Of a stretch of DNA of 64,000 nucleotides, positions 1 to 64,000 are shown piece after piece (position 1 is the first letter of the stretch; every line of letters starts with the position of its first letter). The position numbers and the translations under genes were made by a program. Under the pieces are notes generated by a model that made no database searches, was not told where the DNA came from, and saw nothing but the letters and a program-made list of their open reading frames with translations. Source of the stretch: Clostridia bacterium (GTDB lineage: Bacteria > Bacillota > Clostridia > UMGS1883); NCBI GenBank assembly GCA_045594665.1, contig JAZNYX010000053.1, positions 71,833 to 135,832 on the forward strand, given 5' to 3'.

Positions 1-594
1 CGAAGCTATCATATAAAGACCAACGGATGGAGCGATATAGCCCAGCATTTTACAATTTTCCCCGATGGGGTTATTGTGACGGGTCGCAGCATGGAAATGA
101 TTCCGGCAGGAATAAAGGGAGCAAACAGCGGTGCAATCTGCATTGAATGCTTAGGGAACTTTGACTGTGGCGGCGATAAAATGAAAGATTCGCAGAAAAA
201 TGCCATAGCAGTGGCAATAAAAATTCTTACGGATAAATTCTGTATAAATCCCAAGACGGGAGTTATATACCATAGCTGGTGGACTTCCGACGGAAAGAAA
301 ATCGGGGACTATGATGCCAAAAAATCTTCAAAAACCTGCCCCGGCACAAACTTTTTCGGGGGAAGCAGCCGCAGTGCCTTTGAAAAAAATCTGCTTCCGC
401 TGATAGTAAATGCACAGTGCACAGTGCACAGTGCGGAATTAAAAGAAGTGGAATCAATCAATGACATTGTATGGGAGATTGCTAATGCAGGCATAATTAC
501 GGACAGTAATCTTTGGATGAAAAAATGTAAAGAGGATAATAACGTATATTGGCTGTGCAGAAAAATGGCGAACTATTTAAGAGGCACATTATAA
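1..594 (+). CDS. N-acetylmuramoyl-L-alanine amidase (Amidase_2/PGRP-like), 5' end outside window
   Basis: Frame is open from base 1: SYHIKTNGWSDIAQHFTIFPDG..GR..AGIKGANSGAICIECLGNFD..YHSW..KTCPG, typical Amidase_2 motifs. Confidence 0.85.
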   Translation, partial: RSYHIKTNGWSDIAQHFTIFPDGVIVTGRSMEMIPAGIKGANSGAICIECLGNFDCGGDKMKDSQKNAIAVAIKILTDKFCINPKTGVIYHSWWTSDGKKIGDYDAKKSSKTCPGTNFFGGSSRSAFEKNLLPLIVNAQCTVHSAELKEVESINDIVWEIANAGIITDSNLWMKKCKEDNNVYWLCRKMANYLRGTL

Positions 595-596
595 AA

Positions 597-635
597 GAAT
601 GAGGCGGAAAAAGTCAAACTTTTTCCGCCTCATTC
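597..635. terminator. Bidirectional intrinsic terminator between convergent genes
   Basis: GAATGAGGCGGAAAAAGT-caa-ACTTTTTCCGCCTCATTC perfect inverted repeat. Confidence 0.8.
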
Positions 636-636
636 T

Positions 637-1452
637 CTATTTCTTAACTATCTTCCCAAACAAGGTTGCCACTATAAACACTGCCAGATTTGTTACCACC
701 ACACTGGCACCTACGGGGATTTCCATTGAGTAGGAGAACACAATTCCTAAAAAGAAGCAGATAATACTGATTAATGCACTGCATATTATCACTCCCTTAA
801 AGAAGCGACAGATACGCATTGCACTTAGGGCAGGGAATATTATCAGGCTTGATATGAGAAGAGCTCCCATAATACGCATTCCCAATACAATTGTAATTGC
901 AGTAAGAACGGCTACCGTCATATTATAAATATTCACCTTAACGCCTGTGGCACGGCTGAAATTTTCGTCAAAGGTAATGGCGAAAATCCTGTTGTAAAAA
1001 AGCACATATGCCAAGATAACCACAATTGAGAGAATAATGCTTACAATTACATCATCACGGCTCATTGCAAGTATGCTTCCGAACATATAATTGCAAATAT
1101 CGGTGTTAATTCCGGTTGTTACGGATGTGATTATAATTCCCACAGCAAGTGCCGCAGATGAGAAAACGGCTATTGCCGCATCTCCGCCCAAGGAGCTTTG
1201 CTCGCTGAGCCGAAGAAGAAAGAACGCTGCCACTATCACTATAGGCACGGAGACCATTAGCGGAGCCATATTAAGTGCCGCCGCAACGGCAAGAGCACCA
1301 AAAGAAACATGGCTGAGACCGTCGCCTATCATACTGTAGCGTTTTAATACCAAACTTACCCCCAGCATTGATGAGCAAAGACTTACCAGTATTCCGACTA
1401 TCACAGCCCTTGTTATAAACGAATATGAAAAAAGAGTGATTATAGTATCCAT
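637..1452 (-). CDS. znuB: Zn/Mn ABC transporter permease
   Basis: GDGLSHVSFGA and YMFGSILA motifs, multi-TM; start taken at MDTII just after the ATPase stop. Confidence 0.88.
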   Translation of the reverse strand: MDTIITLFSYSFITRAVIVGILVSLCSSMLGVSLVLKRYSMIGDGLSHVSFGALAVAAALNMAPLMVSVPIVIVAAFFLLRLSEQSSLGGDAAIAVFSSAALAVGIIITSVTTGINTDICNYMFGSILAMSRDDVIVSIILSIVVILAYVLFYNRIFAITFDENFSRATGVKVNIYNMTVAVLTAITIVLGMRIMGALLISSLIIFPALSAMRICRFFKGVIICSALISIICFFLGIVFSYSMEIPVGASVVVTNLAVFIVATLFGKIVKK

Positions 1453-1453
1453 T

Positions 1454-2131
1454 TTATTCCTCTTTTCTGTAATCATCGGCACTTCCGTAGAAATAAGTAT
1501 CACTTCCGCAAAGATTAAGCACATGCTTTGCAAGGTGAAGCGACTTATTTATATCGTGGGATATCATTATTACGCTCATGCCCGACTGATTGATTTTTTT
1601 AATTGAATCGTAAAATTCCGCTGTGGAGCTTTGGTCAAGTCCTGAAACAGGCTCGTCGAGCAGAATCAGCTTTTGAGCCGCACACAAAGCCCTTGCAAGA
1701 AGTACCCTCTGAATCTGTCCTCCCGATAAATTGCGGAAGCACGAATTTTTTAAATCATATATCGAAAGAAGCTCCATATTTTTTCTTGCAGCTTCTTTTT
1801 CCTTTTTTGTATAAAAGGGGCGGATTCCCATTTTGTTAAGACAGCCCGAAAGCACAACCTCCCATACGGAGGCGGGAAAATCCTTTTGTATAACCTGCGA
1901 TTGGGGTAAATAACCGATTTCCTTTTGCTTTAAATCGGGAGAAAACACAATCTCCCCGCGTGAGTGAGCCTTAAGTCCCAACAGTGCCTTTACAAGGGAG
2001 CTTTTTCCGCTTCCGTTTTCCCCGAAAATTACAAGGAAATCGTCGTCCTCAACATTGAAGCTGACATTCTCAATAATGTTTTTGCCATCATACGAAATGG
2101 CAAGATTCTTTACCGTTATAAGGTTATTCAT
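1454..2131 (-). CDS. znuC: Zn/Mn ABC transporter ATP-binding protein
   Basis: Walker A GENGSGKS, LSGGQIQR, LLDEP, IGYLPQ; start MNNLITV after AGGAG. Confidence 0.88.
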   Translation of the reverse strand: MNNLITVKNLAISYDGKNIIENVSFNVEDDDFLVIFGENGSGKSSLVKALLGLKAHSRGEIVFSPDLKQKEIGYLPQSQVIQKDFPASVWEVVLSGCLNKMGIRPFYTKKEKEAARKNMELLSIYDLKNSCFRNLSGGQIQRVLLARALCAAQKLILLDEPVSGLDQSSTAEFYDSIKKINQSGMSVIMISHDINKSLHLAKHVLNLCGSDTYFYGSADDYRKEE

Positions 2132-2531
2132 AGCTGCACTCCTCCTTATTGCAATTCTCGCACAGCCCATACATTACCGTGCGGCGGTTGTCCACCTTGA
2201 ATTTGTGGTGCTCCATAATGTGGGGCGCAATGCTCATAAGAAATTCACAGTCAACATGAAAAAGAGTGCCGCAGGAGGTGCATTTAAGGTGAAAATGGTC
2301 ACCGTGACAATCTGTGCTATACTGGTAACAAGCACCCTTGTCCGTAATATATTTTTTCAGCATGCCGCTTCCTACAAGCTTGTCAAGCCTTCTGTAAACG
2401 GTTGCGGTGCTGATTTTTTCTCCACGGCTTGCAAGCTCATTTACAATATCTTTTGCAGTAATATGTCCGCTGTTTGATTTGATAAAATCAATAATGGCGG
2501 CTTTTTGTTTTGTTTCATAATCCGATTTCAT
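2124..2531 (-). CDS. zur: Fur-family regulator, probably Zur
   Basis: STATVYRRL helix, HFHLKCTSCG and C-terminal CENC; heads a metal ABC operon. Confidence 0.8.
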   Translation of the reverse strand: MKSDYETKQKAAIIDFIKSNSGHITAKDIVNELASRGEKISTATVYRRLDKLVGSGMLKKYITDKGACYQYSTDCHGDHFHLKCTSCGTLFHVDCEFLMSIAPHIMEHHKFKVDNRRTVMYGLCENCNKEECSYE

Positions 2532-2552
2532 ATTTATCACCCTTTGTGAATT

Positions 2553-2595
2553 TGAAAATCATTCTCATATTACAACAAAATATGGATTTTGTCAA
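2553..2595 (-). promoter_or_regulatory. sigma-A promoter of the zur operon with overlapping Fur/Zur-type box
   Basis: TTGACA(2595-2590)-17-TAATAT(2572-2567); 7-1-7 near-palindrome TGAAAAT-C-ATTCTCA at 2553-2567. Confidence 0.7.
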
Positions 2596-2632
2596 GCGTT
2601 AAGAAATCGTTTATTATTTTTTGATTATTTAC

Positions 2633-2661
2633 TTGATATTTTATGGAGATTGTGTTACAAT
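2633..2661 (+). promoter_or_regulatory. sigma-A promoter with extended -10
   Basis: TTGATA-17-TACAAT with TG extension. Confidence 0.7.
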
Positions 2662-2667
2662 AACTTT

Positions 2668-2877
2668 GCTAAACATAACTTAATATAATTAGGAAGTAGG
2701 AATATTTTATTTATAAGAATAATATATTCTCTTTTTCCCATACTATTTTTGACTTTGCAAAAAATGCGAATTCCATTAAATAGTATGGTAGAAATCCTGC
2801 TTCTATTTAAGTTATGTTTAGCGACAATCGGAGTTTGCGTTTTTCAGCGCATTAACTTCGGTTGGTGCGCTTTTTTT
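2668..2877 (+). ncRNA. Unassigned structured RNA, copy A (long rod plus antiterminator/terminator module)
   Basis: GCTAAACATAACTTAA(2668-2683) pairs with TTAAGTTATGTTTAGC(2807-2822) around nested stems; motif TGCGTTTTTCAGCGCAT 2836-2852; terminator 2846-2877. Confidence 0.7.
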
Positions 2878-2912
2878 ATTTACATAAGATAAAAAGGAAG
2901 GGGGTTATTTTG

Positions 2913-3122
2913 ATGGACATGGTTAGTGTCGTTGTTGGTGCGTTGCTTACAGGTGCAATCATCGGTGCGATTCCTGCCATTTGCGGTGCGGTTAAAGGAA
3001 AAATAAGTTTGGCTGTAATCGGATTTTTTGCATGCTTGATATCCGCTTTGGTTTTGGGAATGATATTAGCAATACCTGTATGTGCGATCTTCTTGTGGTT
3101 GATATTTAAAAAAGAAAATTAA
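2913..3122 (+). CDS. Small hydrophobic membrane protein, 69 aa, unknown function
   Basis: SD AAGGAAGGGGG; MDMVSVVVGALLTG...LWLIFKKEN is almost entirely hydrophobic; followed by its own terminator. Confidence 0.75.
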   Translation: MDMVSVVVGALLTGAIIGAIPAICGAVKGKISLAVIGFFACLISALVLGMILAIPVCAIFLWLIFKKEN

Positions 3123-3150
3123 CAAGGAAATTCCAACAATCAGTAATAAG

Positions 3151-3203
3151 CAGAAAAGAAAACATCACTTTTATAATTTGTAAAAGTGATGTTTTCTTTT
3201 CTG
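3151..3203 (+). terminator. Intrinsic terminator
   Basis: CAGAAAAGAAAACATCACTTTTA / TAAAAGTGATGTTTTCTTTTCTG inverted repeat. Confidence 0.75.
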
Positions 3204-3236
3204 ACAGTAATGCGTTTTTATTACCTATGTGCACTT

Positions 3237-3338
3237 GTAGGGGCGGATATTATCCGCCCGCGGACGAACATGAATCCCTCCGTCAGTCTTACGACTGACA
3301 CCTCCCTTTAGGCAAGGGAGGCTTTGTGGAGCCCCTAC
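3237..3338. repeat. Cluster of REP-like palindromes (GTAG type)
   Basis: GTAG-GGGCGGATA-T-TATCCGCCC, GTCAGTC-ttac-GACTGAC, CCTCCCTT-taggc-AAGGGAGG, inverted half GCCCCTAC. Confidence 0.65.
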
Positions 3339-3353
3339 ATATCGGCACCGAGG

Positions 3354-3678
3354 TTAGGTTTTTGCGGATTTTGAGCCGACTACCGAGAAATCGCTCGCAT
3401 CCTTTTCCGCTGCGTGCGAGCGATTTCAGGCGGACAGGGAATGGGTTTCCCTTTGGAGCCGGCGGTACAAAGGCTTAAAATCCGCAAAAACAAAACTTGC
3501 TATCTAAAAGATTAGGTATGGTTATTTCTTAGCCCGATAGGGAGCGGTTGGGGTTTGGGGAATCGCAACCCCAAAACTTTTGCTTCTTTTGGTTACAAAA
3601 GAAGTGGCAACCTTTCCAAGGTTCGCTTTTCGCCATTTTGGCGTTCAAAATGGCAAGCGTTCGTGCTTTCACGAAAAT
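3354..3678 (+). repeat. Structured intergenic repeat family 1, copy 1
   Basis: Closely similar to 41320-41602; structurally equivalent to 63570-63846. Confidence 0.85.
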
Positions 3679-5217
3679 TTACATAAGCGGTGCAAACAGA
3701 CGAAGAATGGCATTTCCCATTTTTCTGAAAATGTTCATCTTCGTGCAGTAATCAATTGTTATGGTTCGGCATTTTTTAAGGGTATCATTAAAATCCTCCG
3801 CTACAGAGTATACAACGGGTGCCCCCACAAAGAAAGCGGCACACTCAAAATGAAGATACAAACTGCGGTAATCAAGATTGATGCTTCCCACTATTGCCAC
3901 TTCATTGTCACAGCAGAAGGTTTTTCCGTGGATAAATCCGGGCATATATTCATACAGCTTTACACCGCATTCAATAAGTTCCTTGTAATAGCTGTACGCA
4001 ACCTCCCTTGCATACCAGTGGTCAGCCACATGGGGGCATATTATTTTCACATCCACACCGCTTTTTGCCGCATTTGCCAGTGCATTCATCATCTGATGAT
4101 CCAAAATAAGATACGGGGTAGTAATATAAACATATTTTTTTGCCCGTGAAATAATATCCATATACATAAATTCACCAGTAGGATGCTTATCCTGAGGCAT
4201 ATCGGCATATGGCATCACATATCCCGAGCTCTTTTTTTGTGACTCCTCTTTTGTAAAGGACGGCTCAAAAAGTGTAATATCTTCTTTTGCTTTCGTGGTA
4301 TGCCACCACAAATGAAGGAACATTTTCGTAAAAGAAAATGCGGCAGGACCTTTTATCATTACTGCCATATCTTTCCAATGCCCGTGAGGGTAATTGACGT
4401 TTATATATTCATCGGAAAGATTTATACCGCCCGTATATGCAACCTTTCCGTCTATAACAATAATTTTTCTGTGGTCACGGTTGTTTTGCAGTGAGGAAAT
4501 AAATGGCGTAAAGGGACTGAAAACACAGCACTTGATGCCGTATTTCTTCAAAGTCTGTGGGTACTTTTTGGGAAGAAGCGTCATGCTTCCCATACCGTCA
4601 TACATTAAGCGGACATCAATCCCTTCGGAGGCTTTTCTTTTAAGCACCTCCAAGATACTGTCCCACATTTTCCCTTCTTTCACAATAAAAAATTCCAGGA
4701 AAATATACTTCTTTGCTTTTTCAAGCTCCTTAAGAACACTTTCAAACATATCCTCGCCCACGGGAAAATACTTTGTTTCATAGCTTGGATATGCAGAAAG
4801 CCCCGATACGTTGTTAATATATCGTACTGCATTTTCCCTTTCGGGGAAATTATCCGCAATTTCCTTTAATATCCGTCCGTTCTGGGGATAATTTCGGTTG
4901 ATTTCCTTTTCTGATTTACTTAGTTTGGCAAAAAACTTTTTCGTATGCATCTGCCCCGTTATAAACAGATAGAACAGTCCGCCAAACAGCGGAAATATCA
5001 ATATGGGTACAATCCACGCCAGCTTATAGGAGGGGTCAGAATGTCGGTTTATTATGATAATAACCGTAATCAGACTGATTATTTTCAGTGCTCTGTCTAC
5101 ATAGATAAAGTAATCGCTTATACGCATTAAGCTCATCAGCATCAGAGCAAATTGCAATATGAGAAGTAAAGAAACAATTGTAACCTGACTGAACATTGCT
5201 TTCAGTAGCTTACGCAT
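3679..5217 (-). CDS. cls: Cardiolipin synthase
   Basis: Two HKD motifs (HRKIIVID, HGKTFCCD) and N-terminal TM region. Confidence 0.93.
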   Translation of the reverse strand: MRKLLKAMFSQVTIVSLLLILQFALMLMSLMRISDYFIYVDRALKIISLITVIIIINRHSDPSYKLAWIVPILIFPLFGGLFYLFITGQMHTKKFFAKLSKSEKEINRNYPQNGRILKEIADNFPERENAVRYINNVSGLSAYPSYETKYFPVGEDMFESVLKELEKAKKYIFLEFFIVKEGKMWDSILEVLKRKASEGIDVRLMYDGMGSMTLLPKKYPQTLKKYGIKCCVFSPFTPFISSLQNNRDHRKIIVIDGKVAYTGGINLSDEYINVNYPHGHWKDMAVMIKGPAAFSFTKMFLHLWWHTTKAKEDITLFEPSFTKEESQKKSSGYVMPYADMPQDKHPTGEFMYMDIISRAKKYVYITTPYLILDHQMMNALANAAKSGVDVKIICPHVADHWYAREVAYSYYKELIECGVKLYEYMPGFIHGKTFCCDNEVAIVGSINLDYRSLYLHFECAAFFVGAPVVYSVAEDFNDTLKKCRTITIDYCTKMNIFRKMGNAILRLFAPLM

Positions 5218-5232
5218 GGTAATACGCCTCCA

Positions 5233-6639
5233 TTAATCGGAAATTTCCACAGTTCTTGTAAGATCATTCCACACAACCTTTGCGTCTACTGCCTCGGCAA
5301 TAACCCTTGCCGATACGAGATTGCTTCCTCTTATATTAATCGGTGGTGCTACGGTGGGGGAAAGAACTCCGTTTACAGTAATTTCGCCTGTTGGACTTAC
5401 GGTAACTATGCGTTCCTCTTTCGTGCAGGTGACAAGCCCTGTTAAGCCGTCCCACTCTACAGTATACCCCATAAGCTCCATTAATGTACGCAGAGGGAGA
5501 TAAGTTCTTTCATAATGAATAATGGGTACGGCGTTATCAAAATATACCTTTTCTCCGTTATAGCTTACATAAACAACGGTGCTGAAGGGCATTTCCATAT
5601 ACTCTGCGTATTTTTGAGAGTAGGAATCCTTAACGCCATGAAGTGTCAGGTTAACGCATCCTGCAAAGGCATATTCGTCAATCCATTCCACGCTGAAAGG
5701 AATATTTACAACTCTCAGCTCACTGCAACCTCCGAAAGCCATGGAATCAATATAGATTATACTTTCGGGAAGCTTAACGCTTTTAAGCTTATCATTTGCT
5801 ATAAACGCACCGCTTCCTATAGCGGTGATTCCCTCGGGAAGCTCGGGGTGTATACTGCTTCCTTTATAGGAAATCAGAATCCCGTTTACGCAAACAAAGT
5901 CACTTTGCTGATTATACATCCACACCGTATCGTCAAAAGCACCTGCCCCTATATGGGAAACAGAGGGGGGGATGATGATTTTTTCAAGGCTGTAGCAATG
6001 AACAAACGCGTTTTCTTCAATCTTCTGAAGCGTAGAGGGCAGGATTACCTCTTTTATGGTTGTATTGTATGCAAATGCATTTGCGGCAATGCTTCTGATT
6101 CCTTCGGGAACGGTAACGCTTTCGGAGGAACCGTTATATTTAATAAGGGTTGTTCCCCCAAGCATTACAAATTCACTGTCAGAGCCTGTCATCCAAAGCG
6201 TATTGTTAAAAGCATCAGGCTCAATATTGTCAAGGAAACCGTCAAAAGAAACTTGTGCAAGAGAACTACAGCCTGCAAATGCACCGCTTCCTATATATGA
6301 AACTGAAGCACCGATTTGAACGCTTGTAAGCTTTGGACATGATGCAAAGGCTTTTGACGCGATTGTGCTGATTCCGTCAGGAATACTGAGTGTTTCAAGG
6401 GTGGGAGAACCTGCGAACGCCCCCGGACCTATTGAAACTACATTGTAACCGCCCAGAGAAGTAGGAATCACAAGATCCTTTGGCTCGCCTGCAAAGCCCG
6501 TTATAGTCCCCGATGCCTTATCGAGAAAGTAGAGAACGTTCCCCACTTTGTAAACGGGAATTCTCGGTGCGGCAAGCACACTTATCTGACTTGTTACAAG
6601 AATAAGAAAAGCAATTATAATTGCACGGATTTTCTTCAT
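5233..6639 (-). CDS. Secreted BspA-like leucine-rich repeat protein with C-terminal copper amine oxidase N-terminal (stalk) domain
   Basis: Signal peptide MKKIRAIIIAFL..; repeated IGxxAFxxCxxL; C-terminal RTYLPLR..MGYTVEWD. Confidence 0.85.
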   Translation of the reverse strand: MKKIRAIIIAFLILVTSQISVLAAPRIPVYKVGNVLYFLDKASGTITGFAGEPKDLVIPTSLGGYNVVSIGPGAFAGSPTLETLSIPDGISTIASKAFASCPKLTSVQIGASVSYIGSGAFAGCSSLAQVSFDGFLDNIEPDAFNNTLWMTGSDSEFVMLGGTTLIKYNGSSESVTVPEGIRSIAANAFAYNTTIKEVILPSTLQKIEENAFVHCYSLEKIIIPPSVSHIGAGAFDDTVWMYNQQSDFVCVNGILISYKGSSIHPELPEGITAIGSGAFIANDKLKSVKLPESIIYIDSMAFGGCSELRVVNIPFSVEWIDEYAFAGCVNLTLHGVKDSYSQKYAEYMEMPFSTVVYVSYNGEKVYFDNAVPIIHYERTYLPLRTLMELMGYTVEWDGLTGLVTCTKEERIVTVSPTGEITVNGVLSPTVAPPINIRGSNLVSARVIAEAVDAKVVWNDLTRTVEISD

Positions 6640-6760
6640 TTGAATCACCTCTTAAATTAAGAATCCCCGATATTATAGCATATTTACGCCTTTTTGTCAA
6701 ATTGAGAACTTCCGACATATTATGTAATGGACTAAAAACAATTCATCGTCAAGTTAATTT

Positions 6761-6787
6761 GTAGGGGAGGGCCTCTGCGCCCTCCCG
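6761..6787. repeat. GTAG-type REP palindrome
   Basis: GTAG-GGGAGGGC-ctctgc-GCCCTCCC. Confidence 0.65.
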
Positions 6788-6823
6788 TGGTCAAAATCAA
6801 AAATATACCTAAGGAGTGTTTAT

Positions 6824-7564
6824 ATGCCAAGAATATATTTAAGTCCCTCCACCCAGGAGGGCAACATGTACGTTATCGGCGGAAGTGAGGAATACTATAT
6901 GAACCTTGTTGCCGATGCCATGATACCTTATCTGCTTTCGAGCGGAATCCAATATACCAGAAACAGCCCCGGGATGACTGCATCCCAGGCAATCAGGCAG
7001 TCAAACAGCGGAAATTACGATTTGCACCTGGCACTTCATTCAAACGCCGCACCGGAAGGGCAGTACGGAACATATACAGGTGTGGACGTTTATTATTCTC
7101 CCATAAGCATACGGGGAAGGCGTGCAGCGGATATTTTTGTCCGCAATCTAAAAAGCATTTATCCCAATCCCTCCAAGGTAAGGGCAATCACAACCACAAC
7201 TATAGGCGAAGTAACTCAGACAAGAGCACCCGCAGTATTTTTGGAACTTGGGTATCACGACAACGTGGGCGATGCAAACTGGGTTGCCGACAACATTGAA
7301 AGAATTGCCCGAAACCTTGTGCTTTCACTTACGGAGTATTTCGGAATACCCTTTGTAGAGCCCATGACTCCCCGTATGGGAACTGTTTCACTTAGCAGCG
7401 GAACTCTTAACCTAAGGTCACGTCCGTCACGGACTTCAAGAGTAATTACCGGGATTCCCAACGGTGCGGTATTAACCGTTGTGGGACAATGGCAGGATTG
7501 GTACGTTGTAAACTACAGGGGGCTTGTGGGCTACGTTGCCTCTCAGTATGTAAGATTGATGTAA
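6824..7564 (+). CDS. N-acetylmuramoyl-L-alanine amidase (Amidase_3) with C-terminal SH3b domain
   Basis: IYLSPS, LALHSNA, AVFLELGYHDN; C-terminal LNLRSRPS..WYVVNYRGLVGYV. Confidence 0.88.
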   Translation: MPRIYLSPSTQEGNMYVIGGSEEYYMNLVADAMIPYLLSSGIQYTRNSPGMTASQAIRQSNSGNYDLHLALHSNAAPEGQYGTYTGVDVYYSPISIRGRRAADIFVRNLKSIYPNPSKVRAITTTTIGEVTQTRAPAVFLELGYHDNVGDANWVADNIERIARNLVLSLTEYFGIPFVEPMTPRMGTVSLSSGTLNLRSRPSRTSRVITGIPNGAVLTVVGQWQDWYVVNYRGLVGYVASQYVRLM

Positions 7565-7654
7565 ATTTAGTGTAAATATACTTGATATCTCTTAAAATAT
7601 GTCGTATAATGTATTATATTAATGCTCGGACAGACATATTTAAGGAGTGGTTAT

Positions 7655-8350
7655 ATGCCTTTTGTAATAGCTATAGTTATGATAGTTGTGTTCTTTCTTC
7701 TTACCGCACGTGCAAACCGTGTTCCCAAAACGGGCAGGGATGCTGAGGCAAACGGAGAGAGAATCACCGCAATTATAACAAACCGCAACAAAGCTGCGGA
7801 AAAAGCCGTGTGGCTTCGTGCAGTATCACCGGACGGAAGAAAACTCAAGGTGAAAATGAAAGCCTCCGAGGCGAAATATTGGATAAAAGGTGATGAAATA
7901 TCCATTCTCCTTTCAAAAGAAAATCCGAAGAAGTACCGTGTGCTTTTTAATGATTATTTCCGTGAAAATGAATCAAGAATCCGTGAGGAGGTCCTCGGGC
8001 ATCTTGAAAAGAATGTGAAGAAGCGCCTTGCGGCACGCTTTGTGGGATATAGCGATAAAACTCTCAGAGCTTTCAAAATGTGCAGTGTTGATACCCACAA
8101 TATTTTCATGTTTACAACCTTCATGCGTATGATTGATTTTTACAGCATTGTGGCAATTGTTATGGTTGCTTCCTTTGTGGGTTGGTTTATTACAAAGGCT
8201 CCCACCATGGGAGTGATGTTTGTACCGCTTGCGGTAGTGCTGATACTCATAATGCTTCTTAAAGGCTCCATTGATTTTTGCAAGAGAATTAAAGACGAAG
8301 TTATAAAGTCTGCTAAAATGAATAAAGCAAAGCAAATGAAGGAGATGTAA
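7655..8350 (+). CDS. Hypothetical membrane protein
   Basis: AAGGAG SD; N-terminal TM, basic soluble region, two C-terminal TM helices; TTGATA..TATAAT promoter upstream. Confidence 0.7.
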   Translation: MPFVIAIVMIVVFFLLTARANRVPKTGRDAEANGERITAIITNRNKAAEKAVWLRAVSPDGRKLKVKMKASEAKYWIKGDEISILLSKENPKKYRVLFNDYFRENESRIREEVLGHLEKNVKKRLAARFVGYSDKTLRAFKMCSVDTHNIFMFTTFMRMIDFYSIVAIVMVASFVGWFITKAPTMGVMFVPLAVVLILIMLLKGSIDFCKRIKDEVIKSAKMNKAKQMKEM

Positions 8351-8550
8351 AAAAACTCCAGACCGCAAAAAGGCAACTAAAATACAAAGTAAAAATATTA
8401 GAAGAATTAAAGAACCTAATATTATTGTTGAAAAACCGTATGAATACGGTTTTTCTTCGTTTTGATGCCTTTTTGCTACGAACAAACTTCACCTCTCGAC
8501 GTACCCACGTACGCCTTCGGGATTCAGTTTGTTTGTTCTGAAGCTTTTTT
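8347..8550. repeat. Structured intergenic repeat family 2, copy a
   Basis: Core CTCGACGTACCCACGTACGCCTTCGGG shared with copy at 30005-30270; left end shared with 37412-37482. Confidence 0.75.
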
Positions 8551-8563
8551 CCTATCTCCTTTT

Positions 8564-9697
8564 CTAATCAAGCATTTCCGCTACAGCAGAAAATTCCCCT
8601 CCGCCCTCTATGTTATGAACTAAATTGTAAACATCGGTGGCTCTGCATTCCAGCTTAAATAAAGCATCATCTTTCAAGACAGCCCCCCTTGATGCTATGG
8701 GAAGCGAGGATTTCTCTTTCATAAGACGGAGAATCTCGCTTCCTTTTTTATTAAACGCGAGGGGACGGATATAGGTGGGGGAGATGTACTCCTTAAAATT
8801 ATTTCCTATTATCATATTGCAAAGGATTCTGCGGATTCTGCTTTGGGTATATCTTCGGCAGGAGGCCTCCGCCATTATTTCCTCAAAGGTGTTTTTAAAG
8901 GATGCCTCTTTAAGCCTTGATGCAATTTCCTCGTTGCAGTCGGGAAGAAGCATCAACTCTTCTTTTGTGATTGCTTTGAGCCTTGATGCCGTAATTATAT
9001 CAAAATCCCTCATAAATGCAGGGCTTGACTCATAATTATAAAGCATGTACCCTTTTACATCATCATCGTCTTTAAGCCTTGCACGAATGGCGGAAGCAGA
9101 GGGGATGGGGGACTTAATATCGGTGTCGTTGTAACCGCTTCCCATGCGGCGTATGGTGGAGGGAATAATTTCAGAGCCAAGCTTTTTTATAGCCCGTATA
9201 TACTCAACGGCAAGAATGTTATTAGGCTCATTTAAAAGGGAAGCCTCCTTTGTGACAGCTTCTGCCGCCATCTGCCTTGCCTTGGGGAAGCTCATTCCCT
9301 CGGAAAGCTTTTCATTAAGCAGTGCAGAAAATTCTTCGTTTTCATCATTTAAAACCTCTGCGCATTTTGTAAGGGCATCAATATCTCCGCATTCACTTCC
9401 GAAATACAGCGAATTAACTACACCGCATTTTTCAAGTATTTCCACGCCGCCCTTTGCAAAGCCCTCTGCCGAGGAAAGTGAGTAAAGAACGGGAAGCTCT
9501 ATTACCAAATCCACGCCGTTTGCCGCGGCGGCTTTTGCACGGTCGTATTTTTCAAAAATTGCACATTCGCCCCTTTGCACGAAATTGCCGCTCATCACCG
9601 CAATTACAGCATCATTTTCCTGCTTTATGGTGTCAATAAGGAGCCTATGACCTGCGTGCAGAGGGTTAAATTCTGCAATTAAAGCACCTATTTTCAT
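8564..9697 (-). CDS. tmcAL: tRNA(Met) cytidine acetate ligase (YlbM, HIGH-family nucleotidyltransferase)
   Basis: AEFNPLHAGH, MSGNFVQRGE, PNNILAVEY, SASAIR; divergent from pta. Confidence 0.9.
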   Translation of the reverse strand: MKIGALIAEFNPLHAGHRLLIDTIKQENDAVIAVMSGNFVQRGECAIFEKYDRAKAAAANGVDLVIELPVLYSLSSAEGFAKGGVEILEKCGVVNSLYFGSECGDIDALTKCAEVLNDENEEFSALLNEKLSEGMSFPKARQMAAEAVTKEASLLNEPNNILAVEYIRAIKKLGSEIIPSTIRRMGSGYNDTDIKSPIPSASAIRARLKDDDDVKGYMLYNYESSPAFMRDFDIITASRLKAITKEELMLLPDCNEEIASRLKEASFKNTFEEIMAEASCRRYTQSRIRRILCNMIIGNNFKEYISPTYIRPLAFNKKGSEILRLMKEKSSLPIASRGAVLKDDALFKLECRATDVYNLVHNIEGGGEFSAVAEMLD

Positions 9698-9791
9698 AAA
9701 ATCCCTCGCTTTTTGGTAAAAAAATGTTGAAAATTGGATATTTCTATTATATACTATATAAGTAAAAAAATAAAGGTTTGGAGGAATAAAA

Positions 9792-10796
9792 ATGAGTAAA
9801 TTTTTGGATAGTGTCAAGGAGAGAGCGAGAAAAGACAAGAAGACCATCGTCCTCCCCGAATCTATGGACAGGCGTACATGGGAGGCAGCAGAGACAATTC
9901 TTAAGGAAGATATTGCAAATCTTGTGATTATCGGTACTCCCGAAGAGGTTAATGAAAATTCAAAGGGACTTGATGTTTCAAAGGCTACAATCATCGACCC
10001 CTTTAACCATGAAAAAACAGAAGAATACCTTAATCTTTTTGTAGAACTCAGAAAGAGCAAGGGTGTTACATATGAGCAGGCGAAGGAAATCGTTCTTGGT
10101 GACTATATGTACTATGCATGTCTTATGGTTAAGGCAGGCGACGCTGACGGCGTTGTATCGGGTGCATGTCATTCCACCGCGAACACACTTCGTCCCTCAC
10201 TTCAGATTATCAAGACAAAGCCCGGCGTAAAGCTTGTATCAGCTTTCTTCCTTATGGTTGTGCCGGATTGTGAATATGGTGCAAACGGCACATTCGTATT
10301 TGCAGACAGTGGTCTTGTTCAGAACCCCAACAGTGGAGAGCTTGCAGCTATTGCCGCATCTTCTGCCGAGAGCTTCGAGCTTTTAGTAGGCGAAAAGGCA
10401 TATGTTGCTATGCTTTCTCATTCCACAAAGGGCAGCGCGGCTCATGCCGATGTTGATAAGGTTACAGAGGCTACACGTATCTGTAAGGAAACTTTCCCCA
10501 ATGTATGTGTTGACGGCGAGCTTCAGCTTGATGCGGCTATCGTTCCCTCTGTTGGTGAGTCTAAGGCTCCCGGTTCACCCGTAGCAGGAAAGGCAAACGT
10601 GCTTGTATATCCCGACCTTGATGCAGGTAATATCGGTTATAAGCTTGTTCAGCGTCTTGCAAAAGCGGAAGCATACGGCCCCGTTACACAGGGTATAGCA
10701 ATGCCTATCAATGACCTTTCACGCGGATGCAGTGCAGACGATATCGTAGGTGTTGTGGCAATTACAGCAGTTCAGGCACAGGCACAGGCTCAGTAA
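9792..10796 (+). CDS. pta: Phosphate acetyltransferase
   Basis: [33 protein letters not shown]. Confidence 0.96.
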
Positions 10797-10819
10797 TTAA
10801 AGAAAGGAAGTTTTACATA

Positions 10820-12013
10820 ATGAAAATTCTTGTTATTAACGCAGGAAGCTCCTCCCTTAAATATCAGCTTATCGATATGGATAATAAGGCTGTTATGGCA
10901 AAGGGACTTTGCGAAAGAATCACTATTGACGGCAGCAAGCTTAACCACACCCCCGCAGGCGGCGAAAAGGTTGTAATTGAAAGCCCTATGCCCACACATG
11001 CAGAGGCTATCAAGCTTGTTATTGACGCGCTTGTTGACAAAAACCACGGCGTTATCGCTTCCATGAGCGAAATCGGTGCAGTGGGTCACCGTGTTGTACA
11101 CGGCGGCGAAAGCTTCAGCGGAAGCGTTGTTATTACAGCGGAAGTAAAGAAAGCAATCGAGGAATGTATTGAGCTTGCTCCCCTTCACAACCCTGCAAAC
11201 CTTATCGGTATTGAGGCTTGTGAAAAGGTTATGCCCGGTGTGCCTCAGGTAGCTGTATTTGATACCGCTTTCCATCAGACAATGCCCGAAGAAGCATACC
11301 TCTACGGCATTCCCTACGAATATTATGAAAAGTATAAAATCAGACGTTACGGCTTCCATGGTACAAGCCATAACTATGTATCGGGAAAAGCGGCAGAGCT
11401 TTTAGGCAAGGATATTAAGGATATTAATATCGTTACATGCCACCTTGGTAACGGTTCATCCGTTGCGGCTGTAAAGGGCGGCAAGGTTATTGATACAACA
11501 ATGGGACTTACACCCCTTGCAGGTATTCTTATGGGTACAAGAAGTGGTGATATTGACCCTGCTATCGTTACATTCCTCATGGAAAAGGAAAACCTCGGCA
11601 TTGATGAAATTAATGCAGTCCTTAATAAAAAGAGTGGTGTATTTGGCGTAAGCGGTGTTTCAAGTGACTTCCGTGACCTTTGTGCGGCAGCGGAGGACGG
11701 AAACAAGCGTGCGGCTGTAGCCCTCAAGATGTTCTACTACGGAATTAAGAAGTACATCGGCGGCTATGCAGCGGCTATGGGCGGCGTTGATGCAATCGTA
11801 TTTACCGCAGGCGTAGGCGAAAACGACACTGATGCACGCAAAGGCATTACAGACGGTCTTGAGTTCCTCGGCGTAAAGATTGATACAGAGAAGAACAAGC
11901 TCCGCGGTCAGGCTATAGATGTATCGGCAGAGGGTGCTACGGTAAAAACTCTCGTTATTCCTACCGATGAAGAAATGATGATTGCTATCGAAACCGAAAG
12001 ATTGGCAAAATAA
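10820..12013 (+). CDS. ackA: Acetate kinase
   Basis: [33 protein letters not shown]. Confidence 0.97.
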
Positions 12014-12089
12014 TTGTTGACAATCGGCAAAAACGATAGTATAATATATAAGCGCCTGTATTGGGGCACTGAAGGATAGGTGTTTTTAT

Positions 12090-12590
12090 ATGAAAATAAA
12101 TATTGCATCTGTACTTAGAAATGAAGGTGCTTCGAAGGAGTTTTCGGGTGAAACGGTACTTGGAAGCTTTGAGTATATGGGCAGCACGCTGAACTTTGAA
12201 ACGCCCCTTAAAATTACGGGCAGGATTTATAATATCGGAGGTACTCTTGAAATATCGGCACAGATAACGGGGGAATATACTACAGTATGTTCACGTTGCG
12301 GAATCGATATCAGCGGAGGTTTTTCAGCAGAGCTTTTTGAAAGCGTTGATGACGAGCTTTCCGATATTGACGAAGAATGTATTACTGTCAGCGGTAATGT
12401 GATAGACATTTCCGGAAGTATTGATGCGTGCATATTCGGCTCTCTTCCCATGCAGCCCCTTTGCAAGGAAGATTGTAAGGGACTTTGCCATAAGTGTGGC
12501 ACAGACCTTAATAAAAATGAATGCAATTGCGAAGATGAGGTCTATGACCCGAGATTCGCCATCTTTAGAAAACTAAGTAAAGAGGTGTGA
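12090..12590 (+). CDS. yceD: YceD/DUF177 family protein
   Basis: CSRC, LPMQPLCKEDCKGLC..CG, DPRF; precedes rpmF. Confidence 0.9.
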   Translation: MKINIASVLRNEGASKEFSGETVLGSFEYMGSTLNFETPLKITGRIYNIGGTLEISAQITGEYTTVCSRCGIDISGGFSAELFESVDDELSDIDEECITVSGNVIDISGSIDACIFGSLPMQPLCKEDCKGLCHKCGTDLNKNECNCEDEVYDPRFAIFRKLSKEV

Positions 12591-12593
12591 AAA

Positions 12594-12776
12594 ATGGCAG
12601 TTCCAAAGAGAAGAACTTCTAAGGCAAGAAAGAATAAGAGAAGAGCTAATTGGAAACTTGAAGTACCCGGCATGATCAAGTGCGCAAACTGCGGTGAGCT
12701 TATTAAGGCACATATCGTATGTAAGCATTGTGGTTATTACAAGGGTGTTCAGGTTGTTAAGAAAGCAGCTAACTAA
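12594..12776 (+). CDS. rpmF: 50S ribosomal protein L32
   Basis: [17 protein letters not shown], CxxC..CxxCGYY. Confidence 0.97.
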
Positions 12777-12826
12777 TCTTAGAAAAACGATTTACCGCCA
12801 CGATTATCGGGGCGGTAAATTAGTAT

Positions 12827-12903
12827 GTCGATATAGCTCAGCAGGATAGAGCGACCGCCTCCTAAGCGGTAGGTCGGAGGTTCGAATCCTCTTATCGACG
12901 CCA
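12827..12903 (+). tRNA. tRNA-Arg, anticodon CCT
   Basis: Acceptor GTCGATA/TATCGAC, anticodon arm ACCGC-CTCCTAA-GCGGT, GGTTCGAATCC, encoded CCA; 77 nt. Confidence 0.97.
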
Positions 12904-12905
12904 GA

Positions 12906-12952
12906 AAGTGGATGTAAAAAATTGCATTTTTTACATCCACTTTTATTTTTTT
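12906..12952 (+). terminator. Intrinsic terminator after tRNA
   Basis: AAAGTGGATGTAAAAAA/TTTTTTACATCCACTTT followed by T-rich tail. Confidence 0.75.
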
Positions 12953-13045
12953 AAATAAAATAGACACTTATATCTTGAAAATGCTCTGAAATTGTTGTAT
13001 AATAACAAAAATACTATAAAATTTTATTATGGGGGAGATATAACC

Positions 13046-14548
13046 ATGGCATTTTATTTTAACGAACCTTCACGTACATTCAGCGAATATCTGCTCGTAC
13101 CCGGCTACACAGGTCCCGACTGTATTCCTGCCAATGTAAGCCTTAAAACACCTCTTGTTAAATTCAAGAAGGGCGAGCAGCCCAAATACAGCCTTAACAT
13201 TCCTATGGTATCTGCTATCATGCAGTCCGTATCAAACGATACTATGGCTATCGCACTTGCAAAGGAAGGCGGTATTTCCTTTATTTACGGCTCTCAGTCC
13301 ATTGAGGACGAGGCGGCAATGGTAGCACGTGTAAAGGGCTACAAGGCAGGCTTTGTAGTAAGTGACAGCAATCTTAAACCCGACGATACTCTGGCAGATG
13401 TACTGGAGCTTTTTGAAAAGACCGGTCACAATACAATGGCTGTTACAGAGGACGGAAGTGCAACAGGAGTTCTCTTAGGCGTTGTTACAAGCCGTGACTA
13501 CCGCGTTAGCAGAATGTCAACCGACATTAAAGTTAAGGATTTTATGACTCCCTTTGATAAGCTTATCTGCGCTCCCGAGTCTACCACTCTTAAGGAAGCA
13601 AACGATATTATCTGGGAACATAAGCTTAATTCTCTTCCCATTATCAATGATAAAAACGAGCTTAAGTATTTCGTATTCAGAAAGGACTACTCCACACATA
13701 AGAGTAATCCCAATGAAGTGCTTGATGAACAGAAGCGTTACCTTGTAGGTGCAGGTATCAATACTCTTGACTATGAAAAGAGAGTACCCGCACTTGTAGA
13801 GGCAGGTGCCGACGTGCTTTGTATCGACTCTTCCGAGGGTTATACAGCATGGCAGGCAAAGACAATTGCATTCATCCGTGAAAAATACGGCGATGATGTA
13901 AAGGTTGGCGCAGGTAACGTTGTTGACCGTGACGGCTTTATGTTCCTTGCAGAAGCAGGTGCAGACTTTATTAAGGTAGGTATCGGCGGTGGCTCAATCT
14001 GTATCACCCGTGAAACAAAGGGTATCGGTCGCGGACAGGCTACTGCGGTTATCGAGGTTGCTGCAGCTCGTGACGAATACTTTGAAAAGACAGGTATCTA
14101 CATTCCCATTTGCTCCGACGGCGGTATCGTACACGACTATCATATGACACTCGCTCTTGCAATGGGTGCAGATTTCCTTATGCTGGGAAGATATTTTGCA
14201 CGCTTTGACGAAAGCCCCACTCCCAAGCTTAATATTAACGGAACATACGTTAAGGAATATTGGGGAGAGGGAAGTAACCGTGCGCGTAACTGGCAGCGTT
14301 ATGACCTTGGCGGTAAGGCTAAGCTTTCCTTTGAGGAAGGTGTTGACTCCTACGTTGTATATGCAGGCTCGCTTCAGGACAATGTGGCGAAGAGCCTTTA
14401 CAAGGTTGCATCAACCATGTGTAACTGCGGTGTGCTGACAATCCCCGAACTTCAGAAAAATGCAAAAATCACCCTCGTTAGTGCTACAAGTATTGTTGAG
14501 GGCGGTTACCACGACGTTACTCTTAAATCAAACGTTGGAAAGGATTGA
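13046..14548 (+). CDS. guaB: IMP dehydrogenase
   Basis: [13 protein letters not shown] catalytic motif, CBS pair, SDGGI. Confidence 0.95.
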
Positions 14549-14553
14549 TTTTA

Positions 14554-16224
14554 ATGTATAAATCAGACATTGAAATTGCACAATCCGTAAAGATGAAGCC
14601 CATTACGGAGATAGCAAAAACAGCAGGCGTAGATGACAAATATCTTGAACAGTACGGAAAGTATAAGGCAAAGATAGACCTCTCTATTTTAGATGAAATC
14701 GATCGCAAGGAAGGAAAGCTCATTCTTGTGACGGCTATAAACCCCACCCCCGCAGGCGAAGGAAAGACCACTACCACAATCGGTCTTGCCGACGGGCTTC
14801 GTAAAATCGGAAAGAATGTTATGGTGGCTCTTCGTGAGCCGTCCTTAGGTCCCGTTTTCGGAGTCAAGGGCGGTGCAGCAGGCGGCGGCTATGCACAGGT
14901 TGTTCCCATGGAGGATATTAACCTTCATTTTACGGGTGACTTCCACGCAATCGGTGCCGCAAACAATCTTCTTGCGGCAATGCTTGATAACCACATTTAT
15001 CAGGGAAATGCTCTTAATATTGACCCTCGCAGAATCGTTTGGAAAAGATGTGTTGATATGAATGACCGTCAGCTCCGTTTTGTAACGGACGGTCTCGGCG
15101 GCAGGGTAAACGGCGTTCCCCGTGAAGATGGTTATGATATTACTGTTGCCAGTGAAATTATGGCAGTATTGTGCCTTGCAAATTCTCTTTCCGACCTTAA
15201 GGAAAGACTGGGAAGAATTATCGTAGGCTACACTTATGATGAAAAGCCCGTTACAGCATCTGACCTTAAAGCCCACGGTGCTATGACTGCACTTCTTAAA
15301 GATGCAATAAAGCCCAACCTTGTGCAGACATTGGAGGGAACTCCCGCGTTTGTACACGGCGGTCCCTTTGCAAATATTGCTCACGGCTGTAACAGCGTAA
15401 CGGCTACAAAGCTTGCAATGAAGCTTGGCGATTACGCTATTACGGAAGCAGGCTTCGGTGCAGATCTTGGTGCCGAGAAATTCCTTGATATCAAGTGCCG
15501 TGCGGCAGGTCTTAAGCCTTCTGCGGTTGTAATCGTGGCAACCATTCGTGCCCTTAAAATGCACGGCGGTATGGCAAAGACCGAGCTTAATGAAGAAAAC
15601 ACGGATGCACTTTTAAAGGGTATTCCCAATCTTCTTCGTCACGTTTCAAATATCAAGAATGTGTACAAGCTTCCCTCTGTGGTTGCTATCAATAAATTCC
15701 CCACAGATACGGATAAGGAAGTACAGGTTATTATAGACGAATGTAAGAAGCTTGGCGTAAATGTTGTTCTTTCCGACGTATGGGCAAAGGGCGGTGAAGG
15801 CGGCAAGGAGCTTGCAGAAGAAGTTGTTCGTCTTTGCGAAATGGAAAACGATTTCTCATTCAGCTATGAGGACGACCTTTCTATTGAAGAAAAGATTGAA
15901 GCAATCGTTAAGCGCATCTACGGCGGTGATGGCGTAATCTTTGACAAGAACGCACAAAAACAGCTCAAGACCCTTACAGACCTTGGCTTTAGTAAACTCC
16001 CCGTATGTATGGCTAAAACACAGTACAGCTTTTCTGATGATATGACAAAGCTCGGTGCACCCGAAGGCTTCACCGTAACGGTTCGTAACGTGAAGGTAAG
16101 TGCAGGTGCAGGCTTTATCGTAGCACTCACAGGAGAAATTATGACAATGCCCGGACTTCCCAAGGTTCCCGCGGCAGAAAAAATTGACGTGGATGAAACA
16201 GGAAAAATCACCGGCTTGTTCTGA
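14554..16224 (+). CDS. fhs: Formate--tetrahydrofolate ligase
   Basis: [32 protein letters not shown]. Confidence 0.97.
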
Positions 16225-16242
16225 TATTAGTATTTAAAAAAT

Positions 16243-16292
16243 AAAGCACCGGAGTTCAAATCTTGAAAGTTTTGAACTTCGGTGCTTTTTTC
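16243..16292. terminator. Bidirectional terminator
   Basis: AAAGCACCGGAGTTCAAA/TTTGAACTTCGGTGCTTT between convergent genes. Confidence 0.75.
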
Positions 16293-16315
16293 ATTTTTTC
16301 AAACGGAGAATATTT

Positions 16316-16819
16316 TTACTGCATCGTAATTTTACCCTTTTCAAATATCTTCACAAGCAGTATTCCGAGTATAAGTCCGGCAATACCTTGTGCGGCATTT
16401 GCAGGGATATTCACGGCCGAAGGAATAAAACCATACAGAATCCCTTCAAACAGGAAATATCCGCCCACCATTAAAATTTCTGCAAGGATACCGCTTACAA
16501 TTCTTGAAGAGAGGTTTCCTGCTTTTTTTGCCATGATAACAAACACAAAGTGTGCCATAAGTGCCATCAGTCCCTTGATAACAAAGGTTGCAGGGGCATA
16601 CACTATGTAGCCCGAAAAAATATCCGCCAAGGCACTTCCAATTCCTGCCGTAAGGAATCCGTAAACAGGAGAAAGAATCCACCCTGAAAGAAGCACTACG
16701 CAGTCACCAAGGTTAAGATACCCTTTAAGCGGTGACGGGATTTTAATCAGCATCGTTGCAACACATACAAGTGAAGCAAGCAGTGCCGAAAGCACTATTT
16801 TTTGTGTTTTGTTTTGCAT
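16316..16819 (-). CDS. ECF transporter S component (HmpT/PdxU-like)
   Basis: GYLNLGD, GIGSALAD..GY..YAPATFVIKG; multi-TM. Confidence 0.8.
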   Translation of the reverse strand: MQNKTQKIVLSALLASLVCVATMLIKIPSPLKGYLNLGDCVVLLSGWILSPVYGFLTAGIGSALADIFSGYIVYAPATFVIKGLMALMAHFVFVIMAKKAGNLSSRIVSGILAEILMVGGYFLFEGILYGFIPSAVNIPANAAQGIAGLILGILLVKIFEKGKITMQ

Positions 16820-16904
16820 AATAAATCACCTTTCTTTATTAATATTTTCATTATATCACATTATCTGTGATTTTTCTACCTGTTTTTTGCTGATTTTCAT
16901 AAAT

Positions 16905-18209
16905 TTATAAAATATCAATGTACTCACCGCTCAGGGCTTTGTTCATGCTTCTCACGGCACAGAATTTTCCGCACATGGAACAGCTTTCTTCAATTTCGCT
17001 CTTTCGTTCATCGCGGATGCGTTTTGCAGTTTCGGGGTCAATGGAGTATTCCCACTGTTTCTCCCAGTCGAAAGTTCTTCTGGCATCTGCCATTTTATCG
17101 TCAATATCTCGTGCATAGGGAATATGCTTTGCAATGTCTGCTGCATGTGCCGCTATTTTAGAGGCGATAATTCCCTGTTTTACATCGTCTACATTGGGAA
17201 GGGCAAGGTGCTCTGCCGGTGTAACGTAGCACAAGAATGCCGCACCAGATGCTGCGGCAACTGCACCGCCGATTGCGGAAGTAATATGGTCGTATCCCGG
17301 TGCAATATCAGTTACAATAGGTCCTAATACATAAAAAGGTGCACCCATACAAACTGTCTCCTGAAGCTTCATATTTGCTTCAATTTGGTCAAGAGGCATA
17401 TGTCCGGGACCTTCCACCATTACCTGAACGTCCTTTTCCCATGCCCTTTTTGTCAGCTCACCAAGTCTTACCAGTTCTTCTATCTGACATACATCACTTG
17501 CATCCGCGATGCATCCCGGGCGGCATGCATCGCCCAAAGAAACGGTAACATCATATTCGCGGCATATATCAAGTATTTCATCATAATACTCATAGAAGGG
17601 ATTTTCCTCACCGGTCATACTCATCCACGCAAAAACCAATGAACCGCCTCGGGAAACGATGTTCATTTTTCTTTTATGTGTTTTTATTTGCTCAATGGTC
17701 TTTCTTGTAATGCCGCAGTGAAGCGTCACAAAATCAACACCGTCTTGTGCGTGAAGACGAACTACTTCAATAAAATCCTTTGCGGTAAGCGTGGAGAGAT
17801 CCCTCTGATAGTGAATAACACTGTCATATACGGGAACGGTGCCAATCATCGCAGGACATTCGGAGGTGAGCTTTCGCCTGAAAGGCTGTGTGTTTCCGTG
17901 GGAAGATAAATCCATAATTGCTTCGGTGCCCATATTCACAGCCGTCATTACCTTTTCCATTTCTACGTTGTAATCCTTGCAGTCCTTTGAAACACCTAAA
18001 TTTACATTTATTTTAGTCCGGAGCATTGAGCCTACACCGTTGGGATCAATACATTTATGCAGCTTGTTGGCACAAATAGCAACCTGTCCTTTTGCAACAA
18101 GCTCTCTGATTTCTTCAGGTGTTTTGTATTCTTTTTTTGCCACAATCTGCATTTGGGGAGTGATAATCCCTTTTTTTGCGGCATCCATTTGTGTAGTGTA
18201 GTTTCTCAT
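16905..18209 (-). CDS. thiC: Phosphomethylpyrimidine synthase
   Basis: [36 protein letters not shown]. Confidence 0.97.
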
Positions 18210-18997
18210 ATGTTTCTTCCTTTCATATATCCATGGGCAAGAGGTCCGCTTCCTTTTCCGAGATTAAAATTTATTTTAAGAAGCCTCGTCAGATATTCCT
18301 TTGCTTTGTAAACGGATTCCTCAAGGGGATATCCCTTTGCAAGATTTACGGCAATTGCGCTGGAAAGGGTGCAGCCTGTCCCGTGGGTGTTGGGATTATT
18401 TATCCGCTTGCCTTCAAACCATTTAAAGCCGTCTTTTGTGTATAGCAGATCACTTGCATCGTTTATTCTGTGACCGCCTTTTAAAAGAACTGTGCAGCCA
18501 AATCTGTTGTGCAATACTGTTGCTGCGCTATGCATATCTTCACGCGAGGATATCTCACAGCCACTTAAAGCCTGTGCCTCGGGAATATTAGGCGTAATCA
18601 CTGTTGCCAATGGAAAGAGCTTTTTGATAAGTGCCGAGACAGCGTCGCTTTGAATTAGTTTTGAACCGCTTGTGGCTACCATTACAGGGTCAAGGACAAT
18701 GTTTTTAGCTTTGTAGAATAAAAGCCTTTCTGCAATTACTTCTATCAGCTTTGGTGATGAAACCATGCCTATTTTAACTGCATCGGGATAAATATCCGTA
18801 AACACCGAATCAAGCTGTTTTTCTAAAAACTTTGGTGTGACTTCCATTATTGCACTTACTCCCAATGTGTTTTGTGCAGTCAGCGCAGTGATTGCACTCA
18901 TGGCATAGACACCGTTTGTAATCATTGTTTTTATATCTGCCTGAATTCCTGCGCCGCCGCTGCTGTCACTGCCTGCGATTGTTAATGCTGTTTTCAT
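18206..18997 (-). CDS. thiD: Hydroxymethylpyrimidine/phosphomethylpyrimidine kinase
   Basis: [33 protein letters not shown]. Confidence 0.96.
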
Positions 18998-19626
18998 TTC
19001 TTTAGCTCCTTTGCAAGGGATAGTAAAATTTCCGTTTCTGCTTTCACATTATCTGCTTTCATAATGGCGGACACCACACAAATACCTGCAATCGGGATTT
19101 TTTCAAGAACGTCTATATTGTCTTTGTTAAGACCGCCTATAGCATTTACGGGTATAGGTACACTACGGCAGATTGCATCTAAGGTTTCGGTGGAAGTCAG
19201 CACCGTTTTAACCTTTGTTGTGGTCGGATAAATTGCCCCTGCACCAAGGTAATCCGCACCTTGAGTGTAAGCCTCAAGCGCTTGCGGAACAGTTTTTGCC
19301 GTTGCACCGATGATGAAATTTTCTCCGAGAATTTTCCGCGCAACCTTTATCGGCATATCACTCTGCCCCAGGTGAACACCCTCGGCACCTATCGCTATTG
19401 CCACATCAATGCGGTCATCAATAATCAGCGGTACGTTGTATTTTTTTGAAATGGCGTGAACCTTTTGGGCAAGGGATATGTACTGACGGGTAGTTTTTTC
19501 TTTCTCCCGAAGCTGTAAAATTGTGACTCCGCCCCTAAGTGCTTCCTCAACCCGATGTAAAAACTCGTTTTCCTCAAATCCCGTGCTGTCGGTAATAAAA
19601 TAAAGAGTTGTGTCAAATGTTCTCAA
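18994..19626 (-). CDS. thiE: Thiamine phosphate synthase
   Basis: QLREK, GVHLGQSD, PTTTK, AIGG. Confidence 0.95.
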   Translation of the reverse strand: MRTFDTTLYFITDSTGFEENEFLHRVEEALRGGVTILQLREKEKTTRQYISLAQKVHAISKKYNVPLIIDDRIDVAIAIGAEGVHLGQSDMPIKVARKILGENFIIGATAKTVPQALEAYTQGADYLGAGAIYPTTTKVKTVLTSTETLDAICRSVPIPVNAIGGLNKDNIDVLEKIPIAGICVVSAIMKADNVKAETEILLSLAKELKK

Positions 19627-20407
19627 TTGTAATTTCCTCCTTTTTCAGATTGCTTGTAAGCTCTTCATCGGTCAAAACAGAAAGATTATCCCAAAGCCTG
19701 CAAAAAAAGCTTCCTTCGCCGTGGACATTTTCAGATTTTTCTCCGCAAACACCCAGAACGGCGGCGGCAGTAATTGCGGCTTCAAGCGGTGTGCAAACAG
19801 CGCAAAAACAGCCGCACAGCATACCTAACATACAGCCGCTGCCGGTAATGCGGGACAGTTGTTCCGTACCATTTTTTATGAAGTAAAGCTTTTCTCCGTC
19901 GGTTATTATATCTTCTTTTCCACTGGCAAGAATAACGCCGCCGTATTTTTTTGCAAGAGAAATTGCCGCATTTTGCACTTTATCCTTCCCAAGGGTTTTC
20001 TGTGCGTCAACTCCGGGAGACGAATAGCCGCTGTCTGCCAGTGCGTATATTTCCGAGTAATTACCTTTGATTATTGTAACGGAAAATCTATTTAAAAGCT
20101 TTTGAATATATTTTTTTCTGAGAGTAGAACAGGAAACCCCCACAACATCCAAAACTACGGGAATACTGCGCTTGTTAGCTTCGGCAAGTGAAATTTTCAT
20201 TGATTTCATCCGCACATCGGTAATGTTACCTGTGTTGAGAACAAGCGCGTCTGCATGGGCTGTGATTTGGTAAGCCTCCCGGGGGTGCTCAGCCATAATC
20301 GGTCGAGCACCCATTGCGAGAATTGTGTTGGCACATTGGTTAATTGAAATAGGATTTGTTATTGCATGAATCAGAGGACTTTTTTCCTTTGTTTTGCTGA
20401 GTATCAT
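19613..20407 (-). CDS. thiM: Hydroxyethylthiazole kinase
   Basis: PLIHAITN, IKGNYSEI, ITGSGCMLG; start MILS overlaps the thiW stop. Confidence 0.92.
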   Translation of the reverse strand: MILSKTKEKSPLIHAITNPISINQCANTILAMGARPIMAEHPREAYQITAHADALVLNTGNITDVRMKSMKISLAEANKRSIPVVLDVVGVSCSTLRKKYIQKLLNRFSVTIIKGNYSEIYALADSGYSSPGVDAQKTLGKDKVQNAAISLAKKYGGVILASGKEDIITDGEKLYFIKNGTEQLSRITGSGCMLGMLCGCFCAVCTPLEAAITAAAVLGVCGEKSENVHGEGSFFCRLWDNLSVLTDEELTSNLKKEEITIENI

Positions 20408-21123
20408 TTTTGCTTCATCCTTATTTTGCAGTATATAAAGTAGCTTGCCCCCAGTGCTGTGAATATGCCTAAAGCACTGTAGGCGACAATTGTCCACAAG
20501 GGCGCGGTCATATTGAAAATTCCCGTCAGAATTTTTGTTATCATAAAGCATATTACGCCAAACGCCGCTATATAGACGGCATTTTCGGTAACGCTGTTTT
20601 TTTCTGTGTATGCATAGGAGCCCAGTGTAGTCTGAAATTGTGCTAAAAGTCCGCTTCGTGAAAGCTTCTTCAAAAATACAAAGGCAATACTTCCGCCGAT
20701 AAGCGTTCCGCAAATAAATGACGGCACGTAAAAAAGCCAGCTAAGTCCTTCTTTCCCCCAGAAAAATGTCATAACAGGATAGGAGCAAATTGCACCCACA
20801 ATACCTGTTCCGATAATTTCTCCTATTACTGCGCAGACTATTTTCCCCTTTGAAAGCCTGTAAAAGACCCCCGATAAAAACGCCCCGAAGATTGCCCCCG
20901 TAAGAGCAATGGGCGGAATGGACATCAGCACCATCCTGATTATACCGATAATTACTGCGCATAAAAGCGAGTACCACGGCCCCAGGAACACCGAACAGAC
21001 AATGTTGATGAAATGTGCCATGGGACACATTCCTTCAAATCTCAAAATGGGTGATATAATTACCCCCAGAGCAACCAGCATTGAAAGCACAGTTAATTTG
21101 ACAATTCCTTTTTGATTTTTCAT
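20404..21123 (-). CDS. thiW: ECF S component ThiW with C-terminal two-TM extension
   Basis: CPMAHFINI..LGPW, GEIIGTGIVGA; first gene after the TPP riboswitch. Confidence 0.88.
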   Translation of the reverse strand: MKNQKGIVKLTVLSMLVALGVIISPILRFEGMCPMAHFINIVCSVFLGPWYSLLCAVIIGIIRMVLMSIPPIALTGAIFGAFLSGVFYRLSKGKIVCAVIGEIIGTGIVGAICSYPVMTFFWGKEGLSWLFYVPSFICGTLIGGSIAFVFLKKLSRSGLLAQFQTTLGSYAYTEKNSVTENAVYIAAFGVICFMITKILTGIFNMTAPLWTIVAYSALGIFTALGASYFIYCKIRMKQK

Positions 21124-21271
21124 TTTGTTTTTCCTCTTTTCGTATATAATACGAAGTTAAAAAAGCTTCGCTCGGTCGGAAATCAATTTTTCCCTCTCAA
21201 ACTGAAACACAGCCTCCCTCGCTTCCTACAACTCCCAGGCGCTCCCCCGTAAGCCGAAACCTCCTTTCTGC

Positions 21272-21310
21272 AAAATAAAAACGGACAGTCCCGATATGGA
21301 CTATCCGTTA
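21272..21310 (-). terminator. Terminator of the TPP riboswitch expression platform
   Basis: Minus strand AACGGATAGTCC..GGACTGTCCGTT followed by TTTATTTT. Confidence 0.7.
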
Positions 21311-21321
21311 AAAGCAAACTA

Positions 21322-21412
21322 TGACTTCCTACGGCGGCATTATCCGCATCAGGTTATAGGGTCGAAGTTTGATTACTTCCTCTCAGCCTGCCTCTACAAG
21401 CTCCCCTGTATA
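21322..21412 (-). ncRNA. TPP riboswitch
   Basis: Minus strand AGGGGAGC..GCTGAGAG..GACCC..AACCTGAT.CGGATAATGCCGCCGTAGGAAG upstream of thiW-thiMEDC; TTGACA-17-TAAAAT promoter upstream. Confidence 0.95.
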
Positions 21413-21628
21413 ATTTATTATTCGATTGTTTTTGATTTTACAACATATTTTCCTTGTTGTCAAGAGGAATTTCTATAAATGCGTCCTTCATATAAATTGT
21501 GTTTGTGGCAATACGTGTTTTCGGGGCTTTTGCCCAGTGGCATTTAAGATTGGAGTGGGAGGCAAATTCATAGAGGGAAATGTCGTGTGCCTTTCCATTG
21601 TGCGCCTTTTCATATGGGGTACATAATA

Positions 21629-22258
21629 TTAGCCTCTTATTCCAAATAAACTGAGAACCAGCGGTATCGAAACACATGCAAGAATATTTGAGATAATTGC
21701 CAGCCCGGCACCGATACTGCAATCTTCTCCAACCAATCGGGGAAAGACAATTGTATTAAGTCCGCAGGGCATTGCATACATCAAAACTGCAATCTGGATA
21801 ACGGTTGTATTAAAAAACGGTGTCAGGCATAAGCCAATAAGTATCGGCAGAATGAAATTTCGAAGAAGTGTTACGATGTAGAGCTTTTTTGCTTTAAGCA
21901 TCGATTTGAAACTAAATTCCGCAATTACAATTCCTGTTAAAAGCATACTTACAGGTGCCATGCAGGCACTTGCTTTGCTGAGAACCGTCAGCATGGTATC
22001 GGGAAGCTTGATTCCCGAAAGTCCGATGGGAATACCCAGTATCATTGCCAGTATGACGGGGTTGAGAAGCTTTTTAAACGTAAGCGAACGCTTGGTCAGT
22101 TTACAAAAACTTACCGTGTATATGTACATTGAAAGGGGGATTGCAAATATCATTGCATTGAGAAGTCCTGTTTCACCCAATATGCTTTCCGCCAATGCGT
22201 AGCCCATATAACTGTAGTTAGGAACAATGAGTGAATATTCATATATACTGCTCCCAAA
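21629..22258 (-). pseudogene. 5'-truncated AEC-family (auxin efflux carrier-like) transporter
   Basis: In-frame IYEYSLIVPNYSYMGY upstream of the annotated Met, LLNPVILA, AMPCG; N-terminal third is missing and no SD/start seen. Confidence 0.7.
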
Positions 22259-22406
22259 TAAATTGATTATACTACGTAACTGTCAGAAAGTAAATGGAAA
22301 ATTTGAAATAATAACTAAAAAAATCTTTACAAACAAAAAAAACTGTAGTATTATAATGCCGTATTGTATCTCCCCTGAGGAGAATAATAACAAGGAGGAA
22401 TTTAAT

Positions 22407-23006
22407 ATGGAAAACAGAGGAAAAATGTCGACCAAAACAATGGTAATCGGCGCACTTTTGACTGCTTTGGTATTTGTATTGCAGTTTATGGGCGCGGCAA
22501 TCAGGTTTGGAACCTTCTCAATTTCCTTGGTACTGATTCCGATTGTAATCGGTGCAGTAACCTGCGGGAGAGGCGTGGGAACGTGGCTGGGCTTGGTTTT
22601 CGGCGGTGCAGTTCTGGCAAGCGGTGATGCAACATTCTTTATGCAGTTTAATGCTGTGGGAACGGTAATCACAGTGCTTTTAAAGGGAGCAGCTTGCGGA
22701 TTTGTATCGGGGCTTACTTATGAGCTTGTATGTAAGCTTTTTTCAAGTAGCAGCAGATACGCACGTCATATTGCGGCAGTTTGTGCGGCAATTGTGTGTC
22801 CCATTATAAATACAGGGGTGTTCCTTTTGGGTTGCCTTGTATTTTTGATGGATGCAGTGGCAGAACTTTCAGGCGGTGGTGTTCCGATAGGTCAGTTTAT
22901 GATTTTTGTGCTTGTAGGAATTAATTTCTTGCTTGAAATGGCGGTTAACATAATATTTGCACCGGCTCTTGTACATATTATCAAGGTAGTAAGTAAGGAA
23001 AGATAA
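22407..23006 (+). CDS. panT: ECF S component, likely pantothenate transporter
   Basis: AAGGAGG SD; LIPIVIGA..G..LGLVFG, INTGVFL, INFLLE; cotranscribed with coaX. Confidence 0.75.
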   Translation: MENRGKMSTKTMVIGALLTALVFVLQFMGAAIRFGTFSISLVLIPIVIGAVTCGRGVGTWLGLVFGGAVLASGDATFFMQFNAVGTVITVLLKGAACGFVSGLTYELVCKLFSSSSRYARHIAAVCAAIVCPIINTGVFLLGCLVFLMDAVAELSGGGVPIGQFMIFVLVGINFLLEMAVNIIFAPALVHIIKVVSKER

Positions 23007-23008
23007 GT

Positions 23009-23773
23009 ATGATTTTAGTAATTGATATAGGTAATACAAATATTGTGGCAGGCTGCGTTGAAGGGAAAAATATTCTTTTCCGTGAACGGCTTTCCACGGC
23101 TCACCGTGCGACACGGCTCGAATACAGTGTGCTTTTTAAGACTGCCTTTGATATGTACAGCGTTGACTACAGAAATATTGAAGGTGCAATTATTTCTTCG
23201 GTTGTGCCGTCTGTTACAAATATAGTCAAAGAAGCAATAGAAAAGCTCTGCGGCATCAGTGTGATGGTGGTAGGTCCGGGGCTTAAAACGGGTATCAGCA
23301 TTGTGATTGATAATCCCGCACAGCTGGGTAGTGACCTTGTGGTTGATGCCGTTGCAGGCATTGAAGAATATCCGCTTCCGCAGATTATTATTGATATGGG
23401 AACAGCAACCACCGTTTCTGTTATAAATAAACAGAAGCAGTTTTTAGGCGGAGCCATTCTTCCCGGTGTGGCGGTTTCCCACGATGCCCTTATAGGGAGA
23501 ACCTCGCAGCTTCCCAAGGTAGCCTTTGAAAAACCGAAAAAAATTATCGGAACTAATACCATAGATTCTATCAAGAGCGGTATTCTCTACGGTAACGCAG
23601 GTGCTATTGAGGGAATAGTGGACAGATTTGAAAGCGAGCTTGGGGAAAAATGCACAGTCATTGCCACAGGCGGACTTGCAAAGGTGATTGTACCCCTTTG
23701 TAAGCGTGACATTATCGTGGACGAGGATTTGCTCCTTAAGGGCTTGATGCTGATATACGAGAAGAACAAATAA
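23009..23773 (+). CDS. coaX: Type III pantothenate kinase
   Basis: IDIGNTN, ISSVVP, LGSD, DMGTATT, IATGG. Confidence 0.95.
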   Translation: MILVIDIGNTNIVAGCVEGKNILFRERLSTAHRATRLEYSVLFKTAFDMYSVDYRNIEGAIISSVVPSVTNIVKEAIEKLCGISVMVVGPGLKTGISIVIDNPAQLGSDLVVDAVAGIEEYPLPQIIIDMGTATTVSVINKQKQFLGGAILPGVAVSHDALIGRTSQLPKVAFEKPKKIIGTNTIDSIKSGILYGNAGAIEGIVDRFESELGEKCTVIATGGLAKVIVPLCKRDIIVDEDLLLKGLMLIYEKNK

Positions 23774-23783
23774 TATTAAATGC

Positions 23784-23816
23784 CAAAAGCAGGTATCTTA
23801 GTGATACCTGCTTTTG
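23784..23816 (+). terminator. Intrinsic terminator
   Basis: CAAAAGCAGGTATC-ttagt-GATACCTGCTTTTG. Confidence 0.7.
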
Positions 23817-23871
23817 CAGTTGATGCTGAAAAAGCGTAGTAACCGTAATGGCTACATACAGCACTTTTTCG

Positions 23872-23900
23872 TTGACAAGGTCTGACAAGCGTGGTATAAT
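23872..23900 (+). promoter_or_regulatory. sigma-A promoter of the type I toxin mRNA
   Basis: TTGACA-17-TATAAT with TG extension. Confidence 0.85.
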
Positions 23901-24014
23901 GCCCTTGGATAGGAAGTCGCGTTGAGTTTTATCCAATTTGTAGACGTTAGGCGGTTGACCCTTTATCATTATAGAGGGTTTTCGTTTCTTTTTCCCTCGG
24001 AAAGGGGGAATGCC

Positions 24015-24104
24015 ATGGTTACATATGAAGGCTTGTTCCTGTTTACAACCTTGATTGTTGGACTTGTTGGTACTTGCTATACGATTTTTAGCAAAAAGAA
24101 ATAA
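24015..24104 (+). CDS. Type I toxin, holin-like hydrophobic peptide, 29 aa
   Basis: MVTYEGLFLFTTLIVGLVGTCYTIFSKKK: one TM plus basic tail; SD in a hairpin; 5'-3' end pairing of the mRNA. Confidence 0.8.
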   Translation: MVTYEGLFLFTTLIVGLVGTCYTIFSKKK

Positions 24105-24188
24105 CCGCCCACACGACCAAATGTAGCGGTTATATTCTTTTAATCACACATAGGGGTCAACCGTCTGTTGACTTCCTATCTTTTTTCT
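24093..24188 (-). ncRNA. Putative type I antitoxin antisense RNA
   Basis: TTGACA(24223-24218)-17-TATAAT(24200-24195); terminator ATAACCGC/GCGGTTAT plus U-rich tail overlapping the toxin stop. Confidence 0.75.
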
Positions 24189-24327
24189 ATGTTCATTATA
24201 TCAGATTGGTTTATGAATGTCAATCATTTCGCGGAAAAAATATAGTGTTCCCGATTTTAGTATGTAGGAAGGAAACAAAACAAGGGTATGTACATAGTAC
24301 ATACCCTGATTTTAAGCAATCAAAGAT

Positions 24328-24591
24328 TTACGCGATAGCACCGAGTGCCTTAGCGAGCTGGCTCTTTTTGCGGCTAACAGTGTTCTTCTTGTACACACCC
24401 TTAGCTACAGCCTGGTCAAGCTTCTTTGCGCAAAGATTGTAAAGCTCCTGAGCGGCAGCCTTATTTCCTTCGCTTACAGCTGCTTCAAACTTCTTAAGCT
24501 CTGTCTTGATAGCTGATTTAACCATACGATTTTCAAGAGTTTTCTTATCGATAACGAGAACTCTCTTCTTAGCTGATTTAATGTTAGGCAT
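24328..24591 (-). CDS. rpsT: 30S ribosomal protein S20
   Basis: MPNIKSAKKR..LDQAVAKG..KNTVSRKKSQL. Confidence 0.97.
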   Translation of the reverse strand: MPNIKSAKKRVLVIDKKTLENRMVKSAIKTELKKFEAAVSEGNKAAAQELYNLCAKKLDQAVAKGVYKKNTVSRKKSQLAKALGAIA

Positions 24592-24685
24592 TATATTTTC
24601 ACCTCCAACACATTATGGAACAAAATGCATTATAGCATATATTATTCCAAAATGCAAGGTTTTTTTGATAAAATAATTAAATTTT

Positions 24686-25627
24686 TTATTCTATCTGTAA
24701 ATTGTACTTTTCATCGAAATTATCGGTAGTTATTACATCGCCGTTGTCCATAATGATCAGTGCGTCCGTATCGGGAAATTCATTACATAAAGAAATGGCG
24801 TCCTCTCCCAAAATAAATATAGCTGTGCTCAGTGCATCGGCATGCATGGAAGATGGGGAAATAACTGTTACGGAGGAAATTCCGCTTTGGGCACTATAGC
24901 CCGTTCGTGGGTCAATTATATGATGATACCTTTTTCCCTCATATTCAAAATACCGCTGATAATCTCCGCTTGTTACCGCACTTTTATCCTTTAGCCTGAT
25001 TGTGGCAAAGACCTCATCGGGGGAAGATGGGTTTCGTATTCCTACCGTATATTCGCCAAGAACCGCCACGTTGCCACCTAAGTCAATTATTACATTTTCT
25101 ACGCTATTTTCCTTGAAATGCTCTGCCAGTTTGTCCGCAATATATCCTTTTGCCACAGCACCTAAATCAAGCGTAGCTTTGCCCAGAGAAAAAGGGGACA
25201 GGGAAATGTTTTCATAGCCAACAAAACTAAGTGCCTTTTTAACCTCCGCTTCTTCTGGCGGCTCCTTACGACTGTTTACATTCCACAGCTTACTGAGGGG
25301 TGCCACGGTAATATCAAAAGCTCCATGAGTTTTTTCGGAAAAATCAAGAGAAAACTCAAGCACATTTTTCATGTGGGGTGATAAATCCTTTGCCGATGAA
25401 TTATTAATTTTATAAAGCTCACTATCGGGGCTTGTACGGCTGAATATAAGTTCATACTCCTTGCATATTTCAAGTGCCGTTCCGATATGCTCTTTATCCT
25501 TTTTGTCTGCGGTTATGCTTACAACTGTGTCAAAGGCAAAGCTTTGTCTGGTTATTCTTTCCTGTGTGCTTTCGCAGCCTGTAAAAAGGAGGAGAGCCAC
25601 CGATAATAAAAGAAAGATTTTTTTCAT
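24686..25627 (-). CDS. apbE: FAD:protein FMN transferase lipoprotein
   Basis: Lipobox FTGC, LDLGAVAKGY, VTSGDYQRY, HHIIDPRTG, ADALSTA. Confidence 0.92.
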   Translation of the reverse strand: MKKIFLLLSVALLLFTGCESTQERITRQSFAFDTVVSITADKKDKEHIGTALEICKEYELIFSRTSPDSELYKINNSSAKDLSPHMKNVLEFSLDFSEKTHGAFDITVAPLSKLWNVNSRKEPPEEAEVKKALSFVGYENISLSPFSLGKATLDLGAVAKGYIADKLAEHFKENSVENVIIDLGGNVAVLGEYTVGIRNPSSPDEVFATIRLKDKSAVTSGDYQRYFEYEGKRYHHIIDPRTGYSAQSGISSVTVISPSSMHADALSTAIFILGEDAISLCNEFPDTDALIIMDNGDVITTDNFDEKYNLQIE

Positions 25628-25639
25628 ATGAATTTCACC

Positions 25640-26179
25640 TTAAAAATATATATACTCGTAAATTTTAACATACCTTTGGATTTTGCCGACGTGGCGTTTT
25701 GTTTCCCCGAAAGGAATATCCTGCAAGGTCTTTGAGTCCTTACTGTATTTTGAATCCTTAAGCCACCTGTCTACATTTGTTTCGCCTGCGTTATATGCGG
25801 CAACGGCATTTTTCATGTTGCCACCGTACTTGTCAAGAAGATAGGAAAGATACCAGATTCCGCACTGTATATTGGCTTGTGCATTAAAAATATTTGCATC
25901 GGAAACACCCAGCTCTTTCAGACAGTATTCAAAGGTCTCATCCGTTATCTGCATCAGCCCCTTTGCTCCTGCGTGGCTCTGTGCATTTTCCTTGAAATTA
26001 CTTTCCGCTTTTATCAGGGCATATACAAGAGGTGGATTTACACCATATTCCTCACAGTATTTTTCAATTAAATTTTCGTGTTTAATCGGGAATATTCCCC
26101 GAAAAATCCATAGCGTAACGGCTATGATTATAAAAATGAAGAAAAGTGTTGTAAAAAAGCTTTTACGTGTCTTAGCCAT
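25640..26179 (-). CDS. SLT-family lytic transglycosylase
   Basis: ALIKAESNF, AKGLMQI, AAYNAG, PFGET. Confidence 0.9.
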   Translation of the reverse strand: MAKTRKSFFTTLFFIFIIIAVTLWIFRGIFPIKHENLIEKYCEEYGVNPPLVYALIKAESNFKENAQSHAGAKGLMQITDETFEYCLKELGVSDANIFNAQANIQCGIWYLSYLLDKYGGNMKNAVAAYNAGETNVDRWLKDSKYSKDSKTLQDIPFGETKRHVGKIQRYVKIYEYIYF

Positions 26180-26756
26180 TTATTTCTCCCAAGAATTTAT
26201 TATAAAGAAGAGTGATGATCTCCCGGAGTTCATCTTCTCCGAGATTATTTTCTATGATAATTGCTTCCCTGTCGTAATCCTTCTGCGAATTCATACGCTT
26301 TAAGGCATCTTCACGGCTTATATTGTCACGTGCCATAATTCTTTCAAGCCGTGTTTTTTCATCAGCTTCAATTACCACGATATGCTTGCACAAAAGGTCA
26401 GCACCGCTTGACCTAAGCTCACTTCCGTCCATAATGCATATGTCGCTTCCGCTGTCCTTGCATAAGGACAAGCATCTTTCGACAATCGCCTTATGCACGA
26501 CACCGTTAAGCAAAAGAAGATTCTTTTCATCGGAAAAGACAAGATTTCCCAAAGCTTTTCTGTCAATGTTATTTTCGCTGTCTAAAATTGAATCGGAAAA
26601 TAGTTCGCAAAGCTTTTTCTTTATTTCATTGTCAAAAAGAATTTCGTGTGCAACGCTGTCACAGTCGGCAACGAATGCACCTAAATCTTTAAACATACGG
26701 GCGGCACTCGATTTTCCGCTGCCTGTTTTTCCCGTAAGACCTACCAGCATTTTCAT
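26172..26756 (-). CDS. coaE: Dephospho-CoA kinase
   Basis: GLTGKTGSGKSS, IDRKALGNLVF, RIMARD. Confidence 0.92.
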   Translation of the reverse strand: MKMLVGLTGKTGSGKSSAARMFKDLGAFVADCDSVAHEILFDNEIKKKLCELFSDSILDSENNIDRKALGNLVFSDEKNLLLLNGVVHKAIVERCLSLCKDSGSDICIMDGSELRSSGADLLCKHIVVIEADEKTRLERIMARDNISREDALKRMNSQKDYDREAIIIENNLGEDELREIITLLYNKFLGEING

Positions 26757-26770
26757 AGGGGATTTTCCTT

Positions 26771-29269
26771 TCACTTAGTTTCATACCAGCTTCTGCCTAT
26801 CTTAACATCCGCGCGAAGAGGCACACTGAGAGAAACAGCGTTTTCCATTTCTTCTTTTAATATATCAGCGACTGTCTGTGCCTTTTCTTCAGGCACTTCA
26901 CAAATAAGTTCATCGTGCACTTGGAGAATAAGCCTTGCTTCGGGGCATTTCTCCCTGAGAGCATCGTATACCTTAACCATGGCAATCTTGATAATATCCG
27001 CCGCCGTTCCCTGAATGGGTGCATTCATCGCGGCACGCTCGCCAAATGAGCGGAGATTAAAATTCTTTGCACTAAGCTCGGGGATATATCTGCGTCTGCC
27101 GAAAACAGTGGTAACAAAGCCGTCCGCCCTTGCTTTTTCAATGGTGGTTTCCATATAACTTTTTACACCGCTGTAATGATTAAAGTAGCTGTCAATGTAT
27201 TCCTTGGCTTCCTTACGGCTGATTTTAAGCTCCCCGGCAAGGGAAAATTCACTCTGTCCGTAAATAATTCCGAAATTAACCGTCTTTGCACGGGAACGCA
27301 TATCGTCCGTCACAAGAAAATCAGGCACATTGAACACCTGCGTTGCCGTTATGGTATGAATATCATCATCATTTATAAATGCGTCCTGCATTACCTTATC
27401 CTGTGCCATGTGAGCAAGCACCCGAAGCTCAATTTGGGAGTAGTCGGCACCAACGAGAAGATGCCCCTCCTTTGCCACAAACATTTTGCGGATTTCCCTT
27501 CCTATTTCCGTGCGGACGGGGATATTCTGCAAATTAGGCTCGGCAGAGCTGATTCTGCCCGTAGCGGTAACGGTCTGTTTCAGCGTGGAACGGATTCTTC
27601 CTTCTTCATCAAGAAGCGGAAGAAAGGCATCGGCATAGGTGGACTTCAATTTTGCCAGATGGCGGTATTCGATTATAAGGTCTATAATTTCATGTTTTCC
27701 GCGAAGCTTTTCCAGAACGGAGGAATCCGTGGAATAGCCTGTTTTGGTTTTCTTTATTACGGGAAGCCCCATATCCTCAAAGAGAAGCTTTCCGAGCTGC
27801 TTGGTGGAATTAATATTAATTTCGCCGCCTGCCATGAAATATATTGCGTTTTCAAGAGCACAAATTCTTTCTCCGAGCATTTTGGCAAATTTATAAAGCT
27901 CATCGCGGTCGATTTTAAAGCCCGAAACCTCCATGCTGTAAAGAACATTTTCAAGGGGAAGCTCTATGTCATTTAATAAAGAAAGCTGACCTCTGTTTGA
28001 AATTTCCTCCGTCTGCTTTACTGCAAGGTCGGGGAGGGAAACTGCGGAAAGCGGTAAATCATAAAGGGCAAAAAGCTCATTTATATTATATTCGCTTCTT
28101 GAGGGGTCTATGATATACGCCGCAATTTCACTGTCGTAGTATTCTCCCGAAAGGCTAATGCCCTTTTCGCTAAGAATATGGCGTGTTTTTTTATATTCGT
28201 GAGTGTATTTCTTTATTTTTTCGTTTTCCAAGACTGATTTGAGTGAAGTAATGTTCGCGGTATATGCCTTTTTATCTGTGCAGAATTCAATTTGTTCTTC
28301 ATTTAATATAAAGTAAAATGAGTCGTGCTTTTTGGCATCTGATATAATCTCGTCCGTTGCCTCTATGGGCTTTTCTGCTTCTTTTACCTCTTTATGAACA
28401 GGGGTGCAGAGCCTTTCGGCAATTTTGCGAAGCTCTAATTCTTCAAGCTTTTTTGAAAGGGCGGCATTATCTGCTTCCTTATATAAAGCATCTTCAATTT
28501 TAAAATCAATGGGAACATTTTTGTCAATGGTGCAAAGCTTATAGCACATATATGCATCGTCCTTGCCCGCAATAAGCTTTTCACGTGCCGCTTTTTTAAT
28601 ATAGTCGCTTTCAATATCGGCGTAAAGATTATCCAGGGAATGGAAATGATTAAGTAAATCAAAAGCGGTCTTTTCTCCTATTCCTTTTACTCCCGGAATG
28701 TTATCGGAGGAGTCTCCCATCAGTGCCTTTACGGCAATAAATTCTTCGGGGGTGACGGAATATTTTTCAAAAACTCCGTCACTGTCCAGCTCCTCGGTTG
28801 TGGTTTGTCCCATTCTTGTAGTGGTAAGAAGCACATGGGTGTTTTTGCTTGCAAGCTGAAGGTCGTCCTTATCTCCCGTTACGATATTGCATCTTAAATT
28901 ATTTTCATCGCAGATGCGGCTAACCGTTCCGATAATGTCATCTGCCTCGTAGCCCTCCAGTGAAAGCTGAAGTATGTTCATAGCGGAAAGGACCTCCTTG
29001 AGGTGGGGCATTTGCTCGGCAAGGTCATCGGGCATACCCTTTCTCTGTGCCTTATACGCCTCATACATTTTGTGGCGGAAGGTAGGAGCTTTAAGGTCGA
29101 ATGCCACGCAAAGATAATCGGGCTTATATTCATCAATGTATTTAAGCATGATATTCATAAATCCGAATATGGCGTTGGTGGGGATACCTGTTTTGGTGGA
29201 AAGAGGGCGTACCCCGTAGTATGCACGGTTTACGATGCTGTTTCCGTCTATTATAATAAGGTTTTTCAT
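26771..29269 (-). CDS. polA: DNA polymerase I
   Basis: IDGNS..RAYY, YEADD, DYSQIELR, AKTVNFGIIYG, LQVHDEL. Confidence 0.97.
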   Translation of the reverse strand: MKNLIIIDGNSIVNRAYYGVRPLSTKTGIPTNAIFGFMNIMLKYIDEYKPDYLCVAFDLKAPTFRHKMYEAYKAQRKGMPDDLAEQMPHLKEVLSAMNILQLSLEGYEADDIIGTVSRICDENNLRCNIVTGDKDDLQLASKNTHVLLTTTRMGQTTTEELDSDGVFEKYSVTPEEFIAVKALMGDSSDNIPGVKGIGEKTAFDLLNHFHSLDNLYADIESDYIKKAAREKLIAGKDDAYMCYKLCTIDKNVPIDFKIEDALYKEADNAALSKKLEELELRKIAERLCTPVHKEVKEAEKPIEATDEIISDAKKHDSFYFILNEEQIEFCTDKKAYTANITSLKSVLENEKIKKYTHEYKKTRHILSEKGISLSGEYYDSEIAAYIIDPSRSEYNINELFALYDLPLSAVSLPDLAVKQTEEISNRGQLSLLNDIELPLENVLYSMEVSGFKIDRDELYKFAKMLGERICALENAIYFMAGGEININSTKQLGKLLFEDMGLPVIKKTKTGYSTDSSVLEKLRGKHEIIDLIIEYRHLAKLKSTYADAFLPLLDEEGRIRSTLKQTVTATGRISSAEPNLQNIPVRTEIGREIRKMFVAKEGHLLVGADYSQIELRVLAHMAQDKVMQDAFINDDDIHTITATQVFNVPDFLVTDDMRSRAKTVNFGIIYGQSEFSLAGELKISRKEAKEYIDSYFNHYSGVKSYMETTIEKARADGFVTTVFGRRRYIPELSAKNFNLRSFGERAAMNAPIQGTAADIIKIAMVKVYDALREKCPEARLILQVHDELICEVPEEKAQTVADILKEEMENAVSLSVPLRADVKIGRSWYETK

Positions 29270-29461
29270 TTTCCTACTCCTTACAAAATCATTTCATTAT
29301 ATATTATACCTCATATTGGTAAAAAATCAAGGTAATAGTTAGCCAAAAGGGGTTTTCTTGTGCGGAATTTCAATAAATTTGAAAAAAATAAAAAAAATAC
29401 TTGCTTTTTTTGTTTTTATCTGTTAGAATATCCTATGCGTGTTATGAAATGAACTTATTTC

Positions 29462-29736
29462 TAGCCGAAAGAGAAAAGTCCGAACTCGCTCCAGACGGTG
29501 AAATTCCGGCATCTTTCGGTTTGTCATCTTTGCAAGGCACGAGCCTTGCTTCATCTTCCGCACCAAAATCTACTCGAAATTTCATCGGTTTGGAGTCGAA
29601 GAATTTTCAGAGAGCGGATTTTTGGTTGCGCAAGCCAAAAACGCAGGGAATACTTTGTGTATTTCCGAGTATTTTAACACAGCGAAAGCGGAAATCCGCC
29701 TCTGAAAATCGAGTTTGGATTATTCTCTTTCGGCTA
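29462..29736. mobile_element. MITE-like element, family 3 (TAGCC..GGCTA ends), in the rpmB 5' UTR
   Basis: Terminal IR TAGCCGAAAGAGAA/TTCTCTTTCGGCTA, 275 bp; internal motifs shared with 45199-45474. Confidence 0.7.
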
Positions 29737-29751
29737 AGGAGGGAAATAGAT

Positions 29752-29940
29752 ATGGCTAAATGTGATGTATGCGGTAAGGGTGTTACTTTTGGTATTAAGG
29801 TAAGCCACTCTCACAGAAGATCAAATCGTGCTTGGAAGGCTAATGTTAAGACTGTAAAAGCAGTTGTTAACGGTTCTCCCAAGACAATCCACGTTTGCTC
29901 CCGTTGCCTGAGAAGCGGAAAAGTTGTAAGAGCTATCTGA
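29752..29940 (+). CDS. rpmB: 50S ribosomal protein L28
   Basis: MAKCDVCGK..VSHSHRRSNRAWKAN..CSRCLRSG; AAGGAGG SD. Confidence 0.97.
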   Translation: MAKCDVCGKGVTFGIKVSHSHRRSNRAWKANVKTVKAVVNGSPKTIHVCSRCLRSGKVVRAI

Positions 29941-29969
29941 TTTCTCTCGTAATTAATTTGGAACAAACT

Positions 29970-29998
29970 AAGGCAGTACGCACAGCGTACTGCCTTTT
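29970..29998 (+). terminator. Intrinsic terminator
   Basis: AAGGCAGTACGC-aca-GCGTACTGCCTTTT. Confidence 0.8.
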
Positions 29999-30004
29999 CG
30001 ACTT

Positions 30005-30270
30005 TGTAAAAAGTCTGAAAAGCAGCACCGACCGCAAAACATAAATAATATTTTAAAAGAGGCGATTTTTATTAAGATGGGGAACAAAAGCACTTTGAGC
30101 AATCAAGGAAGAAATTCGCTTTGCGAATTTCGGATTTTATATGTTTTGCTATCCACGAACTTCACCCTCGACGTACCCACGTACGCCTTCGGGCAAGCCC
30201 TAAAGGGTTCAGTTCGTGAATTCTGCACTGCTTTTGAGCCTTTTTGCGTGAACGGATTAAAAAGAATAAA
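30005..30270. repeat. Structured intergenic repeat family 2, copy b
   Basis: AACTTCACCCTCGACGTACCCACGTACGCCTTCGGG..TTCAGTT matches 8481-8533. Confidence 0.75.
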
Positions 30271-30345
30271 CTGTAATGCAAAACACATAAAAAAAGCTTG
30301 ACAAAGGGTGAAATACGTTATATAATAACTAAGCATTTTGTTTAA

Positions 30346-30395
30346 ATGCTATCCTTGCTCCGGGTTTGTTCGGGGCCAAAGACCAGAAGGAGGTG
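30346..30395 (+). promoter_or_regulatory. S6:S18 ribosomal protein autoregulatory leader
   Basis: CCTTGCTC..GGGGCCAAAGACC..AAGGAGG: stem with CC bulge pairing with the rpsF SD. Confidence 0.7.
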
Positions 30396-30401
30396 TAGAA
30401 A

Positions 30402-30698
30402 ATGGCTGAAATTATCAACAAGTATGAGACCATTTTTGTTCTTGACACTGCGCTTGAGGAGGAGAAGATTAACGCTCTTTCCGAAAAGTTCCAGAAGCTC
30501 ATCGCTGATAACGGAACTGTTGAAAGCGTAGACGTATGGGGTAAGAGAAAGCTTGCTTATCCTATCGACTTCAAGACAGAAGGTTACTACGTTCTTGTGA
30601 ACTTCGCATCAAATCCTGAATTCCCCAAGGAACTTGAGAGAATTTACGGAATCACCGACGGTGTAATGCGTACTATCACAATCCGCAAGGAAGCGTAA
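30402..30698 (+). CDS. rpsF: 30S ribosomal protein S6
   Basis: KYETIF, WGKRKLAYPI, EGYY. Confidence 0.97.
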   Translation: MAEIINKYETIFVLDTALEEEKINALSEKFQKLIADNGTVESVDVWGKRKLAYPIDFKTEGYYVLVNFASNPEFPKELERIYGITDGVMRTITIRKEA

Positions 30699-30721
30699 GA
30701 AGACAAGGGGAGGTATTTTAA

Positions 30722-31150
30722 ATGCTTAACAAGGTTATTTTGATGGGCAGATTTACTCGCGACCCCGAGCTTCGCAGCACACCGCAGGGAGTAAGCACTT
30801 GTGCTTTTTCAATTGCGGTAGACCGTAACTTTGTCCGTCAGGGCGAAGAACGTAAGGCAGATTTCATCAACTGCGTTGCGTGGAGACAGACTGCGGAGTT
30901 TATTTCCAAATACTTCAAAAAAGGCAGCATGGTTGCTCTTGAAGGAAGTATTCAGACTCGCTCCTGGGATGATCAGGACGGTAAGAAGCGTTACGCTACA
31001 GAAGTTATCGTAAGTCAGGTGTATTTCGCTGAAAGCAAGCGTGAGTCACAAGGCTACAGCACTGAAGAATCATTCTCACAGGCTAATGACTTCGGTTCGC
31101 TTCCCGAACCTATTTCTCCTATGGGCACTGATGATGATTTACCATTCTAA
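30722..31150 (+). CDS. ssb: Single-stranded DNA-binding protein
   Basis: NKVILMGR..DPELR, C-terminal DDDLPF. Confidence 0.97.
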   Translation: MLNKVILMGRFTRDPELRSTPQGVSTCAFSIAVDRNFVRQGEERKADFINCVAWRQTAEFISKYFKKGSMVALEGSIQTRSWDDQDGKKRYATEVIVSQVYFAESKRESQGYSTEESFSQANDFGSLPEPISPMGTDDDLPF

Positions 31151-31168
31151 TTAAGGGAGGTTTTAGCC

Positions 31169-31420
31169 ATGATGGAAAAGGAAAAGACTGAAAGACCTTT
31201 CAGAGCAAGAAAAGCAAAGAAAAAAGTTTGCCAGTTCTGCGTTGATAAGGTAACAGATATCGACTATAAAGACGTTGCAAAGCTTCGTCGTTACGTTTCA
31301 GAGAGAGCAAAGATTCTTCCCAGAAGAATCACAGGCACATGTGCTAAGCATCAGCGTCAGCTGACAATCGCTATTAAGCGTGCTCGTCACATTGCACTTC
31401 TTCCTTTCTCTGCTGAATAA
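31169..31420 (+). CDS. rpsR: 30S ribosomal protein S18
   Basis: [29 protein letters not shown]. Confidence 0.97.
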
Positions 31421-31473
31421 GAGAATATAAAGCGCCCTTTCGGAATAAAGATATTCCGAAAGTGTGTTTTTAT

Positions 31474-31869
31474 ATGAAAAAATATATGAGACTTATTTTC
31501 TTTGCTATGTTTTTATGTGTAATATCATTTCCCTCGGAAGAGGCTACAGAGAATATAAGCGTGTTTTCACGCACCGTAAAAGAAATGGGATATGATGATG
31601 TATCTGAAACTCCTTATGAAGTGGCGGAATTAACCATACCCACAGAATTTAATGAGGTGTATACCCGTTATAATGAGCTTTTAAAAACCGCAGGCTACGA
31701 CCTTTCGCCCTATAAGGGGAAGTTATGTAAAAGATATACCTACCTTATTCCGTCGCAAAATGCCCGTGCGAATATAATCGTATATGAGGGGGAAATAATA
31801 GGCGGCGATATTTCAAGCATAACCCTCGACGGAATTATGATTCCGATTGAAAAGAATCCATTGAAATAA
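31474..31869 (+). CDS. DUF4830-like exported protein
   Basis: Signal-like N-terminus; IPxEFNEVYxRYNEL..GYDLSPYKGK..RYTY..IIGGDI. Confidence 0.65.
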   Translation: MKKYMRLIFFAMFLCVISFPSEEATENISVFSRTVKEMGYDDVSETPYEVAELTIPTEFNEVYTRYNELLKTAGYDLSPYKGKLCKRYTYLIPSQNARANIIVYEGEIIGGDISSITLDGIMIPIEKNPLK

Positions 31870-31917
31870 ATGCTCAGTAGTGGTATAATGTGCTTATAAA
31901 CAAAGGGAGGTGCTTTT

Positions 31918-32625
31918 GTGCGTCTTGATAAATTTGTGTCCGATGCGGCGGCTCTTACCAGAAGTGAATCGAGAAAAGCAATAAAGTACGGCAGAGTATC
32001 CGTTGAGGGAACAGTGGTGAAGGATATTGCCGTGCATGTCCCCGAAAACTCAAATGTCTCGCTTGACGGCAGAGAAATATTCTATAAAAAATTTGTCTAT
32101 ATCATGCTTAATAAGCCCCAGGGCTATGTAAGTGCAACGGAGGATAAAAATCAAAAAACCGTGTTAGAGCTTCTTGACCCGTCCTATACAAGGTATCAGC
32201 TTTTTCCCGTAGGAAGACTGGACATTGACACTGAGGGATTCCTTCTTCTCACCAATGACGGAGATACAGCCCACAATCTTCTTTCTCCAAATAAAAATTT
32301 CGGAAAGACATATTTTCTGCAACTTGAAAATGATATAAGCGATGATGAAATTGATTTGCTTGAAAAAGGTGTAGACATAGGCGAATGTGTTACAAAGGAA
32401 GCAAAAGCAAAAAGGATAAACTCAAACGAAATAGAGCTTACGATAACTGAAGGAAAATTTCATCAGATTAAGAGAATGGCAAGGGCTGTGGGGAATAATG
32501 TGATGTATCTTAAACGCCTTTCATACGGAGAGCTTTATCTTGATAATGGGCTTAAAATCGGAGAATACAGGTCTCTGACTGATGAGGAAACCCGTTACCT
32601 ATACAATGTTCACAAAAAAAAGTAG
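31918..32625 (+). CDS. rsuA: 16S rRNA pseudouridine synthase, RsuA family
   Basis: S4 domain MRLDKF, LNKPQGYVS, VGRLDIDTEG, EGKFHQIKRM. Confidence 0.88.
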   Translation: MRLDKFVSDAAALTRSESRKAIKYGRVSVEGTVVKDIAVHVPENSNVSLDGREIFYKKFVYIMLNKPQGYVSATEDKNQKTVLELLDPSYTRYQLFPVGRLDIDTEGFLLLTNDGDTAHNLLSPNKNFGKTYFLQLENDISDDEIDLLEKGVDIGECVTKEAKAKRINSNEIELTITEGKFHQIKRMARAVGNNVMYLKRLSYGELYLDNGLKIGEYRSLTDEETRYLYNVHKKK

Positions 32626-32727
32626 TAAATTTGTGAAATCATAGTATTTGAAAAAGGATGAATTTGTGTTAAAATGTAAACAGTGTAAATTTGATGCATG
32701 TGTATATTTATTTAGGAGGTCAGTTAA

Positions 32728-33834
32728 ATGGCAGATTTACAATTAAAACATATTTATAAGAAGTACAGCGGCGGTGTTGTAGCTGTAACCGACTTCACTC
32801 TCGACATTGAGGATAAGGAATTCGTTATCCTTGTTGGTCCTTCAGGCTGTGGTAAGTCTACAACTCTCAGAATGATTGCAGGTCTTGAAGAAATCAGCGA
32901 AGGTGAGCTTTATATCGGCGGCAAGCTTATGAACGACGTTGCTCCCAAGGATAGAGATATTGCAATGGTTTTCCAGAACTACGCTCTTTATCCCCATATG
33001 ACAGTTTTCGAGAACATGGCATTCGGTCTTAAGCTCAGAAAGACTCCTAAGGACGAAATCCAGAGAAGAGTACAGGAAGCTGCTCGTATCCTTGATATTG
33101 AACATCTTCTTGAGAGAAAGCCCAAGGCTCTTTCAGGCGGTCAGCGTCAGCGTGTTGCTCTCGGTCGTGCAATCGTTCGTGAGCCCCTCGTATTCCTTAT
33201 GGACGAACCCCTTTCAAACCTTGATGCTAAGCTTCGTGTTCAGATGAGATCTGAAATTTCCAAGCTTCATCACAGACTTCAGACAACATTCATCTACGTT
33301 ACTCATGACCAGACAGAGGCTCTTACAATGGGTACAAGAATCGTTGTTATGAAGGACGGTTTCGTTCAGCAGGTTGACTCTCCCCAGGTTCTTTACAACT
33401 TCCCCGTAAACATGTTCGTTGCAGGCTTCATCGGTTCACCCCAGATGAACTTCTGCGATGCTGAAATTGTAGAAAAGGGCAGCGACCTTTATGTTAAGTT
33501 TGGTTCCAATGAAGTTAAGCTTGCTGCTGAAAAGGCTGAGAAGGCTAAGGCTTATGTTGGAAAGACGGTTGTTATGGGTATCCGTCCCGAAGACCTTTAT
33601 GATGATGCAGATTCTATTGAGAAGTTCTCTGATGCAATCATCAGTGCTGAAGTAGAAGTAACGGAAATGATGGGTGCTGAAACCTACCTTTATGTAGCTG
33701 TTGACGGTATCAACCTCATTGCACGTGTTAAGTCTGACAGCACAGCTAAGGTTGGCGATAAAATCAGTATCGCTCTTGATTCCTCCAAGATTCACATCTT
33801 TGATAAGGAAACAGAAAAGACAATCACAAACTAA
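32728..33834 (+). CDS. msmX: Stand-alone sugar ABC transporter ATPase (MsmX/MalK/UgpC family)
   Basis: GPSGCGKST, LSGGQRQR, DEPLSNLDAKLR, FIGSP, C-terminal TOBE domain. Confidence 0.88.
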   Translation: MADLQLKHIYKKYSGGVVAVTDFTLDIEDKEFVILVGPSGCGKSTTLRMIAGLEEISEGELYIGGKLMNDVAPKDRDIAMVFQNYALYPHMTVFENMAFGLKLRKTPKDEIQRRVQEAARILDIEHLLERKPKALSGGQRQRVALGRAIVREPLVFLMDEPLSNLDAKLRVQMRSEISKLHHRLQTTFIYVTHDQTEALTMGTRIVVMKDGFVQQVDSPQVLYNFPVNMFVAGFIGSPQMNFCDAEIVEKGSDLYVKFGSNEVKLAAEKAEKAKAYVGKTVVMGIRPEDLYDDADSIEKFSDAIISAEVEVTEMMGAETYLYVAVDGINLIARVKSDSTAKVGDKISIALDSSKIHIFDKETEKTITN

Positions 33835-33849
33835 TTTTAATAAAAAACA

Positions 33850-33892
33850 AAAATGCAAAGAAGCAAAAAGGCTTCTTTGCATTTTTTTTATT
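33850..33892 (+). terminator. Intrinsic terminator
   Basis: AAAATGCAAAGAAGC/GCTTCTTTGCATTTT followed by T run. Confidence 0.8.
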
Positions 33893-33955
33893 GTCTGAGA
33901 AATACTAACATAGCCGAAATTTCGGCTGAAATCTATTTTGAAAGGTTGGTTAATA

Positions 33956-34111
33956 ATGAATGAAAATACACCCAATGACAGTATACTTCTTCCGGAAGGA
34001 GTAGTGGAAGATGATCCTAATGTGTTATGGCTCACCAGAGCATATTCCGATATAGTTACAGGAGAGCTTTTAAGAGAAGAAAATGAGAAGAAAAGGGGGA
34101 GCCGTGAATGA
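33956..34111 (+). CDS. Small acidic protein (51 aa) translationally coupled to gpr
   Basis: MNENTPNDSILLPEG..KKRGSRE; GAAAGG SD; TGA overlaps the gpr ATG (ATGA). Confidence 0.6.
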   Translation: MNENTPNDSILLPEGVVEDDPNVLWLTRAYSDIVTGELLREENEKKRGSRE

Positions 34112-34983
34112 ATTTCAGAAGTGACCTTGCATTGGAAAGACGGGAGATGTTTGCGGGGGAAATTGCAGGGATTGAAAGTCTCCGTCACGATAATGACGGA
34201 ATCAGTGTGACTCATGTGAAAATAAAGGATGATGACGCCGCAGAAAAAATAGGAAAGCCCATAGGAAATTATGTGACAATAGAAATAAAGGATTTGTCAC
34301 TCCCTGACGATGAGATATGTGACAGGGCTGTAAATGCGGTTTCCGCGGAATTAAAAAAACTTATAAAGGGATTCCCCGATGCCTCAGTCTTGGTTGTAGG
34401 ACTTGGAAACCGGGATATTACTCCTGATTCAATAGGTCCAAAGGCTGTGGGAAAGCTCACCGTCACACGTCATATTTCAAAGGCCACAGATAACGAATTT
34501 AATCTGTCCCTCCGTCCTGTTAGTGCCATTGCTCCGGGAGTTTTGGGTATAACAGGTATCGAAACAAGCGAAATAGTAAAGGGAGTCATAGAGTTTGTAA
34601 AGCCTCAGCTTATAATAGCAATTGATGCTCTTGCCGCAAGAAATCTAAGTCGCCTCGGCACCACGCTTCAAATAAGTGATACGGGAATAACCCCCGGGAG
34701 CGGAGTGGGTAATCACCGCAGAGCTTTAAATGAGGAAACCTTGGGCGTTCCCGTAATAGCCATAGGAGTACCTATGGTTGCGGATGTATTAACTCTGGCA
34801 ATGGATATTATACAGAAACTGCCCAAAAATGAACAAGAGGAAAACGAGCAAAAGCTTGCCCAAAATATTATTACCAAAAGAGGAGAGAGCATGGTTGTTA
34901 CTCCCAACGATGTTGATATTATCTCTCAGCAAGCCTCCGATATAATTGCCGATGCAATAAATATTGCGTTGTATGAGAAATAA
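34108..34983 (+). CDS. gpr: GPR endopeptidase (spore germination protease)
   Basis: RSDLALE, VVGLGN..TPDSIGP, APGVLGITGIET, IDALAAR. Confidence 0.93.
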   Translation: MNFRSDLALERREMFAGEIAGIESLRHDNDGISVTHVKIKDDDAAEKIGKPIGNYVTIEIKDLSLPDDEICDRAVNAVSAELKKLIKGFPDASVLVVGLGNRDITPDSIGPKAVGKLTVTRHISKATDNEFNLSLRPVSAIAPGVLGITGIETSEIVKGVIEFVKPQLIIAIDALAARNLSRLGTTLQISDTGITPGSGVGNHRRALNEETLGVPVIAIGVPMVADVLTLAMDIIQKLPKNEQEENEQKLAQNIITKRGESMVVTPNDVDIISQQASDIIADAINIALYEK

Positions 34984-35068
34984 ACCTCTCCGATACTTGA
35001 ACACAGCCGCTTTTTATGTTATAATACAAGATAGCATGTTTTTTTAGAAAAAGCGAAGGGGTACCAGA

Positions 35069-35683
35069 ATGAACATTATCAGTGCTCATATAACAAGGCT
35101 CAGAATTTCATCGGGAATATCGCAGGAGCAGCTTGCACAAAGAATCGGCACAGGTGTTACAACCGTTAAAAATATAGAAAGCGGATATCTTACCTCGCCT
35201 CCGACTCCCATTGTGGAGAAGCTGTCGGAGGTTTTCGGTATTTCTCCCTTTGAGCTTATGAACTGTATCTCGTTTTGCGTTGGAGAAAAGGGAAGAATGG
35301 TTCACGTAGTATCTGCGGTCAGCGGAGATAAGCCTTTCCTTGAAACAGCCAAAATAGTGGAAACCATATTTATTGATGGGGACAGGTATGACGGAAACGA
35401 ATATATGGGCGTAAAGATGCCTGATAATGCTATGATTGATGCACACATCTGCCCTGATGACAGCGTTATTGTAAGGCAGGATGCCGTGGTTAAAAACGGA
35501 GATATGGTTTTAGCTGTATACAGCCGCGAGGACGGAGTGGTCAGAAGATATTTTAAAAAGGGAAACATGGTTTTGCTTAAGGCGGAAAATACAAGCGGGC
35601 TTTATCCCGATATAGAAGTTGACGCAGACAGTGATAGATTTAAGGTACTGGGCAAAGTGATTACGTCCGTAAGGTCATATTAG
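35069..35683 (+). CDS. XRE-HTH plus S24 (LexA/CI-like) regulator, catalytic residues substituted
   Basis: ISQEQLAQRIG..IESG HTH; C-terminal IVRQD..NGD..AEN..YP..LGKV S24 pattern. Confidence 0.8.
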   Translation: MNIISAHITRLRISSGISQEQLAQRIGTGVTTVKNIESGYLTSPPTPIVEKLSEVFGISPFELMNCISFCVGEKGRMVHVVSAVSGDKPFLETAKIVETIFIDGDRYDGNEYMGVKMPDNAMIDAHICPDDSVIVRQDAVVKNGDMVLAVYSREDGVVRRYFKKGNMVLLKAENTSGLYPDIEVDADSDRFKVLGKVITSVRSY

Positions 35684-35806
35684 CCAATATATAATAAAAA
35701 CAGTAAAAATAGTAAAACTTACTTGCATTTTATCGGAAATAGTAATATACTGTAATGCGGACGTGTTTATTCATCTTGGATGACCGTCAGAAGGGAAGCG
35801 AAATTT

Positions 35807-36991
35807 ATGATATATTTGGATAATGCTGCCACAACTAAAGTGAAAGACAGCGTAATATCAGCTATGCTTCCGTATTTTACGGAAACTTTCGGGAATGCAT
35901 CCTCGACTTATACAACCCCCGGACAAGCTGCCAGAAAGGCACTTTCACAGGCAAGGGAAAAAGTTGCAAAGTGTATCGGTGCAGACACAAAGGAAGTTTT
36001 CTTCACAAGCGGAGGAAGCGAAGCGGATAACTGGGCAATAAAGGGCGTAGCCCTTAAAAATAAAGAGAAGGGAAATCATATTATCACAACCACGGTGGAA
36101 CACCATGCAGTGCTTCACACCTGTGAGTTTTTGGAGAAACAGGGCTTTAAGGTAACCTATGTTCCCGTAGATGAATTTGGTATGGTAAATCCCGAAGATA
36201 TAAAAAATGCAATTACCGATGAAACGGTGCTTGTTTCAGTCATGTTTGCAAATAATGAAATAGGAACAATTAACCCCATTAAGGAAATAGGCGAAATTTG
36301 CCGCGAAAAGGGTGTATATTTCCATACCGATGCCGTACAGGCAACGGGTGCCGTTCCCATTGACGTTAAGGAAATGAATATTGATTTGCTTTCCATGTCG
36401 GCACATAAATTCCACGGTCCCAAGGGCGTGGGTGCACTTTACATCAGAAAAGGCGTAAAGATTGACAATCTTCTTCACGGCGGTGCACAAGAGCTTGGAA
36501 GACGTGCCACAACTGAAAATGTGGCAGGCATTGTGGGCATGGCACAGGCACTTTCGGAGGCGTGTGAAAACATGCAGGAAAAAACAGAAAAGATTACAAA
36601 ACTCAGAGATAAGCTTATAGACGGGATTTTGGAAAGTGTTCCCTATACCCGCCTTAACGGACACAGAACGAAAAGACTGCCCAACAATACAAGCTTCTGC
36701 TTCCGTTATATTGAAGGGGAGAGCTTGCTTCTCAGCCTTGATATGATGGGGTACGTAGTTTCCAGCGGCAGTGCGTGTACTTCAGGCTCTCTCGACCCGT
36801 CCCATGTGCTTTTGGGAATCGGGCTTCCTCATGAGATTGCGCATGGCTCTATGCGTGCCTCGCTTTCGGAGTTTACTACAGAAGAAGAAATTGATTCCTT
36901 TATTAAAGCGGTAGGGCCTATCGTACAGAGACTTCGCGATATGTCGCCTCTTTATGAAGGTGTAGAAAGGAATGAAAAAAATGTACAGTGA
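35807..36991 (+). CDS. iscS: Cysteine desulfurase
   Basis: YLDNAATT, FTSGGSEADN, SAHKFHGPKG, SSGSACTS. Confidence 0.93.
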   Translation: MIYLDNAATTKVKDSVISAMLPYFTETFGNASSTYTTPGQAARKALSQAREKVAKCIGADTKEVFFTSGGSEADNWAIKGVALKNKEKGNHIITTTVEHHAVLHTCEFLEKQGFKVTYVPVDEFGMVNPEDIKNAITDETVLVSVMFANNEIGTINPIKEIGEICREKGVYFHTDAVQATGAVPIDVKEMNIDLLSMSAHKFHGPKGVGALYIRKGVKIDNLLHGGAQELGRRATTENVAGIVGMAQALSEACENMQEKTEKITKLRDKLIDGILESVPYTRLNGHRTKRLPNNTSFCFRYIEGESLLLSLDMMGYVVSSGSACTSGSLDPSHVLLGIGLPHEIAHGSMRASLSEFTTEEEIDSFIKAVGPIVQRLRDMSPLYEGVERNEKNVQ

Positions 36992-37406
36992 AAAAGTAAT
37001 GGACCATTTCTCCAACCCCAGAAATGTAGGGGAGCTTGCCGATGCTAACGCAGTTGGTACAGTCGGTAATGCAAAGTGCGGAGACATAATGAAAATTTAT
37101 ATGAAAATTGAAGACGATATCGTAAAAGATGTCAGCTTCAAGACCTTCGGATGCGGTGCCGCTGTGGCAACCAGCTCTATGGCAACCGAGCTTGTAAAAG
37201 GAAAAACCATTGAGGAAGCTCTTGGGCTTACCAATAAAGCGGTTGTGGAAGCTCTTGAAGGACTTCCGCCTGCAAAGATTCATTGCAGTGTTCTTGCGGA
37301 AGAAGCTATTAAGGCAGCTATCCAGGACTATTACGACAAGAGCGGAATTGAAAAGAAAGTGGAATGCAGCGGAAACTGTGCGCACTGTCACGGACACCAT
37401 GAGTAA
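36972..37406 (+). CDS. nifU: Fe-S cluster scaffold NifU/IscU
   Basis: YSEKVMDHF.NPRNVG, CGD, FGCG, KIHCS. Confidence 0.93.
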   Translation: MKKMYSEKVMDHFSNPRNVGELADANAVGTVGNAKCGDIMKIYMKIEDDIVKDVSFKTFGCGAAVATSSMATELVKGKTIEEALGLTNKAVVEALEGLPPAKIHCSVLAEEAIKAAIQDYYDKSGIEKKVECSGNCAHCHGHHE

Positions 37407-37411
37407 GGGAA

Positions 37412-37482
37412 TGTAAAAAAGTCCGGAACGCAAAAAGGCTTAAAAAAGAAGAAAAATTGTATAAAATACGATTTTTCTTCTT
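37412..37482. repeat. Repeat family 2, short copy c (probably also terminator)
   Basis: GTAAAAAA..CGCAAAAAGGC and GAAAAATTGTAT..ATACGATTTTTCTTC match copy a. Confidence 0.55.
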
Positions 37483-38541
37483 TTATTTTACAAAATCCGC
37501 CAGCCCCTCGGCAAAATATCTTGCGCCCAAGAGTGCTTCATCCATGGTGTTTCCGTTTGTTCCCACTTCTACGATTAATGCACCGGGAGCAAGCTGTTGG
37601 TTAAATCTCTGGCTTCTAAAGTTTATCGGCCTCATTAAATCGGGATATATTGAAGATATATGCTGCTGAAGCTTATATGCAAAGGATAGGTTTTCCTCCC
37701 AGTTTTTATGTTCAAGACCGCTTAAATTACTGCCTACAACCAGCATTATTTTTGCTGCATCCTCGGAATCTATTTTTGCAGTATATTTTACTTTTTCACC
37801 GTTTTTTCCTTCGATGGCATCGCGGTGTACGTCCAGCACGATTTTTATCGAAGGATCATTTTTTATATGATTGGAAACATTTGTGCCGCTTTTGTTATAA
37901 CTGCCGTTGTAGCTGGGGTAATCATTGATGGTGGTATCGTGATAAACTTTAATCCCACGGCTTTTGAGCGTTTTTTCAATTTCTTTTCCTACCTTTACCA
38001 TGTTAAAGCTTTTGTCTGTAGTCCTGTCCGTATCGGTGGGGGAATAGGGGAATTTTTCCGACGGTGTATAGCTTTCCGTGGTATGTGTGTGGACAATAAG
38101 GACAGAAAAATCTTCTTTCAGAAAGGAAAGCTGTGCAAAGTTGTATTTTTCAGCATCTAAATTTAAATGTGTATTATTGGAAAATTTAACTTCGGGCATT
38201 TCTTTTACTGCCGTGTTATTTTTATCGGTGGTTTGCTTTACTTCGTTTTCGGCTTTGGTGTAAACGGCTTTTGTCGGAGAACTTTGGGGCGAAGCCGCTT
38301 TTTCTGTATTAATCAGTGAAAAAACACTTGTGTAATCAGCTTTTTCATGATTATGAGGAAGCTGTGAGCAGAGGAAAAAATTTACCAAATTTTTGTTAAG
38401 CTTTATTTCGGGGGCATTCCCCATTAATGAAGAACTTGTAATTACCATGGCGGCAAATAAAGATAACGCAACCGGTATGCGAAGAAATTTTAAATTTATG
38501 GAAATTATAGAAGTTTTTTTCAAAAAATCGCCTCTTTTCAT
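37483..38541 (-). CDS. spoIIP: Stage II sporulation protein P
   Basis: IVHTHTTESY, VLDVHRD, FNQQL..LIVEVG..NT. Confidence 0.92.
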   Translation of the reverse strand: MKRGDFLKKTSIISINLKFLRIPVALSLFAAMVITSSSLMGNAPEIKLNKNLVNFFLCSQLPHNHEKADYTSVFSLINTEKAASPQSSPTKAVYTKAENEVKQTTDKNNTAVKEMPEVKFSNNTHLNLDAEKYNFAQLSFLKEDFSVLIVHTHTTESYTPSEKFPYSPTDTDRTTDKSFNMVKVGKEIEKTLKSRGIKVYHDTTINDYPSYNGSYNKSGTNVSNHIKNDPSIKIVLDVHRDAIEGKNGEKVKYTAKIDSEDAAKIMLVVGSNLSGLEHKNWEENLSFAYKLQQHISSIYPDLMRPINFRSQRFNQQLAPGALIVEVGTNGNTMDEALLGARYFAEGLADFVK

Positions 38542-38701
38542 AGAATATATATTGATTTATTTCAAAAAATATGCAATAATATGTATGTATGTGTACAAAG
38601 AGCAGTATAGGCTCTTATAAACTTAATTGTGTCTTATCGGCCCACGATAAGATATGTGTATGATAATAAAACTTCTTGTGGGCAGAAAGGTTTTGTGGAT
38701 T

Positions 38702-39565
38702 ATGTTGGTATCAGCAAAAGAAATGTTGGAAAAGGCTCGTGCAGGGCATTATGCAGTAGGTCAGTTCAATATTAACAATCTTGAATGGACAAAGGCTATT
38801 CTTCTTACGGCTCAGGAGCTTAATTCTCCTGTTATATTGGGCGTAAGCGAGGGTGCAGGTAAATATATGGCAGGCTATAAAACCATCGTTGGCATGGTTA
38901 ACGGCATGATTGAAGGATTGGGAATTACAGTTCCCGTAGCACTTCATCTTGACCACGGCAGCTACGAGGGTGCTATGAAGTGTATCGAAGCAGGCTTTTC
39001 ATCAGTTATGTTTGACGGAAGCCATTATCCCATCGATGAAAACGTTGCAAAGACAACCGAGCTTGTAAAGATTTGTGCAGAAAAAGGTCTCAGCCTTGAG
39101 GCAGAAGTAGGTGCAATCGGCGGTGAAGAAGACGGCGTTGTAGGAAACGGTGACATTGCTGATCCCGCAGAATGTAAGACTATTGCAGACCTTGGTGTTA
39201 CAATGCTTGCGGCAGGTATCGGTAACATTCACGGTAAATATCCCGAAAACTGGAAGGGTCTTGATTTTGACGCTCTCGGAAAAATCAACGATGCAACAGG
39301 CGGAATCCCCCTTGTTCTTCACGGTGGTACGGGAATTCCTGCTGATATGATTAAAACCGCAATCAGCCTGGGCGTTGCAAAGATTAATGTAAATACAGAG
39401 TGTCAGCTTTCATTTGCAGCAGCTACAAGAAAGTACGTTGAAGCAGGTAAGGACCTTGAAGGTAAGGGCTTTGACCCCAGAAAGCTTCTTGCTCCCGGCT
39501 TTGAGGCAATTAAGGAAACCGTTAAGGAAAAAATGGAGCTTTTCGGAAGCATAAACAAGGCGTAA
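38702..39565 (+). CDS. fba: Class II fructose-bisphosphate aldolase
   Basis: FNINNLE, LHLDHG, SVMFDGSH, LVLHGGTG, KINVNTE. Confidence 0.96.
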   Translation: MLVSAKEMLEKARAGHYAVGQFNINNLEWTKAILLTAQELNSPVILGVSEGAGKYMAGYKTIVGMVNGMIEGLGITVPVALHLDHGSYEGAMKCIEAGFSSVMFDGSHYPIDENVAKTTELVKICAEKGLSLEAEVGAIGGEEDGVVGNGDIADPAECKTIADLGVTMLAAGIGNIHGKYPENWKGLDFDALGKINDATGGIPLVLHGGTGIPADMIKTAISLGVAKINVNTECQLSFAAATRKYVEAGKDLEGKGFDPRKLLAPGFEAIKETVKEKMELFGSINKA

Positions 39566-39585
39566 CCGATATATGGTAACCAGAT

Positions 39586-39621
39586 AGGGGATGTAAAATT
39601 AATTTTTTTACATCCCCTTTT
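39586..39621 (+). terminator. Intrinsic terminator
   Basis: AGGGGATGTAAAA/TTTTACATCCCCT followed by TTT. Confidence 0.75.
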
Positions 39622-39684
39622 AAAAATAAGGCACAGCACGGAGAGATTGGCGAGGGCTGTGCTAACTGAATATGAGGGAAAAAT

Positions 39685-40320
39685 ATGAATAAGAAAAATC
39701 TTTCCAGACAGGCACTGAAAAGACTGCCTGTATATATGTCGTATCTGAAGACATTAGAAAAAACGGAAACGGAATACGTATCATCTGCCGCCGTGGCACA
39801 GGCACTTGACCTTAATGATGTGCAGGTAAGAAAGGACTTGGCGGCAGTTTGCAAAAGCTCGGGGATTCCCAAGCGAGGCTTTGCCGTGCGTGACCTTATA
39901 AACGGGATTTCTGACTTTTTAGGATACGGCAGCGGAAATGACGCAATACTTATAGGTGCGGGGAATTTAGGAATGGCGCTGATGAGTTACCGTGGCTTTG
40001 ATAACTATGGTATAAATATTGTAGCGGCGTTTGACACCCGCCCCGAGGTGATTGATAACGAAAGAGTATATGAGCTTTCGCAAATCAAGGAAATTTGTAA
40101 AAAGCAGGATATAAAAATCGGTATAATTACAGTTCCCGGAGATTCAGCGCAGAGGGTGTGCGACATGCTTGTTGAGAGTGGTATTCTGGCAATATGGAAT
40201 TTTGCACCCACTCATATAAAAGCACCTGCCAACATTTTGGTGCAGAACGAAAATATGGCATCGTCACTGGCACTTCTTTCAAATCACCTCAGACAGAAAA
40301 TGTCAGCCGAAAGAGAGTAG
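39685..40320 (+). CDS. rex: Redox-sensing repressor Rex
   Basis: RLPVY, QVRKDL, IGAGNLG, IWNFAP. Confidence 0.93.
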   Translation: MNKKNLSRQALKRLPVYMSYLKTLEKTETEYVSSAAVAQALDLNDVQVRKDLAAVCKSSGIPKRGFAVRDLINGISDFLGYGSGNDAILIGAGNLGMALMSYRGFDNYGINIVAAFDTRPEVIDNERVYELSQIKEICKKQDIKIGIITVPGDSAQRVCDMLVESGILAIWNFAPTHIKAPANILVQNENMASSLALLSNHLRQKMSAERE

Positions 40321-40329
40321 GAAAAATAA

Positions 40330-41250
40330 ATGAACACATTACATCTTAAGTACATTATTGAGGTGGAAAAAACAGGGTCAATATCCAAAGCCGCGGAAAA
40401 TCTTTACATGAATCAGCCGCAGCTTTCAAAGGCTATACGTGAGCTTGAGGAATCGGTGGGAATTTCGATTTTCAAAAGAAGCTCAAAGGGTGTAGTGCCT
40501 ACAACTGTAGGTGCAGAATTTATTATGGATGCAAAGGGAATTATAGCACAGCTTCAGCGTCTGGAAATCATGTATAACCCCAAGAAAAGTGAAATGGTTA
40601 CACTCAATGTGGCATCGTCACGCTGTGAGTATATTTCGGAGGCGTTCACACTTTTTCTTCAGAAAATAAAAAATGAATCAAAGGAGAAAATAACCTTCAG
40701 AGAAACCAATACCATGCGTGCAATAAAGAATGTTGCCACAGGCGAGAATAACTTAGGAATTATAAAATATAATACCGCCTATGAGCAATATTTTACGCAG
40801 ATACTGGAGGAAAGAGAGCTTCAATATGAAACTCTCTGGGAATATGACGAGCTTGTTGCCGTATCTGCGAAAAGTAAGCTGGCAAAGCTTTCTTTGGCGG
40901 AGGAAAGTCGGCTTGAAGGAATGACGCAGATTCTTTTCGGGGACAATATTATGCATTACGGTCGGTCCGCACGCAGTGTCAAGTCGGCTCGCGAAGCTGA
41001 TAATATGCATCACATTTTTGTGTATGAGAGAGAGGGCATGAAAAGTGCTTTGCTTGGTGACGAATGTGCATATGCCCGAATAACACCGCCCCCTAAAGGA
41101 TATTATGATGAAAACAAAATCTTAACTATTCCCCTGAAAAGTGACGACAGTAAATACAAGGATGTGCTTTTCTACAGGAAGGATTACAAAAAAAGCGAGA
41201 CTGACAGTCTCTTTATACAGACCCTTAAAGATGTAATAGCTACATTATAA
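40330..41250 (+). CDS. LysR-family transcriptional regulator
   Basis: GSISKAAENLYMNQPQLSKAIRELE..IFKRSSKGV. Confidence 0.92.
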   Translation: MNTLHLKYIIEVEKTGSISKAAENLYMNQPQLSKAIRELEESVGISIFKRSSKGVVPTTVGAEFIMDAKGIIAQLQRLEIMYNPKKSEMVTLNVASSRCEYISEAFTLFLQKIKNESKEKITFRETNTMRAIKNVATGENNLGIIKYNTAYEQYFTQILEERELQYETLWEYDELVAVSAKSKLAKLSLAEESRLEGMTQILFGDNIMHYGRSARSVKSAREADNMHHIFVYEREGMKSALLGDECAYARITPPPKGYYDENKILTIPLKSDDSKYKDVLFYRKDYKKSETDSLFIQTLKDVIATL

Positions 41251-41254
41251 ATAT

Positions 41255-41295
41255 AAAAAAAGCTCTGTTTGTAAAATTACAACAGAGCTTTTTTT
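41255..41295 (+). terminator. Intrinsic terminator
   Basis: AAAAAAAGCTCTGTT/AACAGAGCTTTTTTT. Confidence 0.8.
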
Positions 41296-41319
41296 ATATA
41301 ATAACAACAAGCACAAAAG

Positions 41320-41602
41320 TCAGGTTTTTGCAGGTTTTGAGCTGACTACCGAGAAATCGCTCGTATCATTTTCCACTGCTGACGAGCAATTTCAGGCGGA
41401 ACAGGGAATGGGTTTCCCTTTGGAGCCGGCGGTACAAAGGCTTAAAATCCTCAAAAACAAAACTCTGCTATCTAAAAGATTAGGGAAGGGTGTTTCTTGG
41501 AGCCGAATGGCAGCGTTTTAGGGGTTTGGGGAATCGCAACCCCAAAACTTTTGGTTCTTTTGGTTACAAAAGAACATAAGGCTTCGTGCTTCCGCGAAAA
41601 TT
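41320..41602 (+). repeat. Structured intergenic repeat family 1, copy 2
   Basis: Long shared tracts with 3354-3678, e.g. CAGGGAATGGGTTTCCCTTTGGAGCCGGCGGTACAAAGGCTTAAAATCC. Confidence 0.85.
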
Positions 41603-41758
41603 GGATAACCTTCTCAAAGTTAAATTTTGGGTCTTTTAATTGCAAAAAAACAACAAATTGGTAATGCTATATCGATAAATGAATAACGATATATAAAAAA
41701 AGCATCTTCACAAACGAAAAAACTGCCGTTATAATAATGCCATGATATATTAAATCAT

Positions 41759-41790
41759 TAGCCAACGGAGATTCGACTCCCCGTTGGCTA
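41759..41790. repeat. Miniature TAGCC..GGCTA element (family 3) in the adhE 5' UTR
   Basis: TAGCCAACGG-agattcgactcc-CCGTTGGCTA resembles both ends of 45199-45474. Confidence 0.55.
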
Positions 41791-41805
41791 CAGAAAGGAA
41801 CTATT

Positions 41806-44418
41806 ATGATGAGCAAAGAAAGAATTATAATTGACAGCGTAGAAAAGCTCGAAGCCCAGCTTATAAACATTCGCAACATTCAGAAAACCTTTGCCTCCTT
41901 TACTCAGGAGCAGGTTGATAAAATTTTCCTTGCAGCGGCTACTGCGGCAAACAGAGAGCGTATCTCTCTTGCCAAAATGGCGGTAGAAGAAACGGGAATG
42001 GGTGTTGTAGAGGATAAAGTTATCAAAAATCACTATGCGGCAGAATATATCTATAATGCCTACAAGGACACAAAAACCTGCGGTATTATTGAGGAGGATA
42101 AGGCATACGGCACAACAAAAATTGCCGAGCCTATCGGCGTAATCGCCGCGGTTATTCCTACCACAAATCCCACCTCAACCGCGATTTTCAAATGCCTTAT
42201 CGCACTTAAGACAAGAAACGCAATTGTTATCAGCCCCCACCCAAGGGCGAAGAACAGCACTATTGCGGCGGCAAAGATTGTGCTTGATGCCGCAGTAAAA
42301 GCAGGTGCACCCGAGGGCATCATAAGCTGGATTGATGTTCCGAGCCTCGATATGACAAATACAGTTATGAAAGAAGCCGATATTATCCTTGCCACAGGCG
42401 GTCCCGGCATGGTAAAGGCGGCATATTCCAGCGGAAAGCCTGCCCTCGGCGTTGGTGCAGGTAACACCCCTGCAATCATCGATGAAAGTGCCGACATTCT
42501 TATGGCGGTAAACTCAATTATTCATTCCAAAACCTTTGATAACGGTATGATTTGTGCCTCTGAGCAAAGTGTTATCGTGGAAAAGAGCATTTATGACAAG
42601 GTAAAGAAGGAATTTGCGGACAGAGGATGCTATTTCCTGAAGGATGATGAAATCGAAAAGGTAAGAAAGACCATTATTATAAACGGTGCTCTTAATGCGA
42701 AAATTGTAGGTCAGAAAGCACATACAATTGCTTCTCTTGCAGGTGTAGAAGTTCCCGAAAATACAAAAATCCTCATCGGTGAGGTTGAAAGCGTGGAGCT
42801 TTCCGAGGAGTTTGCACATGAAAAGCTTTCACCCGTTCTTGCAATGTATAAGGCAGAAAATTTTGCCGATGCACTTGATAAGGCTGAAAAGCTTGTAGAG
42901 GACGGCGGATTTGGTCATACTGCTTCTCTTTATGTGGATGCGGTAACAAAGAGAGAGCTTATAGAGGAATTTTCTCTCCGTATGAAAGCATGTCGTATTC
43001 TTGTAAATACCCCCTCATCTCACGGCGGTATCGGTGACCTTTATAACTTTAAGCTCGCTCCCTCTCTTACACTTGGTTGCGGCTCGTGGGGCGGTAACTC
43101 GGTTTCCGAAAATGTTGGTGTTAAACACCTTCTCAACATTAAAACAGTTGCAGAAAGAAGGGAAAATATGCTTTGGTTCAGAGCGCCTGAAAAAATCTAT
43201 ATCAAGAAAGGTTGCCTCCCCGTTGCTCTTGATGAGCTTAAGAGCGTTATGGGCAAAAAGAGGGCCTTCATCGTAACAGACACATTCCTTTATGAAAACG
43301 GATATACAAAGGCAATCACAGACAAGCTTGACGAAATGGGCATAGCTCATACAACATTCTTTGATGTACAGCCTGATCCTACACTTCTTAACGCTAAGAA
43401 CGGTGCGGCACAAATGGCTGCATTCAAGCCCGATACAATCATTGCTCTCGGCGGCGGCAGTGCAATGGATGCGGCAAAAATCATGTGGGTAATGTACGAG
43501 CATCCCGAAGCTGATTTCATGGATATGGCAATGCGATTCATAGACATCAGAAAGAGAGTATACACATTCCCCAAAATGGGCGAGAAGGCATACTTTATAG
43601 CAATTCCCACATCAGCAGGTACAGGCAGTGAGGTAACACCCTTTGCCGTTATTACAGACGAGGAAACAGGCGTTAAGTATCCCCTTGCGGATTACGAGCT
43701 TCTTCCCAACATGGCAATTATTGATACGGATTTCCATATGTCTGCTCCAAAGGGACTGACAGCGGCAAGCGGTATCGATGCAGTAACACATGCCCTTGAA
43801 GCATATGTGTCAATGCTTGCAACGGATTACACGGATTCTCTTGCATTAGGCTCTCTTAAAACAGTATTTGAATATCTTCCCCGTGCATATGAAAATGGTC
43901 AGACAGACGTAAAGGCACGTGAAAAAATGGCTAATGCCGCTACAATGGCAGGTATGGCATTTGCAAATGCTTTCCTGGGCGTATGCCACTCTATGGCACA
44001 TAAGTTAGGTAGCTTCCACCACCTTCCTCACGGCGTAGCAAATGCCCTTATGATTGAAGAAGTACTTCGCTTCAATGCTTCCGAAACCCCTGTTAAGATG
44101 GGTACATTCTCACAGTACGACCATCCTCATACGCTTGCACGTTACGCTCAGGTCGCAGAGCATCTTGGCGTAAAGGGTAAGACAGACGAGGATAAATTCC
44201 AGGGGCTTATCAAGCTTATCCGCGAACTTAAAGAGAAGGTTGGCGTAAAGAGGTGCATCCGTGACTACGGCATTGATGAAAAGAACTTCCTTGAAAACCT
44301 TGATGAAATGACCGAGCAGGCATTTGATGACCAGTGTACAGGTGCAAATCCCCGCTATCCTCTTATGAGCGAAATCAGAGAGATGTATCTTAATGCATAT
44401 TACGGAGGTGCTCAGTAA
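41806..44418 (+). CDS. adhE: Bifunctional acetaldehyde-CoA/alcohol dehydrogenase
   Basis: TFDNGMICASEQ, GCGSWGGNS linker, GGGSAMD, HSMAHKLG. Confidence 0.97.
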   Translation: MMSKERIIIDSVEKLEAQLINIRNIQKTFASFTQEQVDKIFLAAATAANRERISLAKMAVEETGMGVVEDKVIKNHYAAEYIYNAYKDTKTCGIIEEDKAYGTTKIAEPIGVIAAVIPTTNPTSTAIFKCLIALKTRNAIVISPHPRAKNSTIAAAKIVLDAAVKAGAPEGIISWIDVPSLDMTNTVMKEADIILATGGPGMVKAAYSSGKPALGVGAGNTPAIIDESADILMAVNSIIHSKTFDNGMICASEQSVIVEKSIYDKVKKEFADRGCYFLKDDEIEKVRKTIIINGALNAKIVGQKAHTIASLAGVEVPENTKILIGEVESVELSEEFAHEKLSPVLAMYKAENFADALDKAEKLVEDGGFGHTASLYVDAVTKRELIEEFSLRMKACRILVNTPSSHGGIGDLYNFKLAPSLTLGCGSWGGNSVSENVGVKHLLNIKTVAERRENMLWFRAPEKIYIKKGCLPVALDELKSVMGKKRAFIVTDTFLYENGYTKAITDKLDEMGIAHTTFFDVQPDPTLLNAKNGAAQMAAFKPDTIIALGGGSAMDAAKIMWVMYEHPEADFMDMAMRFIDIRKRVYTFPKMGEKAYFIAIPTSAGTGSEVTPFAVITDEETGVKYPLADYELLPNMAIIDTDFHMSAPKGLTAASGIDAVTHALEAYVSMLATDYTDSLALGSLKTVFEYLPRAYENGQTDVKAREKMANAATMAGMAFANAFLGVCHSMAHKLGSFHHLPHGVANALMIEEVLRFNASETPVKMGTFSQYDHPHTLARYAQVAEHLGVKGKTDEDKFQGLIKLIRELKEKVGVKRCIRDYGIDEKNFLENLDEMTEQAFDDQCTGANPRYPLMSEIREMYLNAYYGGAQ

Positions 44419-45158
44419 TGAAAGTTATATTTGAAAGACCCGATAAAACTATATATCGTGACGGTGACTTTACCGTTAAGGTGTTCCACGAAAATTATTC
44501 AAAAGCCAATGTCCTTAACGAAGCCCTTAATCAGGCTCGTGTTGAAGAAACGGGGCTTAAAGTTCCCAAGCTTCACGAGGTAAAGAAAATTGACGGAAAA
44601 TGGGCAATTGTAACCGATTATATCGAGGGTAAAACTCTCGAAGAGCTTATGTGCGAAAACCCCGATAAAATGGACGAATATATCGAAAGACTGGTAGATA
44701 TTCAGACCGAAGTGCTTTCTTACAAGGTTACACATCTTAACAAGCTCAGAGACAAGATGCATTCCAAAATATCCTCTGCGGATATTAATGCGACAATCCG
44801 CTATGAGCTTCATACCCGCCTTGACGCTACTCCCAAGCATAACAAGGTGTGCCACGGGGATTTTCATCCCTCCAATATAATCATCACGGAAAATGATGAA
44901 GCATACATTATCGACTGGGCGCATGTAACCCGTGGTAACGGTGCGGCAGATGCGGCAAGAGTATATCTTCTCTTTACTCTTGAAGGCAAAAAAGCGGCTG
45001 CAGAAAAGTATCTTGAGCTTTTCTGCACAAAAACCGACACTGCAAAGCAGTATGTTCAGAAATGGATGCCCATTGTTGCGGCTTCTCAGCTTACAAAGGG
45101 TATTGAATCCGAAAAAGAGCTTCTTAATAGCTGGATAGATGTAGTAGATTACGAATAA
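44418..45158 (+). CDS. APH/choline kinase-like phosphotransferase
   Basis: CHGDFHPSNI and IIDW motifs; coupled to adhE by TAATG overlap. Confidence 0.85.
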   Translation: MKVIFERPDKTIYRDGDFTVKVFHENYSKANVLNEALNQARVEETGLKVPKLHEVKKIDGKWAIVTDYIEGKTLEELMCENPDKMDEYIERLVDIQTEVLSYKVTHLNKLRDKMHSKISSADINATIRYELHTRLDATPKHNKVCHGDFHPSNIIITENDEAYIIDWAHVTRGNGAADAARVYLLFTLEGKKAAAEKYLELFCTKTDTAKQYVQKWMPIVAASQLTKGIESEKELLNSWIDVVDYE

Positions 45159-45192
45159 TGAAAACACCTGCCACTCAGGCAGGTGTTTTCAT
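45158..45192 (+). terminator. Intrinsic terminator
   Basis: ATGAAAACACCTGCC-actca-GGCAGGTGTTTTCAT. Confidence 0.8.
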
Positions 45193-45198
45193 TGTAGT

Positions 45199-45474
45199 TA
45201 GCCGACGGGGAGCCGAACCCCATACGCCCTGACTTGACAAATCCCCATAATACGGATTTGTCAGTTTTGAAGGGCGACAGCCCATCTGCAACTTCCGCAT
45301 CCGTCTTATGAAAATTTTCCTGCGTCAGGGTTCGCAGAAGTTTTAAGAGGATGAATTTTTCTCAAGAGAAGGCAAAATACGCAGATAATACTTTCGTATT
45401 TTCAAGGATTTTAACGCACTATTGGGGAAAATTCACCTCTTAAAACCGTGTGGGGTTCGGCTCCCCGTCGGCTA
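45199..45474. mobile_element. MITE-like element, family 3
   Basis: Terminal IR TAGCCGACGGGGAGCCGAACCCCA/TGGGGTTCGGCTCCCCGTCGGCTA, 276 bp. Confidence 0.75.
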
Positions 45475-45511
45475 GACTTTGTTTGGCCGCAAGGAACAGG
45501 AATGTGCAAAT

Positions 45512-45672
45512 AAAAAAGTGCACCAACAAAGTTGATGCACCGAAAAATGCACACCCTGTCTGATGCGACTCAAACTGAATTTTACACCTTCGTTGTATGC
45601 GTAAAAGAGCATGCATTTTTACCGAAATAAAAATACATACAACAAAGGTTAACACTATTCAATTTGAGTCGC
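45512..45672 (-). ncRNA. Unassigned structured RNA, copy C (no downstream ORF)
   Basis: Rod GCGACTCAAATTGAAT/ATTCAGTTTGAGTCGC; motif TGCATTTTTCGGTGCAT; terminator GTGCATCAAC/GTTGGTGCAC followed by T6. Confidence 0.7.
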
Positions 45673-45678
45673 AGGATG

Positions 45679-45707
45679 ATTATAACACATAAAGTAAAAT
45701 CTGTCAA
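45679..45707 (-). promoter_or_regulatory. Consensus sigma-A promoter for RNA copy C
   Basis: TTGACA-17-TATAAT with TG extension. Confidence 0.85.
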
Positions 45708-45906
45708 TGAGAAGTGAATTAAAGCAACAAAAAACAGAAAAAAACAAATTAATACCCCAAAAAACATGAAAAATTGTGTAAAATTGCCTAAAATCGACGT
45801 AAAAATTCTCGCATTTTTTGGTTAAATTTCCCTAAAATCGTTTGACTAATTGAAAAATATTTGGTAAAATAATAAAAAGAGAAAAATATCAAGCGGAGGC
45901 GTATTA

Positions 45907-47829
45907 ATGACAACCAAGAAAAAAGACACAGTTAAGAACGAAAATCCATTTATATCTACCTCTCAGCTTGCTCAGTTTAATAACGGAACGAATTTCAGAG
46001 TTTATGAATTCATGGGAGCCATTCCGTCAGAAATCTACGGCGAGCGTGGGTACAGTTTTGCCGTGTGGGCACCCAATGCCAAAAGCGTAAGCGTTGTGGG
46101 TGATTTTAACGGATGGGACACTACCATGCATCCCATGAATCCTCAGGGAAGTTCGGGTGTGTGGCACTGCTTTATTAAAAATGTGAAAGAAGGGCAGTGC
46201 TATAAATTTTATATAGAAACAAAAGACGGCTCGGCTGTATATAAAGCAGACCCCTATGCACGCCTTGCACAGCTGCCGCCGGAAACGGCGTCTGTCACAT
46301 ACGATATTTCCGGATTTAAATGGACTGATGATAGCTGGATGAAGAAAAGGGCAGAAAGCTCTCCCTATCATAGACCCATGCTGATTTATGAAATGCATTT
46401 GGGAAGCTGGCGTACTAAGAGTGACGGCTCATTAAAAAATTATACCGAGGCGGCAGATGAGCTTTGCAGCTATCTTAAGGAAATGAGCTATACACATGTG
46501 GAGCTTATGCCTCTTACGGAATTTCCCTTTGACGGAAGCTGGGGCTATCAGGTAACGGGCTATTTTGCCTCTACCAGCCGTTACGGAACTCCCAAGGAAT
46601 TTATGTATTTTGTGAATAAATGCCATGAAAACGGCATAAGTGTTATTATGGACTGGGTTCCCGCACACTTCCCCCGTGACGCTTATGGGCTTGCAAAATT
46701 TGACGGAACGCCTATATACGAATACCCCAATCCCCTTAAAGGCGAGCATAAAGAATGGGGGACATTGGTATTTGACTATGGCAGAGAGGAAGTAGTTTCG
46801 TTCTTGCTTTCAAGTGCATTCTACTGGCTCGATATGTTCCATATAGACGGACTGAGGGTGGATGCTGTTTCAAGTATGCTTTATCTGGACTATGGCAGAC
46901 AGGAGTATATGCCCAATAAATACGGCGGCAAGGAGAATTTGGAGGCAATTGAGTTCTTGCAAAGGCTTAACGTGCTTGCTTTCGAGCATTACCCCAATAT
47001 CCTCATGATTGCCGAGGAATCCACCGCATGGCCGAAAGTGACCAAGCCTGTAAGTGATGGCGGACTGGGATTTAACTTTAAGTGGAACATGGGCTGGATG
47101 AATGATATGCTCAGGTATATGAGCATGGACCCCTATTTCAGGCGTGATAATCACAATCTGCTGACTTTTTCCATGATGTATGCCTTTTCTGAAAACTATA
47201 TACTGCCTCTGTCCCATGATGAGGTTGTACACGGAAAAGGTTCTCTTATACAGAAGATGTCCGGGCTTTACGGGCAGAAGTTTGATTCCCTGCGTGCATT
47301 CATGATGTTTAAGATGGCACATCCGGGTAAAAAGCTTTTGTTTATGGGCGGTGAGATAGCACAGTTTATAGAATGGCGCTATTATGAACAGCTTGAATGG
47401 AATCTGCTTGATATGGAAAAGCATAGAGAGTACCATGAGTTCATGAAGGAGCTTAACCGCTTTTATAATGAGAACAAGCCCTTCTGGGAAATTGAGGACA
47501 GCTGGGACGGCTTTGAATGGATAAATGCCGATGACCGTGACAGAAGTGTGGTTTCATTCGTAAGGCGGGGTAAGAAAAAAACCGACGAGGTGATTGTGGT
47601 TTGTAACTTCACTCCCGTTGAGTATAAGAACTATGTTGTCGGAGTGCCGAGACCGGGTATATATACCGAGGTGCTTTCAAGTGACAGCACTAAGTTTGGC
47701 GGAAGCGGTATGAAAATCAAACCAATTTCAGCTAAGAAGAAGGCGCAAAATACAATGCCCTACAGCATTGAGGTGGATATTCCGCCAATGAGTGCATTCT
47801 ACTTAAAGAGAAGCCGCATAAAAAAATAA
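45907..47829 (+). CDS. glgB: 1,4-alpha-glucan branching enzyme
   Basis: FAVWAPNA, SWGYQ, DGLRVDAV, IAEEST, LSHDEVVHGK. Confidence 0.96.
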   Translation: MTTKKKDTVKNENPFISTSQLAQFNNGTNFRVYEFMGAIPSEIYGERGYSFAVWAPNAKSVSVVGDFNGWDTTMHPMNPQGSSGVWHCFIKNVKEGQCYKFYIETKDGSAVYKADPYARLAQLPPETASVTYDISGFKWTDDSWMKKRAESSPYHRPMLIYEMHLGSWRTKSDGSLKNYTEAADELCSYLKEMSYTHVELMPLTEFPFDGSWGYQVTGYFASTSRYGTPKEFMYFVNKCHENGISVIMDWVPAHFPRDAYGLAKFDGTPIYEYPNPLKGEHKEWGTLVFDYGREEVVSFLLSSAFYWLDMFHIDGLRVDAVSSMLYLDYGRQEYMPNKYGGKENLEAIEFLQRLNVLAFEHYPNILMIAEESTAWPKVTKPVSDGGLGFNFKWNMGWMNDMLRYMSMDPYFRRDNHNLLTFSMMYAFSENYILPLSHDEVVHGKGSLIQKMSGLYGQKFDSLRAFMMFKMAHPGKKLLFMGGEIAQFIEWRYYEQLEWNLLDMEKHREYHEFMKELNRFYNENKPFWEIEDSWDGFEWINADDRDRSVVSFVRRGKKKTDEVIVVCNFTPVEYKNYVVGVPRPGIYTEVLSSDSTKFGGSGMKIKPISAKKKAQNTMPYSIEVDIPPMSAFYLKRSRIKK

Positions 47830-47880
47830 CATTAATAATCGTGACATAATATGCCGCGTAGAAGAGAGGAAGGATTTTTA

Positions 47881-49107
47881 ATGAAAAAAGCCGAGTGTTT
47901 AGCAATGATACTTGCCGGTGGACAAGGAAGCCGACTTGGCGTGCTCACAAAATCAGTTGCAAAGCCTGCTGTACCCTTTGGAGGAAAGTACAGAATTATA
48001 GACTTTACTTTAAGCAACTGTATTCATTCAGGGATATATACGGTAGGCGTGCTTACGCAGTATCAGCCCCTGGAACTTAATACTTATATAGGAAGCGGAC
48101 ACCCCTGGGACCTTAACAGAAATTCCGGCGGCGTGTATGTGCTTCCGCCGTATCAGAGTGCAGAAAAGGGCGAGTGGTACAAAGGTACTGCCAACGCTAT
48201 TTATCAGAACATAGAATTTGTAGATAAGTTTAATCCCAAATATGTTGTGATTCTTTCCGGTGACCATATTTATAAGATGGACTATGCAAAAATGGTTGAC
48301 TATCACAAGCAGAAGAATGCCGATGCAACCATCGCAGTTATAGAAGTACCTTGGGAGGAAGCAAGCAGATTCGGTATCATGACAGCAGATGAAAACGGAA
48401 AAATTGTTGAGTTTGCAGAGAAACCGAAGGAGCCTAAGAGTAATCTTGCCTCCATGGGTGTTTATGTGTTCACTTGGGAAGTTCTTAAAAAGTATCTGCA
48501 AAACGATGAAAAAGACCCCGGCAGCTCCAACGACTTTGGTAAAAATATTATCCCCACAATGCTTAGTAACGGGGAAAATATGTGTGTCTACGCATTTGAC
48601 GGCTACTGGAAGGATGTAGGTACAGTTCAGAGCCTTTGGGAGGCAAATATGGATATTCTTGCCGACCCGCCGGCATTTGACCTATATGATAATAACTGGA
48701 AAATTTATTCCAGAAACCCCGTTAAGCCCCCTCAGTATATCGCTAAGGGTGCATCGGTTAATAACTGTTGCGTTACCGAAGGATGTAACGTTATGGGCAG
48801 TGTAAAGCACAGTATCCTATTTGAAGGAGTAACGGTGGAAAAGGGTGCAGTTGTAGAGGATTCCATTGTGTTCCCCGGAAGTATTATCCGTGAAGGAGCT
48901 ATTGTTAAAAAGGCTGTAATAGGCGAAGAAGCAGTAATAGGTAAAGGTGCGGTAATCGGTGATGAAAATACTGACAGCAGTGAGTACAGCAGCCCTTATT
49001 GCACAGGTGGAATTTCGCTTATCGGCGGAGGCGTTACAGTGCCCGACAATGAAAAAATCGGTGTAAATTCCATGGTCGCTCCGTTAGAGCAGAAGGGGGA
49101 GAACTAA
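47881..49107 (+). CDS. glgC: Glucose-1-phosphate adenylyltransferase
   Basis: [33 protein letters not shown]. Confidence 0.96.
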
Positions 49108-49108
49108 G

Positions 49109-50227
49109 ATGAAAGATATGATGGGTATCATTATGGCGGATAACAGGGAGCTTCGGCTTAACGAGCTTACGGATTTAAGATCAGTTCCTGCACTCCCCTT
49201 TGGCGGAAGATACAGACTTATTGACTTTATTCTTTCAAACATGGTAAATTCAGGAATTATAAATGTAGGTGTTGCCACCAACATTAACTATTCCTCACTT
49301 ATGGACCACTTGGGAAGTGGGGCACCGTGGGATCTTAACAGAAAAATATACGGACTCTTTATGCTTCCTCCTTATGTAAGAGGCGGTGTAAGTGATATAA
49401 GTGCAGGAAGCGTTGATCAGCTTTACGGCGTACTTACTTTCCTTCGCAGAAGCCGTCAGCAGTACGTGCTTTTGGCATCGGGAAGAACTGTCTGCAATAT
49501 GACCTTTGATGCGGCACTCAGTCAGCACATAGAAAAGGGTGCAGACATTACCGTTATATACCACGACAAGAAAGAAAAGGATGAACAGCTCAGCCATAGT
49601 ACAGTCTACGAGGTTAATGAGGACGGCAGGGTAATAGGTATGGAAACAGAGCCTCATTTCCCCAAGACTACACTTCAGGGTATGGGAATGTTCATTATCG
49701 GAAGGCTTAAGCTTATTGAGCTTATCGAGGATGCTTATGCAAGAGGAAGTCACGATTTTGTCCGCGACCTTCTTCGTAATGCCGTAAAAACACTTAATGT
49801 TTACGGCTATGAGTATAAGGGCTTTGTGGGCACTGTAGACAGTGTGGGTTCCTATTACGAAGTAAATATGAAAATGCTCGATGCCGACGTGCGTAAAGAA
49901 ATTTTTGGGTCTGAAAACCGCATTTACACAAAGGTAAAGGACCAGGTTCCCACTAAGTATAAAGAAACGGCACAAATTTCCGATTCCCTTATTGCAGATG
50001 GTTGCGTAATTGAGGGAACGGTGGAAAACAGCATTATATTCAGAGGAGTTCATATTGCAAAGGGTGCTGTAGTGAAAAACAGTATTGTTATGCAAAACAG
50101 CGTCATTGAAGAAAACTGTGATATTGAAAATACAATTATTGATAAGGAATGTACTCTCCGTGCTTCCAAGAGGCTCGTTGGTCAGCCCAATTATCCCGTT
50201 ATTCTTCCCAAGAGAACTCTCTTGTAA
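49109..50227 (+). CDS. glgD: GlgD subunit of ADP-glucose pyrophosphorylase
   Basis: LPFGGRYRLIDF.LSNMVNSGI, lacks the GlgC N-terminal motif; follows glgC. Confidence 0.93.
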   Translation: MKDMMGIIMADNRELRLNELTDLRSVPALPFGGRYRLIDFILSNMVNSGIINVGVATNINYSSLMDHLGSGAPWDLNRKIYGLFMLPPYVRGGVSDISAGSVDQLYGVLTFLRRSRQQYVLLASGRTVCNMTFDAALSQHIEKGADITVIYHDKKEKDEQLSHSTVYEVNEDGRVIGMETEPHFPKTTLQGMGMFIIGRLKLIELIEDAYARGSHDFVRDLLRNAVKTLNVYGYEYKGFVGTVDSVGSYYEVNMKMLDADVRKEIFGSENRIYTKVKDQVPTKYKETAQISDSLIADGCVIEGTVENSIIFRGVHIAKGAVVKNSIVMQNSVIEENCDIENTIIDKECTLRASKRLVGQPNYPVILPKRTLL

Positions 50228-50250
50228 GCTAAGGAAAGGAAAATATTTTT

Positions 50251-51687
50251 ATGAAGGTTTTATTTGCCACAAGCGAATGTGTACCCTTTGTTAAAACGGG
50301 CGGACTTGCCGACGTTGTAGGGGCACTTCCGGCTGAGCTTTGTGCCCAGGGGTGCGAGGCAAGGGTAATTCTCCCCAAATATGGGAAGATTGCTCAGAAA
50401 TACAAGGATGAAATGCGTTATATAAGCAACATCTATATAAAAATGGGTTGGCGTAGTCAGTACTGTGGAGTGTTTGAGCTTAAAATAGGGGAGGTTATCT
50501 ATTATTTTGTGGATAACGAATTCTATTTTGGCTCCGACACTATTTACGGAGAGATGGCAGAGGATATAGAACGCTTTGCGTTTTTTGACAAAGCCGTGCT
50601 TGCTCTTTTGCAGGTGATAGATTACTGGCCCGAGGTTATTCATTGCAACGACTGGCAGACAGGTATGATACCCGTGCTTCTTCGTGCACATTATAACTGT
50701 GATGAGCGTTATAACAGAATTAAAACTGTTATGACGATTCACAACCTCAAATTCCAGGGCGTGTACGACAAAAAAACAATTGCCGATGTTTGTGAGCTTC
50801 CCGACAGCTATTTCACAGAAGATAAGCTGGAATTTTATAAGGATGCAAGCTTTCTTAAGGGCGGATTGGTATATGCCGACTTTATTACCACTGTGAGCAA
50901 GACCTATTCCAGAGAGATTATGACAGACTATTTTGGGGAGAATCTTAACGGGCTTCTTAGTGCAAGGAGTGCCAGTGTAACAGGTATAATAAACGGCATA
51001 AATTACGATGAATGGAACAGTGCCAAGGACACATTTATCGAGCATAATTACGATGCCCGCAATGTTGTTTCAAAGAAAAAGGCAAATAAGCTTGCACTTC
51101 AGAAGCAGTTTGGTCTTGAAGAAAATCCCGATAAATTCTTAGTAGGTATGGTAACAAGGCTTACGGGGCAAAAGGGACTTGACCTTGTAGAATGTGTTAT
51201 GGATAGCATATTTGAAAACGGCGATGTTCAGATGATAGTTTTAGGAACAGGCGAGGGACAGTATGAAAATATGCTCCGTCATTTTGAATGGAAGTATAAA
51301 GGAACGTTGGCATCTCTCATTATGTTTGACAATGCGGTAAGCCATAAGATATACGCAGGCTGTGATGCATTTTTGATGCCGTCGCTCTTTGAACCCTGCG
51401 GTCTCAGTCAGATGATTTCCATGCGTTACGGAACACTTCCCATCGTTCGTGAGACGGGCGGACTTCGTGACAGCGTGGAGCCATATAACGAATATGAGAA
51501 CACGGGAACGGGCTTCAGTTTCGCAAATTATAATGCACATGAGATGCTTGGAATCTTAAATTATGCAAAGACAACATACTATAATAATAAGAAATCATGG
51601 CAATCTATGGTAAAAAGAGCAATGAAAGCTGATTTTTCATGGAGAAATTCAGCAAAAGAATACATTGACGTATACGAAAGATTGTAG
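50251..51687 (+). CDS. glgA: Glycogen synthase
   Basis: KTGGLADV, HCNDWQT, MPSLFEPCGLSQ. Confidence 0.96.
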   Translation: MKVLFATSECVPFVKTGGLADVVGALPAELCAQGCEARVILPKYGKIAQKYKDEMRYISNIYIKMGWRSQYCGVFELKIGEVIYYFVDNEFYFGSDTIYGEMAEDIERFAFFDKAVLALLQVIDYWPEVIHCNDWQTGMIPVLLRAHYNCDERYNRIKTVMTIHNLKFQGVYDKKTIADVCELPDSYFTEDKLEFYKDASFLKGGLVYADFITTVSKTYSREIMTDYFGENLNGLLSARSASVTGIINGINYDEWNSAKDTFIEHNYDARNVVSKKKANKLALQKQFGLEENPDKFLVGMVTRLTGQKGLDLVECVMDSIFENGDVQMIVLGTGEGQYENMLRHFEWKYKGTLASLIMFDNAVSHKIYAGCDAFLMPSLFEPCGLSQMISMRYGTLPIVRETGGLRDSVEPYNEYENTGTGFSFANYNAHEMLGILNYAKTTYYNNKKSWQSMVKRAMKADFSWRNSAKEYIDVYERL

Positions 51688-51754
51688 TATAATAGACAGG
51701 TATAGAGTAAAAAATACTCTATACCTGTTTAATTTTAATAAGGAGTTGTATATA

Positions 51755-54211
51755 TTGGCAACAGTAAAACTTACTGCAAATCAGCAGCAAATTAAAGAAG
51801 AAATCCTCGGTAAGCTTAGCCGTCACTACGGCAGAACTTTAGAGGATGCAACAAAATCACACATTTATAAAGCGGCGGCGCTTACCGTCCGCGACAAAAT
51901 CATGCAGCAGTGGACAGCATATCGCCGTCAGCAGAGAACCGCTCAGAAAAAGGAGCTTTTCTATCTTTCCTTTGAATTTCTTATGGGTCGTTCCTTCGGT
52001 AACAACCTTCTTAATATAGGTCTTACAAATGATTATGACAAGGTACTTAAATCCATGGGATGCAGTCTTGAGGAAGTAGCCTCAATGGAAAATGATGCAG
52101 GTCTCGGTAACGGAGGCTTGGGCAGACTTGCCGCATGCTTCCTTGATTCTCTTGCAACACTGGAGCTTCCCTCATTCGGATGCTCAATCCGTTACGAGTA
52201 CGGTCTTTTCAAGCAGCTTATAGTAGACGGTGAACAGGTTGAAACTCCCGATAACTGGCTTCACGACGGAAGCGTTTGGGAGATTCCCAGACCCGAAGAA
52301 AAGGTGACTGTTCGTTTCGGAGGAAATGTAAGCACCGAAATGACGGAAAGCGGTCTTAAAGTAAACTATACCGATACCACAAACGTTGTAGGTATTCCTT
52401 ATGATGTTCCCATTGTGGGCTATGATGCAAAGATTGTAAACACTCTCCGTCTTTGGTCTGCAAGGGCAGAGCGTGACCTTGATATGTCAAGCTTCTCAGG
52501 CGGTGACTATTTAAGAGCAGTGGAAGAAAAGGCACTTGCCGAAGTTTTAAGTAAGGTTCTTTATCCCGAAGATAATCATCAGGAGGGTAAGGCACTTCGC
52601 CTTCGTCAGCAGTATTTCTTCGTGTCCTGTACCATTCAGTGGATTATTTCCAGATTTAAGCGTCATCACAAGGGAATGGATCTTGACAGACTTCCCGAAT
52701 ATATTGCAATTCACATTAATGATACACATCCCGCAATTGCAATTCCCGAGCTTATGCGTGTCCTTATGGATGAAGAAGGAATGGGCTGGGAACAGGCTTG
52801 GGATATTGTACAGCGTGTATTTGCGTATACAAATCACACAATCCTTGCCGAGGCTCTTGAAAAGTGGCCCATGGATATGTTCCAGAGACTTCTTCCCAGA
52901 ATTTACATGATTGTTGATGAAATGAACCGCAGACTGGTTAATGACCTTCAAGCTCGCTACGGTGACGACTGGGGCAAAATCAACTATATGTCAATCATTG
53001 CGCATAACTATATCAATATGGCAAATATGTGTCTTGCAACCTGCCATAAAGTAAACGGCGTGTCCGGGCTTCATACGGATATCCTCCGTAACGATGTATT
53101 CCGTGATTATAATAACCTCACGCCCGATAAATTCGTTTCAATTACCAACGGTATCACATACCGCCGTTGGCTCAGACTTGCAAATCCCGAGCTTAGTGAG
53201 CTTATTACTTCTAAAATCGGCAAGGGCTGGGTAAAGGATGTTTCCAAGCTTGAAAAGCTCCTTCCTTATGCAGATGACGCTGAGTTCCGTCAGCAGTTTA
53301 AGGCAGTTAAGCTTAAGAAAAAGCAGGAGCTTGCTGCGTATATTAAAGAGCATAACGGAATCGATGTTGACCCCAATAGTATATTTGACGTTCAGGTAAA
53401 GAGATTGCACGAATACAAGCGTCAGCTTCTTAACGTGCTTCATATTCTTTATCTCTATGACAAGCTTAAGACGGATAAGACCTTTGATATGTATCCGCAC
53501 ACCTTTATCTTCGGAGCAAAGGCTTCTCCCGGATATGCTCGTGCAAAGCTCATTATAAAGCTTATCAACGACGTTGCAAAGCTTGTTAATAATGACCCTG
53601 CCGTAAACGGTAGACTTAAGGTTGTATTTATTGAAAACTACGGCGTAAGCCTTGCACAGAAAATCATTCCTGCGGCAGAAATCAGTGAGCAGATTTCAAC
53701 AGCAGGTAAGGAGGCAAGCGGTACGGGCAACATGAAGTTTATGGCAAACGGTGCTCTTACAATCGGTACGCTTGACGGTGCAAACGTGGAAATGCGTGAG
53801 TGCGTGGGCGATGATAATATCTTTATCTTCGGTATGAAAACCCCCGAAGTCAACCGTGAGCTTCAGTACAACGAAAATTCCAGTCAGAACATCTACACCT
53901 CAAACGCTCAGATTCGCAGAGTGCTTGATATGCTTATTGACGGAACTGTATGCCCGAGTGATCCAAAAAAATATCAGGACCTTTATCAGACCTTGATTTT
54001 TGGCGATCACGGCAGAGCGGACGTTTATATGGTAGTGCGTGACTTTGAGGCGTACTGCGAAATTCACCGCATAGCTGACAGGGAATACCGCAACGAAGAT
54101 GTATGGCTTAAAAAGGCTATCATCAATGTGGCTATGAGCGGATTCTTCTCCAGCGACAGAACCATTAACGAGTATAACGACAAAATTTGGAATCTGGAAA
54201 AATATAAATAA
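51755..54211 (+). CDS. glgP: Glycogen/alpha-glucan phosphorylase
   Basis: GLGNGGLGRLAACF, KRLHEYKRQ, EASGTGNMK; TTG start after AAGGAG. Confidence 0.95.
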   Translation: MATVKLTANQQQIKEEILGKLSRHYGRTLEDATKSHIYKAAALTVRDKIMQQWTAYRRQQRTAQKKELFYLSFEFLMGRSFGNNLLNIGLTNDYDKVLKSMGCSLEEVASMENDAGLGNGGLGRLAACFLDSLATLELPSFGCSIRYEYGLFKQLIVDGEQVETPDNWLHDGSVWEIPRPEEKVTVRFGGNVSTEMTESGLKVNYTDTTNVVGIPYDVPIVGYDAKIVNTLRLWSARAERDLDMSSFSGGDYLRAVEEKALAEVLSKVLYPEDNHQEGKALRLRQQYFFVSCTIQWIISRFKRHHKGMDLDRLPEYIAIHINDTHPAIAIPELMRVLMDEEGMGWEQAWDIVQRVFAYTNHTILAEALEKWPMDMFQRLLPRIYMIVDEMNRRLVNDLQARYGDDWGKINYMSIIAHNYINMANMCLATCHKVNGVSGLHTDILRNDVFRDYNNLTPDKFVSITNGITYRRWLRLANPELSELITSKIGKGWVKDVSKLEKLLPYADDAEFRQQFKAVKLKKKQELAAYIKEHNGIDVDPNSIFDVQVKRLHEYKRQLLNVLHILYLYDKLKTDKTFDMYPHTFIFGAKASPGYARAKLIIKLINDVAKLVNNDPAVNGRLKVVFIENYGVSLAQKIIPAAEISEQISTAGKEASGTGNMKFMANGALTIGTLDGANVEMRECVGDDNIFIFGMKTPEVNRELQYNENSSQNIYTSNAQIRRVLDMLIDGTVCPSDPKKYQDLYQTLIFGDHGRADVYMVVRDFEAYCEIHRIADREYRNEDVWLKKAIINVAMSGFFSSDRTINEYNDKIWNLEKYK

Positions 54212-54231
54212 CAATTAAAAAACATTAAAAT

Positions 54232-54258
54232 GTAGGGGGCATTCACGAATGCCCCTAC
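54232..54258. repeat. GTAG-type REP palindrome
   Basis: GTAGGGGGCATTC-ac-GAATGCCCCTAC. Confidence 0.65.
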
Positions 54259-54282
54259 AAAGGAACTATAATTTGAACAACA

Positions 54283-54395
54283 CAGCAAAGTAGAAGTTAC
54301 TGCGTTAAGTGTATGGGGGACGGGAAGTTGCCCCTATAACGAAAAAAAGCGAATTAAATTGCTTTTTGCGGTAGTAATTTCGCATTCCGTTGCTG
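54283..54395 (+). ncRNA. THF riboswitch
   Basis: AGTAG..TGCGTTAAGTG..GGACGGGAAGTTGCC..AACGAAA..TTGCGGT..TCGCATTCCG upstream of folT-folC. Confidence 0.9.
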
Positions 54396-54449
54396 CTCTA
54401 AGATTCTAAGAACCTTTCTGCAGCATGCTGCAGAAAGGTTTTGATTTTT

Positions 54450-54977
54450 TTGAAACAAAGAATTTCAACAAAGAAAATGTGCATATTGGGGCTTTTGACG
54501 GCTATAACCGTTATCCTTGGGGTTTTTGCCACTTTCAGAGTGGGCAGTCTCATTAAAGTTCCAATGAAATTTATAACTGTTTTCATTGTAGGCGTGATTT
54601 ACGGACCGCTGTCATCGGGAGTTGTTGCGGCAACCGCTGACTTTATAGAAGCACTAAGAATAGGCGTAAATCCTCTCATCACATTAGTGGAATTTGTGTG
54701 CGGATTTATTTTCGGAGCTTGCTTTTTTAGAGTAAAGGATAATCATGGCTATTATATACGTGCACTTATCTGTGCGTTTTTGCAGTTTCTCATAAGCTTT
54801 ACGATAATGTCGGAAATACTGACTGCCATGGGAATTTATGCAAGCTTTAGAAGTGCAGTGTGGATGAGGCTTCCTGCAATGATTATTCTTTTTGCTCTGC
54901 ATATGCTTGTCATGTGCGGTGGACGAAAGCTTGTTTTCAGACTTAAAAAATTTGTTTTGGAGAGTGAAGCTCAATGA
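54450..54977 (+). CDS. folT: Folate ECF transporter S component
   Basis: Multi-TM S component with YGP motif behind a THF riboswitch; TTG start at 54450 fits the AGAAAGG SD spacing. Confidence 0.82.
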   Translation: MKQRISTKKMCILGLLTAITVILGVFATFRVGSLIKVPMKFITVFIVGVIYGPLSSGVVAATADFIEALRIGVNPLITLVEFVCGFIFGACFFRVKDNHGYYIRALICAFLQFLISFTIMSEILTAMGIYASFRSAVWMRLPAMIILFALHMLVMCGGRKLVFRLKKFVLESEAQ

Positions 54978-56233
54978 GTGATTTTAAAACATACGCCAAC
55001 AGCTTTCAGGCGAAAAGTCGTCTTGGGCTTGAATCCATCGGGGCTTTGTGTGAAAAGTCCGGAAATCCTCAGAATGAATTAAAGTTTGTTCACGTAGCAG
55101 GCACAAACGGCAAAGGCTCAAGTTGTGCCTTTCTCCAATGTATTTTAAGCGAAAGCGGACTTAAATGCGGAAAATTCATATCTCCCAATATGATTGATGT
55201 TCGTGAAAGAATCAGCATTGACGGCAGAAATATTTCTTCCGAAGAAATGGACCTGCTTTTAGCTCAGGTTGAAAAGTACGCCAAAGAAGTAGAACGGGAA
55301 AAGGGGGCTATGCCCACTCAGTTTGAAATATGGACTGCAGCGGCATTTATTTACTTTGCAAAAGAAAAATGTGACATCGTAGTGCTTGAAACAGGCCTGG
55401 GCGGAAGATTAGATGCAACAAATATTATAGATGCACCGCTACTGGGCATTATAACGAAAATCGATATTGACCATATCGAATACCTGGGAGGTACTATAGA
55501 AAAAATTGCCGCCGAAAAAGCAGGGATTATAAAAAAGGGAACAACTGTAATAACTACCCCCAATCAGCCGAAAGAGGCACTTTCGGTGCTGGAGCAAACC
55601 GCGAAGCAGCAGGGAGCAGAATTTATTTTATCACCGGAATGTATAAACCATCCGCCCCAAGGAATGAGCGAAATTTTTGATTTAGGAGAGCTTAAAAACC
55701 TCAAAATTAATCTTTCGGGAATCCACCAGACTGAAAATGCCTCACTTGCGGTAAAGGCGGCACAGCTTCTTAATATTGAAGAAAAATACATACGAATCGG
55801 TCTTGAAAAGGCTCGGAATATCGGAAGATTTGAAAAAATTTCGGAAAATCCTCTCGTTATTTTTGACGGAGCACATAATCTTAGCGGAACCGAGGCTCTT
55901 ACAAATGCCGTAAACAGGTATTTTCCAAAGGAAAGGATTTCAATTATATATGCGGCAATGGCAGATAAGGATATTGATGCCTCGCTTTGCCATTTAAAGG
56001 AAAACGGATTTTGCTCTCGCGTGAAGATATTCACTGTCCCCGTAAAGGATAATCCACGTGCGGCACTTCCCGAAACTCTCGCGGAAAAATTCAAAGAATT
56101 TGGTTTTGATACAAGCCCTGTTAAAACCATAGGTGAGGCATTTAGGGCAGCGGTAAAAGAAAATCCCGTCACCCTTATTTGCGGCTCGCTTTATCTTTAC
56201 AAAGACCTTATGGAATATTTAAAAAATCTATAA
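54974..56233 (+). CDS. folC: Folylpolyglutamate synthase/dihydrofolate synthase
   Basis: HVAGTNGKGS, ETGLGGRLDATN, DGAHN, GSLYL. Confidence 0.95.
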   Translation: MSDFKTYANSFQAKSRLGLESIGALCEKSGNPQNELKFVHVAGTNGKGSSCAFLQCILSESGLKCGKFISPNMIDVRERISIDGRNISSEEMDLLLAQVEKYAKEVEREKGAMPTQFEIWTAAAFIYFAKEKCDIVVLETGLGGRLDATNIIDAPLLGIITKIDIDHIEYLGGTIEKIAAEKAGIIKKGTTVITTPNQPKEALSVLEQTAKQQGAEFILSPECINHPPQGMSEIFDLGELKNLKINLSGIHQTENASLAVKAAQLLNIEEKYIRIGLEKARNIGRFEKISENPLVIFDGAHNLSGTEALTNAVNRYFPKERISIIYAAMADKDIDASLCHLKENGFCSRVKIFTVPVKDNPRAALPETLAEKFKEFGFDTSPVKTIGEAFRAAVKENPVTLICGSLYLYKDLMEYLKNL

Positions 56234-56308
56234 TACAAGAAAATACTTGAATAAGCTTCAATTTTATGGTAAAATGAAAATAATTTTTAATTAAAGGAGT
56301 AGATTTTA

Positions 56309-57796
56309 ATGACAGAAGTTTTGGCTTTTGTACTTTATTTCGTTGTTGTTCTGACAATCGGTCTGTACTTCTTCTTTAAGTCGAAGGGGAATAGTGAAAA
56401 GGATTATTTCCTCGGCGGAAGACAGATGGGACCTTGGGTAACGGCAATGAGTGCCCAGGCATCGGATATGAGTGCATGGCTTCTTATGGGATTACCCGGA
56501 AGTATTCTTGCATTCGGTTTGGGTCAGGCATGGATTGGTATCGGTCTTGCAATTGGTACTGCTCTTAACTGGATTTTCGTGGCAAAGCGTCTTAGAAAGT
56601 TCTCAAAGGCTTCAGGGGATTCCATCACTCTTCCCCAGTACCTTTCAAACCGTTTTGCAACAGCAAATCCCGCACTTAAGATTATTTGTGCAATAGTGTT
56701 CATGGTTAGTTTTACACTTTATGTTGCATCGGCATTTTCAGCAGGATCAAAGGTGTTCGGCGACTTGTTCCCTAAATTGGGTGAAGAACGTGCCATGATT
56801 ATATTTGCTGTAATCATCCTTGTCTACACTTTCCTCGGCGGATATAAGGCTGTCTGCTGGACGGACTTTTTCCAGGGACTTTTAATGCTTGCAGCTCTTA
56901 TTGCAGTTCCTATTGTGGTTTATCTCACTCAAAATCTTGATGCTGCGGCACTTAAAGATATTAATGTGAATGGTACTACATATTCCTTTGGGGCAAATCT
57001 GTTTGGTGCAAGCTGGAAGGAAATAGTTTCAGGCCTCGGTTGGGGACTTGGGTATTTTGGTATGCCTCACATTCTTGTTCGTTTTATGGGTATTGAAAAA
57101 CCCAGCATGGTGAAAAAGAGTGCTACAGTTGCAATTGTTTGGGTTGTAATTTCCCTTTTTGCGGCAATTCTCATTGCATACCTTGGAAGAATGGTAGTAG
57201 GTGCAGAGCTTTTGGCAAAGGGTGCGCAGGAGCTTGTGTTTGTAACGTTGGCAAGAAGGCTTTTCCCCGGATTTATTGCAGGAATTCTCCTTGCGGCAAT
57301 TATTGCGGCATCAATGTCCACTGCTGATTCTCAGCTTCTTGTTGCATCATCATCGTTCACAAGCGATATTTATAAACCTATCATAAGAAAAAAAGCCTCC
57401 GAAAAGGAAATCCTTTGGGTAGGCAGACTTGTGGTTGTTATCGTTGCTGTTATCGCATATTTTATTGCAAGCAGTAAGGGTAAAGGTGCACAGGCGGTAA
57501 TGGATATGGTTTCAAATGCATGGGCACTTTTCGGCGGCGCTTTCGGACCTGTAGTTCTCCTGTCTCTTTTCTGGAAACGTTTCACATATCCCGGTGCAAT
57601 TGCAGGTATCGTTGCAGGTGCTGTTACAGACATCCTTTGGTATATGTATATGGCATCTACAGGCGTGTATGAAATTGTTCCTGCCTTTATCGTAGGCACC
57701 GTGGTTTGCGTTATTGTTACGCTTATGACCAAAAAGCCCTCCGCGGAAGTAGAAGCAATCTTTGAAAGAGCAACTGATAACTCAATAGATGACTAA
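56309..57796 (+). CDS. putP: Sodium/proline symporter (SSS family)
   Basis: SAQASDMSAWLLMGLPG, GYFGMPHILVRFM, MSTADSQLL. Confidence 0.88.
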   Translation: MTEVLAFVLYFVVVLTIGLYFFFKSKGNSEKDYFLGGRQMGPWVTAMSAQASDMSAWLLMGLPGSILAFGLGQAWIGIGLAIGTALNWIFVAKRLRKFSKASGDSITLPQYLSNRFATANPALKIICAIVFMVSFTLYVASAFSAGSKVFGDLFPKLGEERAMIIFAVIILVYTFLGGYKAVCWTDFFQGLLMLAALIAVPIVVYLTQNLDAAALKDINVNGTTYSFGANLFGASWKEIVSGLGWGLGYFGMPHILVRFMGIEKPSMVKKSATVAIVWVVISLFAAILIAYLGRMVVGAELLAKGAQELVFVTLARRLFPGFIAGILLAAIIAASMSTADSQLLVASSSFTSDIYKPIIRKKASEKEILWVGRLVVVIVAVIAYFIASSKGKGAQAVMDMVSNAWALFGGAFGPVVLLSLFWKRFTYPGAIAGIVAGAVTDILWYMYMASTGVYEIVPAFIVGTVVCVIVTLMTKKPSAEVEAIFERATDNSIDD

Positions 57797-57806
57797 GTAA
57801 AACAAC

Positions 57807-57839
57807 AACAGCCCGGAACCAATCGGTTCCGGGCTGTTT
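57807..57839 (+). terminator. Intrinsic terminator
   Basis: ACAGCCCGGAACC-aatc-GGTTCCGGGCTGT. Confidence 0.8.
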
Positions 57840-57924
57840 GAACGCTTAGATTGATTTTATTGACGGACGATGAATTTTGTGATATAATATTAATATCGAA
57901 AACAAACGGCAAGGGAGGTTTATT

Positions 57925-58530
57925 ATGGCTTTGGAGAATAAACTTAATATAACAGATTCATCTGAGCTTGCACGTGAAGAAGAAAAAATCAGCAAGAAAA
58001 AGGCAATGATGCTTTATGATAAAGGGTTGCTTGACACTTTAGAAGCAGGTAAGTTTTCTGCACTCAGTTTTATACACAAATACTTGTTTGACGAAATATA
58101 TGATTTTGCAGGGAAACTAAGGGAGGTTAACATTGCAAAGGGAGGCTTTCGCTTTGCTCCCGTTATGTATCTTGATTCCGCATTAAAGCACGTCAGCAAT
58201 ATGCCACAGACAACATTTGATGAAATTATCGAAAAGTATGTGGAAATGAATATTGCCCACCCGTTTCGAGAGGGAAACGGACGAGCAACACGCATTTGGT
58301 TAGATTTAATCTTGAAAAAGGAACTCGGACAGGTGATTGACTGGAGCAGAGTTTCAAAGGAGGATTATTTACTTGCCATGGAGCGTAGCCCTATAAAGGA
58401 TATTGAAATAAAGCATATTCTGAAAAATGCTTTAACGGATAAAATCAACGACAGAGAACTTTACATGAAAGGCATCGACAACAGTTATCACTATGAGGGA
58501 TATACTGCATTTAAAACAAACGAACTTTGA
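57925..58530 (+). CDS. fic: Fic-domain protein (class III)
   Basis: HPFREGNGRATR catalytic motif; C-terminal SYHYEG inhibitory helix motif. Confidence 0.9.
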   Translation: MALENKLNITDSSELAREEEKISKKKAMMLYDKGLLDTLEAGKFSALSFIHKYLFDEIYDFAGKLREVNIAKGGFRFAPVMYLDSALKHVSNMPQTTFDEIIEKYVEMNIAHPFREGNGRATRIWLDLILKKELGQVIDWSRVSKEDYLLAMERSPIKDIEIKHILKNALTDKINDRELYMKGIDNSYHYEGYTAFKTNEL

Positions 58531-58547
58531 AAATTGATAAAACAAAT

Positions 58548-58591
58548 AAAAACTGTTTGGAGCAAATAAAGAGTGTTCCAAACAGTTTTGT
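58548..58591 (+). terminator. Intrinsic terminator
   Basis: AAAACTGTTTGGA/TCCAAACAGTTTT. Confidence 0.7.
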
Positions 58592-58620
58592 TATCAGACT
58601 AAAATTTGCATCTAAATATA

Positions 58621-58649
58621 TTGATTCTTTAAAAGAAAAGTGCTATACT
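58621..58649 (+). promoter_or_regulatory. sigma-A promoter with extended -10
   Basis: TTGATT-17-TATACT with TG extension. Confidence 0.7.
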
Positions 58650-58655
58650 AAGTAT

Positions 58656-58849
58656 GCTACACTCTTAATAAAATAGGTTAAGTGTATAAACTTGTATAAT
58701 TTTAATTCCGAGAAGGTACGCTATCGGTAAAAGCGTACTCTCTGACTGCTTCTCGGAAACGATGCAAGTTATAAGAGTGTAGCAACCTTATTGTCAGAGC
58801 CGTGCGTTTTTCGGTGCATAGCTCTGGAATAGGAGTTATGCACTTTTTT
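58656..58849 (+). ncRNA. Unassigned structured RNA, copy B
   Basis: Rod GCTACACTCTTA/TAAGAGTGTAGC with nested AACTTGTAT/ATGCAAGTT, TTCCGAGAAG/CTTCTCGGAA, GTACGCT/AGCGTAC; motif TGCGTTTTTCGGTGCAT; terminator 58814-58849. Confidence 0.7.
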
Positions 58850-58876
58850 ATTTTATATTATAGGAGAGATATCGTT

Positions 58877-59497
58877 ATGAAAAAAATTATTGGTTTATTA
58901 CTCGTGTCTTGCTTAATGCTTTCTGTCGGCATCACAACTTTTGCAAGTGATACAATTTATGTGACCCTTGACGGAAGTTACATAGAATTTGATGTAAGAC
59001 CTCAAATTATCAATGGTAGGACAATGGTTCCTATTAGAGCGATTTTTGAAAAAATGGGTGCGACAGTTGAATGGGATAGTAGTACAAGTTCCGCTATTTG
59101 TACAAATGGTGATACTGTCGTGAAAATGACAGTTAACAGCATGGATATGTATATCAACAATCAGGTAACAAAAATGGATATTTCTCCGGTTGTTATTGAT
59201 GGTAGAACACTTGCTCCTGCAAGATATGTTGCAGAGGCGTTTGGTGCAGACGTGCAGTGGGACCAAGACAGTAGTACAGTAATTATCCATTCGCATGCAA
59301 AAAATAATAATTCAACAACAAACATTAACTTAAATCAAGCAATACCCACAGATAATCAAGAAGAAACTGTTTATATAGGGGAAACAGGAAGTAAGTATCA
59401 TTATAAAACTTGTCGTACATTAAAAAATGGTGCATTTCCTATATCCCTTGATGAAGCATTAGCGCAGGGAAGAACTGCATGTAAGATCTGTCATTGA
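58877..59497 (+). CDS. Secreted copper amine oxidase N-terminal (stalk) domain protein with C-terminal Cys/His module
   Basis: Signal peptide; GRTMVPIRAIFEKMGATVEWD; tail VYIGETGSKYH..C..CKIC. Confidence 0.8.
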   Translation: MKKIIGLLLVSCLMLSVGITTFASDTIYVTLDGSYIEFDVRPQIINGRTMVPIRAIFEKMGATVEWDSSTSSAICTNGDTVVKMTVNSMDMYINNQVTKMDISPVVIDGRTLAPARYVAEAFGADVQWDQDSSTVIIHSHAKNNNSTTNINLNQAIPTDNQEETVYIGETGSKYHYKTCRTLKNGAFPISLDEALAQGRTACKICH

Positions 59498-59523
59498 TAC
59501 GTATAAGTTATAGGTGATTATAT

Positions 59524-60813
59524 ATGAAAAAAGTATATAGACTAATATTATCTCTTTTGATAATATGTTGTGCTTTTATACCAATATCTGTTTTGGCTTT
59601 AGAAACACCCACATTAGATATTGTGGTAAGTTTGCAGATTGATAATCCTATGATGGAAATAAACGGGGTGCAAAAAGAAATCGATGATGGTCGTGGAACA
59701 AAGCCCATTGTAAATAATGATAGAACGCTTGTCCCGATAAGAGCAATTATTGAAGCCTTTGGTGGAACAGTTGGGTGGGATAACAACACACGTACTGTAA
59801 CACTAACTTTGGAAGACGATCTCATAAAACTTACCATCGATAGTACGGTCGCCAACTTTAACAATCAGGGGACAACCCTTGATGTTGCACCTACGGTTAT
59901 TAACGGACGTACAATGCTCCCTATTCGCTTTATTGCAGAAAGTTTTAATTTGGGAGTTGCATGGGAAAGTAACACCCGTACAGTTTCTATTATTAGTAAC
60001 GGGTTTGATGATACTGAATATCAAACCATAAAAAATTTAGTTCCTGCATATAGTGGTCAGCCCTATGTTCAAATCAATGGTAATAAGCCTTTTTTTAAGG
60101 ATTATGAGATTATAGAAGGTTCTTTTGAATTTTATGCTGATCTTGATGAACTTGGACGATGCGATGTTGCAATGGCCTCAATAGGTACGGACTTAATGCC
60201 AACACAGGAACGGGAAAGCATCAGTTCAGTAACTCCTACCGGTTGGATCAACAACAGTTATGATGTTGTTGATGGCGGTTATCTTTACAATAGGTGTCAT
60301 TTAATAGGCTTTCAATTAACAGGTGAAAATGCAAACGAACGTAATTTAATCACAGGAACCAGATACTTAAATGTAGATGGCATGTTACCTTTTGAAAATA
60401 TGATTGATGATTATGTGGAAAGAACAAATAACAATGTGATGTATCGTTCAACGCCTGTCTTTACAGGAAACAACCTTGTTGCTGATGGCGTTCTGCTTGA
60501 AGCTTATTCAGTAGAAGATAATGGCAAGGAAATAATGTTCTGTATTTATTGTTACAATGTACAGCCAAATATAAGTATTGATTATTCAACGGGAGCAAAT
60601 GCATTGGCTGAGGAGAATTATAATACGCCTATTATTCCACAGCAGAGTATTCAACCCAATGATGCAACAAACACCATATACAAAGTTTACAGAACGCCAA
60701 CCGGAAAAAGGTATCATTTAGATGCCGATTGCGGTGGGAAAAATAGCTTTGAAACCACTTTGCAAAATGCAGCTGATTTAGGGTTAACTCCCTGTTCGAA
60801 GTGTGTAAAGTAA
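59524..60813 (+). CDS. Secreted stalk-domain DNA/RNA non-specific endonuclease (EndA/streptodornase-like) with C-terminal Cys/His module
   Basis: RTLVPIRAIIEAFGG; LDELGR, YNRCHLIG, NLITGTRYLN, YNVQP; tail TPTGKRYH..C..PCSKC. Confidence 0.85.
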   Translation: MKKVYRLILSLLIICCAFIPISVLALETPTLDIVVSLQIDNPMMEINGVQKEIDDGRGTKPIVNNDRTLVPIRAIIEAFGGTVGWDNNTRTVTLTLEDDLIKLTIDSTVANFNNQGTTLDVAPTVINGRTMLPIRFIAESFNLGVAWESNTRTVSIISNGFDDTEYQTIKNLVPAYSGQPYVQINGNKPFFKDYEIIEGSFEFYADLDELGRCDVAMASIGTDLMPTQERESISSVTPTGWINNSYDVVDGGYLYNRCHLIGFQLTGENANERNLITGTRYLNVDGMLPFENMIDDYVERTNNNVMYRSTPVFTGNNLVADGVLLEAYSVEDNGKEIMFCIYCYNVQPNISIDYSTGANALAEENYNTPIIPQQSIQPNDATNTIYKVYRTPTGKRYHLDADCGGKNSFETTLQNAADLGLTPCSKCVK

Positions 60814-60818
60814 CAACG

Positions 60819-60856
60819 AAAAGAGCAAACAGACTTGAACCTGCTTGCTCTTTTTA
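60819..60856. terminator. Bidirectional terminator
   Basis: AAAAGAGCAA/TTGCTCTTTTT between convergent genes. Confidence 0.65.
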
Positions 60857-60865
60857 AATCTTCTT

Positions 60866-62305
60866 TTAAAATCTGAAATCTCTTATGCCATTTTGAATTT
60901 TTTCAAGGTTTTCCTTACAGATTTCCTTAACTCTTTCTTTGGGGATATTTTCAAGCTCTGCCTGAATCAATGCTTCACCGATTTTCTTAGTATCTTCGGA
61001 AGCGTAGTCCATCAAAAATTCCTTAAGCGTCATCAGTGCATTTGGATGACAGCAATTCTGAATCTGCCCCGATTTGCAAAGGGACATAAATCTGTCTCCC
61101 GTTCTGCCTTCGCGGTAGCATGCCGTACAGAAAGAGGGAATATGTCCAAGCTCCATCAACCATTTAACTACTTCGTCCAAAGTTCTGGTATCCGATACAT
61201 CAAACTGCTCGCTGTCGTGGGGACGTTCCTCCTCGGTATATCCGCCCACAGAAGTTCTGGAAGCACCGCTTATCTGCGATACGCCAAGCTTAATCACCTT
61301 TTCACGTACCGCCTGGCTTTCTCTTGTGGAAATAATCATTCCTGTGTAGGGAGTGGAAATCCTGATAAGGGCACAAATTTTTGCAAATGTATCGTCATCA
61401 ATGCCGTTGTCAAATACATCAGGGTCAATATCGTCTGCACGCTTGATTCTGGGAACGCTGATTGTGTGAGGACCTACGCCGTGAACCGCTTCAAGATGCT
61501 CTGCGTGCATAAGAAGCCCTGCAAATTCGTACTTGTAAAGCTCCAATCCGAAAAGTACGCCCAAGCCCACATCATCAATACCGCCCTCCATGGCTCTGTC
61601 CATAGCTTCTGTATGGTAAGCATAGTCATGCTTCGGACCTGTGGGGTGAAGCTTAAGGTAGCTTTCCTTATGATAGGTTTCCTGGAACAGAATATATGTT
61701 CCGATTCCTGCGTCCTTGAGCTTTCTGTAATTTTCCACCGTTGTAGCCGCAATGTTTACGTTTACACGTCTTATAGCACCGTTTTTGTGCTTAATGGAAT
61801 AAATTGTATCAATACATTCGAGGATATATTCAATGGGATTGTTTACGGGGTCCTCGCCAGATTCAATTGCAAGACGCTTGTGCCCCATGTCCTGAAGTGC
61901 GATAACCTCGTTTCTCACTTCCTCTTGTGTAAGCTTCTTTCTTGCAATATGTTTGTTCTTGTAGTGATACGGGCAGTAGACACAGCCGTTTACGCAGTAG
62001 TTTGAAAGGTACAGCGGTGCAAACATTACTATTCTGTTGCCGTAGAAAGCCTGCTTTATTTCTTCCGCCAGTTTATACATTTCCTGTACCTTTTCGGGAA
62101 TTTCGCAGGCGAGAAGCACAGAAGCCTCCCTGTGGTTAAGTCCTTGGCAGAAGGTGCCGTTATCCTTTTTCTGCGGCCTTGCCTTATCTAAAATTTGGTC
62201 GATAAGCTCCACGTTGTTTTTGTTTTCCTCCGCATACTTTAAAGTAGCACGGATTTCCTCATCGCTGATAAATTCTTCTGCAATCATTGATTTCGGATTA
62301 TACAT
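60866..62305 (-). CDS. hydG: [FeFe]-hydrogenase maturase HydG
   Basis: FAPLYLSNYCVNGCVYC, ILFQETY, C-terminal SFCTACYREGRTG..CHPNA. Confidence 0.93.
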   Translation of the reverse strand: MYNPKSMIAEEFISDEEIRATLKYAEENKNNVELIDQILDKARPQKKDNGTFCQGLNHREASVLLACEIPEKVQEMYKLAEEIKQAFYGNRIVMFAPLYLSNYCVNGCVYCPYHYKNKHIARKKLTQEEVRNEVIALQDMGHKRLAIESGEDPVNNPIEYILECIDTIYSIKHKNGAIRRVNVNIAATTVENYRKLKDAGIGTYILFQETYHKESYLKLHPTGPKHDYAYHTEAMDRAMEGGIDDVGLGVLFGLELYKYEFAGLLMHAEHLEAVHGVGPHTISVPRIKRADDIDPDVFDNGIDDDTFAKICALIRISTPYTGMIISTRESQAVREKVIKLGVSQISGASRTSVGGYTEEERPHDSEQFDVSDTRTLDEVVKWLMELGHIPSFCTACYREGRTGDRFMSLCKSGQIQNCCHPNALMTLKEFLMDYASEDTKKIGEALIQAELENIPKERVKEICKENLEKIQNGIRDFRF

Positions 62306-62353
62306 AATATCATTCCTTTCTTTAGGGTCAGAGAATCTTCCCCTTCAGTACCT

Positions 62354-63034
62354 TTATTCTACCACATCTTTAATCCGCCAGTCAATAGGAGATTTAAGGT
62401 TGGAGATAAGAATTTCATTTGCTTTTTTAAAGTGACCGCATCCCATAAATCCTCTTGATGCAGAAAGGGGGCTGGGGTGTGCCGCCTCTAATACATAGTG
62501 TCGGGGATTTGTAATCAGTTCCTTTTTCTTTCTGGCATTGTTACCCCATAGAAGGAAAATTACAGGCTCCTCTCTTTGGTTAAGCTGACGGATGATTTCA
62601 TCGGTAAATTCCTCCCAGCCTTTTCCCTGATGGCTGTTTGCCTCACCCTCACGCACGGTGAGAACTGCGTTTAAAAGCAAAACTCCTTGCTCTGCCCATT
62701 GCATCAGATAACCTGTTTTGGGAATTTCATACCCGAACTCTGCCTTTATTTCCTTATACATATTAAGAAGTGAAGGGGGAATGGGAATCCCCGGCTTTAC
62801 CGAGAAGCTCATGCCGTGTGCCTGACCTACTTCGTGATAAGGGTCCTGCCCGATGATCACTACCTTAACCTTTGAGTAGGGAGTAGCCTTGAGCGCGGAG
62901 AAAAGCTCATACATATCGGGATAAACCGTGTGGGAAGCATATTCCTCTTTTAAAAATCTGCGAAGCCTGAGATAATATTCCTTTTCAAATTCCTTGCCGA
63001 TTCGCAGATCCCAATCGTTATTTAACTTCACCAT
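62354..63034 (-). CDS. ung: Uracil-DNA glycosylase
   Basis: [26 protein letters not shown]. Confidence 0.97.
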
Positions 63035-63497
63035 TTTTAATCACCTTTTTCATAACAGTATTTCGAAGAACCACTCCGCCGCGAGAAAGGGTGCTGATAC
63101 CTGATTTTTTAAAGCCCATTTTAAGATAGAAGCCCTCGGCAGTTTTACTGGAATCAAGGCTCAGCTCGCAAATGCCGTTTTTCATTGCCCAGCTTTCGGC
63201 TTTCTTGAAAAGAGCCGACGCAATGCCCCTGTGTAAAAAATCCTTGTGCGTATACAGCCGATTTATATAGCCGTTTCGCTCCATGCTTATAAAGCCAACC
63301 AATTTTCCTTTTTCAAAAGCTGCTAAATTTAGGGAGTCTGAAAGGTTTTGGCGGAATTTAGGCACGTCAAAATTTGAAGGTGCCCAAGCATCAAGTTCTT
63401 CTTTTGTATAATCATCGGCACAAACAGAGTGTACCGTCTGCACTATTAATTTTACTACATCTTCATACTCGTCGTCAAGTAGTCTTCTGATATACAT
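63018..63497 (-). CDS. GNAT-family acetyltransferase
   Basis: [34 protein letters not shown]. Confidence 0.85.
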
Positions 63498-63569
63498 AAC
63501 AAAACCCCCAAAGGGTGCTTCGCACAACGAAGCACAGTGTAAAATAAACTAATAAATGAGAAATTTCAC

Positions 63570-63846
63570 TTAGGTTTTGAAAATATTTTGTTGACTGGCA
63601 AAATTCTGTCCACATCATTTTCCTTTGCAGGTGGACAGAATTTAGAAACAGCTGAGGCTGAGTGCCGAATCTGTTTCGGTGACACAAAAACGAAATCTTT
63701 TCAGAACGAAGCTGGCTTCGTAAAAGATTAGGTAGGGTTATTTCTTAGCCCGCCAGGAGCGTTTTAGGGCCCGGGGAATCGCAACCCCGGAACTTTTGGT
63801 ACTTTTGGTTACAAAAGTACATAGACCTTCGTGATTCCACGAAAAA
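63570..63846 (+). repeat. Structured intergenic repeat family 1, copy 3 (divergent 5' half)
   Basis: 3' half TAAAAGATTAGG..GGGGAATCGCAACCCC..CTTTTGGTTACAAAAG matches copies 1 and 2; 5' half keeps stem layout and the ATCATTTTCC loop. Confidence 0.75.
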
Positions 63847-63850
63847 ACAT

Positions 63851-63877
63851 AACCCACATACTATAAGTATGTGGGTT
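63851..63877 (-). terminator. Terminator after rpsU
   Basis: AACCCACATACT-ata-AGTATGTGGGTT. Confidence 0.75.
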
Positions 63878-63889
63878 TGTCGAAATCAA

Positions 63890-64000
63890 TTACTTAAATT
63901 TTCTTTTTCTTGCAGCTTCAGACTTCTTTTTACGTTTTACGCTGGGTTTTTCATAATGCTCTCTTTTTCTAACCTCGGACAATACGCCTGCCTTAGCACA
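63890..64000 (-). CDS. rpsU: 30S ribosomal protein S21, 5' end outside window
   Basis: [36 protein letters not shown]. Confidence 0.96.

Follow-up and report, generated by a model that had tools for sequence, protein, structure and literature searches.

Organization of the locus

The analysed DNA originates from a Clostridia bacterium (UMGS1883), assembly GCA_045594665.1, contig JAZNYX010000053.1, positions 71,833-135,832 of the forward strand; the whole stretch of 64,000 nt is here called the window. On its plus strand a promoter was found at 2633-2661, in which the -35 element TTGATA (2633-2638) is followed by a 17-nt spacer and the -10 element TACAAT (2656-2661), giving 10 of 12 matches and carrying a TG extension at 2653-2654. 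The RNA predicted from this promoter, copy A, covers 2668-2877 on the plus strand; its start at G2668 was inferred from the promoter spacing and its end was set to the T-run. At 637-2540 on the minus strand, upstream of copy A and in divergent orientation, translations inspected by eye resembled a Fur/Zur-like regulator and the ATPase/permease ORFs of an ABC transporter.

The 5' part of copy A was predicted to fold into a long rod closed by the stem P1, whose 5' strand (2668-2683, plus strand) pairs with 2807-2822. Fold and conservation both placed a 5' bulge of the AAUAU type, here called the hinge, after P1 at 2682-2691. Segment 2 (seg2, 2760-2774) comprises an A-run together with the apical hairpin's 3' strand and the bulge next to it. 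Segment 3 (seg3, 2830-2844), made up of the linker and UGCGUUUUU, can take either seg2 or seg4 as its partner. With seg4 it forms the antiterminator hairpin (2825-2864), which was the minimum free energy (MFE) structure of the 3' module with -19.6 kcal/mol. The intrinsic terminator (2846-2877, -15.8 kcal/mol) consists of a stem of 11 bp capped by a UUCG loop (2846-2871), followed by T7. Its 5' arm is at the same time the 3' arm of the hairpin just upstream, thus the two folds exclude each other, as a sequence-only reading of this DNA had stated. For the whole of copy A the MFE was -73.7, with a z-score of -10.35 against dinucleotide shuffles.

Downstream of the T-run an SD-like GGAAGGGGG at 2897-2905 precedes an ORF at 2913-3122 on the plus strand, which encodes a hydrophobic membrane protein of 69 aa; this protein had no Pfam match. 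A promoter of its own does not fit between the terminator of copy A and this ORF. Judged from this arrangement and the predicted folds, copy A would most likely be a cis-acting attenuator of the membrane-protein gene at 2913-3122.

Two more copies are present in the window. Copy B (45512-45707, minus strand; model match E 4e-25) is of a stand-alone type. Its promoter (45707-45679), read from the sequence as TTGACA (45707-45702), 17 nt and TATAAT (45684-45679), is followed by an RNA at 45672-45512 with the rod at 45672-45565, seg2 at 45620-45606, seg3 at 45557-45543 and the terminator at 45541-45518 plus T-run. The gene after copy B is convergent. Copy C (58621-58849, plus strand; E 2.9e-7) is of the leader type, with the promoter at 58621-58649, likewise read as TTGATT (58621-58626), 17 nt and TATACT (58644-58649), and an RNA at 58656-58849 containing the rod (58656-58783), seg2 (58729-58746), seg3 (58793-58811) and the terminator (58813-58843) plus T-run. 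On its 3' side an ORF at 58877-59497 (plus strand) encodes a signal-peptide protein with a Cu_amine_oxidN1 domain (E 6.1e-39). The gene beyond it, at 59524-60813 on the plus strand, combines Cu_amine_oxidN1 with a non-specific DNA/RNA endonuclease domain. The rods of copies B and C had z-scores of -8.48 and -6.00 against dinucleotide shuffles.

The description of these three loci as a single architecture was borne out by our analysis. The 17-bp-spaced, TG-extended sigma-A promoter was found in copy A and has equivalents in B and C, a GC dinucleotide is present 7 nt after the -10 element in all three, and the 5' end of the rod pairs with its 3' end over 16 bp in A, 16 bp in B and 12 bp in C. 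Three is not the total, as the genome contains 11 copies.

Distribution of the family

The motif TGCRTTTTTCRGYGCA shared by the three loci had three exact matches in the window, where 0.46 were expected with up to two mismatches allowed in the expectation. In relatives the 16-nt motif was matched exactly 42 times, in 26 of 61 genomes, and a reversed control pattern once. Approx. 7 of 34 inspected motif matches lay within coding sequence without the architecture and were regarded as chance. The covariance-model search that the sequence-only reading had proposed was performed with a model (R1) trained on 20 copies, whose structure comprised the closing stem, the apical hairpin and the terminator. 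In the 1.8-Mb genome of the source organism R1 detected 11 copies at E <= 4e-6, copy A being the match C53:74500-74708 (E 3.2e-8). Within the same order 69 of 87 genomes had matches, with a maximum of 15 per genome, and in a class-wide sample 39 of 151. Units arranged in tandem, every one with a promoter of its own, were frequent in both samples (in the order G035:C18, G073:C42 and G052:C71; in the class G176:C8 and G142:C5).

A search of plasmids for the family yielded no match, and a search of phages a single terminator-like match of 36 nt. Among 67 motif-carrying stretches from IMG/VR five were family members and the other 62 were not. These members (L269, L276 and L280/L301/L316) lie on contigs classed as viral, and their 3' neighbours are small membrane or lipoprotein ORFs. 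For GlgB the closest match, at 64% identity, came from an uncultured Oscillospiraceae MAG; comparison of 80 named loci for glgB synteny gave 0 matches.

The claim that the family is unassigned was upheld by Rfam 15. At the gathering score the only matches in the window were THF, tRNA and TPP, none of them at copies A, B or C. These matches, a THF riboswitch at 54284-54394 (plus strand, 86.9 bits), a TPP riboswitch at 21308-21417 (minus strand, 66.1 bits) and a tRNA at 12827-12900 (plus strand), served as internal positive controls. In the permissive E-value mode copies A, B and C matched only terminator-like hairpins or hairpins of the miRNA-precursor type, far below gathering. A search of full-text articles found no description of the RNA, which may already be listed under another name in supplementary motif lists. 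Nor is it described in the passages of PMC8040213 that were covered; the 3161 candidates of this paper, like motif lists of the Weinberg type, are given in supplements. The family thus appears to be a leader RNA that is widespread in gut Clostridia and apparently not yet catalogued.

Conserved sequence and structure of the rod

Each unit consists of a TG-extended sigma-A promoter, a rod of 93-173 nt, an antiterminator/terminator module and a U-tract. Rod length and rod sequence vary across the family. The earlier statement that the rods share no obvious sequence was nevertheless wrong, as a GCNACA-like 5' end, the AAUAU bulge and an apical GGUAAAAAUGCAUGCUCU-like block are common to the copies. 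In the apical A/U hairpin a GUGUAUUUUUUACC-like strand, X1, pairs with GGUAAAAAUGCAU, and a pyrimidine-rich bulge (GCUCUAUUUU-like) comes next on the 3' side. This conserved apex, whose 3' strand and bulge are complementary to the 5' arm of the antiterminator, had been missed in the sequence-only reading.

P1 comprises 8-20 bp, and the AAUAU bulge sits on the 5' strand directly after it, at RNA positions of approx. 12-17. In 94 copies its AUA was at least 95% conserved, and none of the helices accounts for it. On the 5' side the hinge had a median size of 5 nt, on the 3' side of 1 nt. The helices explain almost every conserved base; what pairing alone does not demand are the AUA bulge and the strict conservation of the A-run and the U-run. 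The AAUAU bulge (TTAATAT in the DNA) could be a hinge, or a protein or ligand site. Promoter-proximal pause elements resembling a -10 box offer another possible role for this stretch.

In 88 of 89 rods the fold of the sense strand was more stable than that of the antisense strand, with means of -44.7 and -35.1 kcal/mol. Since the better fold is that of the transcribed strand, selection acts at the RNA level on the promoter strand. The interpretation of rod mismatches as G-U pairs on that strand thus extends from the three copies to the family.

Competing helices

The helices of each unit form a chain of four tiers, namely X1:seg2, seg2:seg3 (Alt), seg3:seg4 (antiterminator) and seg4:seg5 (terminator), in which neighbouring tiers share a strand and are mutually exclusive. 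The Alt pairing was proposed by RNAalifold unprompted, and it was 99% paired in 20 type-1 copies. Here seg2 is complementary over approx. 15-20 bp to seg3, i.e. to the linker and the 5' arm of the antiterminator (e.g. GGAGC..UGCAUUUUU); in copy A the duplex has 15 bp and -18.0 kcal/mol. In 31 of 31 copies the seg2:seg3 duplex had -16.5 to -24.6 kcal/mol compared with approx. -10 +/- 3 for shuffled sequences, a difference whose significance is overstated by shuffle statistics because the genomes are related. When the partners were exchanged between copies, seg2:seg3 reached -17.5 +/- 2.4 kcal/mol with the own partner and -12.6 +/- 4.3 kcal/mol with those of other copies, the own partner having a median rank of 8.5 of 90. 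X1:seg2 behaved likewise, with -12.4 for the own partner and -8.1 for the others.

Covariation was followed in an alignment of 94 copies, made with a model that did not contain the Alt helix. The first nine Alt pairs were almost always formed; at one pair UA (39), CG (28) and UG (22) replaced each other and at the next GC (60) and AU (24), and the distal Alt pairs were blurred by bulges in the alignment. In P1 changes on both sides were found in 10 of 10 pairs, with 99.7% of cells paired, and in the terminator double changes were found in 9 of 10 pairs, with 98.1% of cells paired. The inner stem of the antiterminator was 95% paired. Its outer stem aligned poorly (43-87% by column), being backed mainly by the folds of individual sequences and weakly by the columns. 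The U-run had been proposed to be a UUUUUC loop recognised by a trans factor. It is instead the 3' strand of the covarying helix with the apical A-run and bulge, and the conservation of the U-run and its flanks is therefore explained by intramolecular, long-range pairing.

Antiterminator and terminator are balanced in stability, with -15.6 and -16.9 kcal/mol in 75 gene-linked copies. In the MFE state 28 of these formed the antiterminator, 32 the terminator and 15 another structure. The 3' module favoured the antiterminator in copy A and in copy C (-21.6) and the terminator in copy B. The gene-less copies (B, a copy D elsewhere in the genome, and one on contig C7) have a terminator whose stability exceeds that of the antiterminator by 2-5 kcal/mol.

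To free seg2 from the rod costs approx. 8.3 kcal/mol and Alt returns approx. 17.5 kcal/mol. In 86 of 89 copies this balance is favourable, provided that the rest of the rod persists, which calls for a pseudoknot. Compared with the rod fold, a nested fold containing Alt lost 20.1 kcal/mol on average, thus Alt needs either a pseudoknot or the removal of the 5' strand of the rod. The geometry of such a pseudoknot is doubtful, because only approx. 4 unpaired nt lie between P1 and seg3. A correlation between linker length and the difference in arm length (rho 0.51) was considered as a sign of a fold-back geometry and discarded, as both values are set by the predicted end of the duplex.

Genes downstream of the copies

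The gene context was investigated for 94 copies in 90 fetched loci. In 79 of the 94 an SD sequence and an ORF start on the same strand followed within 150 nt of the U-tract, mostly after 15-50 nt, which leaves no space for another promoter; 15 copies had no nearby ORF. According to Pfam, small DNA-binding proteins of the MazE/AbrB type were the commonest family among the 79 ORFs (11), followed by LRR_5 (10), Cu_amine_oxidN1 (7), LRR_8 (7), MraZ (3), then M23, GDSL, SLH and YpsA with 2 each, and single cases such as AMP-binding, LytTR, glycosyltransferases and others. Many of the ORFs encode small membrane proteins without a Pfam family. The suggestion that read-through serves accessory envelope genes holds in part: many targets are envelope or secreted proteins (LRR_5, Cu_amine_oxidN1, SLH, M23, GDSL), but the top family is MazE/AbrB. 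An AbrB-type protein may be a candidate partner of the leader but hardly a dedicated one, since only 2 of the 6 PF04014 matches in the source genome are preceded by a leader.

In the source genome 8 of the 11 copies lie ahead of genes. Besides A and C these are the copies on contigs C31 and C63, which both precede monocistronic genes for AbrB-type proteins of 61 aa, those on C16 (AMP-binding enzyme) and C25 (YpsA-like protein), and those on C9 and C45 (membrane proteins). At G000:C31:36785-37190 and G000:C63:15520-15900 (L131, L132) a frame with a GTG start within seg3 is open through the terminator and in frame with the AbrB-type ORF; this may merely reflect paralogy of both loci.

Copies B, D and C7 have no gene downstream on the same strand. 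Here a conserved stretch, AATTGCAC...GTCGCCAAACA, extends the unit and leads to another strong terminator, after which the convergent gene follows, and copies B and D look like stand-alone RNAs. The sequence-only reading had offered an attenuator or a stand-alone small RNA; since most copies are gene-linked and some, i.e. B, D and C7, stand alone, both alternatives occur.

Discussion

In the trp-type attenuators the outcome is set by the 1:2/2:3/3:4 helix logic, and in the B. subtilis pyr leaders PyrR controls the choice among an anti-antiterminator, an antiterminator and a terminator. The B. subtilis infC leader is under L20 control (PMC1865079). With these three systems the present family has in common that promoter-proximal helices overlap and exclude each other, that the last of them is an intrinsic terminator and that an upstream anti-antiterminator decides. 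The units also display the general features of an intrinsic-terminator attenuator, namely an own promoter, no promoter before the ORF and a covarying G+C-rich hairpin with a U-tract. Unlike trp, pyr and infC, the family has the extra tier X1:seg2 and a long variable rod between seg2 and seg3; it contains no leader peptide, PyrR site or ribosomal-protein gene, and its regulon is heterogeneous. The Rfam search did not match the PyrR or L20 leaders at the copies. By analogy the logic of the family is that of a classical multi-helix attenuator, from which the extra tier and the inserted rod set it apart.

Other known RNAs were compared as well. Clostridiales-1, which Weinberg reportedly described in 2010 from gut Clostridia, is said to have two hairpins with conserved apical sequences capable of pairing with each other. 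By this description the two families resemble each other in host and in mutually pairing segments, but the Clostridiales-1 model (RF01699) misses every copy, its best hit in the genome lying elsewhere (E 2.1, 13.6 bits). 6S RNA (RF00013) was rejected, as the single hit in the genome, C41:9019-9205 with 91.5 bits, coincides with none of the copies. EutX and Rli55 are decoy or sponge RNAs with ANTAR sites, i.e. the same protein-binding element as in cis leaders. Likewise, the present module is found both as a gene leader and as a gene-less unit with a regulated first and a downstream second terminator, but without hairpins of the ANTAR-type dual-hexaloop kind.

Considering the predicted helices and the gene arrangement, we think that copy A, like most members, probably functions in cis, attenuating transcription from within the 5' leader of the next gene. 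RNA synthesis would start at the strong sigma-A promoter, and the first 155 nt in copy A (93-173 nt family-wide) would fold as the rod. At its apex X1 would hold seg2, in which the single-stranded bulge could act as a toehold. As long as the rod keeps hold of seg2, seg3 would be available for the antiterminator, and RNA polymerase would continue into the gene. Once seg2 is taken over by seg3, the terminator would form instead, with release of an RNA of approx. 160-210 nt. We infer this direction of regulation, as well as a signal that sets the access of seg3 to seg2. A straight rod would be expected to keep the two segments apart, because only a few unpaired nt join P1 to seg3, and bending at AAUAU or loss of the 5' strand would permit the exchange.

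Given an attenuator, our leading guess, held tentatively, is that the deciding signal is a trans-acting RNA-binding protein on the rod or the AAUAU bulge. A small ligand appears possible with lower probability, and a purely kinetic signal, dependent on pausing or NTPs at the invariant U5 run, is rather unlikely. Among candidate proteins, Hfq has a match in the source genome but in only 12 of the 39 carrier genomes, which disfavours it as an obligatory factor, and CsrA had no match above the cut-off in the source genome.

A rival and rather unlikely reading is that the units are stand-alone small RNA genes with a constitutive terminator, which act in trans by base-pairing or as protein sponges and lie next to genes incidentally. 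This would agree with the lack of a same-strand gene in B, D and C7, with their conserved extension and second terminator before a convergent gene, with the higher stability of their first terminator and with the strong promoter owned by every unit, tandem arrays included. For copy A it is improbable, since 79 of 94 copies are closely followed by an SD sequence and an ORF without promoter space and copies A and C favour the antiterminator; the small RNA reading probably fits a minority subtype, not copy A. We also regard it as unlikely, if slightly less so, that the leader is a small-molecule riboswitch, e.g. for a second messenger, with the ligand at the AAUAU bulge or the linker, or in a compact structure formed by docking of the apex on the 3' tail. 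The layout of promoter, structured leader and antiterminator/terminator would suit it, as would the invariant, unpaired AUA bulge. Position, terminator/antiterminator output, multiple copies and tandems are shared with riboswitches that have transcriptional platforms (THF, TPP). The regulon, heterogeneous and rich in surface proteins, is similar to the c-di-GMP regulons of Clostridia, and the source genome encodes two GGDEF proteins and had no hit to c-di-GMP-I (RF01051) or c-di-GMP-II (RF01786) at E <= 0.1. Nearly all conserved nucleotides are however part of Watson-Crick alternative helices, no junction-type pocket or recognisable aptamer core is evident, the rod varies in length and sequence, and the gene context points to no ligand. 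As 8 of the 39 carrier genomes, 94-100% complete, had no GGDEF match at E <= 1e-5, c-di-GMP is argued against as the effector.

At the DNA level, inverted repeats of 12-16 bp around 100-150 bp, placed between a promoter and surface-protein genes, bring to mind phase variation by an invertible segment of the 5' UTR, as in cwpV of C. difficile. An operator or a mobile element (MITE) would also be conceivable, with the conserved TTAATAT around +11 to +17 as a candidate DNA site. We consider this highly improbable. Relative to the 3' module, the interior points the same way in all 94 full-model copies, the rod mismatches are G-U pairs on the transcribed sense strand, the covariation of seg2:seg3 utilizes G-U pairs too, and the copies within one genome have no common rod sequence, thus they are not recent insertions. 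Inversion and MITE were rejected on the uniform orientation and the strand asymmetry in the assembled sequences. A coding explanation was rejected by eye, as the frame of the 3' motif differs between A and B and an ATG is missing from the apical site of copy C.

If the attenuator reading is correct, a large, poorly studied group of gut Clostridia runs up to 15 transcription units per genome by one uncatalogued leader; among the products of these units are BspA-type LRR and further surface proteins, peptidases and AbrB-like small regulators. As a natural four-tier strand-exchange switch, the leader would be useful for studies of co-transcriptional folding and as a handle for finding its regulator or signal, and it would annotate many seemingly empty intergenic regions of 250 bp in metagenome-assembled genomes. 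The interest comes mainly from the breadth, the copy number and the unusual architecture of the family.

More speculatively, and with considerable doubt, the family may be a new and widespread clostridial RNA class in which the rigid variable rod, as long as it is closed and straight, is a spacer that parts the anti-antiterminator strand at its apex from the antiterminator strand at its base. A signal at the AAUAU hinge or the rod (protein, ligand or U5 pausing) would trigger a toehold exchange and switch a regulon of surface proteins and small AbrB-type regulators off or on, and the gene-less copies would be decoys. The terminated RNAs of copies B and D might be decoys for the same factor or small RNAs. 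The type-1 extension could be a product made only upon read-through. Past the first terminator, type-1 copies read AATTGCAC...(T)GTCGCCAAACA(G)AAT and then a strong hairpin, e.g. at 45511-45440 (minus strand) behind copy B and at approx. 1460-1400 (minus strand) of L001, and the extension repeats the 3' end of P1 and the start of the linker. Copy D itself (G000:C53:20909-21068, minus strand; L001) is divergent from rpoB, an arrangement kept together with the upstream sequence in several genomes of the genus.
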